Below are positions 1 through 64,000 of a DNA stretch of 64,000 nt, one piece after another. Where the stretch lies: positions 5,231 to 69,230 of the forward strand of contig JAHEQA010000004.1 of assembly GCA_019561615.1 (NCBI GenBank). Reading direction: 5' to 3'. The stretch is from Methanothermococcus sp. SCGC AD-155-E23. GTDB lineage: Archaea > AGJL01 > Methanococci > Methanococcales > Methanococcaceae. The notes under the pieces are model-generated. The model was given only the letters and a program-made list of their open reading frames with translations. It searched no databases and was not told where the DNA came from. Both the position numbers and the translations under genes were made by a program. The first letter of the stretch is position 1; each line of letters opens with the position of its first letter.

Positions 1-1
1 T

Positions 2-829
2 GTCACTATCAACAAGGCATCCATATCTGCTACACTCCCTGCCGCAACCTCTATCTTAGGGGCTTGCAATCCAAAACATGGTAGATTCAATCCCGATCTT
101 ACAGTATGGGAGCAGATTCATATATCCGAGCCTATTCTGGACAGATTTGACCTGATATTTGCTATAAGTGACTCTGTTGATGAGAAATATGACAGAAATA
201 TGTATAGGCATGTCTCAAGGTTGTACAAGGACTACAAGAAAAGATTACTAGAAAATAGGCCAGTTGAGAAAGTGGTTGAAGTTGACGGGGAAAAGATAAC
301 CATAACTCTTGATCTTCTTTACAAGTATATTCTCTATGCAAGAACCTTTCTACCAGATTTAACAGAGGAGGCAGATGAGGTACTGGAGGAGTTCTACGTC
401 AAACTGAGAAAGGATACGAAGGACGCAGATATTGGAGTCTCGGTGAGGCAGCTAGAAAGCATTATCAAGTTAGCCGGTGCAGTGGCCAAGGCAAAGCTCA
501 AAGACACTATAGATGCCGAGGATGCAAAGGAGGCTATAGATCTCGTGATGTACTGCTATGAAAATATTGCCAAAGATGGAGACACGATAGATTTTGGAAA
601 AGTAGTTGGCCCACCTAGATCAAAAGAGGGTAAGATGTACAAAATCTATGAAGTAATCTGTGATTTGTGCGCTATAAAGGGTAGCGCCGTCCCAAAGGAG
701 GAACTTGTGGAGGAGTGCAAGAAAAGGGGACTGGATATCTCTGAAGAGGAGCTCGACGAATTATTGGAAAAGATGAAGAAGCGAGGAGAGATATACGAAC
801 CTAAGTTTGAGTACTATGCACCTACATAA
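2..829 (+). CDS. MCM family helicase paralog, C-terminal part (5' truncated by window edge)
   Basis: Frame open from nt 2: VTINKASISATLPAATSILGACNPKHGRF...ILDRFDLIF (sensor-1, Arg finger), VSVRQLESIIKL (sensor-2), C-terminal winged helix ending GEIYEPK. Confidence 0.93.
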   Translation, partial: VTINKASISATLPAATSILGACNPKHGRFNPDLTVWEQIHISEPILDRFDLIFAISDSVDEKYDRNMYRHVSRLYKDYKKRLLENRPVEKVVEVDGEKITITLDLLYKYILYARTFLPDLTEEADEVLEEFYVKLRKDTKDADIGVSVRQLESIIKLAGAVAKAKLKDTIDAEDAKEAIDLVMYCYENIAKDGDTIDFGKVVGPPRSKEGKMYKIYEVICDLCAIKGSAVPKEELVEECKKRGLDISEEELDELLEKMKKRGEIYEPKFEYYAPT

Positions 830-944
830 AATCTATTTTGTTATAGCGGTCCGTTCTGGTTATCCACAAGTAGTGTATAACCTTCCCTCTTATCTGAGAG
901 CTTTCGGGGGAAGAGGAACTCCCCACATCTTCAGGAGAATAGCT

Positions 945-1086
945 GTGCCCATTCGGGCTTAAGTCCCCCACATATCGGGCACAGGGAGGGGGTAAAAGCG
1001 GGATTTACAAAAACAGTTTTTATCCCCTTTAATTTAGCCTTGTATTCGATGATAGATTGGAGCTTACGAAAACTCCAGTTGTGTAA
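945..1086 (-). pseudogene. tnpB: TnpB fragment
   Basis: WSFRKLQSIIEYKA and VNPAFTPSLCPICG motifs; no start codon; RuvC I/II and the second CxxC are deleted. Confidence 0.85.
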
Positions 1087-1129
1087 TCAGTTTAATACTC
1101 TCTCTAGGGGCATTCTTTACCGTCTTAAC

Positions 1130-1245
1130 TAGGTGTTTTTCCTGTGAGAACATATATCATAAAACTTGCCAGCATATAAGGTTACAATGGCTAATAAATC
1201 CTCAACAAGTTCTTTCTCTAGTGTTTTTTCCTTGTCATCGAAGAC
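1130..1245 (-). pseudogene. tnpA: IS607 TnpA (serine recombinase) C-terminal fragment
   Basis: VFDDKEKTLEKELVEDLLAIVTLYAGKFYDICSHRK resembles ELVEDLLAIVTSFAGKLYGMRSH. Confidence 0.8.
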
Positions 1246-1707
1246 TGGATCCATCCCCTGTAGGGATTATGAGGGCATGAGAAAAACTACTAACCAAAAT
1301 ACAACTATACCTTCCGTACTCGTTGAAACCCGTCCATTTTTTTATTAATCAGCTATGAGTAGGGGAGACATAAAAAGGGAAGGTGGTACGGATTAAACTA
1401 CTAAGAAAGGTGGATAAACACAAAGTTTGTTAAATACATGGATGTGATTGACAACAATATTGTACCTTCCATCACTAGGTTTTGTTAAACTAACAATATC
1501 CCTTTTCGAAAATACGTCTGATTTCCTTTGATATTCTAATAAATAGTTTTACAATAACCTATATATACCTCTTTTTTAAGATTTTTCCCCACTGTAATTA
1601 CTAACAAAAACCATTTCTCTAGGCAATCAAATACTAGTTTACCCACAACTTATATATACTCTTTTTATATATCTTAGTGTATATATACTAATTGTTTAGG
1701 TGATAAT

Positions 1708-1945
1708 TTGCTAGACATTTTAAAACCTTTAAAGAGACTATTTTCTAAAAAAGGAGAACTAAAAGAAAATCTAGTTGGGATAGTCATCATGGTCATAATT
1801 TTGTATATTATTGTGAAAGGGCTAGGTAATATAGTAATTCCTCAAGATTTTCCATTACTAAAACCAAAAAAATACAATCTTAACCCTTGGAGTCATTGTT
1901 GGGATTATAGCTATAGCAATACTCAGTATAAACCTTCGGTCTTAG
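1708..1945 (+). pseudogene. Frameshifted small protein with two hydrophobic helices (spindle-virus major capsid-like or pilin-like)
   Basis: GGTGA RBS and TTG start; basic leader, helix LVGIVIMVIILYIIV; the +1 frame after the A7 run (1866-1872) gives a second helix NTILTLGVIVGIIAIAIL ending at TAG 1943-1945. Confidence 0.55.
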
Positions 1946-2106
1946 CGGAGCTCTTTTAATTAATTCTAATGGTCTTATGTGGAGATATACACCCTAGCTT
2001 TCTCTCAGGATGGGAGGTATTTGGCGGTGGCCAGTGAGAACTCTGATGTGATTAGATTGATGGAAATTAAGAGATAATTTTCCCTTTTTTGATTTTATTA
2101 ATAACT

Positions 2107-3360
2107 CTACTCATTACTTATATACCCCTTGACAGCACTTTTCGCTGCAATTGCTGGGGAGGAGAGATATATCTCTGCATTCACACTACCCATTCTACCC
2201 TTGAAATTCCTGTTAGAGGTGGAGAGGCATACCTCACCATCTCCCAGTACACCTTGATGGGCACCTAGACATGGACCACACCCTGGGGGACATATAAGGG
2301 CACCTGCCTTAAGGAATATCTCTATCAATCCTTCCCTTAAAGCCTCCTCAAATATCCTCTTTGAGGCAGGAATAACAATTAGCCTTACATCTCTATGTAC
2401 CCTCTTACCCTTGAGGTACCTTGCAGCTATTCTTAGATCCCCTAACCTCCCGTTGGTACAGGAGCCTATGAACACCTGGTCTATAGGGGTGCCTGCCACC
2501 TCAGATACAGGCTTAACGTTATCTGGGTAGTGGGGACATGCAATTTGCTCCTCCATATCTGTAATATCAATATCTATGGTCTTGTAGTAACTCTCCTCCC
2601 TCTCATCCACAGATATCCTGTTCCTCATAAGGTGGATCAACTCCTTTTCACTGACCTTATCCCTTAGATACTCATAGGTCTTCTCGTCGGCCTCAATTAA
2701 ACCAACCTTGGCCCCCATCTCCACAGCCATGTTAGAGAGCACCACCCTGTCCTCCATACCCATCCTCTTAACAACCTCCCCTCCATACTCTATAGCCATG
2801 TATATAGCTCCCCTTCTTCCCACCTCCTTACAGACCCTTAGTACTATATCCTTGGAGGTGATCCTCTCGTTATACCCCTCAATATTAACCCTTATAGTTT
2901 TCGGCACCTTTATCCAGGTCTTACCGGTGGCAAAGATATAACCCATATCTGTAGCTCCAAAACCTGTTGCAAATGCTCCAAAGGCCCCATGGGTACAGGT
3001 GTGGCTGTCCCCTCCGGCGACCATCATGTTAGGTTTCACATGCCCCCCTTCCATCAACACCTGGTGACATATCCCCTCCCCCTCCCTATAAACATGCCTT
3101 ATCCCCTGCTCCCTTATAAACGCCCTTGTAATCTTATGCATATTTGCAGCCTTTACAGTATTTGCAGGGATGTTGTGGTCAAAGGCGATAACAATCTTCT
3201 CCCTATCCCAGACCCTATCAGCTATCTCCTTAAAGGCCTTTACAGCAAGGGGTGTGGAGCCGTCGTGAGTCATCGCCAGATCTACATCTATCTCTACCGT
3301 ATCTCCCTCGCAGATGTCCTCTCCCAACTTCCTGGACACTATCTTCTCTGCCAACGTCAT
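2107..3360 (-). CDS. hacA: Methanogen homoaconitase large subunit (LeuC/aconitase family)
   Basis: DLAMTHDG, GDSHTCTHGAFGAFATGFGATD, GSCTNGR, PGCGPCLG, STSNRNFKGRMG. Confidence 0.85.
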   Translation of the reverse strand: MTLAEKIVSRKLGEDICEGDTVEIDVDLAMTHDGSTPLAVKAFKEIADRVWDREKIVIAFDHNIPANTVKAANMHKITRAFIREQGIRHVYREGEGICHQVLMEGGHVKPNMMVAGGDSHTCTHGAFGAFATGFGATDMGYIFATGKTWIKVPKTIRVNIEGYNERITSKDIVLRVCKEVGRRGAIYMAIEYGGEVVKRMGMEDRVVLSNMAVEMGAKVGLIEADEKTYEYLRDKVSEKELIHLMRNRISVDEREESYYKTIDIDITDMEEQIACPHYPDNVKPVSEVAGTPIDQVFIGSCTNGRLGDLRIAARYLKGKRVHRDVRLIVIPASKRIFEEALREGLIEIFLKAGALICPPGCGPCLGAHQGVLGDGEVCLSTSNRNFKGRMGSVNAEIYLSSPAIAAKSAVKGYISNE

Positions 3361-3369
3361 ACTATCCCC

Positions 3370-4236
3370 TTACTTTCCTATAACCTCTCGGAGCACCTTG
3401 GGTATCTCGGAGATCCTCCTTACCACGTAGGCACCTGCCTCCCTCAAGGCCTTTATCTTACTCTCTGCAGTACCTACACCCCTCTCAATTATGGCACCTG
3501 CATGACCCATCCTCTTCCCCTCAGGTGCACTGATCCCAGCAATGTAAGCCACTACAGGTTTACTCATCTTTTTTATATACTCACAGGCCACCTCCTCACT
3601 ACTCCCTCCAATCTCCCCTATCATTACCACCGCATCTGTATCTTCATCCCTCTCAAAGAGGGGGAGGACCTCTATAAAGTCTGTGCCTACTACAGGATCC
3701 CCACCTATTCCAACACAGGTGGATTGCCCGTAACCGTTAACTACCAACTCGTTGGCTATCTCGTAGGTTAAGGTACCACTCCTGGACACCATTCCAATGT
3801 GCCCCTCCTTTAAAACCCTAGAGGGAATTATCCCCAACTTACCTACCTTGGGAGAGGCTATACCAGGGGTGTTTGGTCCTATAATTCTTACACCCCTCTT
3901 TCTCCCGTAGTTCACCATGTCCAGTGTATCATGTACAGGTATATGTTCCGTAATAACAACTATAAGCTCTATGCCTCCATCTATAGCCTCATAAACAGCA
4001 TCCTTCGCTGCAGGTGCTGGAACAAAGAGTACAGAGGCATTTGCATCATGCTCCTCCACAGCCTCCCTTACAGTGTCGTAAACAGGTACCCCATGTACCT
4101 CCCATCCACCCTTTCCAGGTGTAACTCCAGCTACAATCTTGGTCCCAAAGTCCAACATCTCCTTGGTATGGAAACGTCCCTGTCTCCCAGTTATTCCCTG
4201 TACAATAGCCCTGGTATTCTCATCCATCAGTATCAC
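3370..4236 (-). CDS. sucD: Succinyl-CoA synthetase alpha subunit
   Basis: [27 protein letters not shown] phospho-His motif. Confidence 0.95.
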
Positions 4237-4344
4237 ATTTTCACCTAAAAAAGTATTTTAATCCTAATCCAGGGGGAGAATATTATATAAAGACAGTGAT
4301 AGTTATTGTATAAATTATTTTTTAAAAGCAGGGGGAGAAGGATT

Positions 4345-5919
4345 ATGGTGAAGATACTCATTACAGATGAGATACACGAGGAGGCTGTAGAGATACTGAG
4401 GAAAGTTGGTGATGTGGAGATAGCAACGAACCTAAGTAAGGAGGAGTTGAAGAGGAAGATAGAGGATGTGGATGTTATCGTTGTTAGAAGTGGGACAAAA
4501 TTAACAAGGGATATACTGGAGTATGCAAAGAAATTGAAGATCATTGCAAGGGCAGGTGTTGGTGTAGACAACATCGACGTTGAGTACGCCACCGAGAGAG
4601 GTATTATCGTGGTTAACTCCCCAGATGCCTCCTCCATCTCTGTTGCCGAGTTAACCATGGGTTTAATGTTAGCTGCAGCGAGAAATATACCCCAGGCTAC
4701 AGCCTCCTTAAAGAGGGGAGAGTGGGACAGGAAGTCCTTCAAGGGTATTGAACTCTACGGTAAAACCCTTGGAGTTATTGGACTAGGTAGGATAGGACAG
4801 CAGGTTGTAAAGAGGGCAAAGGCCTTTGGAATGAATATTGTAGGCTACGATCCCTATATACCTGAGGAGGTTGCAAGGGACTTAGGGGTAAAGTTGTTAG
4901 ATGATCTCAACGAACTCTGTAAGGTAAGCGACATTATCACCCTCCATGTACCCCTAACTCCAAAGACTAGACATATCATAGGGAAAGAGCAGATATCCCT
5001 GATGAAGAGGAATGCCATAATTGTAAACTGTGCTAGAGGTGGTTTAATAGATGAGAGGGCCCTCTACGAGGCTCTCAAGGAGGGGAGGATAAGGGCTGCT
5101 GCACTGGATGTCTTCGAGGAGGAGCCCCCAAGGAACAACCCCCTACTTACACTGGACAACGTTATTGGAACACCTCATCAGGGAGCCTCCACTGAGGAGG
5201 CCCAGAAGAGTGCAGGTATCATAGTTGCAGAGCAAATTGTAAAGATACTTAGGGGGGAGCCTGCCGAGAATGTGGTAAACCTCCCTGCAATACCCTCGGA
5301 GAAGATTGGGAAATTAAAACCCTACATGGAACTTGCAGAGAAGTTAGGTCTCATGGCCATACAACTACTTGACAGATCTATAGAGAAGGTGGAGTTGATA
5401 TACAGTGGTGAGATAGCAGGGGAGGATACAGAGATAGTAAAGAGGTCCTTCCTCAAGGGTATGCTATCCCCTATACTCCTTGCAGGGGTTAACCTTGTGA
5501 ATGCACCTAGTGTGGCTAAAAGTAGGAACATAAAGGTTATTGAGGGTACAATATCTGAGAGTGAGTACGGTAACGCCATAAAGGTGTTGGCAGAGGGCAA
5601 CTCAGATAAGGTATCCCTAGTTGGCTCTGTGGTAGAGGGTAAACCTGTTCTTAGAGAGATCGACGGATACAAGGTGGATATAAAGCCTGAGGGTATCATC
5701 TGTATTATCAGGCATATCGATAGACCTGGGATGATAGGTAAGGTGGGGTTGCTCCTGGGAGACCACGGTATAAATATTGCGGGAATGCAGGTAGGTAGGA
5801 AGGAACCTGGAGGGGAGAGTATAATGATCCTCAAGGTAGATCATGTTATACCAGAGGAGGTGTTGGAGAAGTTGAAGAAGTTGGAGAATATAAAGGATGC
5901 CAAGGTAATCCATCTCTAA
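4345..5919 (+). CDS. serA: D-3-phosphoglycerate dehydrogenase
   Basis: RAGVGVDNID, GLGRIG, NCARGG, TPHQGAST, C-terminal ACT domain; ATG 4345 follows a purine-rich RBS. Confidence 0.96.
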   Translation: MVKILITDEIHEEAVEILRKVGDVEIATNLSKEELKRKIEDVDVIVVRSGTKLTRDILEYAKKLKIIARAGVGVDNIDVEYATERGIIVVNSPDASSISVAELTMGLMLAAARNIPQATASLKRGEWDRKSFKGIELYGKTLGVIGLGRIGQQVVKRAKAFGMNIVGYDPYIPEEVARDLGVKLLDDLNELCKVSDIITLHVPLTPKTRHIIGKEQISLMKRNAIIVNCARGGLIDERALYEALKEGRIRAAALDVFEEEPPRNNPLLTLDNVIGTPHQGASTEEAQKSAGIIVAEQIVKILRGEPAENVVNLPAIPSEKIGKLKPYMELAEKLGLMAIQLLDRSIEKVELIYSGEIAGEDTEIVKRSFLKGMLSPILLAGVNLVNAPSVAKSRNIKVIEGTISESEYGNAIKVLAEGNSDKVSLVGSVVEGKPVLREIDGYKVDIKPEGIICIIRHIDRPGMIGKVGLLLGDHGINIAGMQVGRKEPGGESIMILKVDHVIPEEVLEKLKKLENIKDAKVIHL

Positions 5920-5927
5920 AATAGGGA

Positions 5928-6353
5928 GTGGTGATTCCTATAAATGAAGTTATAGCGGGGATACTTATAGCCATCCTCTACGGTGTAGGTACCTTTTTTG
6001 CAAAGATAGTCTCTGAGAAGGACCCCTTTATCCAGTGGATTGTTGTGAATATCGTAGGTATCCTACTTACCCTCCTTATAGTGATAAAGGATCCCCATAG
6101 ACTGGGGCAGATACAGGGGAAGATACTGGTCTATGCTGTAATATCTGCTGTAATGGTGGTACTTGGAAGCCTACTACTCTACTACGCCCTTAACAGGGGT
6201 AGGGCCTCTATCGTTGTACCCCTCTCCTCCATAGGACCTGCAATTACTACGGTGTTGGCAGTTCTATTCCTTGGAGAGCACCTATCTATAAACCAGATAG
6301 TAGGTATTGTACTTGTGATCCTGGGGGTTATCCTTATATCCCTGAATACTTAG
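5928..6353 (+). CDS. EamA/DMT family membrane protein
   Basis: About 5 TM helices; ASIVVPLSSIGP..LAVLFLGEHLS motif. Confidence 0.85.
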   Translation: MVIPINEVIAGILIAILYGVGTFFAKIVSEKDPFIQWIVVNIVGILLTLLIVIKDPHRLGQIQGKILVYAVISAVMVVLGSLLLYYALNRGRASIVVPLSSIGPAITTVLAVLFLGEHLSINQIVGIVLVILGVILISLNT

Positions 6354-6595
6354 AGACTCTTAAGTAACTTCCTGGCACCCTGAGCTCCAATCTGGAGTTT
6401 TAAGGCGTTAAGTATTTCATAGGCATCCTCTATACTCTCGGCGTTGTTAATAGCCTCCCGAAAACTCTCCCTCTTACTGGGCTCCACCAAATTTATAAGG
6501 TAGTATATTGTAAAAACCAGTTCAACATACTTTGCCTCCTTTTGAACCTGATTTTTTACCTCCTCAACAAATTTTTTTATATTTTCAGATGTCAT
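6350..6595 (-). CDS. Small hypothetical protein, divergent from MCM
   Basis: 81-aa ORF with GGTGA RBS and ATG start. Confidence 0.7.
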   Translation of the reverse strand: MTSENIKKFVEEVKNQVQKEAKYVELVFTIYYLINLVEPSKRESFREAINNAESIEDAYEILNALKLQIGAQGARKLLKSL

Positions 6596-6666
6596 CTTAT
6601 CACCGTGCTCCCAAACTCTTAACTCTTAATCTTATTGTTGAAAATAATATTTATATTTATAAAGGG

Positions 6667-8826
6667 ATGGCTATGGAGGGCTTTACTCTGGAGTACGACG
6701 AGGAGGAATTTATTGAGAAGTACGGAGACAAGGTAAAGTTATACATGAAACATAAGTTAGCAGAGGAGGATATAAAGAACAACATCTTTGAATTCGATAT
6801 AAGGGATTTCCTAAGGTATTTTCCAGAGGCTGCCGAGATAAACGACATTATTATAGAGTATCCCCTGAAGGTTGAAGACACCCTCTTCTATCTATTTAAA
6901 CAGACCTACAAGGAGGTATTTGGTGAGGAGAGTAAGACAGAGAAGGAGCTGGAGAAGATCCAGATATCTATAAAGAATCCCCTAGGTTGTGAGAAGAAGA
7001 TAGAGGACATAAGTTCTTTCGATATTAACAAACTTATAACCTTTGAGGGGGACATCATATCTGCCACTAAGGTAAGAGCCCTACTTAAGAAGGCCTACTT
7101 CATATGTAAACGTTGTGGGAATACAAAGAAATACACCATATCCGATTACTTTAAAAAAATCCCTAGGATTTTATGTGAGGAGTGTAAGGAGGAGATGGTA
7201 CTAGATCTGGACAGTTCCACCTATGTAAATATTCAGGAGTTGGAGATTCAACAACCTATAGATCTCATGAAGAATCCAGAGGAGCCTCCAAAGAGTATAA
7301 AGGTGTTCCTGGAAAACTCCCGAGGTATATACTCTGGAAGGGTGAAGGTAGTAGGAACTGTAATAAGAAAGAGTACCCGTTCTAACATCCATCTACCAAT
7401 TTTTGAGATATGTGTTAGAAGTAACAGCCTCTCTCCCATTGAAAGTTATCAGAGGATTGAGGTTAGGGACATCCTCAAGGAACCTGAGTTAATAGAGACC
7501 TTAAATGAACTGGGGAAAAAGAAGAACATAGTGGACCTACTGTCCAACTACCTTCTATCCCAGATTAAAGGCTATGAGATGGTAAAGAAGGCCATATTCC
7601 TTCAACAGATAAAGGGGTGTATGAAGTTCCTACCAGATGGTGCTCCTCTAAGGAGGGACAGTCATATACTCCTTATTACAGACCCTGGAATTGGGAAGTC
7701 CACCATGTTAAGGAGAATAGCTAGGCTTCTCCCTCAGAACTCCTACGCCTCAGTTACCACGGCCACAGGTGGAGGGCTTACAGCTACCGTTGTAAGGGAG
7801 AGTACAGATATAGGGGATGGATGGGTGGTGAAGCCTGGGGTCTTTGTAAAGTCCAACGAGGGTACAGCCTGTATAGATGAACTTACAGTGGATAGGGATG
7901 TTATGAAGTACATCCTGGAGGCCATGGAATCCCAGACCATACATGTGAATAAGGGGGGTTTAAATGTAAAACTCCCTGCGAGATGTGCAGTCCTTGCAGC
8001 CTGTAACCCAAAGAGGGGGAGGTTCGATCCTAACTTAGGGGTTGTTGAGCAGATAGATATACCGCCACCTCTTCTCAGTAGATTTGACCTTATATTCCCA
8101 CTTAGGGATATACCAGATAGGAAGAGGGATGAGGAGATAGCAGAGCACATCCTAGATGTCCATGTAGAGACTGCAACTAAGAAGTACTCCATATTGAAGC
8201 CCCTTGAGATAGATGGGATAGTGGTAGATGAGGATCTACTGAAGAGTTATATCATCTATGCCAGGACCTGTGCATACTTCGAGGAGAACCTGGCACTCTT
8301 TATGGAAGAGGAGGAGATAGATGAGAGGGAGATAAAAAATCCCCATCTAACAAACTCTGCAAAGAAGATCATCAAAGACTTCTACCTGGAGATGAGGAAG
8401 TTAGGGGAGGAGGACAACCCAATACCAGTTACGGCGAGACAGTTGGAGGCTATTATAAGGATATCTGAGATGCATGCAAAGGCCAGGTTGTCAAGGAAGG
8501 TTGAGGAGAGGGATGCAAAGGCTGCCATCGAGATTATAAGGGAGTGCTTAAACCAGGTTGCCTACGATCCAGAGACTGGAAAGTACGACATAGACAAGGT
8601 CATGGGGCAACTGCCAAAGTCCAAGTATGAAAAGATGGACAAGATACTGGAGATTATAGCGGAACTCTCTGCACTCTCCAAGGACGGTTTAGCTGCAGAG
8701 GATGACATAATAGAGAGGGCTGCTGAGTTTGGTATCTCTGAGAAGGAGGTAGAGGAACTACTGGAGAAGTTAAAGAGGAATGCAGAGATATACTCACCTA
8801 GGTTTGGATACTACAGGATCACCTAG
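6667..8826 (+). CDS. mcm: MCM replicative helicase
   Basis: Zn finger CKRC..CEEC, Walker A ITDPGIGKS, CIDE, AMESQ, ACNPKRGRF, LSRFDLIF, TARQLE. Confidence 0.96.
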   Translation: MAMEGFTLEYDEEEFIEKYGDKVKLYMKHKLAEEDIKNNIFEFDIRDFLRYFPEAAEINDIIIEYPLKVEDTLFYLFKQTYKEVFGEESKTEKELEKIQISIKNPLGCEKKIEDISSFDINKLITFEGDIISATKVRALLKKAYFICKRCGNTKKYTISDYFKKIPRILCEECKEEMVLDLDSSTYVNIQELEIQQPIDLMKNPEEPPKSIKVFLENSRGIYSGRVKVVGTVIRKSTRSNIHLPIFEICVRSNSLSPIESYQRIEVRDILKEPELIETLNELGKKKNIVDLLSNYLLSQIKGYEMVKKAIFLQQIKGCMKFLPDGAPLRRDSHILLITDPGIGKSTMLRRIARLLPQNSYASVTTATGGGLTATVVRESTDIGDGWVVKPGVFVKSNEGTACIDELTVDRDVMKYILEAMESQTIHVNKGGLNVKLPARCAVLAACNPKRGRFDPNLGVVEQIDIPPPLLSRFDLIFPLRDIPDRKRDEEIAEHILDVHVETATKKYSILKPLEIDGIVVDEDLLKSYIIYARTCAYFEENLALFMEEEEIDEREIKNPHLTNSAKKIIKDFYLEMRKLGEEDNPIPVTARQLEAIIRISEMHAKARLSRKVEERDAKAAIEIIRECLNQVAYDPETGKYDIDKVMGQLPKSKYEKMDKILEIIAELSALSKDGLAAEDDIIERAAEFGISEKEVEELLEKLKRNAEIYSPRFGYYRIT

Positions 8827-8864
8827 GGATAAGTATATAAAGATGGGGAAATATCTATCTAGAT

Positions 8865-8923
8865 GGTGGATGATGATCGGTGGTAGCTTCTGACCTGTGA
8901 TGAATGATGGGCGAACTGACACC
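8865..8923 (+). ncRNA. Box C/D methylation-guide sRNA
   Basis: GGTG/CACC terminal stem, C ATGATGA 8870, D' CTGA 8890, C' GTGATGA 8897, D CTGA 8916, 13- and 12-nt guides, TATA ~30 nt upstream. Confidence 0.92.
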
Positions 8924-8927
8924 TTAA

Positions 8928-9185
8928 CTATTTTTTCTTCCTCATAACTGCAGAAAATGCTATGGTTCCAACAGGTCCAGCCACTATTATAAAAAGTGCC
9001 ACTGTTTCTCCAAAGGGTATATGGAACTTCTGGGAGAGTACCACTAGAAAGGTGGCCACTACTATGGCCATTAGGCCCTCCCCAATGAGTACATTGGAGG
9101 TATTCCTGTGGAAGCAGAGTTTCAGGGAGGAGAGTGCTCCAACTATCAGGGAGAACATGGTAAAGTAGAGTATGTACTCCTTCAT
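8928..9185 (-). CDS. Small 3-TM membrane protein (possibly an MnhF-like/energy-converting hydrogenase subunit)
   Basis: Three hydrophobic segments with GPVGTIAF; family assignment is tentative. Confidence 0.55.
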   Translation of the reverse strand: MKEYILYFTMFSLIVGALSSLKLCFHRNTSNVLIGEGLMAIVVATFLVVLSQKFHIPFGETVALFIIVAGPVGTIAFSAVMRKKK

Positions 9186-9197
9186 TGCCAACCCCTC

Positions 9198-9377
9198 TTA
9201 TTTTATTATACCAAGATACCTTATTGCCCAAAGTATAAAGATCACAGCTCCAAGTACCAATGCAAACCACACCCAGAGGGTTACAAGGTAGTAGAGTTTA
9301 TAGAGTCTCTCCATATTTTTTGGATTGTTCAGCAACCTCTTAAATGGATCTAAGCCCCTGTACCTTCTTTTTTTCAT
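9198..9377 (-). CDS. 59-aa single-TM protein (below ORF track cutoff)
   Basis: MKKRRYRGLDPFKRLLNNPKNMERLYKLYYLVTLWVWFALVLGAVIFILWAIRYLGIIK; ATG overlaps the upstream TGA (ATGA); fills the operon gap. Confidence 0.75.
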   Translation of the reverse strand: MKKRRYRGLDPFKRLLNNPKNMERLYKLYYLVTLWVWFALVLGAVIFILWAIRYLGIIK

Positions 9378-9778
9378 TCTATCACAGGTCCTATTTTAAA
9401 GAGATATATGGTGGTAGTGGGAAGGTGCCTCCTCACTATCCTCAACTCAGGTTTATAGATGTAAAGGGTGTCCTCCTCAGTGAAGGGGTTTAACTCCCTT
9501 CCAAGTATTTTGGATATTACCTTTACCTCCTCACGACCGCTGATCCTCACAGTTCCAGATTCCAGGGAGGCGTCCACCTCTAGCACTATAGGTATCTTCA
9601 GATCTAGGCTATCAGATAACTCCTTCAATAGATTTAACTCCCTCTTTTTTATCCTATGTCTCCTTCCATTTATAATAACGTGGGGTTTTTCCTCCTCTAA
9701 CAACTCCCTCAGTGTTTTTCTCCTGAAGTTTACATTTAAGGTACGTAGGAACCTGTATATCTCCCTGTCCATATCCAT
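9374..9778 (-). CDS. DUF61/UPF0216 family protein
   Basis: RKTLRELLEEEKPHV..GRRHRIKKREL, LPTTT motifs. Confidence 0.8.
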   Translation of the reverse strand: MDMDREIYRFLRTLNVNFRRKTLRELLEEEKPHVIINGRRHRIKKRELNLLKELSDSLDLKIPIVLEVDASLESGTVRISGREEVKVISKILGRELNPFTEEDTLYIYKPELRIVRRHLPTTTIYLFKIGPVIE

Positions 9779-9850
9779 CCACCTCCCTTTGATAAAAAAT
9801 TATAAAAAGAGTTCTAAAAATAATTTAAATAAAAGAGCAGGGTGGTGGAA

Positions 9851-10822
9851 ATGCTCAGTGTAAATTTAAAGGCTCTGCCTATAGTGAAGGAGATGATGGA
9901 GAAGAAGGAGGAGTTGAGGATAGAGGTAAAAACTCTTGAGAATGGGGCAAAGGTTATAGACTGTGGGGTAAATGTACCTGGTAGTTTCGAGGCAGGTAAG
10001 GCCTTTACAAAGGTATGTCTAGGTGGGTTGGCAGAGGTAGGTATTGCCCTAGAGGAGGGATTAAGTAACGAAATATCCCTACCCTCTGTAAAGGTAGTTA
10101 CCTCTCATCCCGCAGTATCCACCTTAGGTTCCCAGAAGGCAGGATGGGTTGTAAAGGTTGGTAAGTACTTTGCCATGGGTTCGGGGCCTGCCAGAGCCCT
10201 TGCAAAGATGCCTAAGAGTACCTACGAGGAGATAGATTACGAAGATAACGCCGACGTAGCCATACTCTGTCTAGAGTCCTCGAAACTTCCAGATGAGGAT
10301 GTGGCCCAGTATATAGCTGACAAATGTGGTGTAGAGGTAGAGAATGTCTACCTCCTAGTTGCCCCCACAGCCTCCCTTGTAGGTTCTATCCAGATAAGTG
10401 GTAGGGTTGTTGAGAATGGAACCTACAAGATGTTGGAGGTTCTAAACTTCGATGTGAAGAAGGTTAAGTATGCTGCAGGTATTGCACCTATAGCTCCAAT
10501 CGTTGGAGACGACCTGGTTATGATGGGTGCCACCAACGATATGGTACTCTACGGGGGGAAAACCTACTACTATATAGAGGGTGAGGAGGGGGATGACATA
10601 GAGGAGCTATGTAAGAAGTTACCCTCCTCTGCATCACCTGACTATGGAAAACCCTTCTTAGAGGTATTCAAGGCTGCAAACTACGACTTCTACAAGATAG
10701 ATAAGGGTATATTTGCCCCTGCAGTGGTGACCTTAAACGATATAAGGACTGGAAAGGTAGTAAGCTCTGGAAAGATAGATGTTGAGATAATCAAGAGGTC
10801 CCTGAATTACAAGAGGATCTAA
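9851..10822 (+). CDS. mch: Methenyltetrahydromethanopterin cyclohydrolase
   Basis: MLSVN start, [47 protein letters not shown]. Confidence 0.97.
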
Positions 10823-10865
10823 TACTTTTTTTATTTTTTAAATACTATTTTCACAAGGTGAAGTT

Positions 10866-11345
10866 ATGATCCTTCTAGATCTAGAGTTAAAGGATTCTCC
10901 TGGGGAGCTTCTAAAGGCTCTAACACCTATATCTGAGATGGGTATAAACATCCACAGTGTTATACACCTTAGGGAGAAGAAAAGTGACGGCAAGGTACCT
11001 GTTAGGATAGTACTTGAGGATCTTGATGAGGAGACCCTTGAGAAGATAGTGGAGAGACTTGAAGAAAGTGGTATAGTAGTTACAAAGGTGAACAACAAGG
11101 TTAGGAAGATGGACATAGATGTGGTGGTCATAGGTCACGTTGTGGACACTGACATAAGGGATACCATAGATAGACTGAATAAATACGGACTAGTTGTGGA
11201 TCTAGATTTAACCATGCCCCATCCCTTTAAGGAGTCCTCTGCAAGGATGAGGATAATAGTGGACAGTAAGAATTTAGAGGACCTATGTAGGGAGATGGAA
11301 AAACTCTCAAAGGAGAAGGATCTTCTATTTATAAAATCCTTTTAA
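10866..11345 (+). CDS. ACT-domain regulator associated with homoserine dehydrogenase
   Basis: [26 protein letters not shown]; directly upstream of hom. Confidence 0.85.
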
Positions 11346-11360
11346 ATCTGCGGGGGGAAC

Positions 11361-12377
11361 ATGAAGGTGATTCTGGTAGGTTTTGGTGTAATTGGAAGAG
11401 GAGTTATTAAGGTGATAAAGAAAAAGAGAGAATATCTCAAAAAGAAGTATGGCATGGACATCAAGGTGGTGGCTATCTGTGACAGCAGTGGTGCAGCCAT
11501 CGATGAGAGGGGTTTAGATCTAGATTTAGCACTGGAGGTTAAGAGGAAGAAGGGAAGGATATGTGAATATCCAGGTAAAGGGGTCACTCTGCCAGTGACA
11601 GAGGTTATAAGATCTGTTGAGGGTGACGTCCTTATAGAGGTGACACCTACAAATCTAGAGGACGGTGAACCTGCTAGAACCTATATCATCGAGGGGTTTA
11701 AAAGTGGAAAACATGTGATAACTGCAAATAAGGGACCCCTTGCCCTCTATTTTCAGGAGTTAATGTCCTACGCCAAGAAATACAAAAGGATATTTAGATA
11801 CGAGGCCTCTGTTGGAGGAGCCATGCCTATTATCAACCTGGCCAGGGAGACCCTCGCTGGAAACGAGATTATAGAGATAAAGGGGATACTCAATGGAACT
11901 ACCAACTATATCTTAACGAAGATGGAGAGGGAGAAGTTAGACTTTGACACTGTACTTAAGGAGGCCCAGGAGTTAGGTATTGCAGAGACAAATCCCTATC
12001 AGGATATAAGTGGTCTTGACACCGCTGCAAAAATAGTGATCCTGGCAAACTCCATTATGAATATGAATGTCACTATAAGGGATGTGAAGATAGAGGGGAT
12101 TAGCAGGATAACTCCAGAGGCACTTACCATGGCAAATAAAGGAGGGTATACCATAAAACTTATTGGAGAGGTGAAGAGGAATAAGTTAGAGGTAGGTCCC
12201 AAGTTAATACCCTTAGACGACCCCCTTAATGTAAAGGGCTCCCTAAATGTTGCCAAGTTATACACAGATCTTGCCAAGGAGGTAATTGTTGTTGGAAGGG
12301 GTGCTGGAAGTATAGAGACCTCCTCTGCAATCTTAAGTGACATTATAAACATCTACCTACAGACTAGTAGGGGATAG
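11361..12377 (+). CDS. hom: Homoserine dehydrogenase
   Basis: [41 protein letters not shown]. Confidence 0.95.
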
Positions 12378-12384
12378 ATGTCCT

Positions 12385-12921
12385 ATGGATCTCATCCAAC
12401 TGATCTTTAAATCCCTACTCTATATCCTCCCAGCCTATGTAGCAAATGCTGCAGCCTGTATATTCGGTGGAGGTACCCCAGTGGATCTAGGAAGGAAATT
12501 CTTGGATGGAAGGAGGATACTAGGTAACGGGGTTACCTATAGAGGGTTCTTTTTTGGTCTACTCTTTGGATGTATTACCGCCACCCTTGAAGGTATCCTT
12601 CTAAATCTAGATCTAGTGGGAACTTCCCACTTCTACTACAAGGTTTTTAAATGGTTGTGCCTTGGTTTTCTACTATCCCTAGGTGCCCTCTTTGGAGATA
12701 TGGTTGGTAGTTTTATCAAGAGGAGGCTGGGAATAGAACGGGGAAAACCTGCACCTCTACTAGATCAACTTGACTTTGTCCTCTTTGCCATACTATTTGC
12801 CTATCCCTTTGCACCTATAACCCTGGAGATGGTAGTTATTATACTTGTTATCACACCTTTAATCCATCTCTCAGGTAACATTGTAGCCTATCTACTGGGG
12901 ATAAAGAGTATGTGGTGGTAA
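12385..12921 (+). CDS. carS: CDP-archaeol synthase
   Basis: PAYVAN, DGRRILGNG.T.RG, GDMVGSFIKRRLG, LDQLDF. Confidence 0.92.
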   Translation: MDLIQLIFKSLLYILPAYVANAAACIFGGGTPVDLGRKFLDGRRILGNGVTYRGFFFGLLFGCITATLEGILLNLDLVGTSHFYYKVFKWLCLGFLLSLGALFGDMVGSFIKRRLGIERGKPAPLLDQLDFVLFAILFAYPFAPITLEMVVIILVITPLIHLSGNIVAYLLGIKSMWW

Positions 12922-13073
12922 CACTCTTTTAATCCAATGTAATTAACTTTTATTTTGGAGTTAATCGATTATAGTATATTTAATAAAACTTATTAAATAG
13001 GTTAAACAGTATATTTTTATAACAATTTTTATATAATATTTTTTTGTAATCCATCGGTCTTGGAGGTGAATAC

Positions 13074-15050
13074 ATGGAAAACCCCAGAGTAGGGGTCTTT
13101 ATCTGCTACTGCGGTACCAACATCAACGGTGTCGTAGATTGTGAGGCGGTGAAGGAGTTTGCCTCAAAACTTGACGGGGTAGTGTATGCAGAGACCTACC
13201 CCTTCTATTGTTCCGATCCTGGACAGAAGTCCATTAAGAATGCAATAAAGGAGTACAACTTAAACAGGATTGTTGTTGCTGCATGTACCCCCAAGATCCA
13301 TGAACCTACCTTTAGAATCTGTATTGCAGAGGCTGGATTGTCTCCATACTACCTGGAGTTTGTAAATATCAGGGAGCATGTCTCCTTCGTTCACCTGGAG
13401 GACAGGGAGGCTGCAACAAAGAAGGCTATGGAGTTAGTTGCAGGGGGTGTTGAGAGGGCTAAGAGGTTGGAGGATGTACCTAAGAAGGTTGTAGAGGTAG
13501 ACAAGTCCTGTCTTATCATTGGAGGAGGTATTGCCGGTATCCAGGCTGCCCTGGACTTAGGGGATCAGGGCTATAAGGTATATCTGGTAGAGAAGGAGGA
13601 GTCCATTGGAGGTAGGATGGCCCAGCTGGCCAAGACATTCCCAACAGATGACTGTGCCCTTTGAATCCTGGCTCCTAAGATGGTTACAGTAGCAAACCAC
13701 CCTAACGTTGAGATCATCACCTACGCCGAGATAAAGGATGTCTCTGGATACATAGGTAACTTTGAGGTAACTATAGAGAAGAAGCCAAGATACGTGGATG
13801 AGTCCAAGTGTACAGGATGTGGTGCCTGTGCCAACGTATGTCCCATCGAGGTACCTAACGAATTTGACTTGGGGTTAGGTACCAGGAAGGCTATATACGT
13901 ACCCTTTGCCCAGGCTGTCCCCCTGGTATACACCATAGACAGGGAGCACTGTATCGACTGTAAGTTATGTGAAAGTGTCTGTGGGCCTGGAGCCATAGAC
14001 TTCAACCAGAAACCAGAGGAGATCAAGTTAAAGGTAGGTACAATAATTGTGGCTACTGGCTTCGACGAGTTCGATGCCTCCCTCAAGGAGGAGTACGGCT
14101 ATGGAGTCTACGACAACGTAATAACTACCTTAGAACTGGAGAGGATGATAAACCCTGCAGGGCCCACAGGAGGACATGTAATAAGACCCAGTGATGGAAA
14201 ACATCCCCACAGGGTAGTATTCATACAGTGTGTAGGTTCCAGGGATCTAAAGGTTGGCAACCCCTACTGTTCAAGGATCTGCTGTATGTTCGCCCTAAAG
14301 AATGCCCAACTGATAAAGATGCACGATCCAGATGCAGAGGTTTACATCTGCTACATGGATATAAGGGCCTTTGGAAAGGGGTATGAGGAGTACTATCAGA
14401 GAGCCCAGGAACAGTTTGGAGTTAAATTCATAAGGGGAAGACCTGCATGTGTCATGGAGGATCCAGAAACCAAGAACCTCCTAGTTCGAGTGGAGGATAC
14501 ATTGATGGGAGAGATAGTGGAGATAGAGTGTGACTTGGTGGTACTCTCTGCAGGGCTTGTACCAAGACCAGAGGCCAAAGATGTAGCAAAGATGCTGGGG
14601 TTGGACATCAGCCCAGATGGATTCTTCAAGGAGCTCCATCCAAAGTTGGCACCAGTTAACACCAAGGTGGACGGTATAGCCATTGCAGGTGTGGCACAGG
14701 GTCCTAAGGACATCCCTGATACAGTGGCCCAGGCAAAGGGTGCAGCAAGTGCAGTGGCAATACCTATGGCCAGGGGTAAATTTGAGATAGAGATGATAAG
14801 GGCAGTGGTAGATGAGGAGGTCTGTGGAGGATGTGAAATCTGTGCCTCTGTCTGCCCATACAACGCCATATCCTACAGGGAAGTTGAGGGGCACCTAGTG
14901 GCAGAGGTAAATGATATAGCATGTAAAGGTTGCGGTTCCTGCTGTGCAGCCTGTCCAAGTGGGGCCCTGCAGTTGAGATACTACAGAGATCATCAGGTAA
15001 TAGCTGTAATAGATGGAATCCTAGATGTCCACAAGATGATAAACCAGTAA
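13074..15050 (+). CDS. hdrA: Heterodisulfide reductase subunit A, selenoprotein (658 aa; UGA=Sec at 13662-13664)
   Basis: Two track ORFs are in frame across TGA: FPTDDCAL-U-ILAPKM; FAD and ferredoxin motifs; SECIS in 3' UTR. Confidence 0.96.
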
Positions 15051-15110
15051 AGGGGGCAGCCTATTAGCTATCAACGTTAGGGTGGTTTGCTGGAGAGAAA
15101 AAAAGTTTAA

Positions 15111-15143
15111 GGTCCCATCCGAAGGCACTGCCAGGATGGGACC
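15111..15143 (+). promoter_or_regulatory. Archaeal SECIS element of hdrA
   Basis: GGTCCCATCC-GAA-GGC-ACT-GCC-A-GGATGGGACC: 10-bp stem, GAA/A bulge, 3 G-C pairs. Confidence 0.92.
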
Positions 15144-15152
15144 AGATGAAAT

Positions 15153-15231
15153 AAGATGTGGGGAGTTCCGTTCCCCCTGAAAGCCCACCAAGATTAAGGT
15201 GGGAAGATCCTCCTTGGGAGGATCAGAACGG
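15153..15231 (+). ncRNA. Orphan IS607/TnpB right-end (omegaRNA-like) structured element
   Basis: Homologous to minus-strand 851-931: AAGATGTGGGGAGTTCC..TTCCCCC.GAAAGC, two variable hairpins, CAGAACGG. Confidence 0.75.
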
Positions 15232-15284
15232 CTATTCTCACTTTTATTATTGTTATCCTCATTATTTTTTTAAAGGTGAAAGGT

Positions 15285-15692
15285 ATGGAGACCCCAGTAA
15301 TAATTGCATTTGCATGTTATCAGTGAGGGTATGGAGCTGCAGATCTAGCTGGAACCAGTAAGATGCAGTACCCTCCATCTGTTAGAATTATAAGGATACC
15401 CTGCACTGGCAGATTTGATATATCTTATGCCCTCAGGGCCTTCCAGAAGGGTGCAGATGGGGTTATGGTTGTAGGGTGAAAACCCCACGAGTGTGTCTAT
15501 GAAAGTGGGAACTTCAGGGCCGAGGAGAGGGTAAAACTTACAAAAGAGATACTGGAGGAGCTGGGGATAGGGGGAGAGAGGATAGAGATATTCCTCATGA
15601 GTGCGGCAGATGCTGCCAAGTTTGTTGAGGCTGTAAATATCATGACTGAGAGGGTTAACAGGTTAGGCCCTAACCCCTTGAAGAGCCAGTGA
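15285..15692 (+). CDS. vhuD: F420-nonreducing hydrogenase subunit D, selenoprotein (Sec at 15324 and 15477)
   Basis: METPVIIAFACYQ-U-GYGAADLAGTSKMQYP..IPCTGR..GADGVMVVG-U-KPHEC..LGPNPL; GGTGA RBS; absent from the ORF track. Confidence 0.95.
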
Positions 15693-15716
15693 GGGTAGAA
15701 GGGTTAAAGGGATGAA

Positions 15717-15747
15717 TTCCGTAGGGAACCGTAAGGGACCTACGGAA
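15717..15747 (+). promoter_or_regulatory. SECIS element of vhuD
   Basis: TTCCGTAGG-GAA-CC-GTAAG-GG-A-CCTACGGAA. Confidence 0.88.
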
Positions 15748-15803
15748 GGACCGCCTCCTAAGCAGGAGGTTGTTCCCTCTAAATATCTTATCAGGGTGAT
15801 GGA

Positions 15804-16670
15804 ATGGGAGAGAAGGTTAAGTTAGGAATGATTCAACTATGTGGATGTTCCGGCTGTCATATATCCCTCCTAGACCTTCACGACCAACTTCTCAAGGTAC
15901 TTCCACAGGTGGAGATCCTCTTCGCTCCCATAGTGGCAGATATGAAGGAGATTCCAGAGGGTATAGATGTATTCCTGGTGGAGGGAGGTATTAGAAATGA
16001 ACATGAGAAACATCTCTTAGAGGAGATAAGGGAGAAGTCAAAGGTTGTAGTGGCATGGGGGACCTGTGCAGCCTACGGAGGAATACCAGGCTTAGGTAAC
16101 CTCTACCCCACTGAAGAACTCCTTAAAGAGGCATTCTCCACAGGTACTGTAGATAACCCTAGAGAGATACCTGAGGAGGATATCCCAAAACTACTGGATA
16201 GGGTGTATCCAGTATCCCACTTTATCGATGTAGACCTTCTACTACCAGGATGCCCTCCAAAACCTGAACACAACCTAGAGTTGATAGGTGCACTGTTGGA
16301 GGGGAGGGAACCTAAGATATCCAAGAAGATAGTATGTGACCAGTGTTCAAGGAAGAGGGAGGGGACCTATCCTGAGGAGTTTAAGAGGACCTTTGAAGGT
16401 ACTCCAGATAGGGAGAGGTGTCTCTTTGAACAGGGTTATACCTGTGTAGGTATGGCTACAAGGGCTGGATGTGGAGCTGTCTGTCCCTCTGCAAATGTAC
16501 CCTGTAGGGGATGCTATGGGAAGACAGATGCAGTTCTTGATCAGGGGGCTGCAGTGGCAAATGCATATGCCCTTACAGGGGATGCAGCACTGAAACTCCC
16601 TGACAAGTTAGGACTGTTTTACAGGTTCTCCATGGCTGCAGGACTAATACCTAAGAAGATCCACAAGTAA
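15804..16670 (+). CDS. vhuG: F420-nonreducing hydrogenase small subunit
   Basis: CGCSGC, GTCAAYGGIPG, PGCPP, distal Cys cluster motifs. Confidence 0.95.
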   Translation: MGEKVKLGMIQLCGCSGCHISLLDLHDQLLKVLPQVEILFAPIVADMKEIPEGIDVFLVEGGIRNEHEKHLLEEIREKSKVVVAWGTCAAYGGIPGLGNLYPTEELLKEAFSTGTVDNPREIPEEDIPKLLDRVYPVSHFIDVDLLLPGCPPKPEHNLELIGALLEGREPKISKKIVCDQCSRKREGTYPEEFKRTFEGTPDRERCLFEQGYTCVGMATRAGCGAVCPSANVPCRGCYGKTDAVLDQGAAVANAYALTGDAALKLPDKLGLFYRFSMAAGLIPKKIHK

Positions 16671-16686
16671 AAGATGGTGACATACC

Positions 16687-17946
16687 ATGGGTAAGATTAC
16701 TATAGAGCCTCTAAGTCGTCTTGAAGGTCATGGTAAGGTTACTATTGTAGTAGATGATTTTGGAAAACCCCTGGAAGTTAAACTCCATATAACTGCAATA
16801 AGGGGGTTTGAGAAGTTTGTAGTGGGGAGGCCTGCTGAAGAGGTGCCAAGGATAGTTACAAGGATCTGTGGGATATGTCAGACACCTCACCACCTGGCAA
16901 GTGTCAAGGCAGTTGATGCCGCCTGGGATGTTGAGATCCCAGAGGCCGCAAAGAAACTTAGAGAGTTAATGTTACTAGGTAATATGATCCACAGCCACGC
17001 CCTACACTTCTACTACCTGGCAGTGCCAGACTTTGTAATGGGTCTAGATGCAGATCCTAAGGTTAGAAATGTTGTAGGTTTAATGGAAAAATCCCCTGAA
17101 ATGGTTAAAAAGGCCATAGTACTGAGAAAGTTCGGCCAGAGTATAGTGGAAAAAGTTGGAGGTAGGCCTATACATCCAGTTACTGGTATTCCAGGGGGTA
17201 TTGCCAAGACACTAAGTGAAGAGGAGAGGGACGCCTTCTTAAAGGAAATTGACACCATGATAGAGTATGCCAGGGAGAGTGTGGAGTTGATCAAATCCAT
17301 AAACGAGAGTTATATGGACATTGTAAAGTCAGTAGGGGTTATAGATACCTGGTACCTAGGTATTGTGAAGGATGGTAAACACTCCTTCTACGATGGTGTC
17401 TTAAGGTTCCTCTCCCCAGATGGTAGTGAGAAGGTAGAGTTCTCTTTCTCTGAGTACCAGGACTACATAGGGGAGCACAACGTACCACATAGCTATGTAA
17501 AGTACCCCTACTACAAGAAGGTAGGATACCCTGAAGGGATCTACAGGGTTGGTCCCCTGGCGATGATGAACGTATGTGACAGTATCCCTACACCCCTGGC
17601 TGAGGAGGCTAGAAGGGAGTTCTTAGATATGTTTGGAAGTCCAGCAAATCAGTCCCTGGCCTATCACCACGCCAGACTTATAGAGTTACTTGCAGCATGT
17701 GAGAGGACCAAGGAGTTACTGGAAGACAGTGAGATTACATCCACAGATGTTAAGGTGGATGTGGAGCCAAAGGCAGGTGATGGTGTGGGAGTTGTAGAGG
17801 CTCCAAGGGGGGTTCTAATACATCACTACCAGACAGATGATAGGGGAATTGTCACAAAGGCTAACATGATAGTAGCCTCTACACATAACGTACCTGCAAT
17901 GGAGGAGGCCCTTAAACAGGCTGTAGAGGAGATATTTAAAAAGTAA
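16687..17946 (+). CDS. vhuA: F420-nonreducing [NiFeSe] hydrogenase large subunit (C-terminal Ni motif supplied by VhuU)
   Basis: SRLEGHG, RICGIC, HSHALH, EAPRG; no DPCxxC at the C-terminus. Confidence 0.95.
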   Translation: MGKITIEPLSRLEGHGKVTIVVDDFGKPLEVKLHITAIRGFEKFVVGRPAEEVPRIVTRICGICQTPHHLASVKAVDAAWDVEIPEAAKKLRELMLLGNMIHSHALHFYYLAVPDFVMGLDADPKVRNVVGLMEKSPEMVKKAIVLRKFGQSIVEKVGGRPIHPVTGIPGGIAKTLSEEERDAFLKEIDTMIEYARESVELIKSINESYMDIVKSVGVIDTWYLGIVKDGKHSFYDGVLRFLSPDGSEKVEFSFSEYQDYIGEHNVPHSYVKYPYYKKVGYPEGIYRVGPLAMMNVCDSIPTPLAEEARREFLDMFGSPANQSLAYHHARLIELLAACERTKELLEDSEITSTDVKVDVEPKAGDGVGVVEAPRGVLIHHYQTDDRGIVTKANMIVASTHNVPAMEEALKQAVEEIFKK

Positions 17947-17960
17947 TCTAGGTGAGGACT

Positions 17961-18095
17961 ATGGAGAAAGATGAGAAAAAGTTAAACCTATTGGAGGTTG
18001 TCCTGAGAGCCTACGACCCTTGATACTCCTGTGCAGCCCATGTGATAATTAAGAACAGGAGGGGAGATGTGATATTTGAGATAAAGAGGGAGTAG
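17961..18095 (+). CDS. vhuU: VhuU selenopeptide (44 aa; Sec at 18021-18023)
   Basis: [31 protein letters not shown]...; GGTGAGG RBS. Confidence 0.95.
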
Positions 18096-18137
18096 TTTCC
18101 TACATACCGAACCCCTTAAGGGGAGGTTGTAGGAAAC
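18095..18137 (+). promoter_or_regulatory. SECIS element of vhuU
   Basis: GTTTCCTACA-T-ACC-GAA-CCCC-TTAA-GGGG-A-GGT-TGTAGGAAAC. Confidence 0.92.
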
Positions 18138-18176
18138 TGTTTTTAAAATCATTATAAAAATCAAAAAGGAGATATC

Positions 18177-19325
18177 ATGGGAGGTATAAAAATCCAGGAG
18201 GATCTCTGCCTAGTATGTAACGCCTGTACTGCCGTCTGTCCCACAGAGGCCATAGAAATAGATCCCTTTAAAACCTGTATGTTATGTATGAGTTGTGTTG
18301 AAGCCTGTCCCACTGGAGCACTTTATCAGTCCAACGACGTTATAGCCTACAACCCCTCTAAGTGTCTAAAGTGTGGAGAGTGTGCAGAGGCATGTCCCAC
18401 TAAGATAAAGAAGGTTGATGACAGATATCCCTATTCCAAGGGACACTGTATCCTATGTAAGAGATGTGTAGAGATATGTCCAATAGAGATCATCTCCATA
18501 CCTGGGGTGATTGAGAAGCCCAAGAAAAAGATCCAGATACCTAAGGAGCCAATAGTAGTTACAGAGGACTGTGTAGGTTGTGAGATCTGTGTCCCTGTAT
18601 GCCCTATAGGGGCTATAAAGATGGAGGGTGGTAGGGCTGTTGTTGACAAGGATAAATGTGTATACTGTTCCATATGTGCCCAAACCTGTCCCTGGAATGC
18701 CATCTACGTAGCTGGTAGGATACCTAAGAAGAGGAAGAAGGAGATATTAAAATTTGAAGTGGATGAGAGTAAATGTATAGGATGTGCACTATGTGTTGAG
18801 GTCTGTCCAGGGGATATGATAAAGTTCAACAGGGAGAGGAATATAGTGGAGGTTCCAAAGGCCTGTCCAGCATGTAAGTTATGTGTAAGGGCCTGTCCCG
18901 TAGATGCCCTAACTCTAGAGGTGAAGTTTGAATCCCCACACCCAATTACAGAGGAGGGCCTGGTAATTATCGAGGAGGATTACAATATACTGGAGAAGTG
19001 TGCCAGGGTATGTCCCACAGATGCTATTGTAGTAGATAAGAAGAGTAAAAGTGTAAGGATGTGTATAGTCTGTGGTGCATGTACTGTGGCATGTCCAACT
19101 GGGGCTTTAAAACTGGGAAAGATAAACCACAGGGGGAAGGAGTACAACAGAATAGAGTACAGTCCCTACCTATGTAGGAAATGTGGTGAATGTGTAAAGG
19201 TATGTCCAATGAAGACCTTAAGGTTGTCAAGGGGTAAGATACCTTTGAAGGGGTACTGTGTAATGTGTCTACTATGTCTCTCCTGTGCAGAGGCTGAAAA
19301 GAAGAAGGTACTGGAGTTAAGGTAA
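18177..19325 (+). CDS. vhuB: Polyferredoxin
   Basis: About 11 CxxCxxCxxxCP-type motifs; last gene of the vhu operon. Confidence 0.92.
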
Positions 19326-19365
19326 TACTTTTTTAAATCCCTCTTTTGATAGGAGTTATAAAAAT

Positions 19366-20538
19366 TTAAAATATCCTTACCCCATGGGCACATCTCCTGG
19401 CCCTCTCCCTTGCAACCTCTACACTATCACCGTAGGCCAGTGCAACACCCATCCTCCTTCCAACCCTTGCTAGAGGTTTACCAAATAACCTTAACTTAGT
19501 ATTTGGAACCTTAAGGGCATCCCCTATATCGTACTGGGGAGCCCACTTATCTATTTTAGACTTAATAACATGACTGGCTCCAGCAGGTACAACCATCTCC
19601 ACCTCTACAGGTAATCCCAGGAGAGATCTAAGGTGTATCTCAAATTGACTCATACTCTGGGTTATCATGGTCACCATACCTGTATCGTGGGGTCTTGGAG
19701 AAACCTCGCTGAATATTACCTCATCCCCCCTGACAAAGAGTTCCACCCCGTATATCCCTCTACCTCCTAGCATGGTAACTATCTCGTAGGCTATCCTCTG
19801 GGCCTCCCTTAGGGTTTTCTCCTCCATGGGATGGGGTTGCCAACTCTCATGGTAGTCCCCCTCTATCTGTATATGGCCTATTGGGGGGCAGAACTTTATA
19901 CCCTCCTCGTTTTTTGCCGTTAGTAGTGTTATCTCGTAGTCGAAGTCTATAAACTCCTCAACTATTACCTTGGAACCACTACCCCTTGCAGAAACCCTGG
20001 CACGCCTCCAGGCCTCCTCTATATCTTTTTTATCCCTTATGACACTTTGTCCCTTTCCCGAGGAGGACATAATAGGCTTAACTACACAGGGGGTTCCCAG
20101 CTGATCTACAGCCTCTTTTAACTCCTCTAAGGATTCTGCAAATCTGTAACCTGCAGTTTTTAATCCAAGTTTTTCCGATGCCAACCTACGTATATACTCT
20201 CTATTCATGGTTATCCTTGTTGCATTGGCGTTGGGAACTACCCTGTATCCAAACTCCTCCATCTCTACAAGGACCTCTGTATCTATGGCCTCTATCTCTG
20301 GGATGATGTAGTCTGGAGTCTCCCTCTCTATAATGGCCCTTAAACCCTCCCCATCCCTCATATCCAGTATATAACTTCTATGGGCAACTTGCATTGCAGG
20401 TGCATGCTGATACCTATCTACAACAACACACTCTAGGCCTAACCTCTGGCCCTCTATAACTATCTCCTTTCCCAATTCCCCTCCACCTAGAAGTAGTATC
20501 TTGGTGGCATTTGAGAATAGGGGGGTTCCCACTCTCAC
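19366..20538 (-). CDS. purT: Formate-dependent GAR transformylase
   Basis: [40 protein letters not shown]; GTG start after GGTGA. Confidence 0.95.
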
Positions 20539-20608
20539 ATTTTCACCGTTAGTGTATTTAAGACTTAATAGACTTATAATCATATATAAAACAATCCTGT
20601 GATAGAAA

Positions 20609-21136
20609 ATGTTAAGGCTTATCTACCAGGGTAAATTGCTAAGGGAGGGAAATAGAATATTGGAGGCCTCCTCCTCTGTAACCCTCATTGAAACTGAGAG
20701 ACATAGGATAGTAGTGGACACCTCCTCCCAGGATAAGGGGGATGTTGTATTGAAAGGTTTAGAGAGGTTAGGTCTCTCTCCCAGGGATATAGATGTAGTG
20801 ATAAATACCCACAGCCACTGGGATCATGTGGGAAATAACTACCTCTTTAAAAATGCAGAGTTTATCAACTATGAGAACTACAGGTCCTTTAAGGACAGGG
20901 AGATAGAAATCCTGGAGACACCTGGGCACACCTGGGACAGTATCTCTGTTCTATACGGAGACTATATAGTGGTAGGGGATGCAGCCCCCCTGAAGGATAA
21001 CATAGTAAAGGAAGTTGCACCGGGAATATGTGTTGACAGGGATTTAGCCCTTAAAACCTTAAAGAGGATTAAATCCCTTGGAAAACATATAGTTACCGGC
21101 CATGACGGCATATACTTCCAGGGATCTAAAAAATAG
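20609..21136 (+). CDS. Metallo-beta-lactamase fold hydrolase
   Basis: THSHWDH, TPGHT, GDA, TGHD. Confidence 0.9.
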
Positions 21137-21139
21137 AGG

Positions 21140-22405
21140 GTGATGGTATTGGAGGACTACTACCTAGATAGAATAATGGAGATAGGGGAGAGGAGGGGCT
21201 TTCAGGTTGACATCTTTGTATCGAGATCTGAGGATCTAAGCTGTGAGTTAGACGGAGATACTTTAGACTCCTTTCAGGAGGATAGAAGTTTTGGTATTGG
21301 TGTAAGGGTGTTGAAGGATGGTAAGGTGGGATTTGCCTACTCCACAGAGGAGGAGGTGGATGTGATCTACAGGGCTATGGAGAACCTCATCCCTGATAGA
21401 TACACCTCCATCCCAGAACCTAGTAAGGATATGCCAGATCCAAAGGGTATTTTTCACAGGGAGGTTTTAGATATAGGGGAGGAGGATCTCCTGGAGGACC
21501 TTAACACCATGAGGGATATACTTAAAGAGGGAGGTATTACAGTTACTGGAGGTACTGTGGAGAGATCCTACCTGTACAACAGGGTGTTAAACTCCAAGGG
21601 CTTAGATGTTGAGGAGGAATTTACCTACTACTCCGCCTCAATCTCTGGGATAAAGGAGGGTGAAACAGCCTACGACTATCTAACTAGGACCTATAGATTC
21701 AAGGTGGAGGAGTTGGGGGAGTACGTTAAGGATCTCCTCTCCCTACCTCGGGGAGTCAAGGTTCCATACAGTGGTAAGATCCTCCTAACACCTAGGGTGT
21801 TAAACTCCCTCCTAGCCTATACCTTACTACCCTCCTTCAGTGCCGAGAACGTCCAGAGGAATAGATCTGTCTTAAGGGGGAAGGTTGGGGAGCAGGTAAT
21901 GGGAGAGTATATAACTATAGTAGACGATGGTACCTTGGATGGAGGGTTGTACTCCAGTAAGGTAGATGGAGAGGGTGTTCCCCGTAGGAGAACAGTTCTA
22001 GTGGAGAAGGGTGTCTTGAAGGGGTACCTCTACGATATAAAGAGGGCTAATAAAGAGGGGAAGGAATCCACAGGTAATGGAGCTAGGGACTACGACACCT
22101 TACCAACTATCTCCCCCTCCAATGTAATTATAGACCCTGTTGATAAGTTGGAAAATTACAGTGAATACCTCCAGATAAATGGTCTTATTGGATGCCACAC
22201 CTCCAACCCAATAACTGGAGATTTCTCAGTTGAGATCTCAAACAGCTATATAGTTAAGGATGGTGAGAGGATACCTGTGAGGAAGGGGATGTTCTCAGGT
22301 AACATATTCCAGATACTTAGAGATGCCATACCTATGGACGATGTATCCCAGAGGGGAAGGTTGATATCACCCTCTCTCATAATAGAGGGGAGGATAGTGG
22401 TATAA
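21140..22405 (+). CDS. TldD/PmbA family protein (PmbA-like)
   Basis: GIGVRV, DGEG, GNG.R, NPITGDFS motifs. Confidence 0.88.
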   Translation: MMVLEDYYLDRIMEIGERRGFQVDIFVSRSEDLSCELDGDTLDSFQEDRSFGIGVRVLKDGKVGFAYSTEEEVDVIYRAMENLIPDRYTSIPEPSKDMPDPKGIFHREVLDIGEEDLLEDLNTMRDILKEGGITVTGGTVERSYLYNRVLNSKGLDVEEEFTYYSASISGIKEGETAYDYLTRTYRFKVEELGEYVKDLLSLPRGVKVPYSGKILLTPRVLNSLLAYTLLPSFSAENVQRNRSVLRGKVGEQVMGEYITIVDDGTLDGGLYSSKVDGEGVPRRRTVLVEKGVLKGYLYDIKRANKEGKESTGNGARDYDTLPTISPSNVIIDPVDKLENYSEYLQINGLIGCHTSNPITGDFSVEISNSYIVKDGERIPVRKGMFSGNIFQILRDAIPMDDVSQRGRLISPSLIIEGRIVV

Positions 22406-22415
22406 CAATAAAGGG

Positions 22416-23279
22416 GTGATTTTAGTGAGATGTGCTGAAAAACATGAAAGCTGTGCATCGAGGGATAGCTGTAGTAGAAGGTTGATAGATATCCAGGATG
22501 CAAAGATAAGAGAGAACATGAGTAGGATAAAACATAAGATAGGGATACTAAGTGGTAAGGGGGGTGTTGGTAAAACCACTGTAACGGTAAATCTAGCTAC
22601 TGCCTTAAACTCCATGGGGAAGAAGGTAGGTATCTTAGATGGGGACATACATGGACCAAATGTCCCTAAGATGCTAGGGGTGGAGGATGCCCGACCCTAT
22701 GTAGATGAGAGGGGTATCCACCCCATCACCACACCTGAGGGAATAAAGGTTGTTTCCATAAGTTACTTCCTACCAGATAGAGATACACCTGTGATCTGGA
22801 GGGGACCTAAGATAAGTGGTGCAATTAGACAGTTCCTAAGTGACGTGGTATGGGGGGAGTTGGACTACCTACTTATAGATACACCTCCAGGAACAGGGGA
22901 TGTTCAACTTACTATAATGCAGTCCATCCCTGATATAGATGGAGTAGTTATAGTTACAACACCTGAGGAGGTTGCACTCCAGGATGCAAGGAGATCTGTG
23001 GCAATGGCCAGGATGTTAAACATCCCTATACTGGGGCTTATTGAGAATATGGCTGGATTTGTATGTCCCTACTGTAACAAGGTGGTAGATATATTTGGAA
23101 GGGGAGGGGGAGAGAGGGCAGCTAAGGAGTTAGGTATAGACTTTTTAGGAAGGATACCCTTAGATGTGAAAGCCAGGGAGGCCTCAGATAGAGGGGTACC
23201 TATGGTACTCCTGGACTGTCCAGCCTCCAAGGAGTTTAAAAAGATAGTTGAAAAGATCATCAAAAAGTTAGAGGGATAA
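22416..23279 (+). CDS. Mrp/ApbC/Nbp35 Fe-S carrier ATPase
   Basis: SGKGGVGKT, DGDIHGP, IWRGP, DTPPGTGD, ENM..CPYC. Confidence 0.93.
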   Translation: MILVRCAEKHESCASRDSCSRRLIDIQDAKIRENMSRIKHKIGILSGKGGVGKTTVTVNLATALNSMGKKVGILDGDIHGPNVPKMLGVEDARPYVDERGIHPITTPEGIKVVSISYFLPDRDTPVIWRGPKISGAIRQFLSDVVWGELDYLLIDTPPGTGDVQLTIMQSIPDIDGVVIVTTPEEVALQDARRSVAMARMLNIPILGLIENMAGFVCPYCNKVVDIFGRGGGERAAKELGIDFLGRIPLDVKAREASDRGVPMVLLDCPASKEFKKIVEKIIKKLEG

Positions 23280-23282
23280 GAT

Positions 23283-23840
23283 ATGAAGATGTTGATAGAG
23301 ACCTTAAAGTCCTCCCCAGTTATAAAGAGGGGGGATTACCATTACTTCGTCCATCCCATATCAGATGGTATACCTCAGGTGGATCCCCCTCTACTGAGAG
23401 AGGTGACAACCTCCATCCTAAAGATCTCCAACATTGAAGACGTAGATAAGATCGTTACGGCAGAGGCTATGGGTATACCCCTGGCAACTACCCTCTCCCT
23501 CTATACAGACATACCCTACGTTATAATGAGGAAGAGGAGCTACAACCTAGAGGGGGAGATTCCAGTATACCAGGAGACAGGGTACAGTAAGGGTAACCTC
23601 TATCTCAATGGAATTAAGAGGGGGGATAAGGTTCTAATTGTTGACGACGTAATATCCACTGGAGGCACCATGGTGGCCATGATCAAGGCCTTGGAAAGGG
23701 CTGGAGCAGAGATAAAGGATATTGTATGTGTAATAGAGAGGGGGAGGGGAAGGGAAGAGGTAAAGAAGAAAACTGGATACGATGTTAAAACCCTTGTTAA
23801 AGTGGATGTTGTAGATGGTAAAGTGGTGATTTTAGAATAA
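23283..23840 (+). CDS. hpt: Hypoxanthine/guanine phosphoribosyltransferase (archaeal type)
   Basis: [29 protein letters not shown]. Confidence 0.88.
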
Positions 23841-23848
23841 TTATTACC

Positions 23849-24433
23849 ATGATTACCATGATACTGAAGGATATCTCAGTTCCAAACCTCTCTGACGCTG
23901 GAGCAAAGGTACTTAAGGGTATAAAACCACTGGGCAACATCCAGGGTGTAGTATTTGGAGAGGCCTTTACAGTTAAAACATCCTCGGAGGATTGGGGTAC
24001 AGTAGTAAAGGCTATCTCCTATAGTAGGGGGAAGGTTATAGTTGTGGAGTGTGAGGGGGAGGAGTATGCAGTATGGGGGGGACTGGCCTCACTTAATGCC
24101 AAGTTAAAGGGTGTAGTTGCAGTGGTTATAGAGGGCTATGTAAGGGATCTAGAAGATATTAGAAGGATAAGATTTCCAGTGTTCTCAAGGGGTTATACAC
24201 CTAGGGCTGGAGCACCCCTAGATAGGGGAGTTATGGGAGTAACTGTAACCTGTGGTGGCACCACGGTAAACCCTGGAGATATAGTAGTTGGAGACTGTAA
24301 CGGTGTTGTGGTAATAGAGAGGGATAGGTTAGGGGAGGTGTTGGAGAGGGTAAGGGAGATTAAGAGAAAGGAGTCCAAGATAAGGGATAGGATAATGAGG
24401 GGCATGGACCTCAAGGATATCCTTGGACTTTAA
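23849..24433 (+). CDS. RraA/HMG aldolase family protein
   Basis: [29 protein letters not shown]. Confidence 0.88.
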
Positions 24434-26304
24434 CATCTGTATATTATCTCCCCACAGTTAGGTGGTTTTTTAAAGGGTAGGTCTACCCTCTTCAAGGTTT
24501 CAATAAATCTTCTTACATCCTCATCCTCCAACCTCTCAGATCTAATAAGGAAGTCGTAGTACTCCTCACCTATAGGTATGAACCTTAGGTTGTACCTCCT
24601 GGCAACTGTTTCAATGCCTACCCCTATATCTGCCCTACCTGTGGCAACTGCCCTTGCAACTGCAGAGTGGGTCTTTGCCTCTAGGTTGTAGCCCCTTATC
24701 CTCCCTCTATCTATCCCCCTCTCCTCAAGGAATCTATCAAAGAGTATCCTTGTACCTGAACCCCTGTTTCTATTTATAAATCTATACTTCTCAATGTTTT
24801 TTAAGATGTCCTCCAAGGTTTTCAGGGGGAGGTCCCTTCTAACCATGAAACCCTGTCTCCTTATATACCCCCTGACAAGTACTGCATCTTTAACCCTGTA
24901 CCTCTCTAAGAAGGGTATGTTGTACTGACCATCCTCTCCAAGTAGATGTATCCCTGCAATATCCCCCTCACCTCTCTTTATGGACAACAAACCCCCTATG
25001 GAACCTACGTTGATAACCTTTCCATGTATGTTACCCTCCCTAAGTATAATATCTACACCTATACAGTGGCTACCTACTATACTAAGTCCAAACTTTATAT
25101 CTCCAAAGAGGTGCACCTCAACAGGTTCATCCTCTAGTATCTCCTTCTCCTCCCCTATAACTACATACCCGTCACTGTAGGTCAGGGATGTGATGGCACC
25201 ACTACCCTTGAGAACAGGGTATACAGTATATCCCTCACTACCTCTCACTACAGACACTGGTAGGTACTCCACCCTACCCTTTGCAGAGAGGTATCTAAGT
25301 GGGAAGTGCCCCCTTATACTCCTCCCCTCTCCTCCAAAGAGTACGTTAAACACTGTTAAACAGGAAGTGGGATATCCTGGAAGGCCAAGGATTAACTTAG
25401 GTGTATTATCCTCCCCAGGTACACTACCTATTATCGTGGGCTTCCCAGGTTTTATCTTCAAACCATGGATATGGATCTTCCCTCCAAGTCTCTCTATTAC
25501 CTGGGCAGTTAGATCACCTCTTCCCGCAGAGGTACCACCACTTAGGATCACTATATCGTTGTTATCCTTCAACGCCCTCTTAACAGCCCTTAGGATATCC
25601 TCCTCCCTATCCCTCACAATGCCGTAGAATTTAAAATCCCAGCCCCTCTCCCTTATAGAGGCAGCTAGGGTGTAGGTGTTGACGTCGTATATCTTGTAGC
25701 CTTCCAGGGGTTTCCCAGGATCTATCAACTCATCTCCCGTGGATATCAGTGCAACCCTCAACCTCCTCTTAACCTTTACCCTCCTTCTCCCTATGGCTGC
25801 CAGGGCCCCTATATCCCTTGGGGATAGTAGGGTACCTCTCCTCAGGACAAGTTCTCCAGCCATGATGTCACTACCACAGTACTGTATATTCTCATGAGGT
25901 GCAACTCCCCGGTATACCTTTACAGTGTCTCCCTCCCTCTCTGTATACTCTACCATAACTACTGCGTCACAACCCCTTGGTATAGGCGCCCCAGTTGCTA
26001 TCTCCACAGCCTCTCCCCTTTTAACCTGGATATCTGGAGTGTCACCAGCCCTTATACTTCCAACAACCTTTAGTGTCACTGGATTATCCTCCTGGGCTAG
26101 ATAGGTATCCTCAGACCTTACAGCATAACCGTCCATGAGAGCCCTGTCAAAGGGGGGCACATCTATCTCTGCAACAACATCCTCTGCCAACACCCTGTTC
26201 ACAGCCTCCAAGAGATCTACCTCCTCCCATCCTACACTATCTAGAAATCTATTTACTATCTTCTTCCCCTCCTCAATACTTGAAAGCTTAAGAAACCTCT
26301 TAAT
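24430..26304 (-). CDS. moeA: MoeA molybdo/tungstopterin biosynthesis protein fused to a periplasmic-binding (PBP) domain
   Basis: [49 protein letters not shown]; frame extends to a probable ATT start at 26304. Confidence 0.9.
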
Positions 26305-26373
26305 ACTATCCCTCCTAAATTTTTATACTAATTTTTATCAAAATAGCTATAAAAAATCCCCTGAGGTGAAGCT

Positions 26374-27237
26374 ATGAAGGTATATCTTAACGGTAAGTTT
26401 GTAGAGAAGGAGGAGGCCAAGATATCTGTTTACGACCATGGTCTTCTCTATGGGGATGGAGTATTTGAGGGTATAAGGGCATACGATGGAGTTATCTTCA
26501 AGTTAAAGGAACATATAGATAGGCTCTATGACTCTGCAAAATCCATCCTTTTAGAGATACCCCTTTCCAAGGAGGAGATGGAAGAGGTTGTAGTGGAGAC
26601 TGTAAGGGTGAACAAGTTGAGAGATGCCTACATTAGACTGGTGGTTACAAGGGGGATAGGCGATCTAGGGTTAGATCCTCAGAAGTGTAGTAATCCAAGT
26701 GTATTCTGTATAGCGGAGCCTATGAGTCCCCTCCTTGGAGAGAGGGGTATAAGGGTTATAACCTCCTCCATTAGAAGGTTGCCTGTAGATGTTTTAAACC
26801 CTGCTGTAAAATCCCTCAACTATCTAAACAGTATCCTGGCAAAGATTCAGGCAAATTATGCAGGTGTAGATGAGGCCTTCCTCCTGGATACAGAGGGTTA
26901 CGTGGTAGAGGGGACAGGGGATAATATATTCCTGGTTAAAAAAGGTGTTATAAAAACTCCACCTGTATCCTCCAGTATACTTAGAGGTATTACAAGGGAT
27001 ACAGTTATAGAAATAGCCAGGGATTTAGGTTATGAAGTTGTGGAGGACAGGGTTACACTTCACGAGTTATACGTTGCAGACGAGGTATTTATAACAGGTA
27101 CCGCTGCAGAGTTGGTGCCTGTTATAGAGATAGATGGAAGGGTTATCAATGAGGGTAAAATAGGGGAGGTGACAAAGAGGTTGAAAAGGGAGTTTGACAG
27201 GGTAAAGAGGATTTTAGGTAGGAGGGTATACGATTAA
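26374..27237 (+). CDS. ilvE: Branched-chain amino acid aminotransferase
   Basis: DHGLLYGDGVFEGIR, KSLNYLN, EGTGDN, LRGITR. Confidence 0.95.
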   Translation: MKVYLNGKFVEKEEAKISVYDHGLLYGDGVFEGIRAYDGVIFKLKEHIDRLYDSAKSILLEIPLSKEEMEEVVVETVRVNKLRDAYIRLVVTRGIGDLGLDPQKCSNPSVFCIAEPMSPLLGERGIRVITSSIRRLPVDVLNPAVKSLNYLNSILAKIQANYAGVDEAFLLDTEGYVVEGTGDNIFLVKKGVIKTPPVSSSILRGITRDTVIEIARDLGYEVVEDRVTLHELYVADEVFITGTAAELVPVIEIDGRVINEGKIGEVTKRLKREFDRVKRILGRRVYD

Positions 27238-27494
27238 ATCCTCATATAGAAGAGGTAGACCCACAACATCATCAAGATAAGTATTAGGATGGAGAGGATA
27301 GCCAAGGTAGGTGAGTTCCCAATAAGTATGGGAATAGGGCCAATCATGATAATACCTGAAAAAGAAACTTTACCTTCATCCTTCTCTGTCTTATCCTTGT
27401 TTTGAAGTCCATAGGAGATGATTCCAAAGGATACCAGGAAAAAACCGATGATTATAAGAAGTATACCTAGGTGTATAAGGATCAATCTATCCAT
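27234..27494 (-). CDS. DUF131 family membrane protein
   Basis: GIIMIGPIPI motif between TM segments. Confidence 0.8.
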   Translation of the reverse strand: MDRLILIHLGILLIIIGFFLVSFGIISYGLQNKDKTEKDEGKVSFSGIIMIGPIPILIGNSPTLAILSILILILMMLWVYLFYMRI

Positions 27495-27525
27495 GATATC
27501 CCTTTTTTAACTTAAAAAATTAGGA

Positions 27526-28854
27526 TTATTTCCTTAAGAATTTTGAAAGTATAGGGTGCAACTGGGTGATCTGCTCCTGGAGGATCTGCTCGTACAACCT
27601 GTACACTATGGAGACTGTAAGTAGTACACCTGTACCTCCTCCAAGGGCACCTGTGAAATCTGCCAAGGCTGCAAGTAATCCTATGAAGGCTGAACTCATT
27701 ACAGTAATAGGCATTATATACCTTTTTAACCTCTGTTCAATAGCCTTTGTACTCTTCCTAAACCCCTTTATAGCCATGTTGAGACTTCCAAGTCTCCTAG
27801 CCATGGATTTTGCATCTAGACCAGAGGTCTCCACCCAGAATATTCCAAAGAGTATACAGAATACAATCATGAGGATGGTATATACTAGGGCATGAATGGG
27901 ATCAGAGAGAACACTTGATAAACCATAGGGGGTTGTAAAGTAGTAGGCTATACCATCTACAGCCCTCCCCTCTACAAAGCGTCCCAGTATTGGGAACCCA
28001 ATCTTCTCCAGGAACATACCCCAGAGTTGAATGTTTGCAAATAGAGCTGCGGTAAATATCACTGGAATGTTGGAGACGTATATGAACTTTATGGGATACT
28101 TACCTACTGCACCTCTTACCCTACCATGGGCAAGGGGTATCTCCACCCTTAGACACTCTGCATACACCACAACCAGGAATACCAGGATAGTACCTATTAT
28201 TGGGAGGATGTACTCCAGGGCCACTCCAAGTGCCCCCTGTATCATGGCGTCTATGAACTTCCAGAAGTAACCCTCTGGTCCAAAGGCACCTACGAAGATG
28301 GTCTGGGATACACCTGCTGCTATAAAGAGACCTATACCTGAACCTATACCGTACCTTGAGACTACCTCGTCTAGATAGATCAGTAGTATTGCACCTATGG
28401 CTAATTGAAGAACTAGTATCAACATCATCAGAGGAGGTAGAGGTCCAAAGGCTCCTGCACCTACAAATAGTGCACCTTCAAAGAAGGAGAGGAATATGGC
28501 AAGTAACTTCTGTAAACCTTGAAATAGGGCCCTGTTTTCAGGGTTGGAGAGGTCTAACTTTATAACTTCTGCTCCAACTAACAACTGCATTATTATTCCT
28601 GCGGTAACAATAGGACCAATACCCAGTGTAATCAAGGTACCTATTTTAGAGGCAGTTACAGTCTGCCAGAATTCAAATACTGGGGGGATCTGAGCCCCTC
28701 CAGTGTACAGGTCTATAGTCCCCATGATAAAGTAGAGGACGAGAACTATCCCAGTCCACTTCAACTTCTCCTTAAAGGGAATCTCTCTCTCAGGTCTTTT
28801 AACCTCTGGGATGTACTCCAAAATAGGCCTTATTTTACGGAGGAGTTCTTCCAA
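27526..28854 (-). CDS. secY: Preprotein translocase SecY
   Basis: FKEKLKWT, LGIGPIVTAGII, GSGIGLFIAAG, YVSNIP, GGTGVLLTV. Confidence 0.97.
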   Translation of the reverse strand: MEELLRKIRPILEYIPEVKRPEREIPFKEKLKWTGIVLVLYFIMGTIDLYTGGAQIPPVFEFWQTVTASKIGTLITLGIGPIVTAGIIMQLLVGAEVIKLDLSNPENRALFQGLQKLLAIFLSFFEGALFVGAGAFGPLPPLMMLILVLQLAIGAILLIYLDEVVSRYGIGSGIGLFIAAGVSQTIFVGAFGPEGYFWKFIDAMIQGALGVALEYILPIIGTILVFLVVVYAECLRVEIPLAHGRVRGAVGKYPIKFIYVSNIPVIFTAALFANIQLWGMFLEKIGFPILGRFVEGRAVDGIAYYFTTPYGLSSVLSDPIHALVYTILMIVFCILFGIFWVETSGLDAKSMARRLGSLNMAIKGFRKSTKAIEQRLKRYIMPITVMSSAFIGLLAALADFTGALGGGTGVLLTVSIVYRLYEQILQEQITQLHPILSKFLRK

Positions 28855-28890
28855 GGTATCACCGATAATTAGGGAAGGTTAAAAAAATTA

Positions 28891-29322
28891 TTATAACTCA
28901 ACAGCCTCTCCACCGGCAGCCTCTATTTTTTCTTTTGCCTTCTCTGAAAACTCCAGGGCCTTTATTATCATTGGACAGGATATCTTACCCTTCCCTAGAA
29001 CCTTCTCGTACTTAAGTTCTGTTACATCTACTACGATCTTTCCATCCTCTACCTTAAACTTGTCCCTGTTCTTCTGTACAAGTTCGTCGATCTCTCCCAC
29101 ATTTATGGTCCTTGGCTCCTTAACTAGGGATGGATGTCTTGTAAATCCATACTTTCCAAAGTGATCTGGCTTATACTTTACAATATGTATCCACTTGTGC
29201 TTATGTCCTCCTGCCATCCCTCTACCTCCTCTACTTCCAGCCCCCCTATGTTTCTTATGGGATCCATATCCACAGGTTCTACTACCTCTTATCTTTTTAA
29301 CCTTTCTACGTTTCCTTATCAT
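28891..29322 (-). CDS. rpl15: 50S ribosomal protein uL15
   Basis: RGSRTCGYG..RGAGSRGGRGMAG. Confidence 0.96.
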   Translation of the reverse strand: MIRKRRKVKKIRGSRTCGYGSHKKHRGAGSRGGRGMAGGHKHKWIHIVKYKPDHFGKYGFTRHPSLVKEPRTINVGEIDELVQKNRDKFKVEDGKIVVDVTELKYEKVLGKGKISCPMIIKALEFSEKAKEKIEAAGGEAVEL

Positions 29323-29342
29323 TATTCATCACCTCTTAACTT

Positions 29343-29807
29343 TTACATCATCCTCTCCAGTAGTTTATTTATCTCCTTACCCCTGTATCCCAGGGCACCT
29401 CCCACTGAGAAGGGCTTCTTTATACCAGCCTTGTCATATCCCTTCCTTGGAGGATGAAGTCTAAACACAGGTTTTAGAGGGGTGTTCTTCAGTTGTATCT
29501 CCCCCTTCATGATCTTCTCAGCTAACTCCTCAAGGGACATGCCTGTTAACTCCTTTATCTTCTCCTCACTTACCTTCTCATCTCCAGGTAACCTCCCCCT
29601 CTTTAGGATCAACTTTATCAGGGTATCCTTGTCTATCTCTCCGTAGGTTACATAGTCCTTAACCTTCTCAAGCATACCTTTAAAGGTGTCAGTCTCTGGT
29701 ACTATGACACAGTGGTTTACCTTGTGAAGTCTAAGCATCTTCAAGGTATCCTTAATATCCCTCCTAACACCTACGGTACCCCTAACTCGCACAACTGCAT
29801 AGGCCAT
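29343..29807 (-). CDS. rpl30: 50S ribosomal protein uL30
   Basis: [24 protein letters not shown]. Confidence 0.96.
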
Positions 29808-29816
29808 GTTATCACC

Positions 29817-30485
29817 TTAAAATGTCCTACCCTCTGCAATACCAAGGAGCTTCTTGTGCTCTGGCTGATACCTGATACGGTTCAACTTGTTAAGGGCGTC
29901 AAAGGTAGCCATGGCAAAGTTGTATGTTGTTCTAGTATCTCCAAAGGTCTTTGTCCATACGTCCTTTATACCTGCCAGTCCAAGTACTGTTTTAGCGACG
30001 TCTCCAGCAACAAGTCCTACCCCCCTTGGAGCAGGAAGTATCTCTATTTTAACACTGGAACATCTACCCCTTACAGCGTATGGTATGGAGTGAGGTCTTC
30101 CACAACCACACTCCCAGGATCCACATCCCTTCTTAACTCTAATTATGGATAACTTAGCCTGGGCAATTGCCTTTCTAATTGCAGGTCCAACCTCCTTAGC
30201 CTTCCCCATACCTACTCCAACGTATCCATTTTTATTACCTACAACTACAGTTGCCCTGAATCTGGCCCTCCTACCTGACTTGTGCATCCTCTGGACAAGT
30301 GCAACGTCTATAACCTCCTCTGTTATATCTGGTAGGAGGGCATCCACTATCTCAGGTTCCAGGATAGGTAACCCCTTATCCAGTATGTAGTCTATATCTG
30401 TAATTTCACCTTCCTTAACCATTCTCCCTACCTGGGTTTTAGGCTCCCAGGCATCTAAATTAAACTTCTTTCTCTCCATGCTCAT
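29817..30485 (-). CDS. rps5: 30S ribosomal protein uS5
   Basis: [28 protein letters not shown]. Confidence 0.96.
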
Positions 30486-31089
30486 GGTTATCACCTTCTT
30501 CAAACTCTAATTTTTCTATCTTCTCCTTTATCTCCTCAAAGTGTTCAGGTAGGTTCTCAGGTGGCAATCCATTTTCCAGGTACTTTGAAAACTGTCTCCT
30601 GTACTTCTCCTCATCCTCCTCCTTTAACATCAGGGCATACCTCCTAATGTGCTCCCCCCTTATCCTCTCCTCATCTGGGAGGATACTTTCACCATGGGGT
30701 ATCTCCATACCGGCGTCTAGGGCACCCTTAAGTACTGCGAAAACTGCAGCCCCCTTTGTAGCACCGTGGAGTCCAATATCTAAAACAGCCTCCTTATATC
30801 CCTTCTTAAGGGCCTTCTTACCTATAAGGTAGCCTAGAAGATAGGCTGCAGGGAGGTTTCCACGGTGCCCCTTGTATCCCAACTTCAAGAGTTCCCTTGT
30901 ATGGGCTGAGACCACAACCCTATCCCCCTTCTCGTCGTACTCCACTATCTGAGCTATAAGGTTGTTAAGGGATTTCCTAACCACCAGTCTAGGTTTCTTT
31001 GAAAGTAGAAGTTTTAACCTCCTCCTGTAATCTGTTTTTCCCTCCCTTCTCCTTCTAAAGGGAACCCTGTACTTAGCACCACGTGCCAT
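30460..31089 (-). CDS. rpl18: 50S ribosomal protein uL18
   Basis: [22 protein letters not shown]. Confidence 0.96.
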
Positions 31090-31104
31090 ATTCCTCCCTC
31101 CTTA

Positions 31105-31569
31105 TCATTTTTCCTCCTTTTCCTTTATCAACAGTTCATGCTCCTCCATATACAACCTAAGGTGGCTTCTACTTCTGAAGGCTCCACCCTTTGCCATCCT
31201 GTACAACATCCTGTAGGTACTTCTATCTATCATACCACTGTCTCTAAGTTCCTTCAACATCCTCCTTAGAGGTCTTATTGTGTTTATCCACTTGGTCTTC
31301 TTAGGAGTTCTAGCACCCTTTGCACCTTTCCTTGAACCAGGTCCTCTCCTCCTACCCTTCTTCTTCTGCTCCTTCAACTTCCTAGCTCTCGCCCTACTTA
31401 TACCCTTCTTCTGTTTCTTAACAATTATACCCTCCTTAATCAACTGTCTAATATCGTCCTTTGTTATAGCCATCTTAACTCTATCTAGGTGCTCAGGATC
31501 TATCCAAACTCTGTCAATACCACAGTCCAGTATATCTGCAGCCATCTTCCTCTGAGTTGATACATCCAT
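31105..31569 (-). CDS. rpl19e: 50S ribosomal protein eL19
   Basis: [29 protein letters not shown]. Confidence 0.96.
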
Positions 31570-31577
31570 AGTATCAC

Positions 31578-31994
31578 CTACTTGTTGTAGTTAAGTAACT
31601 CCTGGATCTTCTCCTCTGATAGATTCAGTATTCTTATACCTAACTCCTTGGCCCTCTTTACTATCTCGATCCTCTTCCTCTTACTTACTGTAGAGGCTAT
31701 CCTTGCCCCCTGGGTCTTAGGATCTAACTTCTCCAACTCCTTTACGTTGTGAACTAGGATGTCTTCAAGTCCTGAGGGGTGTAACCCCCTAACTGCTGCA
31801 GGAGATCTATAACCTATCTTAACTATGGCAGGTCTACCCTTCAACTGTTTTCTCATACTGCTGTGTAATCCCTTAGGTCTCCTCCAGGAGGTACCTAACC
31901 TCTTATGTCTATGCCACTCCTGCCTCCTGAACTCAGGTCTCCTCTGTTTCATCTTAAATCTCAACCTTAAAAGTCTCTTCTTGTCACTACTCAT
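31578..31994 (-). CDS. rpl32e: 50S ribosomal protein eL32
   Basis: PEFRRQE..SWRRPKG, RGLHPSG. Confidence 0.96.
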
Positions 31995-32003
31995 AACATC
32001 ACC

Positions 32004-32552
32004 TTAGATGGTTTTTCCAGCCTTCTCTACGATGTAGATCCCATCTTGGAATACCCTGATATCCCTTCCCTTAACCCTTGTAGCCTGCTCAATGTTTGCC
32101 GCAGTTTGTCCAGTTTTCTCCTTGTCTATTCCCCTTACAATGATGTCCTCACCACTGACCTTAACTGTTACACCCTCTAGGATCTTTGCCCTCCTTGGAT
32201 ACTTCTCACCTAGGAAGTTGTCTATTATTACCTCGTTACCTTTAACTGTAACCTTCATGGGGAAGTGGGAGTACCTTATCTTCAACTTGTACTCAAACCC
32301 CTCTGTTACACCCTTTATCATGTTTTTAATATGGGCTACAAAGGTACCTACTATAGCTGCATGCCTCTTCCTTGGAAAGAGGCTCTCCACAACTACCTTG
32401 TTCCCCTCCTTCTTTATGGTAACGTTAGGGTAGGAGAGCACCCTTCTTAACTCCTTGTCTCCAGATCTCACTATAACCTCGTTACCCTTAATCTCCACAG
32501 ATACATTCTCTGGTATCTCGATCTCCTTCCTGATAACTGCAGCAACTGGCAT
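32004..32552 (-). CDS. rpl6: 50S ribosomal protein uL6
   Basis: [24 protein letters not shown]. Confidence 0.96.
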
Positions 32553-32595
32553 AGTATCCCCTTTTAAATTTTAATTATTGTGATAAGAAGAGATA

Positions 32596-32988
32596 TTAGT
32601 AGACGTAGGATATCAGTCTACCACCGATACCCTTGGCCTTAGCCTCCTCGTGGGTCATCAAACCCTGAGAGGTACTTACAATTAAGAAACCAAAGCCCTT
32701 TGCAGGGAGGTATCTCTTTTCAAACTTCTCATACTCGTCCTTTTTAACGGCGTATCTTGGCTTGATTGCACCACACTTGTTTATCTGACCTATCAACTCC
32801 ACCTTGTATATACCTCCCCTACCATCCTCTATGTACTCAAAGTTTCCAATGTACCCCTTGTCCTGCATAACCTTCAATACCCTACCTATTAACTTAGAGG
32901 CTGGTTTTATATAGGCTACCTTCTTCCCTACCCTCTCACAGTTGGTAAGGTGGTTTAAGGCATTTGCAAGGGGATCCATTAGACTCAT
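32596..32988 (-). CDS. rps8: 30S ribosomal protein uS8
   Basis: [23 protein letters not shown]. Confidence 0.96.
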
Positions 32989-33009
32989 ACTCCCTCCCTC
33001 CATCTTTTT

Positions 33010-33153
33010 TTAATCTAACTTCTTAAATCCCAGTTGAGGTGCAACCTCTCTAAAACACTGTCTACACAGGTACAACCCGTACTTTCTAATTAACCCTCTT
33101 ACCTTCCTTCCACATCTCCTACATACCTTCTCAATTTTCTTCTTTTCTTCCAT
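33010..33153 (-). CDS. rps14: 30S ribosomal protein uS14 (Zn type, 47 aa; not in ORF track)
   Basis: [47 protein letters not shown]; GGAGG RBS; expected operon position. Confidence 0.95.
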
Positions 33154-33167
33154 GCCTTCCACCTCCT

Positions 33168-33716
33168 TTACTCTTCTTCAACGACGTCGATGTTGAAGGT
33201 TTTCTTTATATACTCGATGGCCTCCTCCTTTGTTACCTGATGTCTCTTTGGAATCTTACTTCTCCCTATCTTTCTCCTCTTAACCCTGTACCCAGGTTTT
33301 TCAAGGGTTACACAGACATCCATTCCAAAGATACCAATCTCAGGATCGTACTTCTGTCCAGGGAAGTCTATATGTTCTGGAATACCAAAGGAGAAGTTAC
33401 CCCTCTCATCAAAGGAGTAGGAGTACAGGGTTTTTCCAGCAGTTTTAAATGCAATAAATGCATTCTTTAAGAACTCCTCGGCCTTCTTACCCCTAAGTGT
33501 AACCTTTACACCTATTGGGAGTTTCTTCCTTATTCCAAAGGCAGGGTTTGTCTGCTTGGCACGGGTTCTAACAGGCTTCTGACCAGTGAGCTCCTCTAGG
33601 ACCTTCTCACCCTTTAACAACCTATCTCCACTTTCCCCTATACCCATATTTACAGTAACCTTCTCAATCCTTGGTTTACACATAGGCTGCTTTTCCCATA
33701 ACTCTGAGTAGGACAT
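33168..33716 (-). CDS. rpl5: 50S ribosomal protein uL5
   Basis: [27 protein letters not shown]. Confidence 0.96.
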
Positions 33717-33728
33717 AACTCTCACCTG

Positions 33729-34478
33729 TTACAGGTTTTTCAATGCAGAGAGGACAGGTTCCTCCTCACCCACTACAAATACGTAGTCTTTAATGGTTTT
33801 AAACTCCTCTCCATCCTTTGTCTCAAGAGTTATAACGTCAGGGTGAAGTTTCCTCTTCTCTATACTTACTATCCTTGCAACATCACCGATGTGCATTCCC
33901 CCTGTAATATAGGCCAACTTACCCTCCTCCAGGGGTATATGGTCCAATAACTTCTGCTCTGGGATGGAGATTATTACTGTATCTCCAGTTTTATAGACGT
34001 CCTCCTCAGCCTTTGTTGGGTCGGAGACCTTTATAATCTGGTTCCTACCGTCGTGGAGGTTTAATTGAATATGACCACCCTTTATCACAGTCTTGTTTTT
34101 AATCTTACACAACTTTATGTCTCTCCTGTCAGTTTCCTTCAAGGTAAGTCTTCCCCTCTTATCAAAGAGTACCAGGAAATCCTCTCCAGTGTCTGGGATG
34201 GAGAGTACATCCATTAATCCAACTGGGAATTTTGGATCCTTCCTAACTACCCCGTCCACAAGTATCTTACCCATCTTGATAATCTTCTTGGCCTCTCTAC
34301 CATTATCTGCATAGCCTAGGAGATCCCTTACTACCAGGAGAAGGGGTAGAGAGTTCTCTATGGAGTGAGGTCCTGGAGAGGGCTTGGTAACGAACTTCTT
34401 AACCTTCCTTGGAAGTTTCCACTGTGCAGGAGCAGCATATCTCTTTAGATGTCTCTTAGGCCCCTTTTTTGATACCAT
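33729..34478 (-). CDS. rps4e: 30S ribosomal protein eS4
   Basis: HLKRYAAP..W, GPH, QLNLHDGRN. Confidence 0.96.
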   Translation of the reverse strand: MVSKKGPKRHLKRYAAPAQWKLPRKVKKFVTKPSPGPHSIENSLPLLLVVRDLLGYADNGREAKKIIKMGKILVDGVVRKDPKFPVGLMDVLSIPDTGEDFLVLFDKRGRLTLKETDRRDIKLCKIKNKTVIKGGHIQLNLHDGRNQIIKVSDPTKAEEDVYKTGDTVIISIPEQKLLDHIPLEEGKLAYITGGMHIGDVARIVSIEKRKLHPDVITLETKDGEEFKTIKDYVFVVGEEEPVLSALKNL

Positions 34479-34481
34479 CCT

Positions 34482-34859
34482 TTACACCTCATCCTTCTTT
34501 TTCTCTAGGAATTTGAACCTTCTCTCATCAGACTCATCTAACTTTACAATCATTACGTTGGAGGGGTGTATTGGATAGGGCACCTCCTTACCGTCCTGTC
34601 TCTTGATGAAGGCCCCCTCTACATGTATCCTGTAGGACTTGTAGTCCACCTTTAAGACCTTCCCCTCCATGTTTTTAAAATCCCCTCTCATTATCCTAAC
34701 AACGTCCCCCTTTCTTACAGGTAGGGCATTCCTCTTGTACTTCTCCTTCAACTCCTTGGAGAGCATTGCAGACATTATCTGGCGTCTTCTATGGAGGGGT
34801 GCATTGAATAGTGCCTTCCTCTGTTTCCTGGGTTGTTTAGATTTTGTAAGGGCTACCAT
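34482..34859 (-). CDS. rpl24: 50S ribosomal protein uL24
   Basis: [21 protein letters not shown]. Confidence 0.96.
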
Positions 34860-34870
34860 TTCCCTTCACC

Positions 34871-35269
34871 TTATACAATTATTCTAGCCAGTCTTGCTAT
34901 ACCTGGCCACCTCTCGGCAGCCTCCTTTGCAACAGGTCCCTTTATCTCTGAACCCTTTGGGTTACCATCTGGGGTAACTATTACTGCAGCGTTATCTTCA
35001 AATTTAACCCTAGTACCATCTGGCCTTCTGTACTCCTTCCTCTGTCTAATGATTATGGCAGGTAGTACCTGCTTCCTCATCTCGGGGGTTCCCTTTTTAA
35101 CTGAGACAACAACCATACTACCTACTCCTGCAGCAGGTAGTCTCCTTGCAACCCCCTTGTAGTTCTTAACTGCAATAATCTCCAACTCCTTTGCTCCAGT
35201 GTTATCAGCACATATAACTCTAGCTCCAGTTGGTAGAGCCCTAGTTATCTTTGAACCAACACCTCTCAT
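34871..35269 (-). CDS. rpl14: 50S ribosomal protein uL14
   Basis: [26 protein letters not shown]. Confidence 0.96.
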
Positions 35270-35278
35270 ACTATCACC

Positions 35279-35608
35279 TTACTTTTCCTCCTCTATTTTT
35301 TCAATAACTACAAAGGACTTGGTTTTACTGATAGGTCTACACTCTGCAATTCTAACCTTATCTCCAACTTTTGCATTGATACATGGAGGGTTGTGGGCAA
35401 TTATCTTCCTCCTCCTCTTTTCATACCTCTCATACTTTGGAATGTACTTAATTATCTCCCTCTCAACTATGACAGTTCTATGTGCCCTGTCACTTACCAC
35501 TACACCTTCAAATATCTGCCCCCTTACAGATATCTTACCGTGGAATGGGCAGTGGGGATCGTCACAGGTCTCCTCTGGATACTTGACATCTATACCTATA
35601 TTTTTCAT
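35279..35608 (-). CDS. rps17: 30S ribosomal protein uS17
   Basis: [27 protein letters not shown]. Confidence 0.96.
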
Positions 35609-35745
35609 AGTACTACCTCCACCTCTATGGTTTTAGATCTGAATAAGATAATAGATGGAGAAAAAAAGATGAAAAAGCTTTAAAAAAATAACCTTTGGGA
35701 GAATAATACTAAAAAGTATTTAAAAGTTTCGTCAATAAAACAGTA

Positions 35746-36033
35746 TCAGTAGGGATAGATATTTTTGATCTTCCTCTTTAATCTATCCTCAGGCCTCCCT
35801 ATAAGGAGGCTACCTATAACCTTTACGTACTTGTCCCCTAACCTGAATTTAAATACTGCAACATCTTTAGGTATAACTACTTCCTTGCCGTCACATCTCT
35901 CTATAACCAGGGTGTTCCTAGTCTCATCAACAACTCTACCCTTTATACCTACAAGTGAGGGGTTGGATGCCTCTACAATCTCCACATCCAACCCTATCAA
36001 CTCATGTCTCAGTATATTTTGAGGGGTTATCAT
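35746..36033 (-). CDS. rnp1: Ribonuclease P protein component 1 (Rpp29)
   Basis: HELIGL, GRVVDETRN, RPEDRL. Confidence 0.93.
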   Translation of the reverse strand: MITPQNILRHELIGLDVEIVEASNPSLVGIKGRVVDETRNTLVIERCDGKEVVIPKDVAVFKFRLGDKYVKVIGSLLIGRPEDRLKRKIKNIYPY

Positions 36034-36040
36034 AGAGACA

Positions 36041-36349
36041 TCATCTGATCTCAATTGTATCCCTGGAGAAGCCCATCTTCACAAGTGCCTCCTCTACCCT
36101 CTTTCTCTGATCTCCCTGGAGCTCTATGGAGTCCCTCTTTACAGTCCCTCCACATGCACAGAAGTCCTTTAACTTCTTTGCAAGATCCTTTATATCTATG
36201 AGGTCTGTATCTATACCCTCTATAATAGTCATCAACTTTCCAAATCTTCTCTTTGTAACGTAGATCTTTATCTTTTGTTCCTCCTTGGCAATTTCCTCAC
36301 ATACACAGAGTTCCTTAGGTAGCCCACACCTTGGACAGATCTCGGGCAT
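36041..36349 (-). CDS. Translation initiation factor aIF-1 (SUI1)
   Basis: [26 protein letters not shown]. Confidence 0.94.
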
Positions 36350-36410
36350 CACTGCACCTCTAATCTCTTAGTGTTTTTTACTCTTATAACTTACATGTGG
36401 TATATAACTT

Positions 36411-36623
36411 TTATTGTTGCTGCTCCCTTCTCTTCTCCCTCATGATGGTGTATATCCTTGCTATGGCCCTTCTTATCTCCCTCATCCTCCCTGGATTTGA
36501 GGGAGCACCACTAATTGCCTTCTGGGTGTACTCCTTAAGAAGTTCCCTCTTCAACTCTGCCAACTTCTCCTTCATCTCAGAGATGCTCATCTCCCTAATC
36601 TCCTGGGGTCTAAGTATTGCCAT
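36411..36623 (-). CDS. rpl29: 50S ribosomal protein uL29
   Basis: [24 protein letters not shown]. Confidence 0.95.
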
Positions 36624-36635
36624 AGACTCACCTCT

Positions 36636-37268
36636 TTACTGTTCTTCAACCTCACCTGTCTCCTCTCTCTTTTCCCCTTCCTCCTTCACAACAACCTCAT
36701 CGGGCAGAATTACATCTGGAGGTACAAGTTTTACAGTTACTCCAATTACCCCTAACTTTAACTTTGCTATCCTATGGGCCTTTCTAACAAGCTCCTCAGA
36801 GGGCTCTCCACAGTGTTTCATGTAACCCTCCATGAACTTCTCAGTTCTAGCCCTCTCCCCAGTTAACTTACCTGATATAATTACTACAACCCCTTTAGCC
36901 CCTGCTCCCATTACCCTCCTAACTGCCGCATGGGCAACCCTCCTAAAGTGCATACCTCTTTCAAGGGCAGAGGCTATCTTCTGGGCGACAATGGCAGGGT
37001 CTAAGTCAGGGTTCTCCACCTGTTTTACCTCTATCTGTGGATTCTCTACACCGAACTCCTTTGCAATTGTTTCTGTCAACTCCTTTACAAGTCTACCCTT
37101 TCTACCGATAACTAGACCAGGTTTTTCGGCGTATACGATAATCCTTGTTCCAATAGGTGTTTTCTTCATCTCCATATGGCTGTATCCTGCCCTAGTTAAC
37201 CTGTTCTTCAGGTATTCGTCTATAAGTGCCTCGTTAACATGCTCCTTAATAAATACCCTCTCTATCAT
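36636..37268 (-). CDS. rps3: 30S ribosomal protein uS3
   Basis: KH motif [20 protein letters not shown]. Confidence 0.96.
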
Positions 37269-37286
37269 ACCCTTTCACCTTTTAAA

Positions 37287-37748
37287 TTATTGATACTCCT
37301 CCAGTATCACCTGGATATGGACAGTCTCCTGGAACTTAGGAGTAGCCCTACCAAAGGCCCTTGGCATATACCTCTTTATGGTAAAACCCTTATTTGCAGA
37401 GATATGTTTTATCCTAAGCTTATTTACATTCAACCCCTTGTACTCTGCGTTATTCCTTGCATTCTCTAGAACCTTCAATATCTCCCTTGCAGCCTTCTGT
37501 GGATATCTTGCTGCAGTCCAGCCGTACTTACCCTTCTTATGAGGTACATCCTTTCCATGTCTCTTAAAGGGTACAGGCTGTTTCAACTGGATTACCCTCC
37601 TTAGATATCTCATGGCATCATCAAGTTTCATGCCCCTTATCTCCCTACATACCTCTACGGCATGTTTTCTAGATATTCTAAGAGCTCTACCCATGGCCCT
37701 TGCAGTTTTCTCAGGATCTGTCTCAATTTTATACTTCAACTTCCCCAT
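37287..37748 (-). CDS. rpl22: 50S ribosomal protein uL22
   Basis: ISRKHAVE, RYPQKAA, PRAFGRATP. Confidence 0.96.
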   Translation of the reverse strand: MGKLKYKIETDPEKTARAMGRALRISRKHAVEVCREIRGMKLDDAMRYLRRVIQLKQPVPFKRHGKDVPHKKGKYGWTAARYPQKAAREILKVLENARNNAEYKGLNVNKLRIKHISANKGFTIKRYMPRAFGRATPKFQETVHIQVILEEYQ

Positions 37749-37758
37749 ACCCTTCACC

Positions 37759-37983
37759 TTAACCCTTTATAATAGAGATACCTAGCTTTAACATTAACTT
37801 TAAAGCGTTGAGATAAGAGACCCTAACATTACCTATTAGTTTTTTCAAAAGGGGATCAGGTTTCTTACTGCCTATCTCTAAAATAAGACTGTCTTTATGA
37901 CGTACCCTTAGGGTGTATCCCTTTTTCTCGATAAAATCTACGAACTCCCTAATTTCCTTAAACTTCTTTATATATTTTACCAT
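37759..37983 (-). CDS. Small basic protein, weakly HicA-like
   Basis: 74-aa ATG ORF with AGGT RBS filling the gap between EF-1beta and rpl22. Confidence 0.6.
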   Translation of the reverse strand: MVKYIKKFKEIREFVDFIEKKGYTLRVRHKDSLILEIGSKKPDPLLKKLIGNVRVSYLNALKLMLKLGISIIKG

Positions 37984-38014
37984 GGATATAACCTGAGAAG
38001 TTTATTAAAAATAG

Positions 38015-38284
38015 TCAGGCCAGGGATACCTCTACAACCTCTACACTTTCCACATCCTCTAAACCACTTAATTCCTTCTCAAGAGGTTCAGTTCCCCCCT
38101 CCTTCTCCTCCATCTCCACCAGGACGTAAATGGCATAGAGTCCAAAGGCCAGGGGCTCCTCTAAGATATTGAGACATCTTACTCCCATATTTTCTACAGC
38201 TTCTTTAATCCTCTCCTTTAAACGCTCCCTATCTACCTGAGGGCTTACAGGCATAACCTTTATCTTGGCAATAACCTTAGCCAT
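38015..38284 (-). CDS. ef1b: Elongation factor 1-beta
   Basis: KVMPVSP, EPLAFGL. Confidence 0.93.
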   Translation of the reverse strand: MAKVIAKIKVMPVSPQVDRERLKERIKEAVENMGVRCLNILEEPLAFGLYAIYVLVEMEEKEGGTEPLEKELSGLEDVESVEVVEVSLA

Positions 38285-38304
38285 ATCTTACACCTTACTA
38301 ATTT

Positions 38305-38469
38305 TTATGGACCTTCAAATCCACAGGCTGGGCACTTGTAGGGGTTGCTTAACTTCCTACACCTTTCACATCTTACTATCTCCACCTTCCCACAGTTTGG
38401 ACATAGGAACCTTGTAGCATGTTCCCTAGGTGCTATCTCTGCATTACAGGAGGTACATACATACTTCAT
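38305..38469 (-). CDS. Small Zn-ribbon protein (DUF1610 type, 54 aa; not in ORF track)
   Basis: [32 protein letters not shown]; usual neighbour of EF-1beta. Confidence 0.92.
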
Positions 38470-38504
38470 TCTATCACCATAATCTATTTAAATTTTTAAT
38501 TTTA

Positions 38505-39158
38505 TCAATCTACTCTAATTTTAGTATATATATCTTCCCTTCCCCTGAGGGCATTTACAACTCTCTCTGGGTACCTCCCGTTGACCACTATACACTCTAT
38601 TCCATATCTCATTGAAAGTTTTGGTAGATAGCTATCTACCGAGGTAAAGCCTCTAAGGGATTTTGCACTTATAGTATTTAACAGTTTTCCCCCAGGATAT
38701 CTGTCGTATATACCATCCACATCTGTGGCTATTATCACCCTCTTCAACTTTAGAAGTTTAGCTATATAGAGGGCTATGGAGTCTGAGGTGACCTCCCAGG
38801 AGTGTGGAAGTTCATCTGTGGAGAGTATAACGTTAGATGGTAGCAGTACCACTATGCCACCCTGGAGAAGTGCAGCCTTGGCATCGTAGAGGGTGTCTAC
38901 AGTTCTAATATGGGATACATCGGAGAGGTAAACACCCATCATATCCATGGCCATGAGGGCCATCCTGTGGGATGCCCTGTTACTTAACCTTGCCTCCCTG
39001 TCCAAATCCCTTACAGCCTCTGCAAACATCCCCCCTCCAGGTACAACAACTATCCTGTTATCCTTACCGCTGATAGATTTCAAGGTATTCAATAGAGGTT
39101 TTACATCCTGGGCTAAACTTCCTCCTATCTTTATCAGGTGAAGGTTATCTACCTTCAT
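38505..39158 (-). CDS. mfnE: Amino-acid-kinase family protein, likely methanofuran kinase MfnE
   Basis: KIGGSL, PGGG.FA, HSWEVTSDSI, TDVDGI. Confidence 0.75.
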   Translation of the reverse strand: MKVDNLHLIKIGGSLAQDVKPLLNTLKSISGKDNRIVVVPGGGMFAEAVRDLDREARLSNRASHRMALMAMDMMGVYLSDVSHIRTVDTLYDAKAALLQGGIVVLLPSNVILSTDELPHSWEVTSDSIALYIAKLLKLKRVIIATDVDGIYDRYPGGKLLNTISAKSLRGFTSVDSYLPKLSMRYGIECIVVNGRYPERVVNALRGREDIYTKIRVD

Positions 39159-39211
39159 CCTCTCCCCCGAAAAATATATATATCACTTAGTACTCTTTTA
39201 GGGATGCCAGT

Positions 39212-39327
39212 GGGGATATGGTGTAGTCTGGTCTATCATCGGGGACTCCAAGTGCCTATATGGGCTTGGACCAACCCCGTGCAGGAGAAATCCCCGGACC
39301 TGGGTTCAAATCCCAGTATCCCCACCA
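39212..39327 (+). tRNA. tRNA-Trp(CCA) with 38-nt intron (39252-39289)
   Basis: GGGGATA/TATCCCC acceptor, CT-CCA-A anticodon loop, BHB (CTCC/GGAG helix, AAG and AAA bulges), GTTCAAATC, encoded CCA. Confidence 0.95.
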
Positions 39328-39357
39328 TTTTTTTAATATGAGGATATATCCATGCAT

Positions 39358-40251
39358 CTAAATACATGGAATGAAACATTCACGATCTAACTGGTTGGGG
39401 TCTATCTCCACAACCATCTCCCCATTCTTGAATATCCTAACCACCCCACTTTCAGAGACTGTAATAGCCACGGCACCTGTATGCTTTGAAATAGCTGCGG
39501 CAGCGTAGTGTCTAGCCCCTAGACCTAGAGGTAGATTTAAGGTACAGTGTAGGGGTTCCAGATATCTACCTGCAGATATAACCTCCCCTTTATCACCGAT
39601 TATAAAGGCACCGTCTATACCTGCAAGTTCCTTTATGGTCCCCCTCACCTTTTTATCGAATATTACAGCCTGGTGCCCCTTAAAGGGATTGAGTATAAGT
39701 TGACTGGACATTTTAAGAACCTTTTCACTGTTACCTACCACAAATATGGCTCCCACAGGCTTCCCCTCCTTTCCCTCAAGGGATAACTCCATAGCTATAT
39801 CTAACACCTGATTAACCACCAGTCTCTTAACACCCTCCAGGGAGTTGATAAACCTGTAGAACCTCATGAGGAAATCACTGGAGGCTACATCTATCAGGGA
39901 TATAGTATCTATACTGCCAGGTACCCTGGGGGTTCCCAGTATAGCTACTACAGTATCTCCTTCCTTAACTAGATCCTTCTGAATAAGTTTTATCATAGCC
40001 TGTTTTACCATGGCAGATTTATACCTGTTTCTATACTTGAGAAGTAGGGGTACAATCCCCTTTTCATTTTTTAAGGAGGAGTAGGTGCTCTCATTAGGTG
40101 TAGCTACAACTATCTTTAAATCTCCCTCATTTTTCAGGTACTTTTTAAGTATCCTGTAAGTTCTACCTGTCTCTGTAAATATCAGAAGGACATCCCCCAC
40201 CTCCTGGGCTAGGGAGTAACCATGTTTTACAATAGATTCTGTTTTATCCAT
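39358..40251 (-). CDS. dacZ: Diadenylate cyclase (DacZ type)
   Basis: EGKEGKPVGAIF, IDGAFI, GLGARH, VSESG; pyruvate-kinase C-like N-terminus. Confidence 0.88.
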   Translation of the reverse strand: MDKTESIVKHGYSLAQEVGDVLLIFTETGRTYRILKKYLKNEGDLKIVVATPNESTYSSLKNEKGIVPLLLKYRNRYKSAMVKQAMIKLIQKDLVKEGDTVVAILGTPRVPGSIDTISLIDVASSDFLMRFYRFINSLEGVKRLVVNQVLDIAMELSLEGKEGKPVGAIFVVGNSEKVLKMSSQLILNPFKGHQAVIFDKKVRGTIKELAGIDGAFIIGDKGEVISAGRYLEPLHCTLNLPLGLGARHYAAAAISKHTGAVAITVSESGVVRIFKNGEMVVEIDPNQLDRECFIPCI

Positions 40252-40334
40252 AGGATCACCAACCTTTATAGAGGGAAAGAAAGAATGATTATAATTACTT
40301 CTCTAATTATTGATAACCTTTTAGGAGGGAAAAA

Positions 40335-42203
40335 ATGAAAAAACTACCTCTCATAGTTGTATTTCTTCTCTTCCTCAGTGGTTGTCTTCAAAAGTCAGAG
40401 ATGGATAAGCTAGAGGATTTTAAAGTGGTAATAGCAGATGAGAAAAACTTTAAGGATTTTTTAAATAGGTTGGAAAGTGGAGGTTACACCCCTCTAGATG
40501 TTAAAAAATCCTATACTCCAACTCTGGAGAGTTCCCTCTCCAAGGAGGAGGCTCCCATAGCTATAGAGAGATACTCCAGAACTAACGTCCAGGTTGAGGG
40601 GATAGATGAAGGGGATATTGTAAAAAGTGACGGTAGGTATATCTACTTCTCCCCAGAGGCCGATGTAAAGATAATGTACCATATATATCCACCTCCATGG
40701 AGGAGAAAAACCTATATTGTAGAGGCCTTTCCCCCAGCATCTGCAGGGGTAGTTGGTAACATATCCCATGGAGGTATCCTCTACCTCTCCAATCACACCT
40801 TGGTAGTGATAGAGAGGGATAAAATACTAGGTTATGATGTAAGCTCTCCTAGAGATCCAAGGTTGAAGTGGAAGATAGATATAGATGGTACCTATGTGGA
40901 TTCCAGGTTGTACAGTGGAAAACTCTACCTGGTAGTTAGGAAGAGGGAGATAAAATACCCCCTTCCCTGGATGGATACAGAGATTAAGAATTACTACATC
41001 CCTATCCTACCTTCCACAGTATCCTACAACTTCCAGGACTCCTACATAGTGTCAGCAATAGATCTAGACAGTGGGAATATCTCCAAGGTTGTAGCCCTAC
41101 CAGGTTCCAGGAGTACAGTTGTCTACATGTCAAAGAACAGGATATACCTTGCCTATTATTTAGGCCCAAATATCAAGAGGTTGTACCTTCAATTCCTAGA
41201 GGAGAACCTGGATAAGTACTTCCCAGAGGATGTGAGGGATATACTTAGACATATAATAGACTCGAAGTACTTCAGTGACGATGCAAAGTTCCTGGAGGTA
41301 AAGAGGGTAATAAACAATTACTTAAGAACCTTGGAGGGGGAGGAGGCCCTAAACTTGAGAAATACCTTGGAGAAAGACTTCGAGAAGTACTTAGAGGAGC
41401 ACTGGGAGGAACTTGAAAAAACAGGAATAGTAGGTATAGACATAGACACCTTCCAGGTTAAAAGTGGCAGTGTTCCAGGGAGGCTTGTAAACTCCTACGC
41501 CATGGATGAGTACAGAGGATATCTAAGGGTTGCCACTACAGTAGGAGATTACTGGAGGTACAGGGATAGAAGTACCAACAATATCTACGTCCTTAAAGAC
41601 CTGGAGGTATATGGGAAACTTACAGGGCTTGCCAGGGGGGAGAGGATCTACGGGGTAAGGTTTATGGGGGATGTTGCCTACCTTGTCACCTACAGGGAGA
41701 AGGACCCCCTCTTTGTAATAGATCTAAGTGACCCTAGGAATCCCAAACTCCTTGGAAAGTTGAAGATACCTGGTTACTCCACCTACCTCCATCCCATAGA
41801 TGACAGTAGATTAATTGGGGTAGGTAGGGATGAGAGAGGTAATTTGAAGGTATCCCTCTTCAACGTAGAGAATAAAACTAATCCTATAGAGGTGGATCGA
41901 TTTATACTTCCCAAGTACTGGTCTCCTGTACTTTACAACCCTCACGCCTTTCTATGGGATGAGGAGAACAGGATATTTGTAATTCCAACGGGAGACAGTT
42001 GTTATATATTCAGGATAAAGGGGGATAGGATATCCCTGGAGATGGAAGATGTCCACAGGGGAAATGTTTTAAGATCCCTCTATATTAACCATTACCTCTA
42101 CACCCTCTCAAACAAGGAGATCCATGTAATAGATATGGGGGATTGGAAGGTTGTTAAAAAGGTGATAATACAGGAACCCAGAACGGTTTGGATAAACAAC
42201 TAA
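40335..42203 (+). CDS. Beta-propeller domain lipoprotein
   Basis: Lipobox LSGC, YSRTNVQVEGIDEGDIVKSDG, GERIYGVRF, DPLFVIDL, GYSTYLHP. Confidence 0.85.
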   Translation: MKKLPLIVVFLLFLSGCLQKSEMDKLEDFKVVIADEKNFKDFLNRLESGGYTPLDVKKSYTPTLESSLSKEEAPIAIERYSRTNVQVEGIDEGDIVKSDGRYIYFSPEADVKIMYHIYPPPWRRKTYIVEAFPPASAGVVGNISHGGILYLSNHTLVVIERDKILGYDVSSPRDPRLKWKIDIDGTYVDSRLYSGKLYLVVRKREIKYPLPWMDTEIKNYYIPILPSTVSYNFQDSYIVSAIDLDSGNISKVVALPGSRSTVVYMSKNRIYLAYYLGPNIKRLYLQFLEENLDKYFPEDVRDILRHIIDSKYFSDDAKFLEVKRVINNYLRTLEGEEALNLRNTLEKDFEKYLEEHWEELEKTGIVGIDIDTFQVKSGSVPGRLVNSYAMDEYRGYLRVATTVGDYWRYRDRSTNNIYVLKDLEVYGKLTGLARGERIYGVRFMGDVAYLVTYREKDPLFVIDLSDPRNPKLLGKLKIPGYSTYLHPIDDSRLIGVGRDERGNLKVSLFNVENKTNPIEVDRFILPKYWSPVLYNPHAFLWDEENRIFVIPTGDSCYIFRIKGDRISLEMEDVHRGNVLRSLYINHYLYTLSNKEIHVIDMGDWKVVKKVIIQEPRTVWINN

Positions 42204-42970
42204 TTTATTCTCGTCCCAATACTCTCATCCCCTATTAGCCCTCTATAGATGTTGCCCCTCCTACTCCCGTTGAATATAAGTACCTTGACACCCATCTTGT
42301 AGGCCTCCATCACCTTGAGGTACATTCCCCCAGTTACATCCTCCTTTTTAGAGGACTTTAGATATTTCACAACCTCTTTTATGTTTTCTGAGTTGATACT
42401 CCTTATTACCTCACCCTCTCCATCTAGTACCCCATCTACATCTGAGGCGTGGAGACTTATATCTGGTTTTAATCTTTTAGTGAGATAGGGTAGTGCATGA
42501 TCTCCAGAGAATATCCTATAACCCTCTCTCTCAGATATTACAACGTCTCCATGGATTACTGGTACCAACCCCCTTTTTAACATACCCTCTATTACGTAGG
42601 TGTCAAAGTGGATTCCCTCCTCCCTGAAGGCTACAAAGGAGGAGGGCTGGATAGAAACCCCTGGGATACCATAATCCTGAAGGGCATCTATCACCAAGGT
42701 GTTGAACCTCCTCATGGCTTTTTGAATCTCCCAAAAACCCCTCTCCATATTTTCAAATCTTCCCTTTTTCATGTATTTCCTTGCCACAGGGTGGCCAAAG
42801 GAACCTCCTCCGTGGATAAGTATCAGCTTCAACTCCTCCCCCCTCTCTAGGTAGTAGTCCATAGCCCTCCTGATCTCCTCTGCAACCCTCTCTAAGTTGT
42901 CCCACTTTACAGAGAAGGGGATGTCCCTGTTACAGAGTACACTACCTCCAATCTTCAAGATCGCAAACAT
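42200..42970 (-). CDS. Isopentenyl phosphate kinase
   Basis: KIGGSV, HGGGSFGH, HGD, SGD, DVTGGM. Confidence 0.92.
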   Translation of the reverse strand: MFAILKIGGSVLCNRDIPFSVKWDNLERVAEEIRRAMDYYLERGEELKLILIHGGGSFGHPVARKYMKKGRFENMERGFWEIQKAMRRFNTLVIDALQDYGIPGVSIQPSSFVAFREEGIHFDTYVIEGMLKRGLVPVIHGDVVISEREGYRIFSGDHALPYLTKRLKPDISLHASDVDGVLDGEGEVIRSINSENIKEVVKYLKSSKKEDVTGGMYLKVMEAYKMGVKVLIFNGSRRGNIYRGLIGDESIGTRIN

Positions 42971-43038
42971 ACTATCCCAATACTTTTTTTATAATCTTCT
43001 TAATAATTAATAATGAGAGTCTTAATTCTGGTGAAACT

Positions 43039-44439
43039 ATGTTTATAAATGGGAAGTGGATACTACGAAAGGATCTAGAGGTTTTCAACCCCTACAACCT
43101 TGAGACCATAGGATACATACCCTCTCTAAGTAGGGAGGAGGTTAGGGAGGCTATCTCCATAGCCCAGGAGTATAAAGATACAATGAAGGAGTTGTCCCCC
43201 TCTAAGCGATACGGTATCCTAATGGATATAGCTAGGGAGATTCAGAGGAGGAAGGAGGAGTTGGCAAGGATTATAACCCTAGATGCAGGGAAGCCTATAA
43301 GGCAGTCTATAATAGAGGTGGATAGATGTATAGGGGTATTTAAACTTGCAGCCTTCTACGCCAAGGAGATGAGGGGGGAGACCATACCTCTAGAGGATGG
43401 GATAATACTGACAAAGAGAGAACCTGTAGGTCTCCTAGGCGCCATAACCCCCTTTAACTTCCCCCTGAATCTGGTGGCACATAAGGTAGCCCCTGCCATT
43501 GCAGTTGGTAACGTTGTAGTGCTTCACCCCTCCCCTAAGGCTCCAATGGCAGCCATTGAACTAACGAAGATTATAGAGAAGGTACTTAAAAAGAGGGAAG
43601 TACCTCTAGGAGTCTTCCACCTCTTAACTGGTAGGGGGGAGATAGTTGGGGATGAGATAGTAAGGAACGAGAATGTAAATATGGTATCCTTCACTGGGAG
43701 TGTGGAGGTTGGGGAGTCTATTACAAGGAACGCTGGATTTAAAAAGATAACGCTGGAGTTGGGAGGTAACAACCCCACCATTGTACTTAAGGACGCCCCT
43801 ATAGATAGGGCTGTTAAGTCTACAGTTAGGGGGAAGTTTCTAAACGCTGGCCAGGTATGTATATCTGTAGGTAAGGTGTTAGTTGAGGAGGAGGTTGCAG
43901 AGAGTTTTATAGAGGGGGTAATTAGGGAGACTAAGAAGTTGAAGGTTGGGGATCCAATGAAGAGGGAGACAGATGTAGGACCCCTTATCACACCTGAAAG
44001 TGCTGAGAGGGTGGAGAATCTTATAAAACAGGCGTTGGAGGAGGGAGGTAAACTTCTCTACGGAGGAAAGAGGGAAGGGAATATAGTCTATCCTACGGTG
44101 ATGGAGGTAGATGCAGACAATATACTCTGTAAGGTAGAGGTATTTGGCCCTGTACTGCCTATAGTTAGGGTGGAGAGTATGGAGGAGGCTGTAGAGATAA
44201 GTAACAACAGCATATACGGGTTACATGCCGGGGTATTTACAAGGGACATAGAGAAGGCCCTTTGGATAGCAGATAAACTGGAGTATGGAGGGGTTATAAT
44301 AAACAACAGTCCAACATTTAGGGTGGACAACATGCCCTTTGGAGGGGTTAAGAGAAGTGGTTTAGGGAGAGAAGGTGTAAAGTACGCCATAGAGGAGATG
44401 AGTGAGATAAAGACTGTTGTAATAAAGTTAGATAGGTGA
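43039..44439 (+). CDS. Lactaldehyde dehydrogenase (ALDH family)
   Basis: ITPFNFP, FTGS, LELGGN, AGQVC, EVFGP, PFGGVK. Confidence 0.85.
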   Translation: MFINGKWILRKDLEVFNPYNLETIGYIPSLSREEVREAISIAQEYKDTMKELSPSKRYGILMDIAREIQRRKEELARIITLDAGKPIRQSIIEVDRCIGVFKLAAFYAKEMRGETIPLEDGIILTKREPVGLLGAITPFNFPLNLVAHKVAPAIAVGNVVVLHPSPKAPMAAIELTKIIEKVLKKREVPLGVFHLLTGRGEIVGDEIVRNENVNMVSFTGSVEVGESITRNAGFKKITLELGGNNPTIVLKDAPIDRAVKSTVRGKFLNAGQVCISVGKVLVEEEVAESFIEGVIRETKKLKVGDPMKRETDVGPLITPESAERVENLIKQALEEGGKLLYGGKREGNIVYPTVMEVDADNILCKVEVFGPVLPIVRVESMEEAVEISNNSIYGLHAGVFTRDIEKALWIADKLEYGGVIINNSPTFRVDNMPFGGVKRSGLGREGVKYAIEEMSEIKTVVIKLDR

Positions 44440-44443
44440 AAAT

Positions 44444-46603
44444 ATGAGCTCCAGAAATCTACTTTTAATCTTTATTGTTGGAGTCTCTCTTTTAAGTTGT
44501 CATGCCCTAGATGTAGAGTATAAATGGGCCTCGACAATTCCTGTCAAGTATATACCTCTCTCCTCTATTACAACAGAGGAGGAGTTAAACTACTACCTGA
44601 ACAACAAGGATATAGTTGTCTTCTACATAGACAATGAATTTAATATAAGGAGGGACGAATGGAAGCTCTACAAACTTAACATTACCAGGGTTATTCCAGA
44701 GAGGATCCCTGATTACGGAGAGTACCTCTTCGTAGATCTGGGGAACAGTATAGTACTCTACCCTGAAGGTTTTACAACATCCACTAAAAAGTACGTCTTC
44801 CGTGATGACGATGGAGGATTGATATACTGCCCACCGAAACCTGTAAACAACACCCGCTATGTCCCTAAACATGTCCCCCCAATCTATGTAGAGGTACCAG
44901 GTAGGATTCCTGAATTTGACGGTTATGCTCTAATAGTCAACGGCACCTTTGTCCTCTACCCCAAAAAGTATGTAATTAGAGAGGAAGACGGTTCCTTAGT
45001 TTATCATCCACCTATGAACGCCAGTGGGAACAGAGAGCTTCTAGAGGTTTATGGGTATGTCGTTGAAAGGATTCCAGAGTATTACAACTACACCCTGGTC
45101 TCTACTGAGAGTATTTTTATTCTATACCCCAAGAAGTATATTGTAAGGACTGAAGATGGTACACTTATCTACAACCCACCTGTAGAGGTAAAGGAGGAGG
45201 TACCAGTATATAACATTACTACAAGGGTGATAGATGGAGAGAGAGGTATATTCGAGATCAAACCTAAGAAGATACTTATTACCTCTAACATAGATCCAGA
45301 TAGCAAGGAGATACTGGACTTTGTGGGCTACTACGTCTCCGAGCACAATGGGACCTTTGCCTATATAAATAAGGTACCTCCCAGGTACAGACATACCCTT
45401 GTAACAGCTGTGGCTGTCCAGAGAGCTGTATTGGATGAGAAGGGGGACTATATCATAGAGGTGGCAGGGCGTAAGTTAAAGGTAGACTGGAGGGACGACC
45501 AACTGCTAAATAAGAAGATAAGGCGTCTAAAGGCACTCTCAAAACTACTGAGAATAAATATTACCTATATTTCCACAGGGGATGAACTCCTGGATATCAT
45601 CGAAAATAGTGAGATAGATAGGGAAGAGTTAGAGGAGTTACTTAATACCTACTGGTTTAAAAAGAGGTTGAAGAATATCTACTTCCACACCTATGTAAGT
45701 TCCCTGGATAGAGGATACTACACCAGAGATTTGGATATCCTTTCCATGGGCTACTACCCAAACATATACGTCCACAAGGCACCTGAGACCTTTAAAAATG
45801 ATCCAATAGGTGGTTTCTACCCAGAAACTATATCATATGTAGGAACTGTTAAGATGGGATACTGGGGGAAGGAGTTAAACTCTGAGAACGAGTACTATTA
45901 CCATGTAAAGGATGAACCTGGTGCCGAGGAGGGGATCACATACTGGTACTACCAGGGAAGACCTGTATCTCCAACTATGGACTTTAAGTTAAACGAGGAG
46001 AAGTACAAGTACTTCAATCACTGGTTTGTAAAGAACTACGGTAACACCCTGACTAGAGGAGCAGATGGATTACTACTACCTTCAAGTGATAGGTATCTCC
46101 TAGATGCAGTACTTGGCAGGGACAACAAGGAGATAAATTGGAAGCTAGACATAGAGGGGAAGGTAGAGTACATTGTAATGCCTGGAAAGGGGAAACCTGC
46201 CATAGAGGGAAAAATTACCCTTTTGAAGGTACCTGGGATATTTGAGGACCTATATGGAGTGCCCTATATAAAAGAGTGCTACATTCCTCCAGAGGAGGAG
46301 AGACCTGGAGTATATATAGGGGATATAGTAGGATACAACTACAGTAGGTTGTACTACTGGAAGGATAACTACACCTGGATCTGTTCCTTTAGAGACTACG
46401 CCAGATGGATAAGGAACTACATAGAGAGTGGGATATTTGTAAAGGATGATGGCAGTGTTCAACTAATAACCAGTATCCCTGTAAAGGTAACCATATACAC
46501 AAAAAATGTTACCTATCCTGCAAATGTCTCTGTAGAGGAGTACAGTAAAGATCTAAACAAGGTGGTGCTCTACCTCCCAGGAGGCTCATATCAGGTAAAG
46601 TAA
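44444..46603 (+). CDS. Secreted protein with three ~45-aa internal repeats
   Basis: Signal peptide; repeats RIP(D/E)(Y/F)..LYP..KKY..R..DG.L.Y.PP. Confidence 0.8.
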   Translation: MSSRNLLLIFIVGVSLLSCHALDVEYKWASTIPVKYIPLSSITTEEELNYYLNNKDIVVFYIDNEFNIRRDEWKLYKLNITRVIPERIPDYGEYLFVDLGNSIVLYPEGFTTSTKKYVFRDDDGGLIYCPPKPVNNTRYVPKHVPPIYVEVPGRIPEFDGYALIVNGTFVLYPKKYVIREEDGSLVYHPPMNASGNRELLEVYGYVVERIPEYYNYTLVSTESIFILYPKKYIVRTEDGTLIYNPPVEVKEEVPVYNITTRVIDGERGIFEIKPKKILITSNIDPDSKEILDFVGYYVSEHNGTFAYINKVPPRYRHTLVTAVAVQRAVLDEKGDYIIEVAGRKLKVDWRDDQLLNKKIRRLKALSKLLRINITYISTGDELLDIIENSEIDREELEELLNTYWFKKRLKNIYFHTYVSSLDRGYYTRDLDILSMGYYPNIYVHKAPETFKNDPIGGFYPETISYVGTVKMGYWGKELNSENEYYYHVKDEPGAEEGITYWYYQGRPVSPTMDFKLNEEKYKYFNHWFVKNYGNTLTRGADGLLLPSSDRYLLDAVLGRDNKEINWKLDIEGKVEYIVMPGKGKPAIEGKITLLKVPGIFEDLYGVPYIKECYIPPEEERPGVYIGDIVGYNYSRLYYWKDNYTWICSFRDYARWIRNYIESGIFVKDDGSVQLITSIPVKVTIYTKNVTYPANVSVEEYSKDLNKVVLYLPGGSYQVK

Positions 46604-46681
46604 TTTTTATCTTTTTTTAAAATTTTTAAATAATAATTTAATAGTTATTTTTAAAGTCTTTATACAGTATCCGGTGATAAC

Positions 46682-47704
46682 ATGGATGTATGGATAGATT
46701 TTACAAATTCACCCCATGTTCACTATTTTTCCCAACTTATAAAGAGGTTTGAGAGGGAGGGAATAGAATACCTTATAACTTACAGGAGATTTAAAAACCT
46801 TGAATCTATTGTTAAACTCTACAACTATAACTCACCCCCTGTACTTGTAGGAGCCCATGGAGAGAGTTTAGAGGAGAAACTTCTAAACTCTGCAGATAGG
46901 ATTATCAAGTTGACAAAGATGATAATGAAGGACAAACCTCAGGTGGCTATTGCAAAACACTCAGTTGAACTTCCAAGGGTGGCCTTTGGTTTAAATATCC
47001 CCTCTATATTTGTGGTGGACAACGAGTATGCAGAGGCCCAGAATAGATTGACCTTACCTATAGTAGATGAGGTCATCTCCCCCCAAGGTACTAACAGGGA
47101 TCTTTTAAGGAGACAGGGGGGTAGAGATTTCTTAACCTTCGAGGGTACCTGTGAGGTGGCACATATAAACTCCAGGTTTAACAACGTACTACCTTTAGAT
47201 AGGGAGATAGTGGAAAGAATAGGGTTAAGTAGGGATCTTCCCCTTATAGTTATGAGGCCCTGTCCAAACTCCTCCTACTGCAACGGTAAGAAGGACATAC
47301 TACCCTTTATCATTAAAGAGTTAAGGAGGATCATGGACTGCAATATCGTGGTATTTCCAAGGAGTAAGAAACAGAGGAGGATGTATTCCCTTCTAGGAGT
47401 TACCATACCTGAGGTCGTAGATACCATATCCCTACTCTACTACGCCGATGCCATGGTGGGAGCAGGAGGTACTATGAATAGGGAGGCTGCAGTTATAGGG
47501 GTACCAACTGTATCCTGTTATCCTGGATGTATCCTCGGTGTAGACAACTACCTGATAGAGAGAGGTAGGATGGTACATCTAGTATCTGTGAAGGAGATTG
47601 TAAGCTACATAGAGGAGAACGTTGGGAAGAGGAGTAACAGTATCCATCTGGAGGATCCTACAGATCTCATGTTTGAAAGGGTATGTGAATACCTGAAGAG
47701 GTAG
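46682..47704 (+). CDS. DUF354 family (GT-B/UDP-GlcNAc epimerase-like fold)
   Basis: VWIDFTNSPHVH, GAHG, GAGGTMNREAAVIGVP. Confidence 0.87.
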   Translation: MDVWIDFTNSPHVHYFSQLIKRFEREGIEYLITYRRFKNLESIVKLYNYNSPPVLVGAHGESLEEKLLNSADRIIKLTKMIMKDKPQVAIAKHSVELPRVAFGLNIPSIFVVDNEYAEAQNRLTLPIVDEVISPQGTNRDLLRRQGGRDFLTFEGTCEVAHINSRFNNVLPLDREIVERIGLSRDLPLIVMRPCPNSSYCNGKKDILPFIIKELRRIMDCNIVVFPRSKKQRRMYSLLGVTIPEVVDTISLLYYADAMVGAGGTMNREAAVIGVPTVSCYPGCILGVDNYLIERGRMVHLVSVKEIVSYIEENVGKRSNSIHLEDPTDLMFERVCEYLKR

Positions 47705-47710
47705 GAAAGT

Positions 47711-48442
47711 ATGATGTCAAAAAAAATTTCCATTAGAGAGTCCAACATCCTTATAAAGACTGAGAATAGGGTATACATAGAGATAGCCAGGAGTATACTT
47801 CTTCGGGAGAGGTTAATCCTCGAGCACTATATAAGGAGACATCCAGAGTTTTTAACAAGTTACGAACCCCTGGAGGTTGAGGAGGACGCTCCAAGGGTTG
47901 TTAAACTTATGGCGAGATCTGGGTGGAATGCTGACGTTGGTCCTATGGCGGCAGTTGCAGGATCTATCAGTCAGATAATTGTAGAGGAGGTCTCCAAATA
48001 CGGATGTAGAAATATTATCTCCAACAACGGGGGAGATATAGCACTAAGGTCAGAGGGGGATGTTGTTGTTGGATTATACGCTGGTAATTCACCACTCTCT
48101 GATGAGATTGGGTTTAAAATAGATGGAGAGACTGAGGGTTACGGTGTATGTACCTCCTCTGGAACTGTTGGTCACTCTGTAAGTTTTGGAAACGCCGATG
48201 CTGTAGTGGTCTTTGCAGAGGAGAGTAGTATTGCAGATGGAGCTGCCACCAGTATAGGGAACTTTGCAGTTGGTTCTCCAGAGGAGGCTATAAACAAGTG
48301 CCTTGAAAGGGCAGAGTGCATAGAAGGTATTGATGGAGTCTTTGTTGTTGTTGGAGAGTATGCAGGTAAGGTAGGGAGGATCCCCAAGTTAGTTAAAACA
48401 GATAAAAAAGTTACATATGGAGAACTCTTTGAGATGATTTAA
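47711..48442 (+). CDS. UPF0280 / ApbE-like protein
   Basis: VGPMAAVAG, NGGDI, CTSSGTVGHSVSFG. Confidence 0.9.
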   Translation: MMSKKISIRESNILIKTENRVYIEIARSILLRERLILEHYIRRHPEFLTSYEPLEVEEDAPRVVKLMARSGWNADVGPMAAVAGSISQIIVEEVSKYGCRNIISNNGGDIALRSEGDVVVGLYAGNSPLSDEIGFKIDGETEGYGVCTSSGTVGHSVSFGNADAVVVFAEESSIADGAATSIGNFAVGSPEEAINKCLERAECIEGIDGVFVVVGEYAGKVGRIPKLVKTDKKVTYGELFEMI

Positions 48443-48458
48443 AAAAGTAAAAAAGAGA

Positions 48459-48935
48459 TTATTTAATTGGTACGAACATGGATCCTCTAGTTGCCCCTAC
48501 TCCTGGAGCACCATGTTTAACGATCTGTCTAGTTAGGGCAAACTCTCCCAAGTATCTCCCAATAGCCTCCTCCACTATCTTTACCTCTTTAAACTCCTTC
48601 CCGTTATGTATTCCAATGGTTAGTCCCACCATCTCAGGTATGATTATGAAGTCCCTACAGTGGGTTCTTATTACCTTAGGCTCCTTACCTCTGTTCAACA
48701 ACCTCCTGGCTCTTCTAATCTTCTTCAACAACTTTCTATGCTTTGGGTTGATACCCCTTGCCAAACTTCTCAGTAAACTTCTCCTCTGTCTTGCCGGAAG
48801 AAGTTCTGCAAATTTTTTTAATGGCATCTTCTGAAGCTCCTCTAAAGTATAACCTCTGTATCTAAACTCCCCTCTTCTCCTAAGAGTTTCCTCCTTTTTT
48901 TTTCTAGCCCTTCTTCCTCCAGCCTTTTTAGCCAT
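48459..48935 (-). CDS. rps19: 30S ribosomal protein uS19
   Basis: [28 protein letters not shown]. Confidence 0.96.
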
Positions 48936-48956
48936 TTTTTCACCTTTTATATTTCT

Positions 48957-49682
48957 TTACTTCCTTCTTCCTGTCCTTCTAGCAGCGATATGTCCAACCT
49001 TTCTTCCTGGAGGTGCATTTCTTGCAGTTGTAGTAGGTCTACCTACGTGCTGGTGTCTACCTCCACCGTAGGGGTGGTCTACAGCGTTCATTGCCACCCC
49101 TCTTACCCTTGGCCATACTACAGCCTTAGCCTTCATGGCGTGGTACTTCTTACCAGCCTTTGTAAAGGGCTTCTCCTTTCTACCTCCCCCTGCAACAACA
49201 CCTATTGTAGCTCTACACATTGGATGTAGTGGCTTTATCTGACCAGAAGGAAGTTTTACCATGGTTTTTTCACTGTCGTGGGCTATTATATAGGCGTAAC
49301 TTCCTCCAGATCTAACTAACTTACCACCGTCCCCAGGTATGGTCTCTATGTTGTATACAGGGATACCCTCAGGTATATGACCTATTGGCAGTACATTTCC
49401 AGGTTTTATCTCTGCCTTTACCCCACACTCTATCCTATCGTTAACCTTCATACCCTCAGGAACTAGCATCAACTTCTCTTCACCGTTTTCAAACTTTACA
49501 GTGGCCACAGGGGCACTTCTTCCAGGGTCATGGAGTATGTCGGTTATCACTCCAACGATCTTATCATTCTTTTCTAAATCGTCAAACTTTCTATACTTAA
49601 CTCTACCTCTCCTCTTGTGGGTAGGTGAGGTATACTTTGGAGTACCTCTACCTCTATTCTGAGATATTAACCTCTTTCCCAT
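48957..49682 (-). CDS. rpl2: 50S ribosomal protein uL2
   Basis: HDPGRSAP, RGVAMNAVDHPYGGG. Confidence 0.97.
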   Translation of the reverse strand: MGKRLISQNRGRGTPKYTSPTHKRRGRVKYRKFDDLEKNDKIVGVITDILHDPGRSAPVATVKFENGEEKLMLVPEGMKVNDRIECGVKAEIKPGNVLPIGHIPEGIPVYNIETIPGDGGKLVRSGGSYAYIIAHDSEKTMVKLPSGQIKPLHPMCRATIGVVAGGGRKEKPFTKAGKKYHAMKAKAVVWPRVRGVAMNAVDHPYGGGRHQHVGRPTTTARNAPPGRKVGHIAARRTGRRK

Positions 49683-49703
49683 ACTATCACCCTAAAAAAT
49701 TAA

Positions 49704-49964
49704 TTAGTAGATACCTAGGTTAGCTGCAATCTCTCCGGCGTCGTATCCCTCCTTCAATTTAACATAGGCCTTTTTTCTCCCATCAGGTGTAATAAGTACA
49801 TTCACCTTACTTACCTCCACGTTAAAGAGCTCCTCAACAGCCCTCTTAATATCCCTCTTAGTAGCCCTCCTATCTACGTAGAATACCAACTTGTTCTCCT
49901 CCTCGATAAGTCTCATAGCCTTTTCACTTACTACAGGCATCTTGATAACGTCGAAGACATCCAT
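49704..49964 (-). CDS. rpl23: 50S ribosomal protein uL23
   Basis: SEKA..NKLVFYV, KKAYVKL. Confidence 0.95.
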
Positions 49965-49973
49965 AAGACCACC

Positions 49974-50735
49974 TCAGTGGAACCTCTCCCTTAACTTCTC
50001 TATAGCCCCTTCAGTCCAAAGTGTTAACCTTCCAGCATCTCCTCCAGGTGCTATATGGAGTATTCCTAAACTATCTGCAGTGATTACATCTACACCTGGT
50101 AGATTTCTACAGCCTTTTATAACATCGCAGAGATCACTTACAACTACCAACACACTCTTAGGTTTCCTGTACCTTCTCCCTCTCATCTTACCCTTTCCAG
50201 CCCTGATCTTGATACCCTCCTTAGCCCTCTCAACGTCTTTATCTAGACCTAGACTTTTAAATACCTCAAATACCTCCTTGGTCTTTGAGAGACTTTCAAA
50301 CTCATTCTCTACAACTAGTGGAAGGGAGGGTACGTCATCTATAATATGTCCTCTACTTCTTACCAACTCAGGATTTGCAGAGGCTGCTATGGCACTCATT
50401 AACGCCTTAATCCTCTCCCTCTTATTTATCCTCTCATGGAGTATCTTCTCTACCTTAGGGGGGTGGCACCTCCTACCTCCCACAGCCTGGGGTACAAAGG
50501 CAGCCCTACCCTCCCTAGTCCTTCTCACCCTTGCCATTCCATGCCCCTTACCTATGGACTTTGCAGAGGTCCTTTTACCAGCCATAGGATCTACTCCCTT
50601 TGGTTGCAGCCTTGCAGTAAAGGCTGAGAGAAAGGCCCTCCTTATTAAGTCAGGTCTGTACTCTGTCTCAAATATCCCAGGTAACTCTATCTCCCCCTTC
50701 TCAGAGCCATCTAGTCCATATACCTTAGCTATCAT
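49974..50735 (-). CDS. rpl4: 50S ribosomal protein uL4
   Basis: [33 protein letters not shown]-like IAPGG. Confidence 0.96.
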
Positions 50736-50759
50736 TTTAACACCCTAAAAAATTATTAT

Positions 50760-51761
50760 TTAGACACCCTGTTTAGATTCCCTACTTAGGTAGGTTATCT
50801 CAGGTAATCCAAACTTATCCTCTGGGCTCCTTATGGCACTTCTCAGTACTACCAGTCTCTTTGGAGGTCCCTGAACTGAACCTTGGAGGATTACATACTT
50901 GTTTTTAATAACTCCGTAGTGTAAGAATCCTCCCTTAGGAGTTACCTCCTCTCCGTTATCTCCAATCTTCAATATCCTCTTGTTGTACTCTGTCCTTTGA
51001 TGGTACCCCATCTGTCCAGCCATGGGTACAGTCCACATAACCCTCTTGGGAGTCCATGGTCCTATGGAACCTACGTGCCTACCTACCCCCTGTCTCTGGT
51101 GCTTTCCAAACTGTATCTTTACACCCCATCTCTTAACAGGTCCCTGGAAACCTTTACCCTTTGTAACTGCAATTGTATCTACAAATTCACCCTCTGAGAA
51201 TACATCCCTTATAGAGATAGATTTTCCTAGGATCTCCTTGGCGTAGGAGAGTCTCTCGTTGAGGTTTTTACCACCGATTCTTATCTCCAGTATCTCAGGC
51301 TTCTTCTTTGGAAGACATGTATTTTTGGGGTTTGTATGTACTATGGCCCTTACATCCTCTATCTTGTCCACAAGTTTGTCCAACTTATCCACATCGCACT
51401 CCCTGTTCTTTGGAAGGGTTATCTTTCTAGCTAACTCCTTATCCAGGTTATCAGCCCATACCTCAGTTAAGGTCTTTAAACCCCTTGTAGTTTTCTCGTA
51501 AACCCTAATCCCTGCAACGTTAATATCTGGAGCCTCCAAGATAGTTACAGGTGTGAATACCTCCTGTCCAGCATTTGGACTATTGGGGTTGTTCTCCTTA
51601 ATGAGGGCATGTGTAGTACCTGCCTTGTAGACAGGGAAGGCCTGGAGCCTTACCCTCTCCTCATCTGGCCAGGATCTTATCTTTGGGACTGGTCTCTTAG
51701 CCCTCTTCCTAGGACTAAATGCTAGAGACCCTCTACGAGGTCTATTTCTATTCATACCCAT
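50760..51761 (-). CDS. rpl3: 50S ribosomal protein uL3
   Basis: [38 protein letters not shown]. Confidence 0.97.
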
Positions 51762-51961
51762 AGGTATAACCTCCAAAAATTGTTGATAAATTAATAAAAA
51801 ATTGTCAACAGGTGTTTTTAGAGGTTGCAAAAAAGACGGTGGTGATATCTTTAATGTTTAGGGAATTTTGTTCTATATAAATTTAACCCATAAAATATTA
51901 ATAGCCTCTGACACCCATAAGAATAGATTTAAGTGTGGTATATAAAACTTTTGGTGAGATA

Positions 51962-52555
51962 ATGGAAAAAATAGACCTAATGGAGTACTTTGAAAAAAAG
52001 GACAGTACCAGGGAGGAGATACTTAAGATCTACAGGGAGATAGTGAGGGACTGTGCCATGAATATCCGCCATGTCCAAAAGATGAAGAGGGATGAGATAT
52101 CCTTTGAGGTGGTGGATAAACTTAGAAAGCTGGAGGAGTTGACAAGTGAGTACTACGACTTTGGGAAGTATCTAAACCTACCTCAGCAGGAGTACGTGGA
52201 GTTCCAGGTGTTCTACAATATAGTATTTGAGAACAGATACCTGGAGTACCACGAATTGGAGGTAGAGGTTAAACCTGAGAATTACATCCTAGGGATCTGT
52301 GATGTAGTGGGGGAGTTGAGAAGGATGGTGTTGGAGTCTATAAAAAATGACGACATTGAGAGTGCCGAGAGATACTACAGGTTCATGGAGAAGATATACG
52401 ACGAGGTGATAAAGTACGACTACTACTATGTAATTGAGGGTCTAAGAAAGAAACAGGATATGTGTAGGGGTATCCTGGAAAGGACCTATGGAGACCTAGT
52501 TACCTTCGTGGAGAATTTGAAGTTGAGGAGGGAACTGGAGAAGGTGAGGAGTTAA
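51962..52555 (+). CDS. Translin family protein
   Basis: RE..LK..R, QEYVE, YILGICDVVGELRR, LRKKQD. Confidence 0.85.
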   Translation: MEKIDLMEYFEKKDSTREEILKIYREIVRDCAMNIRHVQKMKRDEISFEVVDKLRKLEELTSEYYDFGKYLNLPQQEYVEFQVFYNIVFENRYLEYHELEVEVKPENYILGICDVVGELRRMVLESIKNDDIESAERYYRFMEKIYDEVIKYDYYYVIEGLRKKQDMCRGILERTYGDLVTFVENLKLRRELEKVRS

Positions 52556-52613
52556 TATTTTTTTATTGTAATGATACATTTAAATGAATGGATATAAAAG
52601 ATAATAAAAAATA

Positions 52614-52691
52614 TGGTAGGGCAGCGGGGATTTGAACCCCGGACCACTCGGTTATCAGCCGAGCACTCTAACCAGGCTGAGCTACTGCCCT
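52614..52691 (-). tRNA. tRNA-Ile(GAT)
   Basis: AGGGCAGTAGCTCAGCCTGGTTAGAG..CTCGG-CTGATAA-CCGAG..GTTCAAATC..CCCTACCA. Confidence 0.96.
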
Positions 52692-52840
52692 ACATCCACT
52701 GGAACTGTGCATGATTTAATAAGTAGAAGTAGTATATAAACTTTTTTATAATTGGTTAATTTAAATATTCAAAATTATCGAAATATAGCTTTTTATTAAG
52801 ATTGGGGTTATCATTTTATTAAAAAGGTAGCGGTGTAAGG

Positions 52841-54016
52841 ATGATACTCTTTAAGGCCGACTACAGAAAGTACTCTGTTCCCCAGCTGGAGAGGTTGAGA
52901 TTTAAGGAGGAGGACTTCTACAGGAGGTACAACCACTGTGTACTACTACAGACCTGTAACAGGGTGGAGGTATACTTCGACCCAGAGGTTGAGAACCTAG
53001 AGGATCTAAAGGAGGACTTCAAAGACTTTGAATTGATAGAGGGGGATGAGGCCATTCTCCACCTACTGAGGTTGGCTTCAGGACTTGAATCCATGATAGT
53101 TGGAGAGGATCAGATACTTGGCCAGATAAAAAAGAGCTACCACACTGCAAAGAGCTATGGAAAAACTACAAGGTATCTAGATACTGTCTTCCTTAAGAGC
53201 ATCCATACAGGACAGAGGGTAAGGTCTGAAACTAAGATTAACAGGGGGAAGGTATCCGTTGCAAGTGCCGCCATAGAACTCCTGGAGAAAACTGTGGGAT
53301 TGGATAATAAAAATATCCTGGTGATAGGTGCTGGGGAGATAGGGACCCTGGTAGGTAAGGTACTCATAGAGAAGAAGATAAGAGCTATATTCGTTGCAAA
53401 CAGAACATACGAGAGGGCTGAGAGACTGGCAAAGAAACTGGGAGGGATGGCTGTACACTTTGACAAATTGAAGGAGGCCCTTAACTTCTGTGATATTATT
53501 ATCTGTGCAACGGCATCACCCCACAAGATCCTGGATAAGGAGATACTCAGGGATGTTAAAGGGGAGAAGATAATTGTAGATATTGCCAATCCAAGGGATG
53601 TAGATGACAACGTGAGGGAGCTTCCAAATGTTAAGCTGTACACCATAGACGACTTAAAACTTGTGGCCCAGGAGAACTTGGAGAGGAGAAAGAGGGAGAT
53701 ACCTGCTGTGGAGAGGATTATAGAGGAGGAGTTCTCCATCCTTAAAAGAAAGCTAGAAAAACTTAACCTTGAACATCTTATCAAGGACTATAGAAGTTAT
53801 ATAGAGGGGATAAGGAAGAGGGAGTTGGAGAAGGCCCTGAAAAAAATAAGATGTGGAAGGGATCCAGAGGAGGTTTTAATTAAGTTTTCAGAGGTGTTTG
53901 CAAAGAGGTTACTCCACGACTTCATAGAGGTTATAGAGAGGGATGGGATAGACAGGGATGTTTTAAGGGATATGGTCACCCTGTTAAAAAAGGGTAGTTA
54001 TAAGGTGAAAAATTGA
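52841..54016 (+). CDS. hemA: Glutamyl-tRNA reductase
   Basis: TCNRVE, SGLESMIVGEDQILGQ, GAGEIG, DIANPRD. Confidence 0.95.
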   Translation: MILFKADYRKYSVPQLERLRFKEEDFYRRYNHCVLLQTCNRVEVYFDPEVENLEDLKEDFKDFELIEGDEAILHLLRLASGLESMIVGEDQILGQIKKSYHTAKSYGKTTRYLDTVFLKSIHTGQRVRSETKINRGKVSVASAAIELLEKTVGLDNKNILVIGAGEIGTLVGKVLIEKKIRAIFVANRTYERAERLAKKLGGMAVHFDKLKEALNFCDIIICATASPHKILDKEILRDVKGEKIIVDIANPRDVDDNVRELPNVKLYTIDDLKLVAQENLERRKREIPAVERIIEEEFSILKRKLEKLNLEHLIKDYRSYIEGIRKRELEKALKKIRCGRDPEEVLIKFSEVFAKRLLHDFIEVIERDGIDRDVLRDMVTLLKKGSYKVKN

Positions 54017-54549
54017 GGGATATAGAGAAGTTAAGGGAGAAGTTGATACACTTCTTAAAGGAGAGTGGATGTATTAAATTTGGGGACTTCCTCCTGTCCT
54101 CTGGAAGGAGGAGCAACTACTACGTAGATATTAAGAGGGCTGTTACAAATCCAGAGATATTAAAGATCATAGCAGAGATGATAGGACACTATATTAAGGG
54201 ACTTGAGGGGAAAATTGGAGGGATTGAGTTAGGTTCTGTACCTATAGCCACTGCAGTATCCCTGGAGACAGGTAGGGAGCTGGTTATAATACGTAAAAAG
54301 CCCAAGGGCTATGGTACTGGAAAGATGGTGGAGGGGGAGTTAAGGGAGGGGGATAGAGTAATCCTCGTGGAAGATGTGACTACAACAGGGGGAAGTGTTA
54401 TAAGGGCTGTAGAGGTGATCAGATCCCTGGGAGGGGTTGTAGATAAGGTGTTTGTAGTGGTGGATAGGGGAGAGGGGGCTAGGGAGAACTTGGGGAGAAT
54501 TGGAGTTGAATTGATACCCCTGGTTACCGTGGATAAGTTGAAGGATTAA
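54013..54549 (+). CDS. pyrE: Orotate phosphoribosyltransferase
   Basis: FGDF.LSSG..S.YY.D, RKKPKGYG, VEDVTTTGGS. Confidence 0.95.
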   Translation: MRDIEKLREKLIHFLKESGCIKFGDFLLSSGRRSNYYVDIKRAVTNPEILKIIAEMIGHYIKGLEGKIGGIELGSVPIATAVSLETGRELVIIRKKPKGYGTGKMVEGELREGDRVILVEDVTTTGGSVIRAVEVIRSLGGVVDKVFVVVDRGEGARENLGRIGVELIPLVTVDKLKD

Positions 54550-54569
54550 TAATTCAATGAGGGCTCTCT

Positions 54570-54923
54570 ATGGAACCTTGGATCTTAAAGAAGAGAAGTA
54601 AATGCTACAACTGCGGCCAACTTGTAGACCATATAATAGAGATCTACCCCAATCAGGTCTTTGTCAGGTGCTCCAACTGTAAAATTACCAGGTGCTATGT
54701 TATCAAGACCGTCTACATCGATAGAGGGGATGTAATAGAGGAGGAGAAGGTTAAGAGATACCTTTACGATAACTGGTTGTTGGAGAAGGAGGCTGAATGC
54801 TCCAACTGTAAGAGACATACCTTCCACGATATTCTAATTACAGTGGCAGGTGTATTCATACGATGTAGGAGTTGTAAATTCACAAGGTATTACAGGTTTT
54901 ACGTGATATACAGGGAGGGGTAA
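54570..54923 (+). CDS. Tandem double Zn-ribbon protein
   Basis: Two copies of W.L.K...CxNC-x5-H...VF.RCxxCK.TR.Y. Confidence 0.75.
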   Translation: MEPWILKKRSKCYNCGQLVDHIIEIYPNQVFVRCSNCKITRCYVIKTVYIDRGDVIEEEKVKRYLYDNWLLEKEAECSNCKRHTFHDILITVAGVFIRCRSCKFTRYYRFYVIYREG

Positions 54924-54930
54924 AGATAGT

Positions 54931-54946
54931 TGTGCGTTTTTGCACA
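54931..54946. promoter_or_regulatory. Putative operator palindrome upstream of the cdc48 promoter
   Basis: TGTGC-N6-GCACA just upstream of BRE/TATA-like CAAAGTATTTATATA. Confidence 0.4.
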
Positions 54947-55046
54947 CAAAAACAAAGTATTTATATAGAAGTTCAAAGGCATAGTTATCACAAAGTAAGT
55001 TATATAAAATCTAAGATTAATAGTCTTATAATGTATTTTTATTTGA

Positions 55047-57254
<2,208 letters not shown>

Positions 57255-57264
57255 TACCTCTTTT

Positions 57265-57948
57265 TTACCCTTCTAACATACTTTTAAACATTTTAAGTCC
57301 ATCTGTGGAACCAAGTATTTTCTCCGAAGCTCTCTCGGGGTGGGGCATCAGTAGAACACAGTTACCCCTCTCGTTGCATACCCCAGCTATGTTATCTATG
57401 GAACCGTTGGGATTTGCATCCTCTGTTATCTCCCCATCTTCGTTACAGTACTTAAATACAATCATCTTTTTCCTGTACATCTCCTGAAGACCATCTTCGT
57501 CTATGTAGAACCTTCCCTCCCTATGGGCTATAGGCATCCTTATAACCTCTCCTTTTTTATACCCCCTTGTAAAGGGTGTTTTGTTGTTCTCCACTCTAAG
57601 GTAGACCCACTTGCATATAAATCTCCAGTTGATATTGTTTGTCATTGCACCCTTTGAAAATCCAGCTTCCAATCCAATCTGGGCACCGTTACATATACCT
57701 AAAACTGGTTTTCCCATATCAATCATCTTTCTCAGTCCCTCTATTACAGGGGTCCTTGCACCTATGGCACCGGCCCTGAGGTAGTCTCCATAGGAGAAAC
57801 CTCCAGGGATAACTGCACCGTCAAATCTACTTAGATCCCTCTCAGTAAACCATACAATCTCTGGATTCCCCCCTGCCAGTTTGATACTACGGGAGACATC
57901 CTCCTCACAGTTGGTACCTAGGAACTTTATCACAGCTATATTCTTCAT
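57265..57948 (-). CDS. purQ: FGAM synthase glutaminase subunit
   Basis: PGGFSYGDYLRAG, GICNG, PNGS, MPHPER. Confidence 0.96.
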   Translation of the reverse strand: MKNIAVIKFLGTNCEEDVSRSIKLAGGNPEIVWFTERDLSRFDGAVIPGGFSYGDYLRAGAIGARTPVIEGLRKMIDMGKPVLGICNGAQIGLEAGFSKGAMTNNINWRFICKWVYLRVENNKTPFTRGYKKGEVIRMPIAHREGRFYIDEDGLQEMYRKKMIVFKYCNEDGEITEDANPNGSIDNIAGVCNERGNCVLLMPHPERASEKILGSTDGLKMFKSMLEG

Positions 57949-58036
57949 CCTCTCACACCTTTAAGATATTATACCCCTAAATATTATAAGTAGGCTTGAA
58001 ATAAAAATAACTATCACAATTAACGACGGGATAGCT

Positions 58037-60901
58037 ATGGCAGTAGATTTCGTTAAAATCAGTGAGAAGTGGCAGAAGAGATGGGAGAAGGATAAGATAT
58101 TCCAGGTAGATGGAGGAGATCCAGAGGATAAGAACAAGTTTTTTATCACTGCAGCCTTTCCCTACCTTAACGGTGTACTCCACGCTGGACATCTAAGGAC
58201 ATTCACCATACCAGAGGTTGTTGCAAGGTATCAGAGGATGAAGGGTAAGAGGGTACTCTGGACCATGGGATACCATGTAAGTGGAACACCTATACTAGGT
58301 CTGGCAGAGCTAATAAGGAAGAGGGATGAGAGGACACTAAAGGCCTACAGTGAATTGCACAAGATACCCATGGAGGTACTTCTAAAGTTGGATACTCCAG
58401 AGGCTATAGTGGAGTACTTCTCCAAGAGGGCAACTAGAGCCTTTAAGAAGATGGGGTTCTCCTTTGACTGGAGGAGGAACTTTACAACAGACGATGAAAC
58501 CTTTAAGAAATTTGTAGAGTGGCAGTTTCTAAGGTTGAAGGAGAAGGGCTATATAAGAAGAGGTTCCCACCCAGTGAGATACTGTCCAAGTTGTGACAAC
58601 CCAGTGGAGGATCACGACCTCCTAGAGGGGGAGGATGCAACACTTGTCGAGTATATACTTATCAAGTTTAAGGGTAAGATAGAGTTAGATGGGAGGGAGG
58701 AGGAGTGTATAGTACCTATGGCTACCCTTAGACCAGAGACTGTCTTTGGAGTGGTAAATGCCTGGGTAAATCCAGAGGGTAAGTATGTGGTGGCCAAGGT
58801 GTACATGGAGGTTGAGGAGGGTAAATTGGAGTATAGGGGGATATGGATAGTAAGTGAGGAGGCTGCCGAGAAGTTGAGAAATCAGGGTAGAGTTGTAGAG
58901 GTGATTAAGGAGATTAAAGGGGAGGAACTTGTTGGGAAGACTGTTGTAAACCCTGTAAACAACAGGGAGGTGCCAATATACCCTGCTAAATTTGTAGATA
59001 CCTCTGTGGGGACAGGGTTTGTCATGAGTGTCCCTGCCCATGCACCCTACGACTACGTAGCCCTCAGGGACTACTATAGAAGTATAGGGAGGGAGTTAAA
59101 GGAGGAGGATCTCATACCCCTTATAAAGTTGGAGAACTACGGGAAGTACCCTGCAAAGGAGATTGTAGAGAGGATGGGTATAAAGAGCCAGGAGGAGAGG
59201 AAGAAGTTGGAGGAGGCCACATCTAAAATCTACAGAGAGGAGTATCACAAGGGGGTACTTAACGAGAACTGTGGGGAGTACAGTGGTATGCCTGTTAAAG
59301 AGGCTAAGGAGATCATAACAAGGGATCTCCTAGAGAGGGGGATTGGAGAGATACTTTACGAGTTTTCAGAGCCCAATGTTATCTGTAGATGTGGGACTAG
59401 ATGTATTGTGAAGTTAGTTAAGGGTCAGTGGTTTATTACCTACTCAGATGAGAAGTGGAAGAAATTAGCCCATAGATGTGTAGATATGATGGAGTTCATT
59501 CCAGAATCCCTTAGGAAGGAGTTCCACAACAAGATAGACTGGATGAAGGATAAGGCATGTGCCAGGAGGAGGGGACTTGGTACAAGGCTGCCCTTTGACA
59601 GGGAGTGGGTTATAGAGAGTCTATCAGACAGTACCATCTATATGGCCTACTACACCATAGCAAAGACTATAAATATACACAACATTAGGGAGGAGCAACT
59701 ACTACCTCAACTCTTCGACTACATATTCTACGGTAGGGGAGATATAGAGGAGATCTCAAAAATGACTGAGATCCCCAGGGAGCTTATAGAGGAGATGAGG
59801 AGGGAGTTCCTATACTTCTACCCCCTAGACTGGAGGTGCTCCGCCAAGGACCTTATATCCAACCACCTAACCTTTATGATATTCAACCATGTAGCCCTCT
59901 TCCCAGAGGAGTTCTGGCCTAGAGGTATAGTGGTAAATGGATATGTAACTATAGAGGGTGAGAAACTTTCAAAGTCCAAGGGACCTCTACTTCCAATGGA
60001 GGAAGTTGCAGAGAAGTATGGACCAGATGTTGGAAGGTTCTACATCACCACATGTGCAGAGCTCCCCCACGATGCAGATATAAAGTTTAAGGAGATGGAG
60101 AAGGTTAGGGATAATTTGGAGAGATTCTATCACTTTGCCCAGGAGTTGGTGGATGTCTCTTCAGAGGATATTAACTATGAGGATTTAAGTATTATAGACA
60201 GGTGGCTCCTCCACAGACTCCATAAGGCTATAAAACTTGCAGATGAGTCCTACAGTACCTTCCAACTTAGGAAGGTAGGTGTACTCTTCTACCAGTTGAT
60301 CAACGACTTAAAATGGTATAGGAGGAGAGGTGGAGATAACAGGGAGCTGCTGAGGTTGGTGGTAGAGACATGGGCAAAGATCCTGGCTCCAATGACACCT
60401 CACCTCTGTGAGGAGATATGGGAGCTTTTTGGGAAGAAATCCTATATCTCCCTGGAGACCTTCCCAGTGGCAGAGGATAGATATATAGATGATACCCTGG
60501 AGTTGGGAGAGGAGTTTTTAGCCTCCACCATAGAGGATATAAGGAGGATAATTGAGATAGCAAAGATAAAACCTAAAAAGATATACCTTTACACCGCAGA
60601 TCCCTGGAAGTACCAGGTACTTAAAATAATGAATGAGAACAGGGACAAGAGTGCTAAGGAGTTAATATCTATAGTGATGAAGGATCCAGAGCTTAGAAGG
60701 TATGGAAAAGAGGTAGTAAAACTGATAAGGGAACTTATGGAGATGGGTGTGAAACCTGTCATCGATGAAGAGAAGATACTTAGAGATGGTAAGTCCCTAA
60801 TTGAGAGGGAGTTTGGATGTGAGGTTATAATAAATGGTGAGGATAAGGGGAATAAGAAGAGACAGGCTATACCCTACAGGGTGGCTATATATCTGGAATA
60901 A
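58037..60901 (+). CDS. leuS: Leucyl-tRNA synthetase
   Basis: FPYLNGVLHAGH, ATLRPET, SVPAHAP, IESLSDSTIY, KLSKSKG. Confidence 0.96.
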   Translation: MAVDFVKISEKWQKRWEKDKIFQVDGGDPEDKNKFFITAAFPYLNGVLHAGHLRTFTIPEVVARYQRMKGKRVLWTMGYHVSGTPILGLAELIRKRDERTLKAYSELHKIPMEVLLKLDTPEAIVEYFSKRATRAFKKMGFSFDWRRNFTTDDETFKKFVEWQFLRLKEKGYIRRGSHPVRYCPSCDNPVEDHDLLEGEDATLVEYILIKFKGKIELDGREEECIVPMATLRPETVFGVVNAWVNPEGKYVVAKVYMEVEEGKLEYRGIWIVSEEAAEKLRNQGRVVEVIKEIKGEELVGKTVVNPVNNREVPIYPAKFVDTSVGTGFVMSVPAHAPYDYVALRDYYRSIGRELKEEDLIPLIKLENYGKYPAKEIVERMGIKSQEERKKLEEATSKIYREEYHKGVLNENCGEYSGMPVKEAKEIITRDLLERGIGEILYEFSEPNVICRCGTRCIVKLVKGQWFITYSDEKWKKLAHRCVDMMEFIPESLRKEFHNKIDWMKDKACARRRGLGTRLPFDREWVIESLSDSTIYMAYYTIAKTINIHNIREEQLLPQLFDYIFYGRGDIEEISKMTEIPRELIEEMRREFLYFYPLDWRCSAKDLISNHLTFMIFNHVALFPEEFWPRGIVVNGYVTIEGEKLSKSKGPLLPMEEVAEKYGPDVGRFYITTCAELPHDADIKFKEMEKVRDNLERFYHFAQELVDVSSEDINYEDLSIIDRWLLHRLHKAIKLADESYSTFQLRKVGVLFYQLINDLKWYRRRGGDNRELLRLVVETWAKILAPMTPHLCEEIWELFGKKSYISLETFPVAEDRYIDDTLELGEEFLASTIEDIRRIIEIAKIKPKKIYLYTADPWKYQVLKIMNENRDKSAKELISIVMKDPELRRYGKEVVKLIRELMEMGVKPVIDEEKILRDGKSLIEREFGCEVIINGEDKGNKKRQAIPYRVAIYLE

Positions 60902-61276
60902 TTATTTCTCCTCTATTTTTTCAACGTACATAAGTGGATAATTTAATTCTTCAATATACTTCAACCTTAGAGAGGCTACTGTGTTCTCCACCTTTACCTT
61001 CAACTTAACATCTAACATCTTCCCCTCCAGGGATATGTACTCATCCTCCTTTAAATCCCCAACTATTTTCACCGATATATCCTGGACACAGGGTTGATTC
61101 CTCATGGATTCCTCTATAGCCCTCTCCAGTATCTCCCTGTTCTTTAAACTTACAGGGGTGCCTACAAATTGATGAAAGAGGGCTCCCAGGGTGATACCCC
61201 CTTCAAATACTGCCCTCTCCCTAGGGGTGAGGTTTTTAAAATAGCTTTTAAATAGCTCTCTCTCCTCCACCCTCAT
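60902..61276 (-). CDS. mptD: Archaeal dihydroneopterin aldolase
   Basis: RERAVFEGGITLGALFHQFVGTP, YPLMY. Confidence 0.85.
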   Translation of the reverse strand: MRVEERELFKSYFKNLTPRERAVFEGGITLGALFHQFVGTPVSLKNREILERAIEESMRNQPCVQDISVKIVGDLKEDEYISLEGKMLDVKLKVKVENTVASLRLKYIEELNYPLMYVEKIEEK

Positions 61277-61292
61277 CAGTATACACCAGAGT

Positions 61293-63242
61293 TTATCTAA
61301 CCTTACTCCCTACAGGTATATCCCTGTCAGGTACTAGGAGTGCTACATTCTCCTCTCCTCCTGCCAGTATCATACCCTGGGACTCTACACCACATAACTT
61401 GGCAGGTTTTATATTACAGAGTACTACTACCTTCTTACCTATAAGTTCCTCTGGGGTGTAGTGACCCTTTATACCTGCAACTATCTGTCTCTTCTCATCT
61501 CCAATGTCCACTATCAACTTTAAAAGCTTCTTTGATTTAGGTATCTCCTCTGCCTCCAGTATCTGACCTATTCTAAGATCTAGTTTTCCAAAGTCTTCAA
61601 TTGTTATCATACTCTCCTCCTTTTTATCTTTAATATTGAGAATCTCCCTCTTAGCCCTTTCTACCTCTTTATCCTCTACTTTTTTAAATACAACCTTTAC
61701 CTTCTTTAACTCCCTACCCCTTACCTCTAGATCCAACTCCTCATTCATGATGTCCAGGATTTCCATACACTTGTTAGGCATGAAGGGGTAGAGAAGGTAC
61801 ACTATGTACTTCACAGCAACACCACAGGTGTAAAGGATCTCCTCAAGTCTCTCCTTCTCCTTAACATTCCAGGGTTCCATCCTTTGGAAGTAGTTGTTAC
61901 CCTCCTGTGCAAGGTGGATAATATCCATAAGTGCCTCCTTGAAGTTAAACTCCATTATGTGTCTATGGTATCTCTCCCTTATCTCCTCACATCTCTCCAT
62001 TAATTTTAAGTCTTCCTCCTTTAACCTCTCCCTCTCTACCTTTACCATCCTCTTGAATTTCCTGTGGGTAAATACAAGTGTCCTGTGAATGAAGTTCCCT
62101 ATAATTGCAATTAACTCAGTGTTTATCCTCTTCTGAAACTCCTCAAAGGAGAAATCACAGTCCTTGTTCAGAGGGGCGTTAATCATGAGGAAGTATCTAA
62201 GGTAATCTGGATGGAAGTACCTGACAAAGTCCTTCACCCATACAACCCATCTCTTACTTGTACTCATCTTTTTCTTCTCCAGGGTTAGATAGCCTCCACT
62301 TATTATGGAGGTTGGAAGGTTGTATTCCCCATGGGCTATTAACATACCTGGCCAGAAGACTGAATGATGAATGACGATATCCTTTCCTATGAAGTGCCAT
62401 ATATTCACATCTTTACCTCTCTCCTTCAACCAGTAATCCTTCCATATATCCCCCAACATCTTTGTAAAGGATATGTATCCAATTGGTGCCTCCAGCCATA
62501 CGTACATAACCTGGCTACTGTCATCTGGTAGTGGAACACCCCACTCCATATCCCTGGAGATGTCCCAGTCATGGAGTTCCTCTATCCATCTGTAGGCCAT
62601 ATTTTTAACGTAATCTGGCATCTTGGAGTTTTTAATGTACTCCCTTAACTCCTTAGCCAGGGCACTTAATTTAAAGAATCTATGTTTAGTCCTCCTTATC
62701 TCCGGGGTACCTTTACAGATTACACAGTAGGGATCTATCAACTTGGTAGGTTCTAGATGCCTTCCACATACCTCACAGTGATCTCCCCTGGCCTCACCTT
62801 TACAGTAGGGGCAGATACCCTCTACATATCTATCTGCTAAGAACTTCTTACAATGGGGACAGTAGAATTGCTCAATCTCCTTCTCGTAGATATAGCCATT
62901 CTCCTTTAATTTTAGATAGAACTCCTGGGCAGTCTTTATATGGATGTCACTGTGGGTCTTCCCAAAACTGTCATACTCAATACTTAAACTATCAAGATCC
63001 CTCTTTATCTCCCTGTGATACCTGTTTACAATCTCCTCGGGACTGACACCCTCCCTCTCTGCTATGATGGTAATTGGAACCCCGTGGTTGTCAGTACCTC
63101 CAACGTGTATGACCTCCTTACCTATCATCTTCAGGTACCTTCTCATAACATCTGCAGGTATGTAGGTACTTCTCACATGTCCTAGATGTAGTGGCCCGTT
63201 GGTATATGCCAGGGCACTTGTAATTAAGTACTTCTCACCCAT
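61293..63242 (-). CDS. metG: Methionyl-tRNA synthetase
   Basis: [10 protein letters not shown], Zn knuckles, KMSTS, C-terminal tRNA-binding domain. Confidence 0.96.
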
Positions 63243-64000
63243 GATTTCCCTCGTATATTCTACAGGTTATAGGGTTTCTAAGTATAGATAGGACATCCTC
63301 TATCTCCTCCTCTGTACATAGGACAAAGAGGGTGTTTCCAAGCATGGCCTGGGAGGCTCCCCTGGTAAAACTAAGATCCTCACATAGGGAGAGTATCTCC
63401 TCAGATGCCAAACCACTCTCCCTTGCAAATGTATAGGATAGTCTCATGAAGTTCTCCAACGTTGGATCCTTTAATATCTCTTTTAAAAGTCTACTCCCTA
63501 CCCTGTTTATCCTCTCAATCCACCTGGGATCCTCTATAATATCCCTGGTCTCCTTCCTTCCAAGTACCTCGAGGACTATATAGTATCTCTCCCCCTCCCC
63601 TATATTAATTTTCTTTACCTCTGGAGGAAAACCTGGTTTCCTCCTTATGACAAATCCTCCAAAGTACTGGCCTATTACATCTCCAAGGCCAGTTCCACAT
63701 CTCACCTCACTTATATGGGCTACCTTCAACAACTCCAACTCATCCCTCTGGGGATCTACCACCCTCCCTAACTCGTAGGCACATCCCAGGGCACAGGCTC
63801 CAGAGATACCTAAACCACAACCTAGGGGAAGTTGGGACCTATGTATAACGTCGTACCCCTCTACACCTATATTTTTCATAACCTCCCTGGTAGGGCATAG
63901 ATCCATCTCCCTACCGTTGAAGTATATCCTTCCCTTACCTCTTCTCACCTCTGTAATCACCCCCCTATCCACAGTTATCCCTGCCCCAGTTGAACCTGTC
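63235..64000 (-). CDS. Pantoate kinase (GHMP family), 5' truncated by window edge
   Basis: GSTGAGIT at the edge, [24 protein letters not shown]. Confidence 0.85.

Follow-up and report, generated by a model that had tools for sequence, protein, structure and literature searches.

A solo right-end piece of a putative tnpB-only insertion sequence between hdrA and vhuD in Methanothermococcus

Gene-less relatives of tnpB elements and the hdrA-vhuD site

Stand-alone omegaRNAs that lack an effector gene, and PATE-like gene-less derivatives of the IS200/IS605 group, have been described (PMC10691335; Meers et al., PMC10055086). As portrayed in these sources, the genomes concerned also hold effector loci, and the elements are mobilisable, with both ends present. 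The 79-nt element that follows the hdrA gene in the Methanothermococcus genome studied here (the hdrA copy) resembles these RNAs in consisting of a right-end scaffold without a nuclease gene, in having several dispersed copies and in ending at the element boundary. Unlike the examples portrayed there, it is devoid of a left end and of the 5′ portion of the scaffold, searches of the genome assembly revealed no intact TnpB, and it is situated 9 nt behind a SECIS hairpin within the hdrA-vhu gene cluster.

Another parallel is provided by the omegaRNA of ISDra2 TnpB, for which the cryo-EM report (PMC10097598) describes several stems, pairing of pre-guide nucleotides with a 5′ segment, and an overlap with the 3′ end of tnpB, features that the hdrA copy and its family resemble. 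According to the same report the ISDra2 omegaRNA comprises four stems in 116 nt, whereas the hdrA copy has three in 79 nt and a pseudoknot that is predicted only; the two are likened by architecture, not by sequence. In the archaeon Halobacterium salinarum, the account of Gomes-Filho et al. (2015, PMC4615843) covers sotRNAs of IS1341-type tnpB genes and a PATE-derived intergenic RNA, VNG_R0052, which is reported there to be expressed and to influence growth. These RNAs share with the hdrA copy an archaeal host, an origin from the 3′ end of tnpB-only elements and the existence of a gene-less intergenic derivative; they differ in coming, as described there, from another archaeal phylum and in belonging to another sequence family. 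A further comparison is with HgcC (Rfam RF00062), which is likewise a multi-copy, G+C-rich structured RNA of the Methanococcales and is said in PMC4615843 to hold a tetraloop similar to that of the right end.

The 64,000-nt stretch of DNA analysed here (the window) belongs to a genome assembly of 1.04 Mb in 51 contigs (G000), which is 86% complete and has a G+C content of 43%; the assembly of its sister species (G011) is 99% complete. The hdrA gene (13074–15050, plus strand) is read through an in-frame TGA codon for selenocysteine (Sec) at 13662–13664. Its frame is unbroken save for this one TGA, and FAD-binding and 4Fe-4S Pfam domains are found on both halves. The predicted fold of the SECIS hairpin at 15111–15143 (plus strand) shows a 10-bp stem, a GAA bulge, a 3-bp GGC/GCC top and an A bulge. 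Its match to the Rfam flpD family (RF01737) is weak, with 19.7 bits against a gathering score of 40, but the hairpin has the features of an archaeal SECIS element: it lies in the 3′ UTR, contains the GAA and A bulges and is located downstream of an hdrA gene with an in-frame TGA. It is followed by a linker of 9 nt (15144–15152, plus strand), which evolves fast, with three differences from G011 among ten aligned positions and one additional gap. As the SECIS stem ends at 15143, the element (15153–15231, plus strand) starts 9 nt behind it, in agreement with the preliminary description of this DNA.

Downstream of the element lies a T-rich spacer (15232–15284, plus strand), ancestral in origin, which would be the 'guide' flank and contains the ribosome-binding site GGTGA of vhuD. 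The vhuD gene itself (15285–15692, plus strand) carries two in-frame TGA codons (Sec), and its translation with TGA read as U matches Pfam FlpD with 163.9 bits. It is succeeded on the same strand by vhuG (15804–16670), vhuA (16687–17946) and vhuB (18177–19325), and the gene cluster includes Pfam matches to Oxidored_q6, NiFeSe_Hases and Fer4. No tnpB frame precedes the hdrA copy, as had been noticed before. A 67-aa frame at 15158–15361 was rejected as coding sequence: it has no Pfam match, and three 1-nt indels relative to G011 fall within 15153–15285. A scan for bacterial-type terminators yielded none on the plus strand.

The SECIS shape is the same in all ten hdrA-vhuD spacers of the genus that were folded. 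In eight of these the stem is bordered by AGATGA on its 5′ side and by CTGAT on its 3′ side (TTGAT in G002 and G008), and in six (G002, G003, G004, G006, G008 and G012) a small hairpin of the GGGRCTAWGTRGYCC type is located directly 3′ of the SECIS element. G000 and G011 have lost both the 5′ AGATGA motif and the small hairpin. Upstream of the SECIS element, the blocks GGGTGGTT and GGCA are kept across the genus in the hdrA 3′ UTRs (15085–15152 in the window).

The right-end family and its hairpins

The element is predicted to fold into three hairpins on the plus strand, formed by the segments 15160–15165/15171–15176, 15184–15189/15198–15203 and 15206–15213/15217–15224. The folding energy of −32.7 kcal/mol (z −2.47) was equalled by 3 of 200 shuffled sequences. 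Hairpin 3 is a short version, with 8 bp and a small loop, of a longer hairpin that is present in nearly all family members. In addition CCGTTC (15168–15173) is exactly complementary to the terminal GAACGG (15226–15231), and these two segments are possible pseudoknot arms.

The window contains a second copy of the family at 851–931 on the minus strand. The two copies were claimed to share the layout of the 79 nt, which is borne out: both are present at these positions and both fold into three hairpins. The blocks AAGATGTGGGGAGTTCC, CCCC..GAAAGC, GGGAAG and CAGAACGG are common to both, while hairpins 2 and 3 differ in sequence and retain their pairing in each.

Two covariance models were used, one (R1) constructed from five of the six G000 copies and an independent one (R2) from 20 copies of other genomes, containing no G000 copy and leaving out the G011 orthologue. 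R1 gives 71.8 bits for the hdrA copy and 104.8 bits for the copy at 851–931; the corresponding R2 scores are 75.0 bits (E = 3.7e-20 in the 64-kb window) and 76.3 bits. Since R2, built without G000 copies, finds the hdrA copy, its membership of a structured repeat family is beyond chance likeness. Apart from the two copies, R2 finds nothing better than E = 0.027 in the 64 kb; the weak matches at 42046–42186 (14.7 bits, E = 0.027) and 42603–42709 (13.1 bits, E = 0.08) are probably due to chance. A BLAST search with the 79 nt against its own genome retrieves four other copies (E = 3e-6 to 7e-5), and with R1 the number of family copies in G000 is six. R1 matches occur in 20 of 61 genomes, G000 included, and in 8 of 26 genera.

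The pairing of the three hairpins is preserved through sequence change. In an alignment of 30 distinct family sequences, fitted to the model and thereby favouring structure, 92.4% of the cells pair and 15 of the 25 base pairs show double changes, including four of the five pairs of hairpin 2 and all ten of hairpin 3. None of 500 shuffles reaches this score, and slid controls pair at 41–59%. The long-range CCGTTC/GAACGG interaction, which is predicted only, pairs in 83.2% of the cells, with a double change at one of its six pairs (CCGTTG/CAACGG, in copies of G058). The five G000 copies other than the hdrA copy form a young sub-family, being 88–95% identical to the 851–931 copy over the BLAST-aligned pieces, and share a mutation in the loop of hairpin 1, CCTCTTC instead of CCGTTC, which breaks the long-range pairing. 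That the hdrA copy has kept this complementarity and the five others have lost it, a difference already pointed out for the copy at 851–931, counts against reading the hdrA copy as a fossil. Outside the hdrA copy, its stem words CCCACC/GGTGGG and GATCCTCC/GGAGGATC are confined to the G011 orthologue and, in a longer form, to one copy of G001.

The origin of the family is evident from intact copies elsewhere, in which a TnpB reading frame of 404–412 aa ends inside the element. Two such frames, one of 412 aa (L018) and one of 410 aa (L021) counted from stop to stop, extend 101 and 89 nt into the element, respectively, before they end, and match the zinc-ribbon profile PF07282 with 77–78 bits, the OrfB_IS605 matches being weaker. 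All full G000 copies lose similarity right after CAGAACGG, as do those of relatives, so that the element boundary lies there and the adjoining flank occupies the guide position. The element therefore consists of the tnpB 3′ end and the right end, from which the omegaRNA derives in characterised TnpB systems. Directly upstream of the 851–931 copy, a remnant of the C-terminal zinc ribbon of TnpB is preserved at 925–1086 (minus strand). It comprises about 55 aa with in-frame stops, matches PF07282 with 40 bits across one TGA and aligns in tblastn to residues 288–342 of an intact TnpB (E = 4e-14). This trace agrees with the preliminary interpretation of 851–931 as an IS remnant, even if it spans only those ~55 interrupted residues; its assignment to IS607 is unsupported. 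The serine recombinase gene expected next to tnpB in IS607 is absent at both intact family copies that were examined (in G032 and G015). The upstream neighbours at these loci encode a HAD hydrolase and a PfkB kinase (G032) and a nitrogenase-type oxidoreductase (G015); as these are ordinary metabolic genes and not transposases, the family elements are tnpB-only (IS1341-like). Judged by these sequence comparisons, the 79 nt represent the terminal portion of an IS1341-type, tnpB-only insertion sequence that belongs to the IS200/IS605 group. The earlier view of a protein-free, omegaRNA-like TnpB right-end piece is upheld by three covarying hairpins and a possible pseudoknot adjoining the would-be guide.

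The first part of the window, in which the remnant and its family copy lie, begins with the C-terminal part of an MCM helicase gene (2–829; MCM, MCM_lid and winged-helix domains), which is followed by about 1 kb without long reading frames. Positions 1–2086 have no DNA counterpart in the 12 other genomes of the genus, save for the family repeats and a weak match in G012 (query 8–171, 69% identity), and the G011 match to the window begins only at 2087, at a contig end. The region may be part of an integrated mobile element. Upstream of another G000 copy, on contig C36 (~87870–89300, corresponding to L013 1–1430), no plausible genes are present; two other repeat families found there are abundant in both G011 and G009, and one family forms a tandem array in G011 with a unit of ~109 nt.

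A correspondence to HgcC, which had been suggested for the element, does not hold. RF00062 gives no match in the window at its gathering score (50 bits), in 14900–15400 at E ≤ 10, in the whole of G000 at E ≤ 10, or in G011, and its matches in G017, G032 and G033 are at other coordinates than those of R1. No Rfam family was found in 13 related loci, permissive scans giving chance-level matches only. By these searches, the right-end family is without a match in Rfam and distinct from HgcC. At gathering scores the Rfam scan of the window detected two tRNAs and the C/D-box sRNA sR2 only. The tRNA gene at 39212–39324 (45.8 bits) has an insert of ~40 nt in the anticodon region, likely an intron. The sR2 gene (8866–8921, 47.2 bits) lies in an intergenic stretch (8827–9000) that differs from G011 at 4 of 174 positions, and is overlapped by a 158-aa minus-strand frame (8794–9270) which, with no changes at 59 4-fold sites, is probably no gene.

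With respect to mobilisable copies, the hdrA copy is an incomplete scaffold. The intact copies of G015 and G032 and, within G000, the copies on contigs C29 and C46 possess a left end starting with GGGCTGTTT; upstream of the hdrA copy this left end is absent, its place being taken by the SECIS element. A PATE-like mini-element, which is gene-less and has both ends, was considered and rejected for this reason. The flanks of the four left ends do not allow a TAM to be derived. Most gene-less copies, from several genera, keep an extra hairpin of ~50 nt just upstream (the 5′ module), as found in L017, L020, L022, L023, L025, L035, L039, L043 and at 932–985 (minus strand) of the window. The codons for the CPxCGG...NGH part of the TnpB zinc ribbon make up this module, whose stem varies in sequence yet still pairs (GCAGTCCC/GGGACTGC, GTGCCC/GGGCAC and CAGTCTCC/GGAGACTG are examples). 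This suggests that a hairpin, of RNA or DNA, is conserved within tnpB and would be part of the scaffold. Neither the hdrA copy nor the orthologue in G011 has this module, and hairpin 3 is shortened in both.

Scanning of metagenomes with the hairpin-1 motif detected at least 120 loci. Among the 80 examined, 24 have a frame of at least 300 aa ending in or near the element and 16 have the 5′ hairpin module; in the majority of the other 40 the tnpB coding sequence is decayed, the module is of a variant form or the contig ends. In none of the 80 is a SECIS core motif present within 80 nt upstream, nor do they contain the CCCACC or GATCCTCC stem words. A c1-type hairpin 3 has no match in the metagenomes, while the species genomes contain two records of this pattern, one of the long-hairpin and one of the short-hairpin form. 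Viral contigs contain no copy of the family with the motif searched.

Distribution, turnover and possible constraint

A 1001-nt query across the spacer has an end-to-end match of 94% in G011, where the orthologous element occupies the same site, with the same stems, the same downstream flank and the same three-hairpin fold. The element is thus not confined to one strain but present at the same place in a second species. It is absent from the hdrA-vhuD site in the three relatives that come next, G009, G004 and G005: the ~101–120 nt of G000 correspond to 23 nt in G009 and G004, and G005 has an unrelated spacer of 184 nt. More distant members of the genus have long, A+T-rich hdrA-vhuD spacers. 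The presence in G000 and G011 together with the absence from G009, G004 and G005 fits one gain in the ancestor of the former two. As the sequence that follows the element (CACTTTTATTA ... TTTTTTTAAAGGTGAAA) can be recognised in G004, G009 and G005, where the element is missing, this flank is ancestral host sequence and not an acquired spacer. In G011 an extra C is inserted exactly at 15231/15232, the junction of scaffold and guide.

The site was also compared with DNA contigs from four hydrothermal-vent runs. Near-identical contigs bearing the element, which come from three studies, occur in runs X3, X4 and X5, namely a 588-nt contig with two differences, one with five and one with none, and no variant among those listed for the vent runs falls inside the element. 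Vent contigs of relatives jump from 15140–15142 (in one case from 15090) to 15282–15294.

Family copies at other sites have a different history. The G000 copies on contigs C46 and C29, in which left ends are present, have no counterpart in G011 and G009, their flanks being contiguous there, and at the sites of three of the eight other G011 copies G000 has the two flanks joined. Excision of IS200/IS605 elements is described as scarless (PMC10055086), so that gain and loss of copies bearing a left end are indistinguishable. A copy without a left end, such as the hdrA copy, cannot be excised and may have become fixed without selection being invoked.

The divergence between G000 and G011 was measured over a collinear block of 21.7 kb. 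It amounts to 14.0% at 4-fold degenerate sites (374 of 2667), 6.4% in intergenic DNA outside the hdrA-vhuD spacer (94 of 1475) and 5.1% in the element (4 of 79), with no change in the 53 nt after the element (0 of 53, 0%) and 30% in the ten aligned positions of the linker before it. The element is no slower than other intergenic DNA (Fisher P = 0.43). It is slower than 4-fold sites (P = 0.011), an observation that argues against a fossil, as does the location of the four substitutions and one internal indel between the two species, all of which are outside the stems (P = 0.029 from these five events; P = 0.008 if the pseudoknot arms are counted as paired). The sole other relic found to be shared by both species (on C27 in G000 and C35 in G011) has lost about half of its hairpins in G011, where each of the three is missing a large part and the terminal CAGAACGG is gone, although its flanks are ~95% alike; this is a single control. 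Constraint on the stems of the hdrA copy, with one control and five events, is suggestive and not decisive. Of the preliminary proposal of a selectively kept, domesticated scaffold, selective retention finds weak agreement in the avoidance of the stems by sequence changes (P about 0.03) and is opposed by a rate equal to that of other intergenic DNA. Domestication is not borne out.

A probably stranded element and its alternatives

On balance, the hdrA copy is probably a stranded, non-excisable IS fossil. The ancestor shared by G000 and G011 would have acquired a family element in its hdrA-vhuD spacer, and this element would then have lost its left end, tnpB and the 5′ hairpin module, such that the terminal three-hairpin unit remained. 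Having no left end, this unit could not be excised by a transposase and would have stayed in place, while mini-copies bearing left ends came and went elsewhere. It would probably be carried passively on the hdrA 3′ UTR or on an hdrA-vhuD intercistronic RNA. In a cell devoid of TnpB it would guide nothing, and its effect on the host would be neutral or nearly so.

Alternatively, the three G+C-rich hairpins may have been co-opted as an RNA acting in cis, either as a stable 3′ structure or as a processing or insulating module in the hdrA 3′ UTR. Such a module would protect the SECIS-bearing hdrA message or separate hdrA from vhuD, in place of the small post-SECIS hairpin of other species. This reading is a tentative one and rather unlikely to be correct. 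It would account for stems that are intact in both species, all five changes being unpaired, while the sole other shared relic has decayed, and for a folding energy of −32.7 kcal/mol within an A+T-rich spacer; the test of stem avoidance, however, draws on five events, and the element changes at a rate no lower than that of other intergenic DNA. Similarly, the small hairpin behind the SECIS element in six of the ten genus spacers, where G000 and G011 carry the element instead, would fit a replacement, but G009 and G005 have neither the hairpin nor the element, which means that no structure is required at the hdrA-vhuD site, and only two species carry the element. Doubtful, and a shade less probable, is the more specific form of this idea, in which the scaffold, after losing its nuclease and its mobility, would have been taken over as a 3′ UTR module that stabilises or delimits the hdrA transcript or shields the SECIS element, replacing the small hairpin of other Methanothermococcus-like species.

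A role in trans had been put forward in the preliminary description and is now considered improbable. The hdrA copy would then be an orphan omegaRNA, with the flank CTATTCTCAC... as guide, loaded by a TnpB or a nuclease-dead relative encoded elsewhere (in an unassembled IS, a plasmid or a virus), which it would direct to a DNA target. Stand-alone omegaRNAs working in trans feature in the sources cited above (PMC10691335, PMC10055086), and the complementarity of the pseudoknot type next to the guide position is kept, as in the ISDra2 omegaRNA (PMC10097598). Profile and protein searches reveal no intact TnpB in G000, G011, G009, G001, G004 or G005. PF07282 exceeds its cut-off in G000 only at the broken remnant, which is also all that tblastn finds (55 aa), and nowhere in the other five genomes; PF01385 (OrfB_IS605) and Y1_Tnp have no match in G000. 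A TnpB protein query against the 13 genomes of the genus finds nothing in G011 and whole genes only in G006, G010 and G012, with 28–35% identity; R1 has no match in these three. Assemblies often omit insertion sequences, and given the 51 contigs and the 86% completeness of G000 a TnpB gene could be missing from this assembly, but none is found in G011 at 99% completeness either. Moreover, the scaffold is without the 5′ hairpin module and has a shortened hairpin 3, the extra C of G011 shifts the register of the guide relative to the scaffold, and the flank is ancestral spacer and not an acquired target. Neither the 16-nt nor the 20-nt stretch of the flank has a second match in G000 with up to two mismatches, and in viral contigs the 20-mer has no exact match and the family motif no copies. 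The absence of a detectable TnpB, the C at the junction, the lack of a target match and the missing 5′ module together make a trans-acting guide unlikely. Least credible of all is a role at the DNA level, in which the right-end hairpin would still be bound or cleaved by a Y1 transposase or would be a hot spot of recombination. Hairpin 3 occupies the position of the sub-terminal right-end hairpin and has double changes in all ten pairs, and covariation cannot separate DNA hairpins from RNA hairpins; yet G000 has no match to a Y1 transposase, the hdrA copy has no left end, and its hairpin is shorter than in nearly all other family members.

As it stands, the hdrA copy is an ordinary by-product of IS decay, and stand-alone TnpB scaffolds have been described before. 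The analysis describes a structured right-end family whose hairpins covary strongly and which occurs in 20 of the 61 related genomes searched as well as in numerous metagenome contigs. The pair of G000 and G011 constitutes a small natural experiment, in which mini-copies with left ends turn over and the hdrA copy, devoid of a left end, is fixed with its stems intact. If these stems were under selection, a guide-RNA scaffold would have found a second use as an element of an mRNA, in an operon central to methanogenesis.
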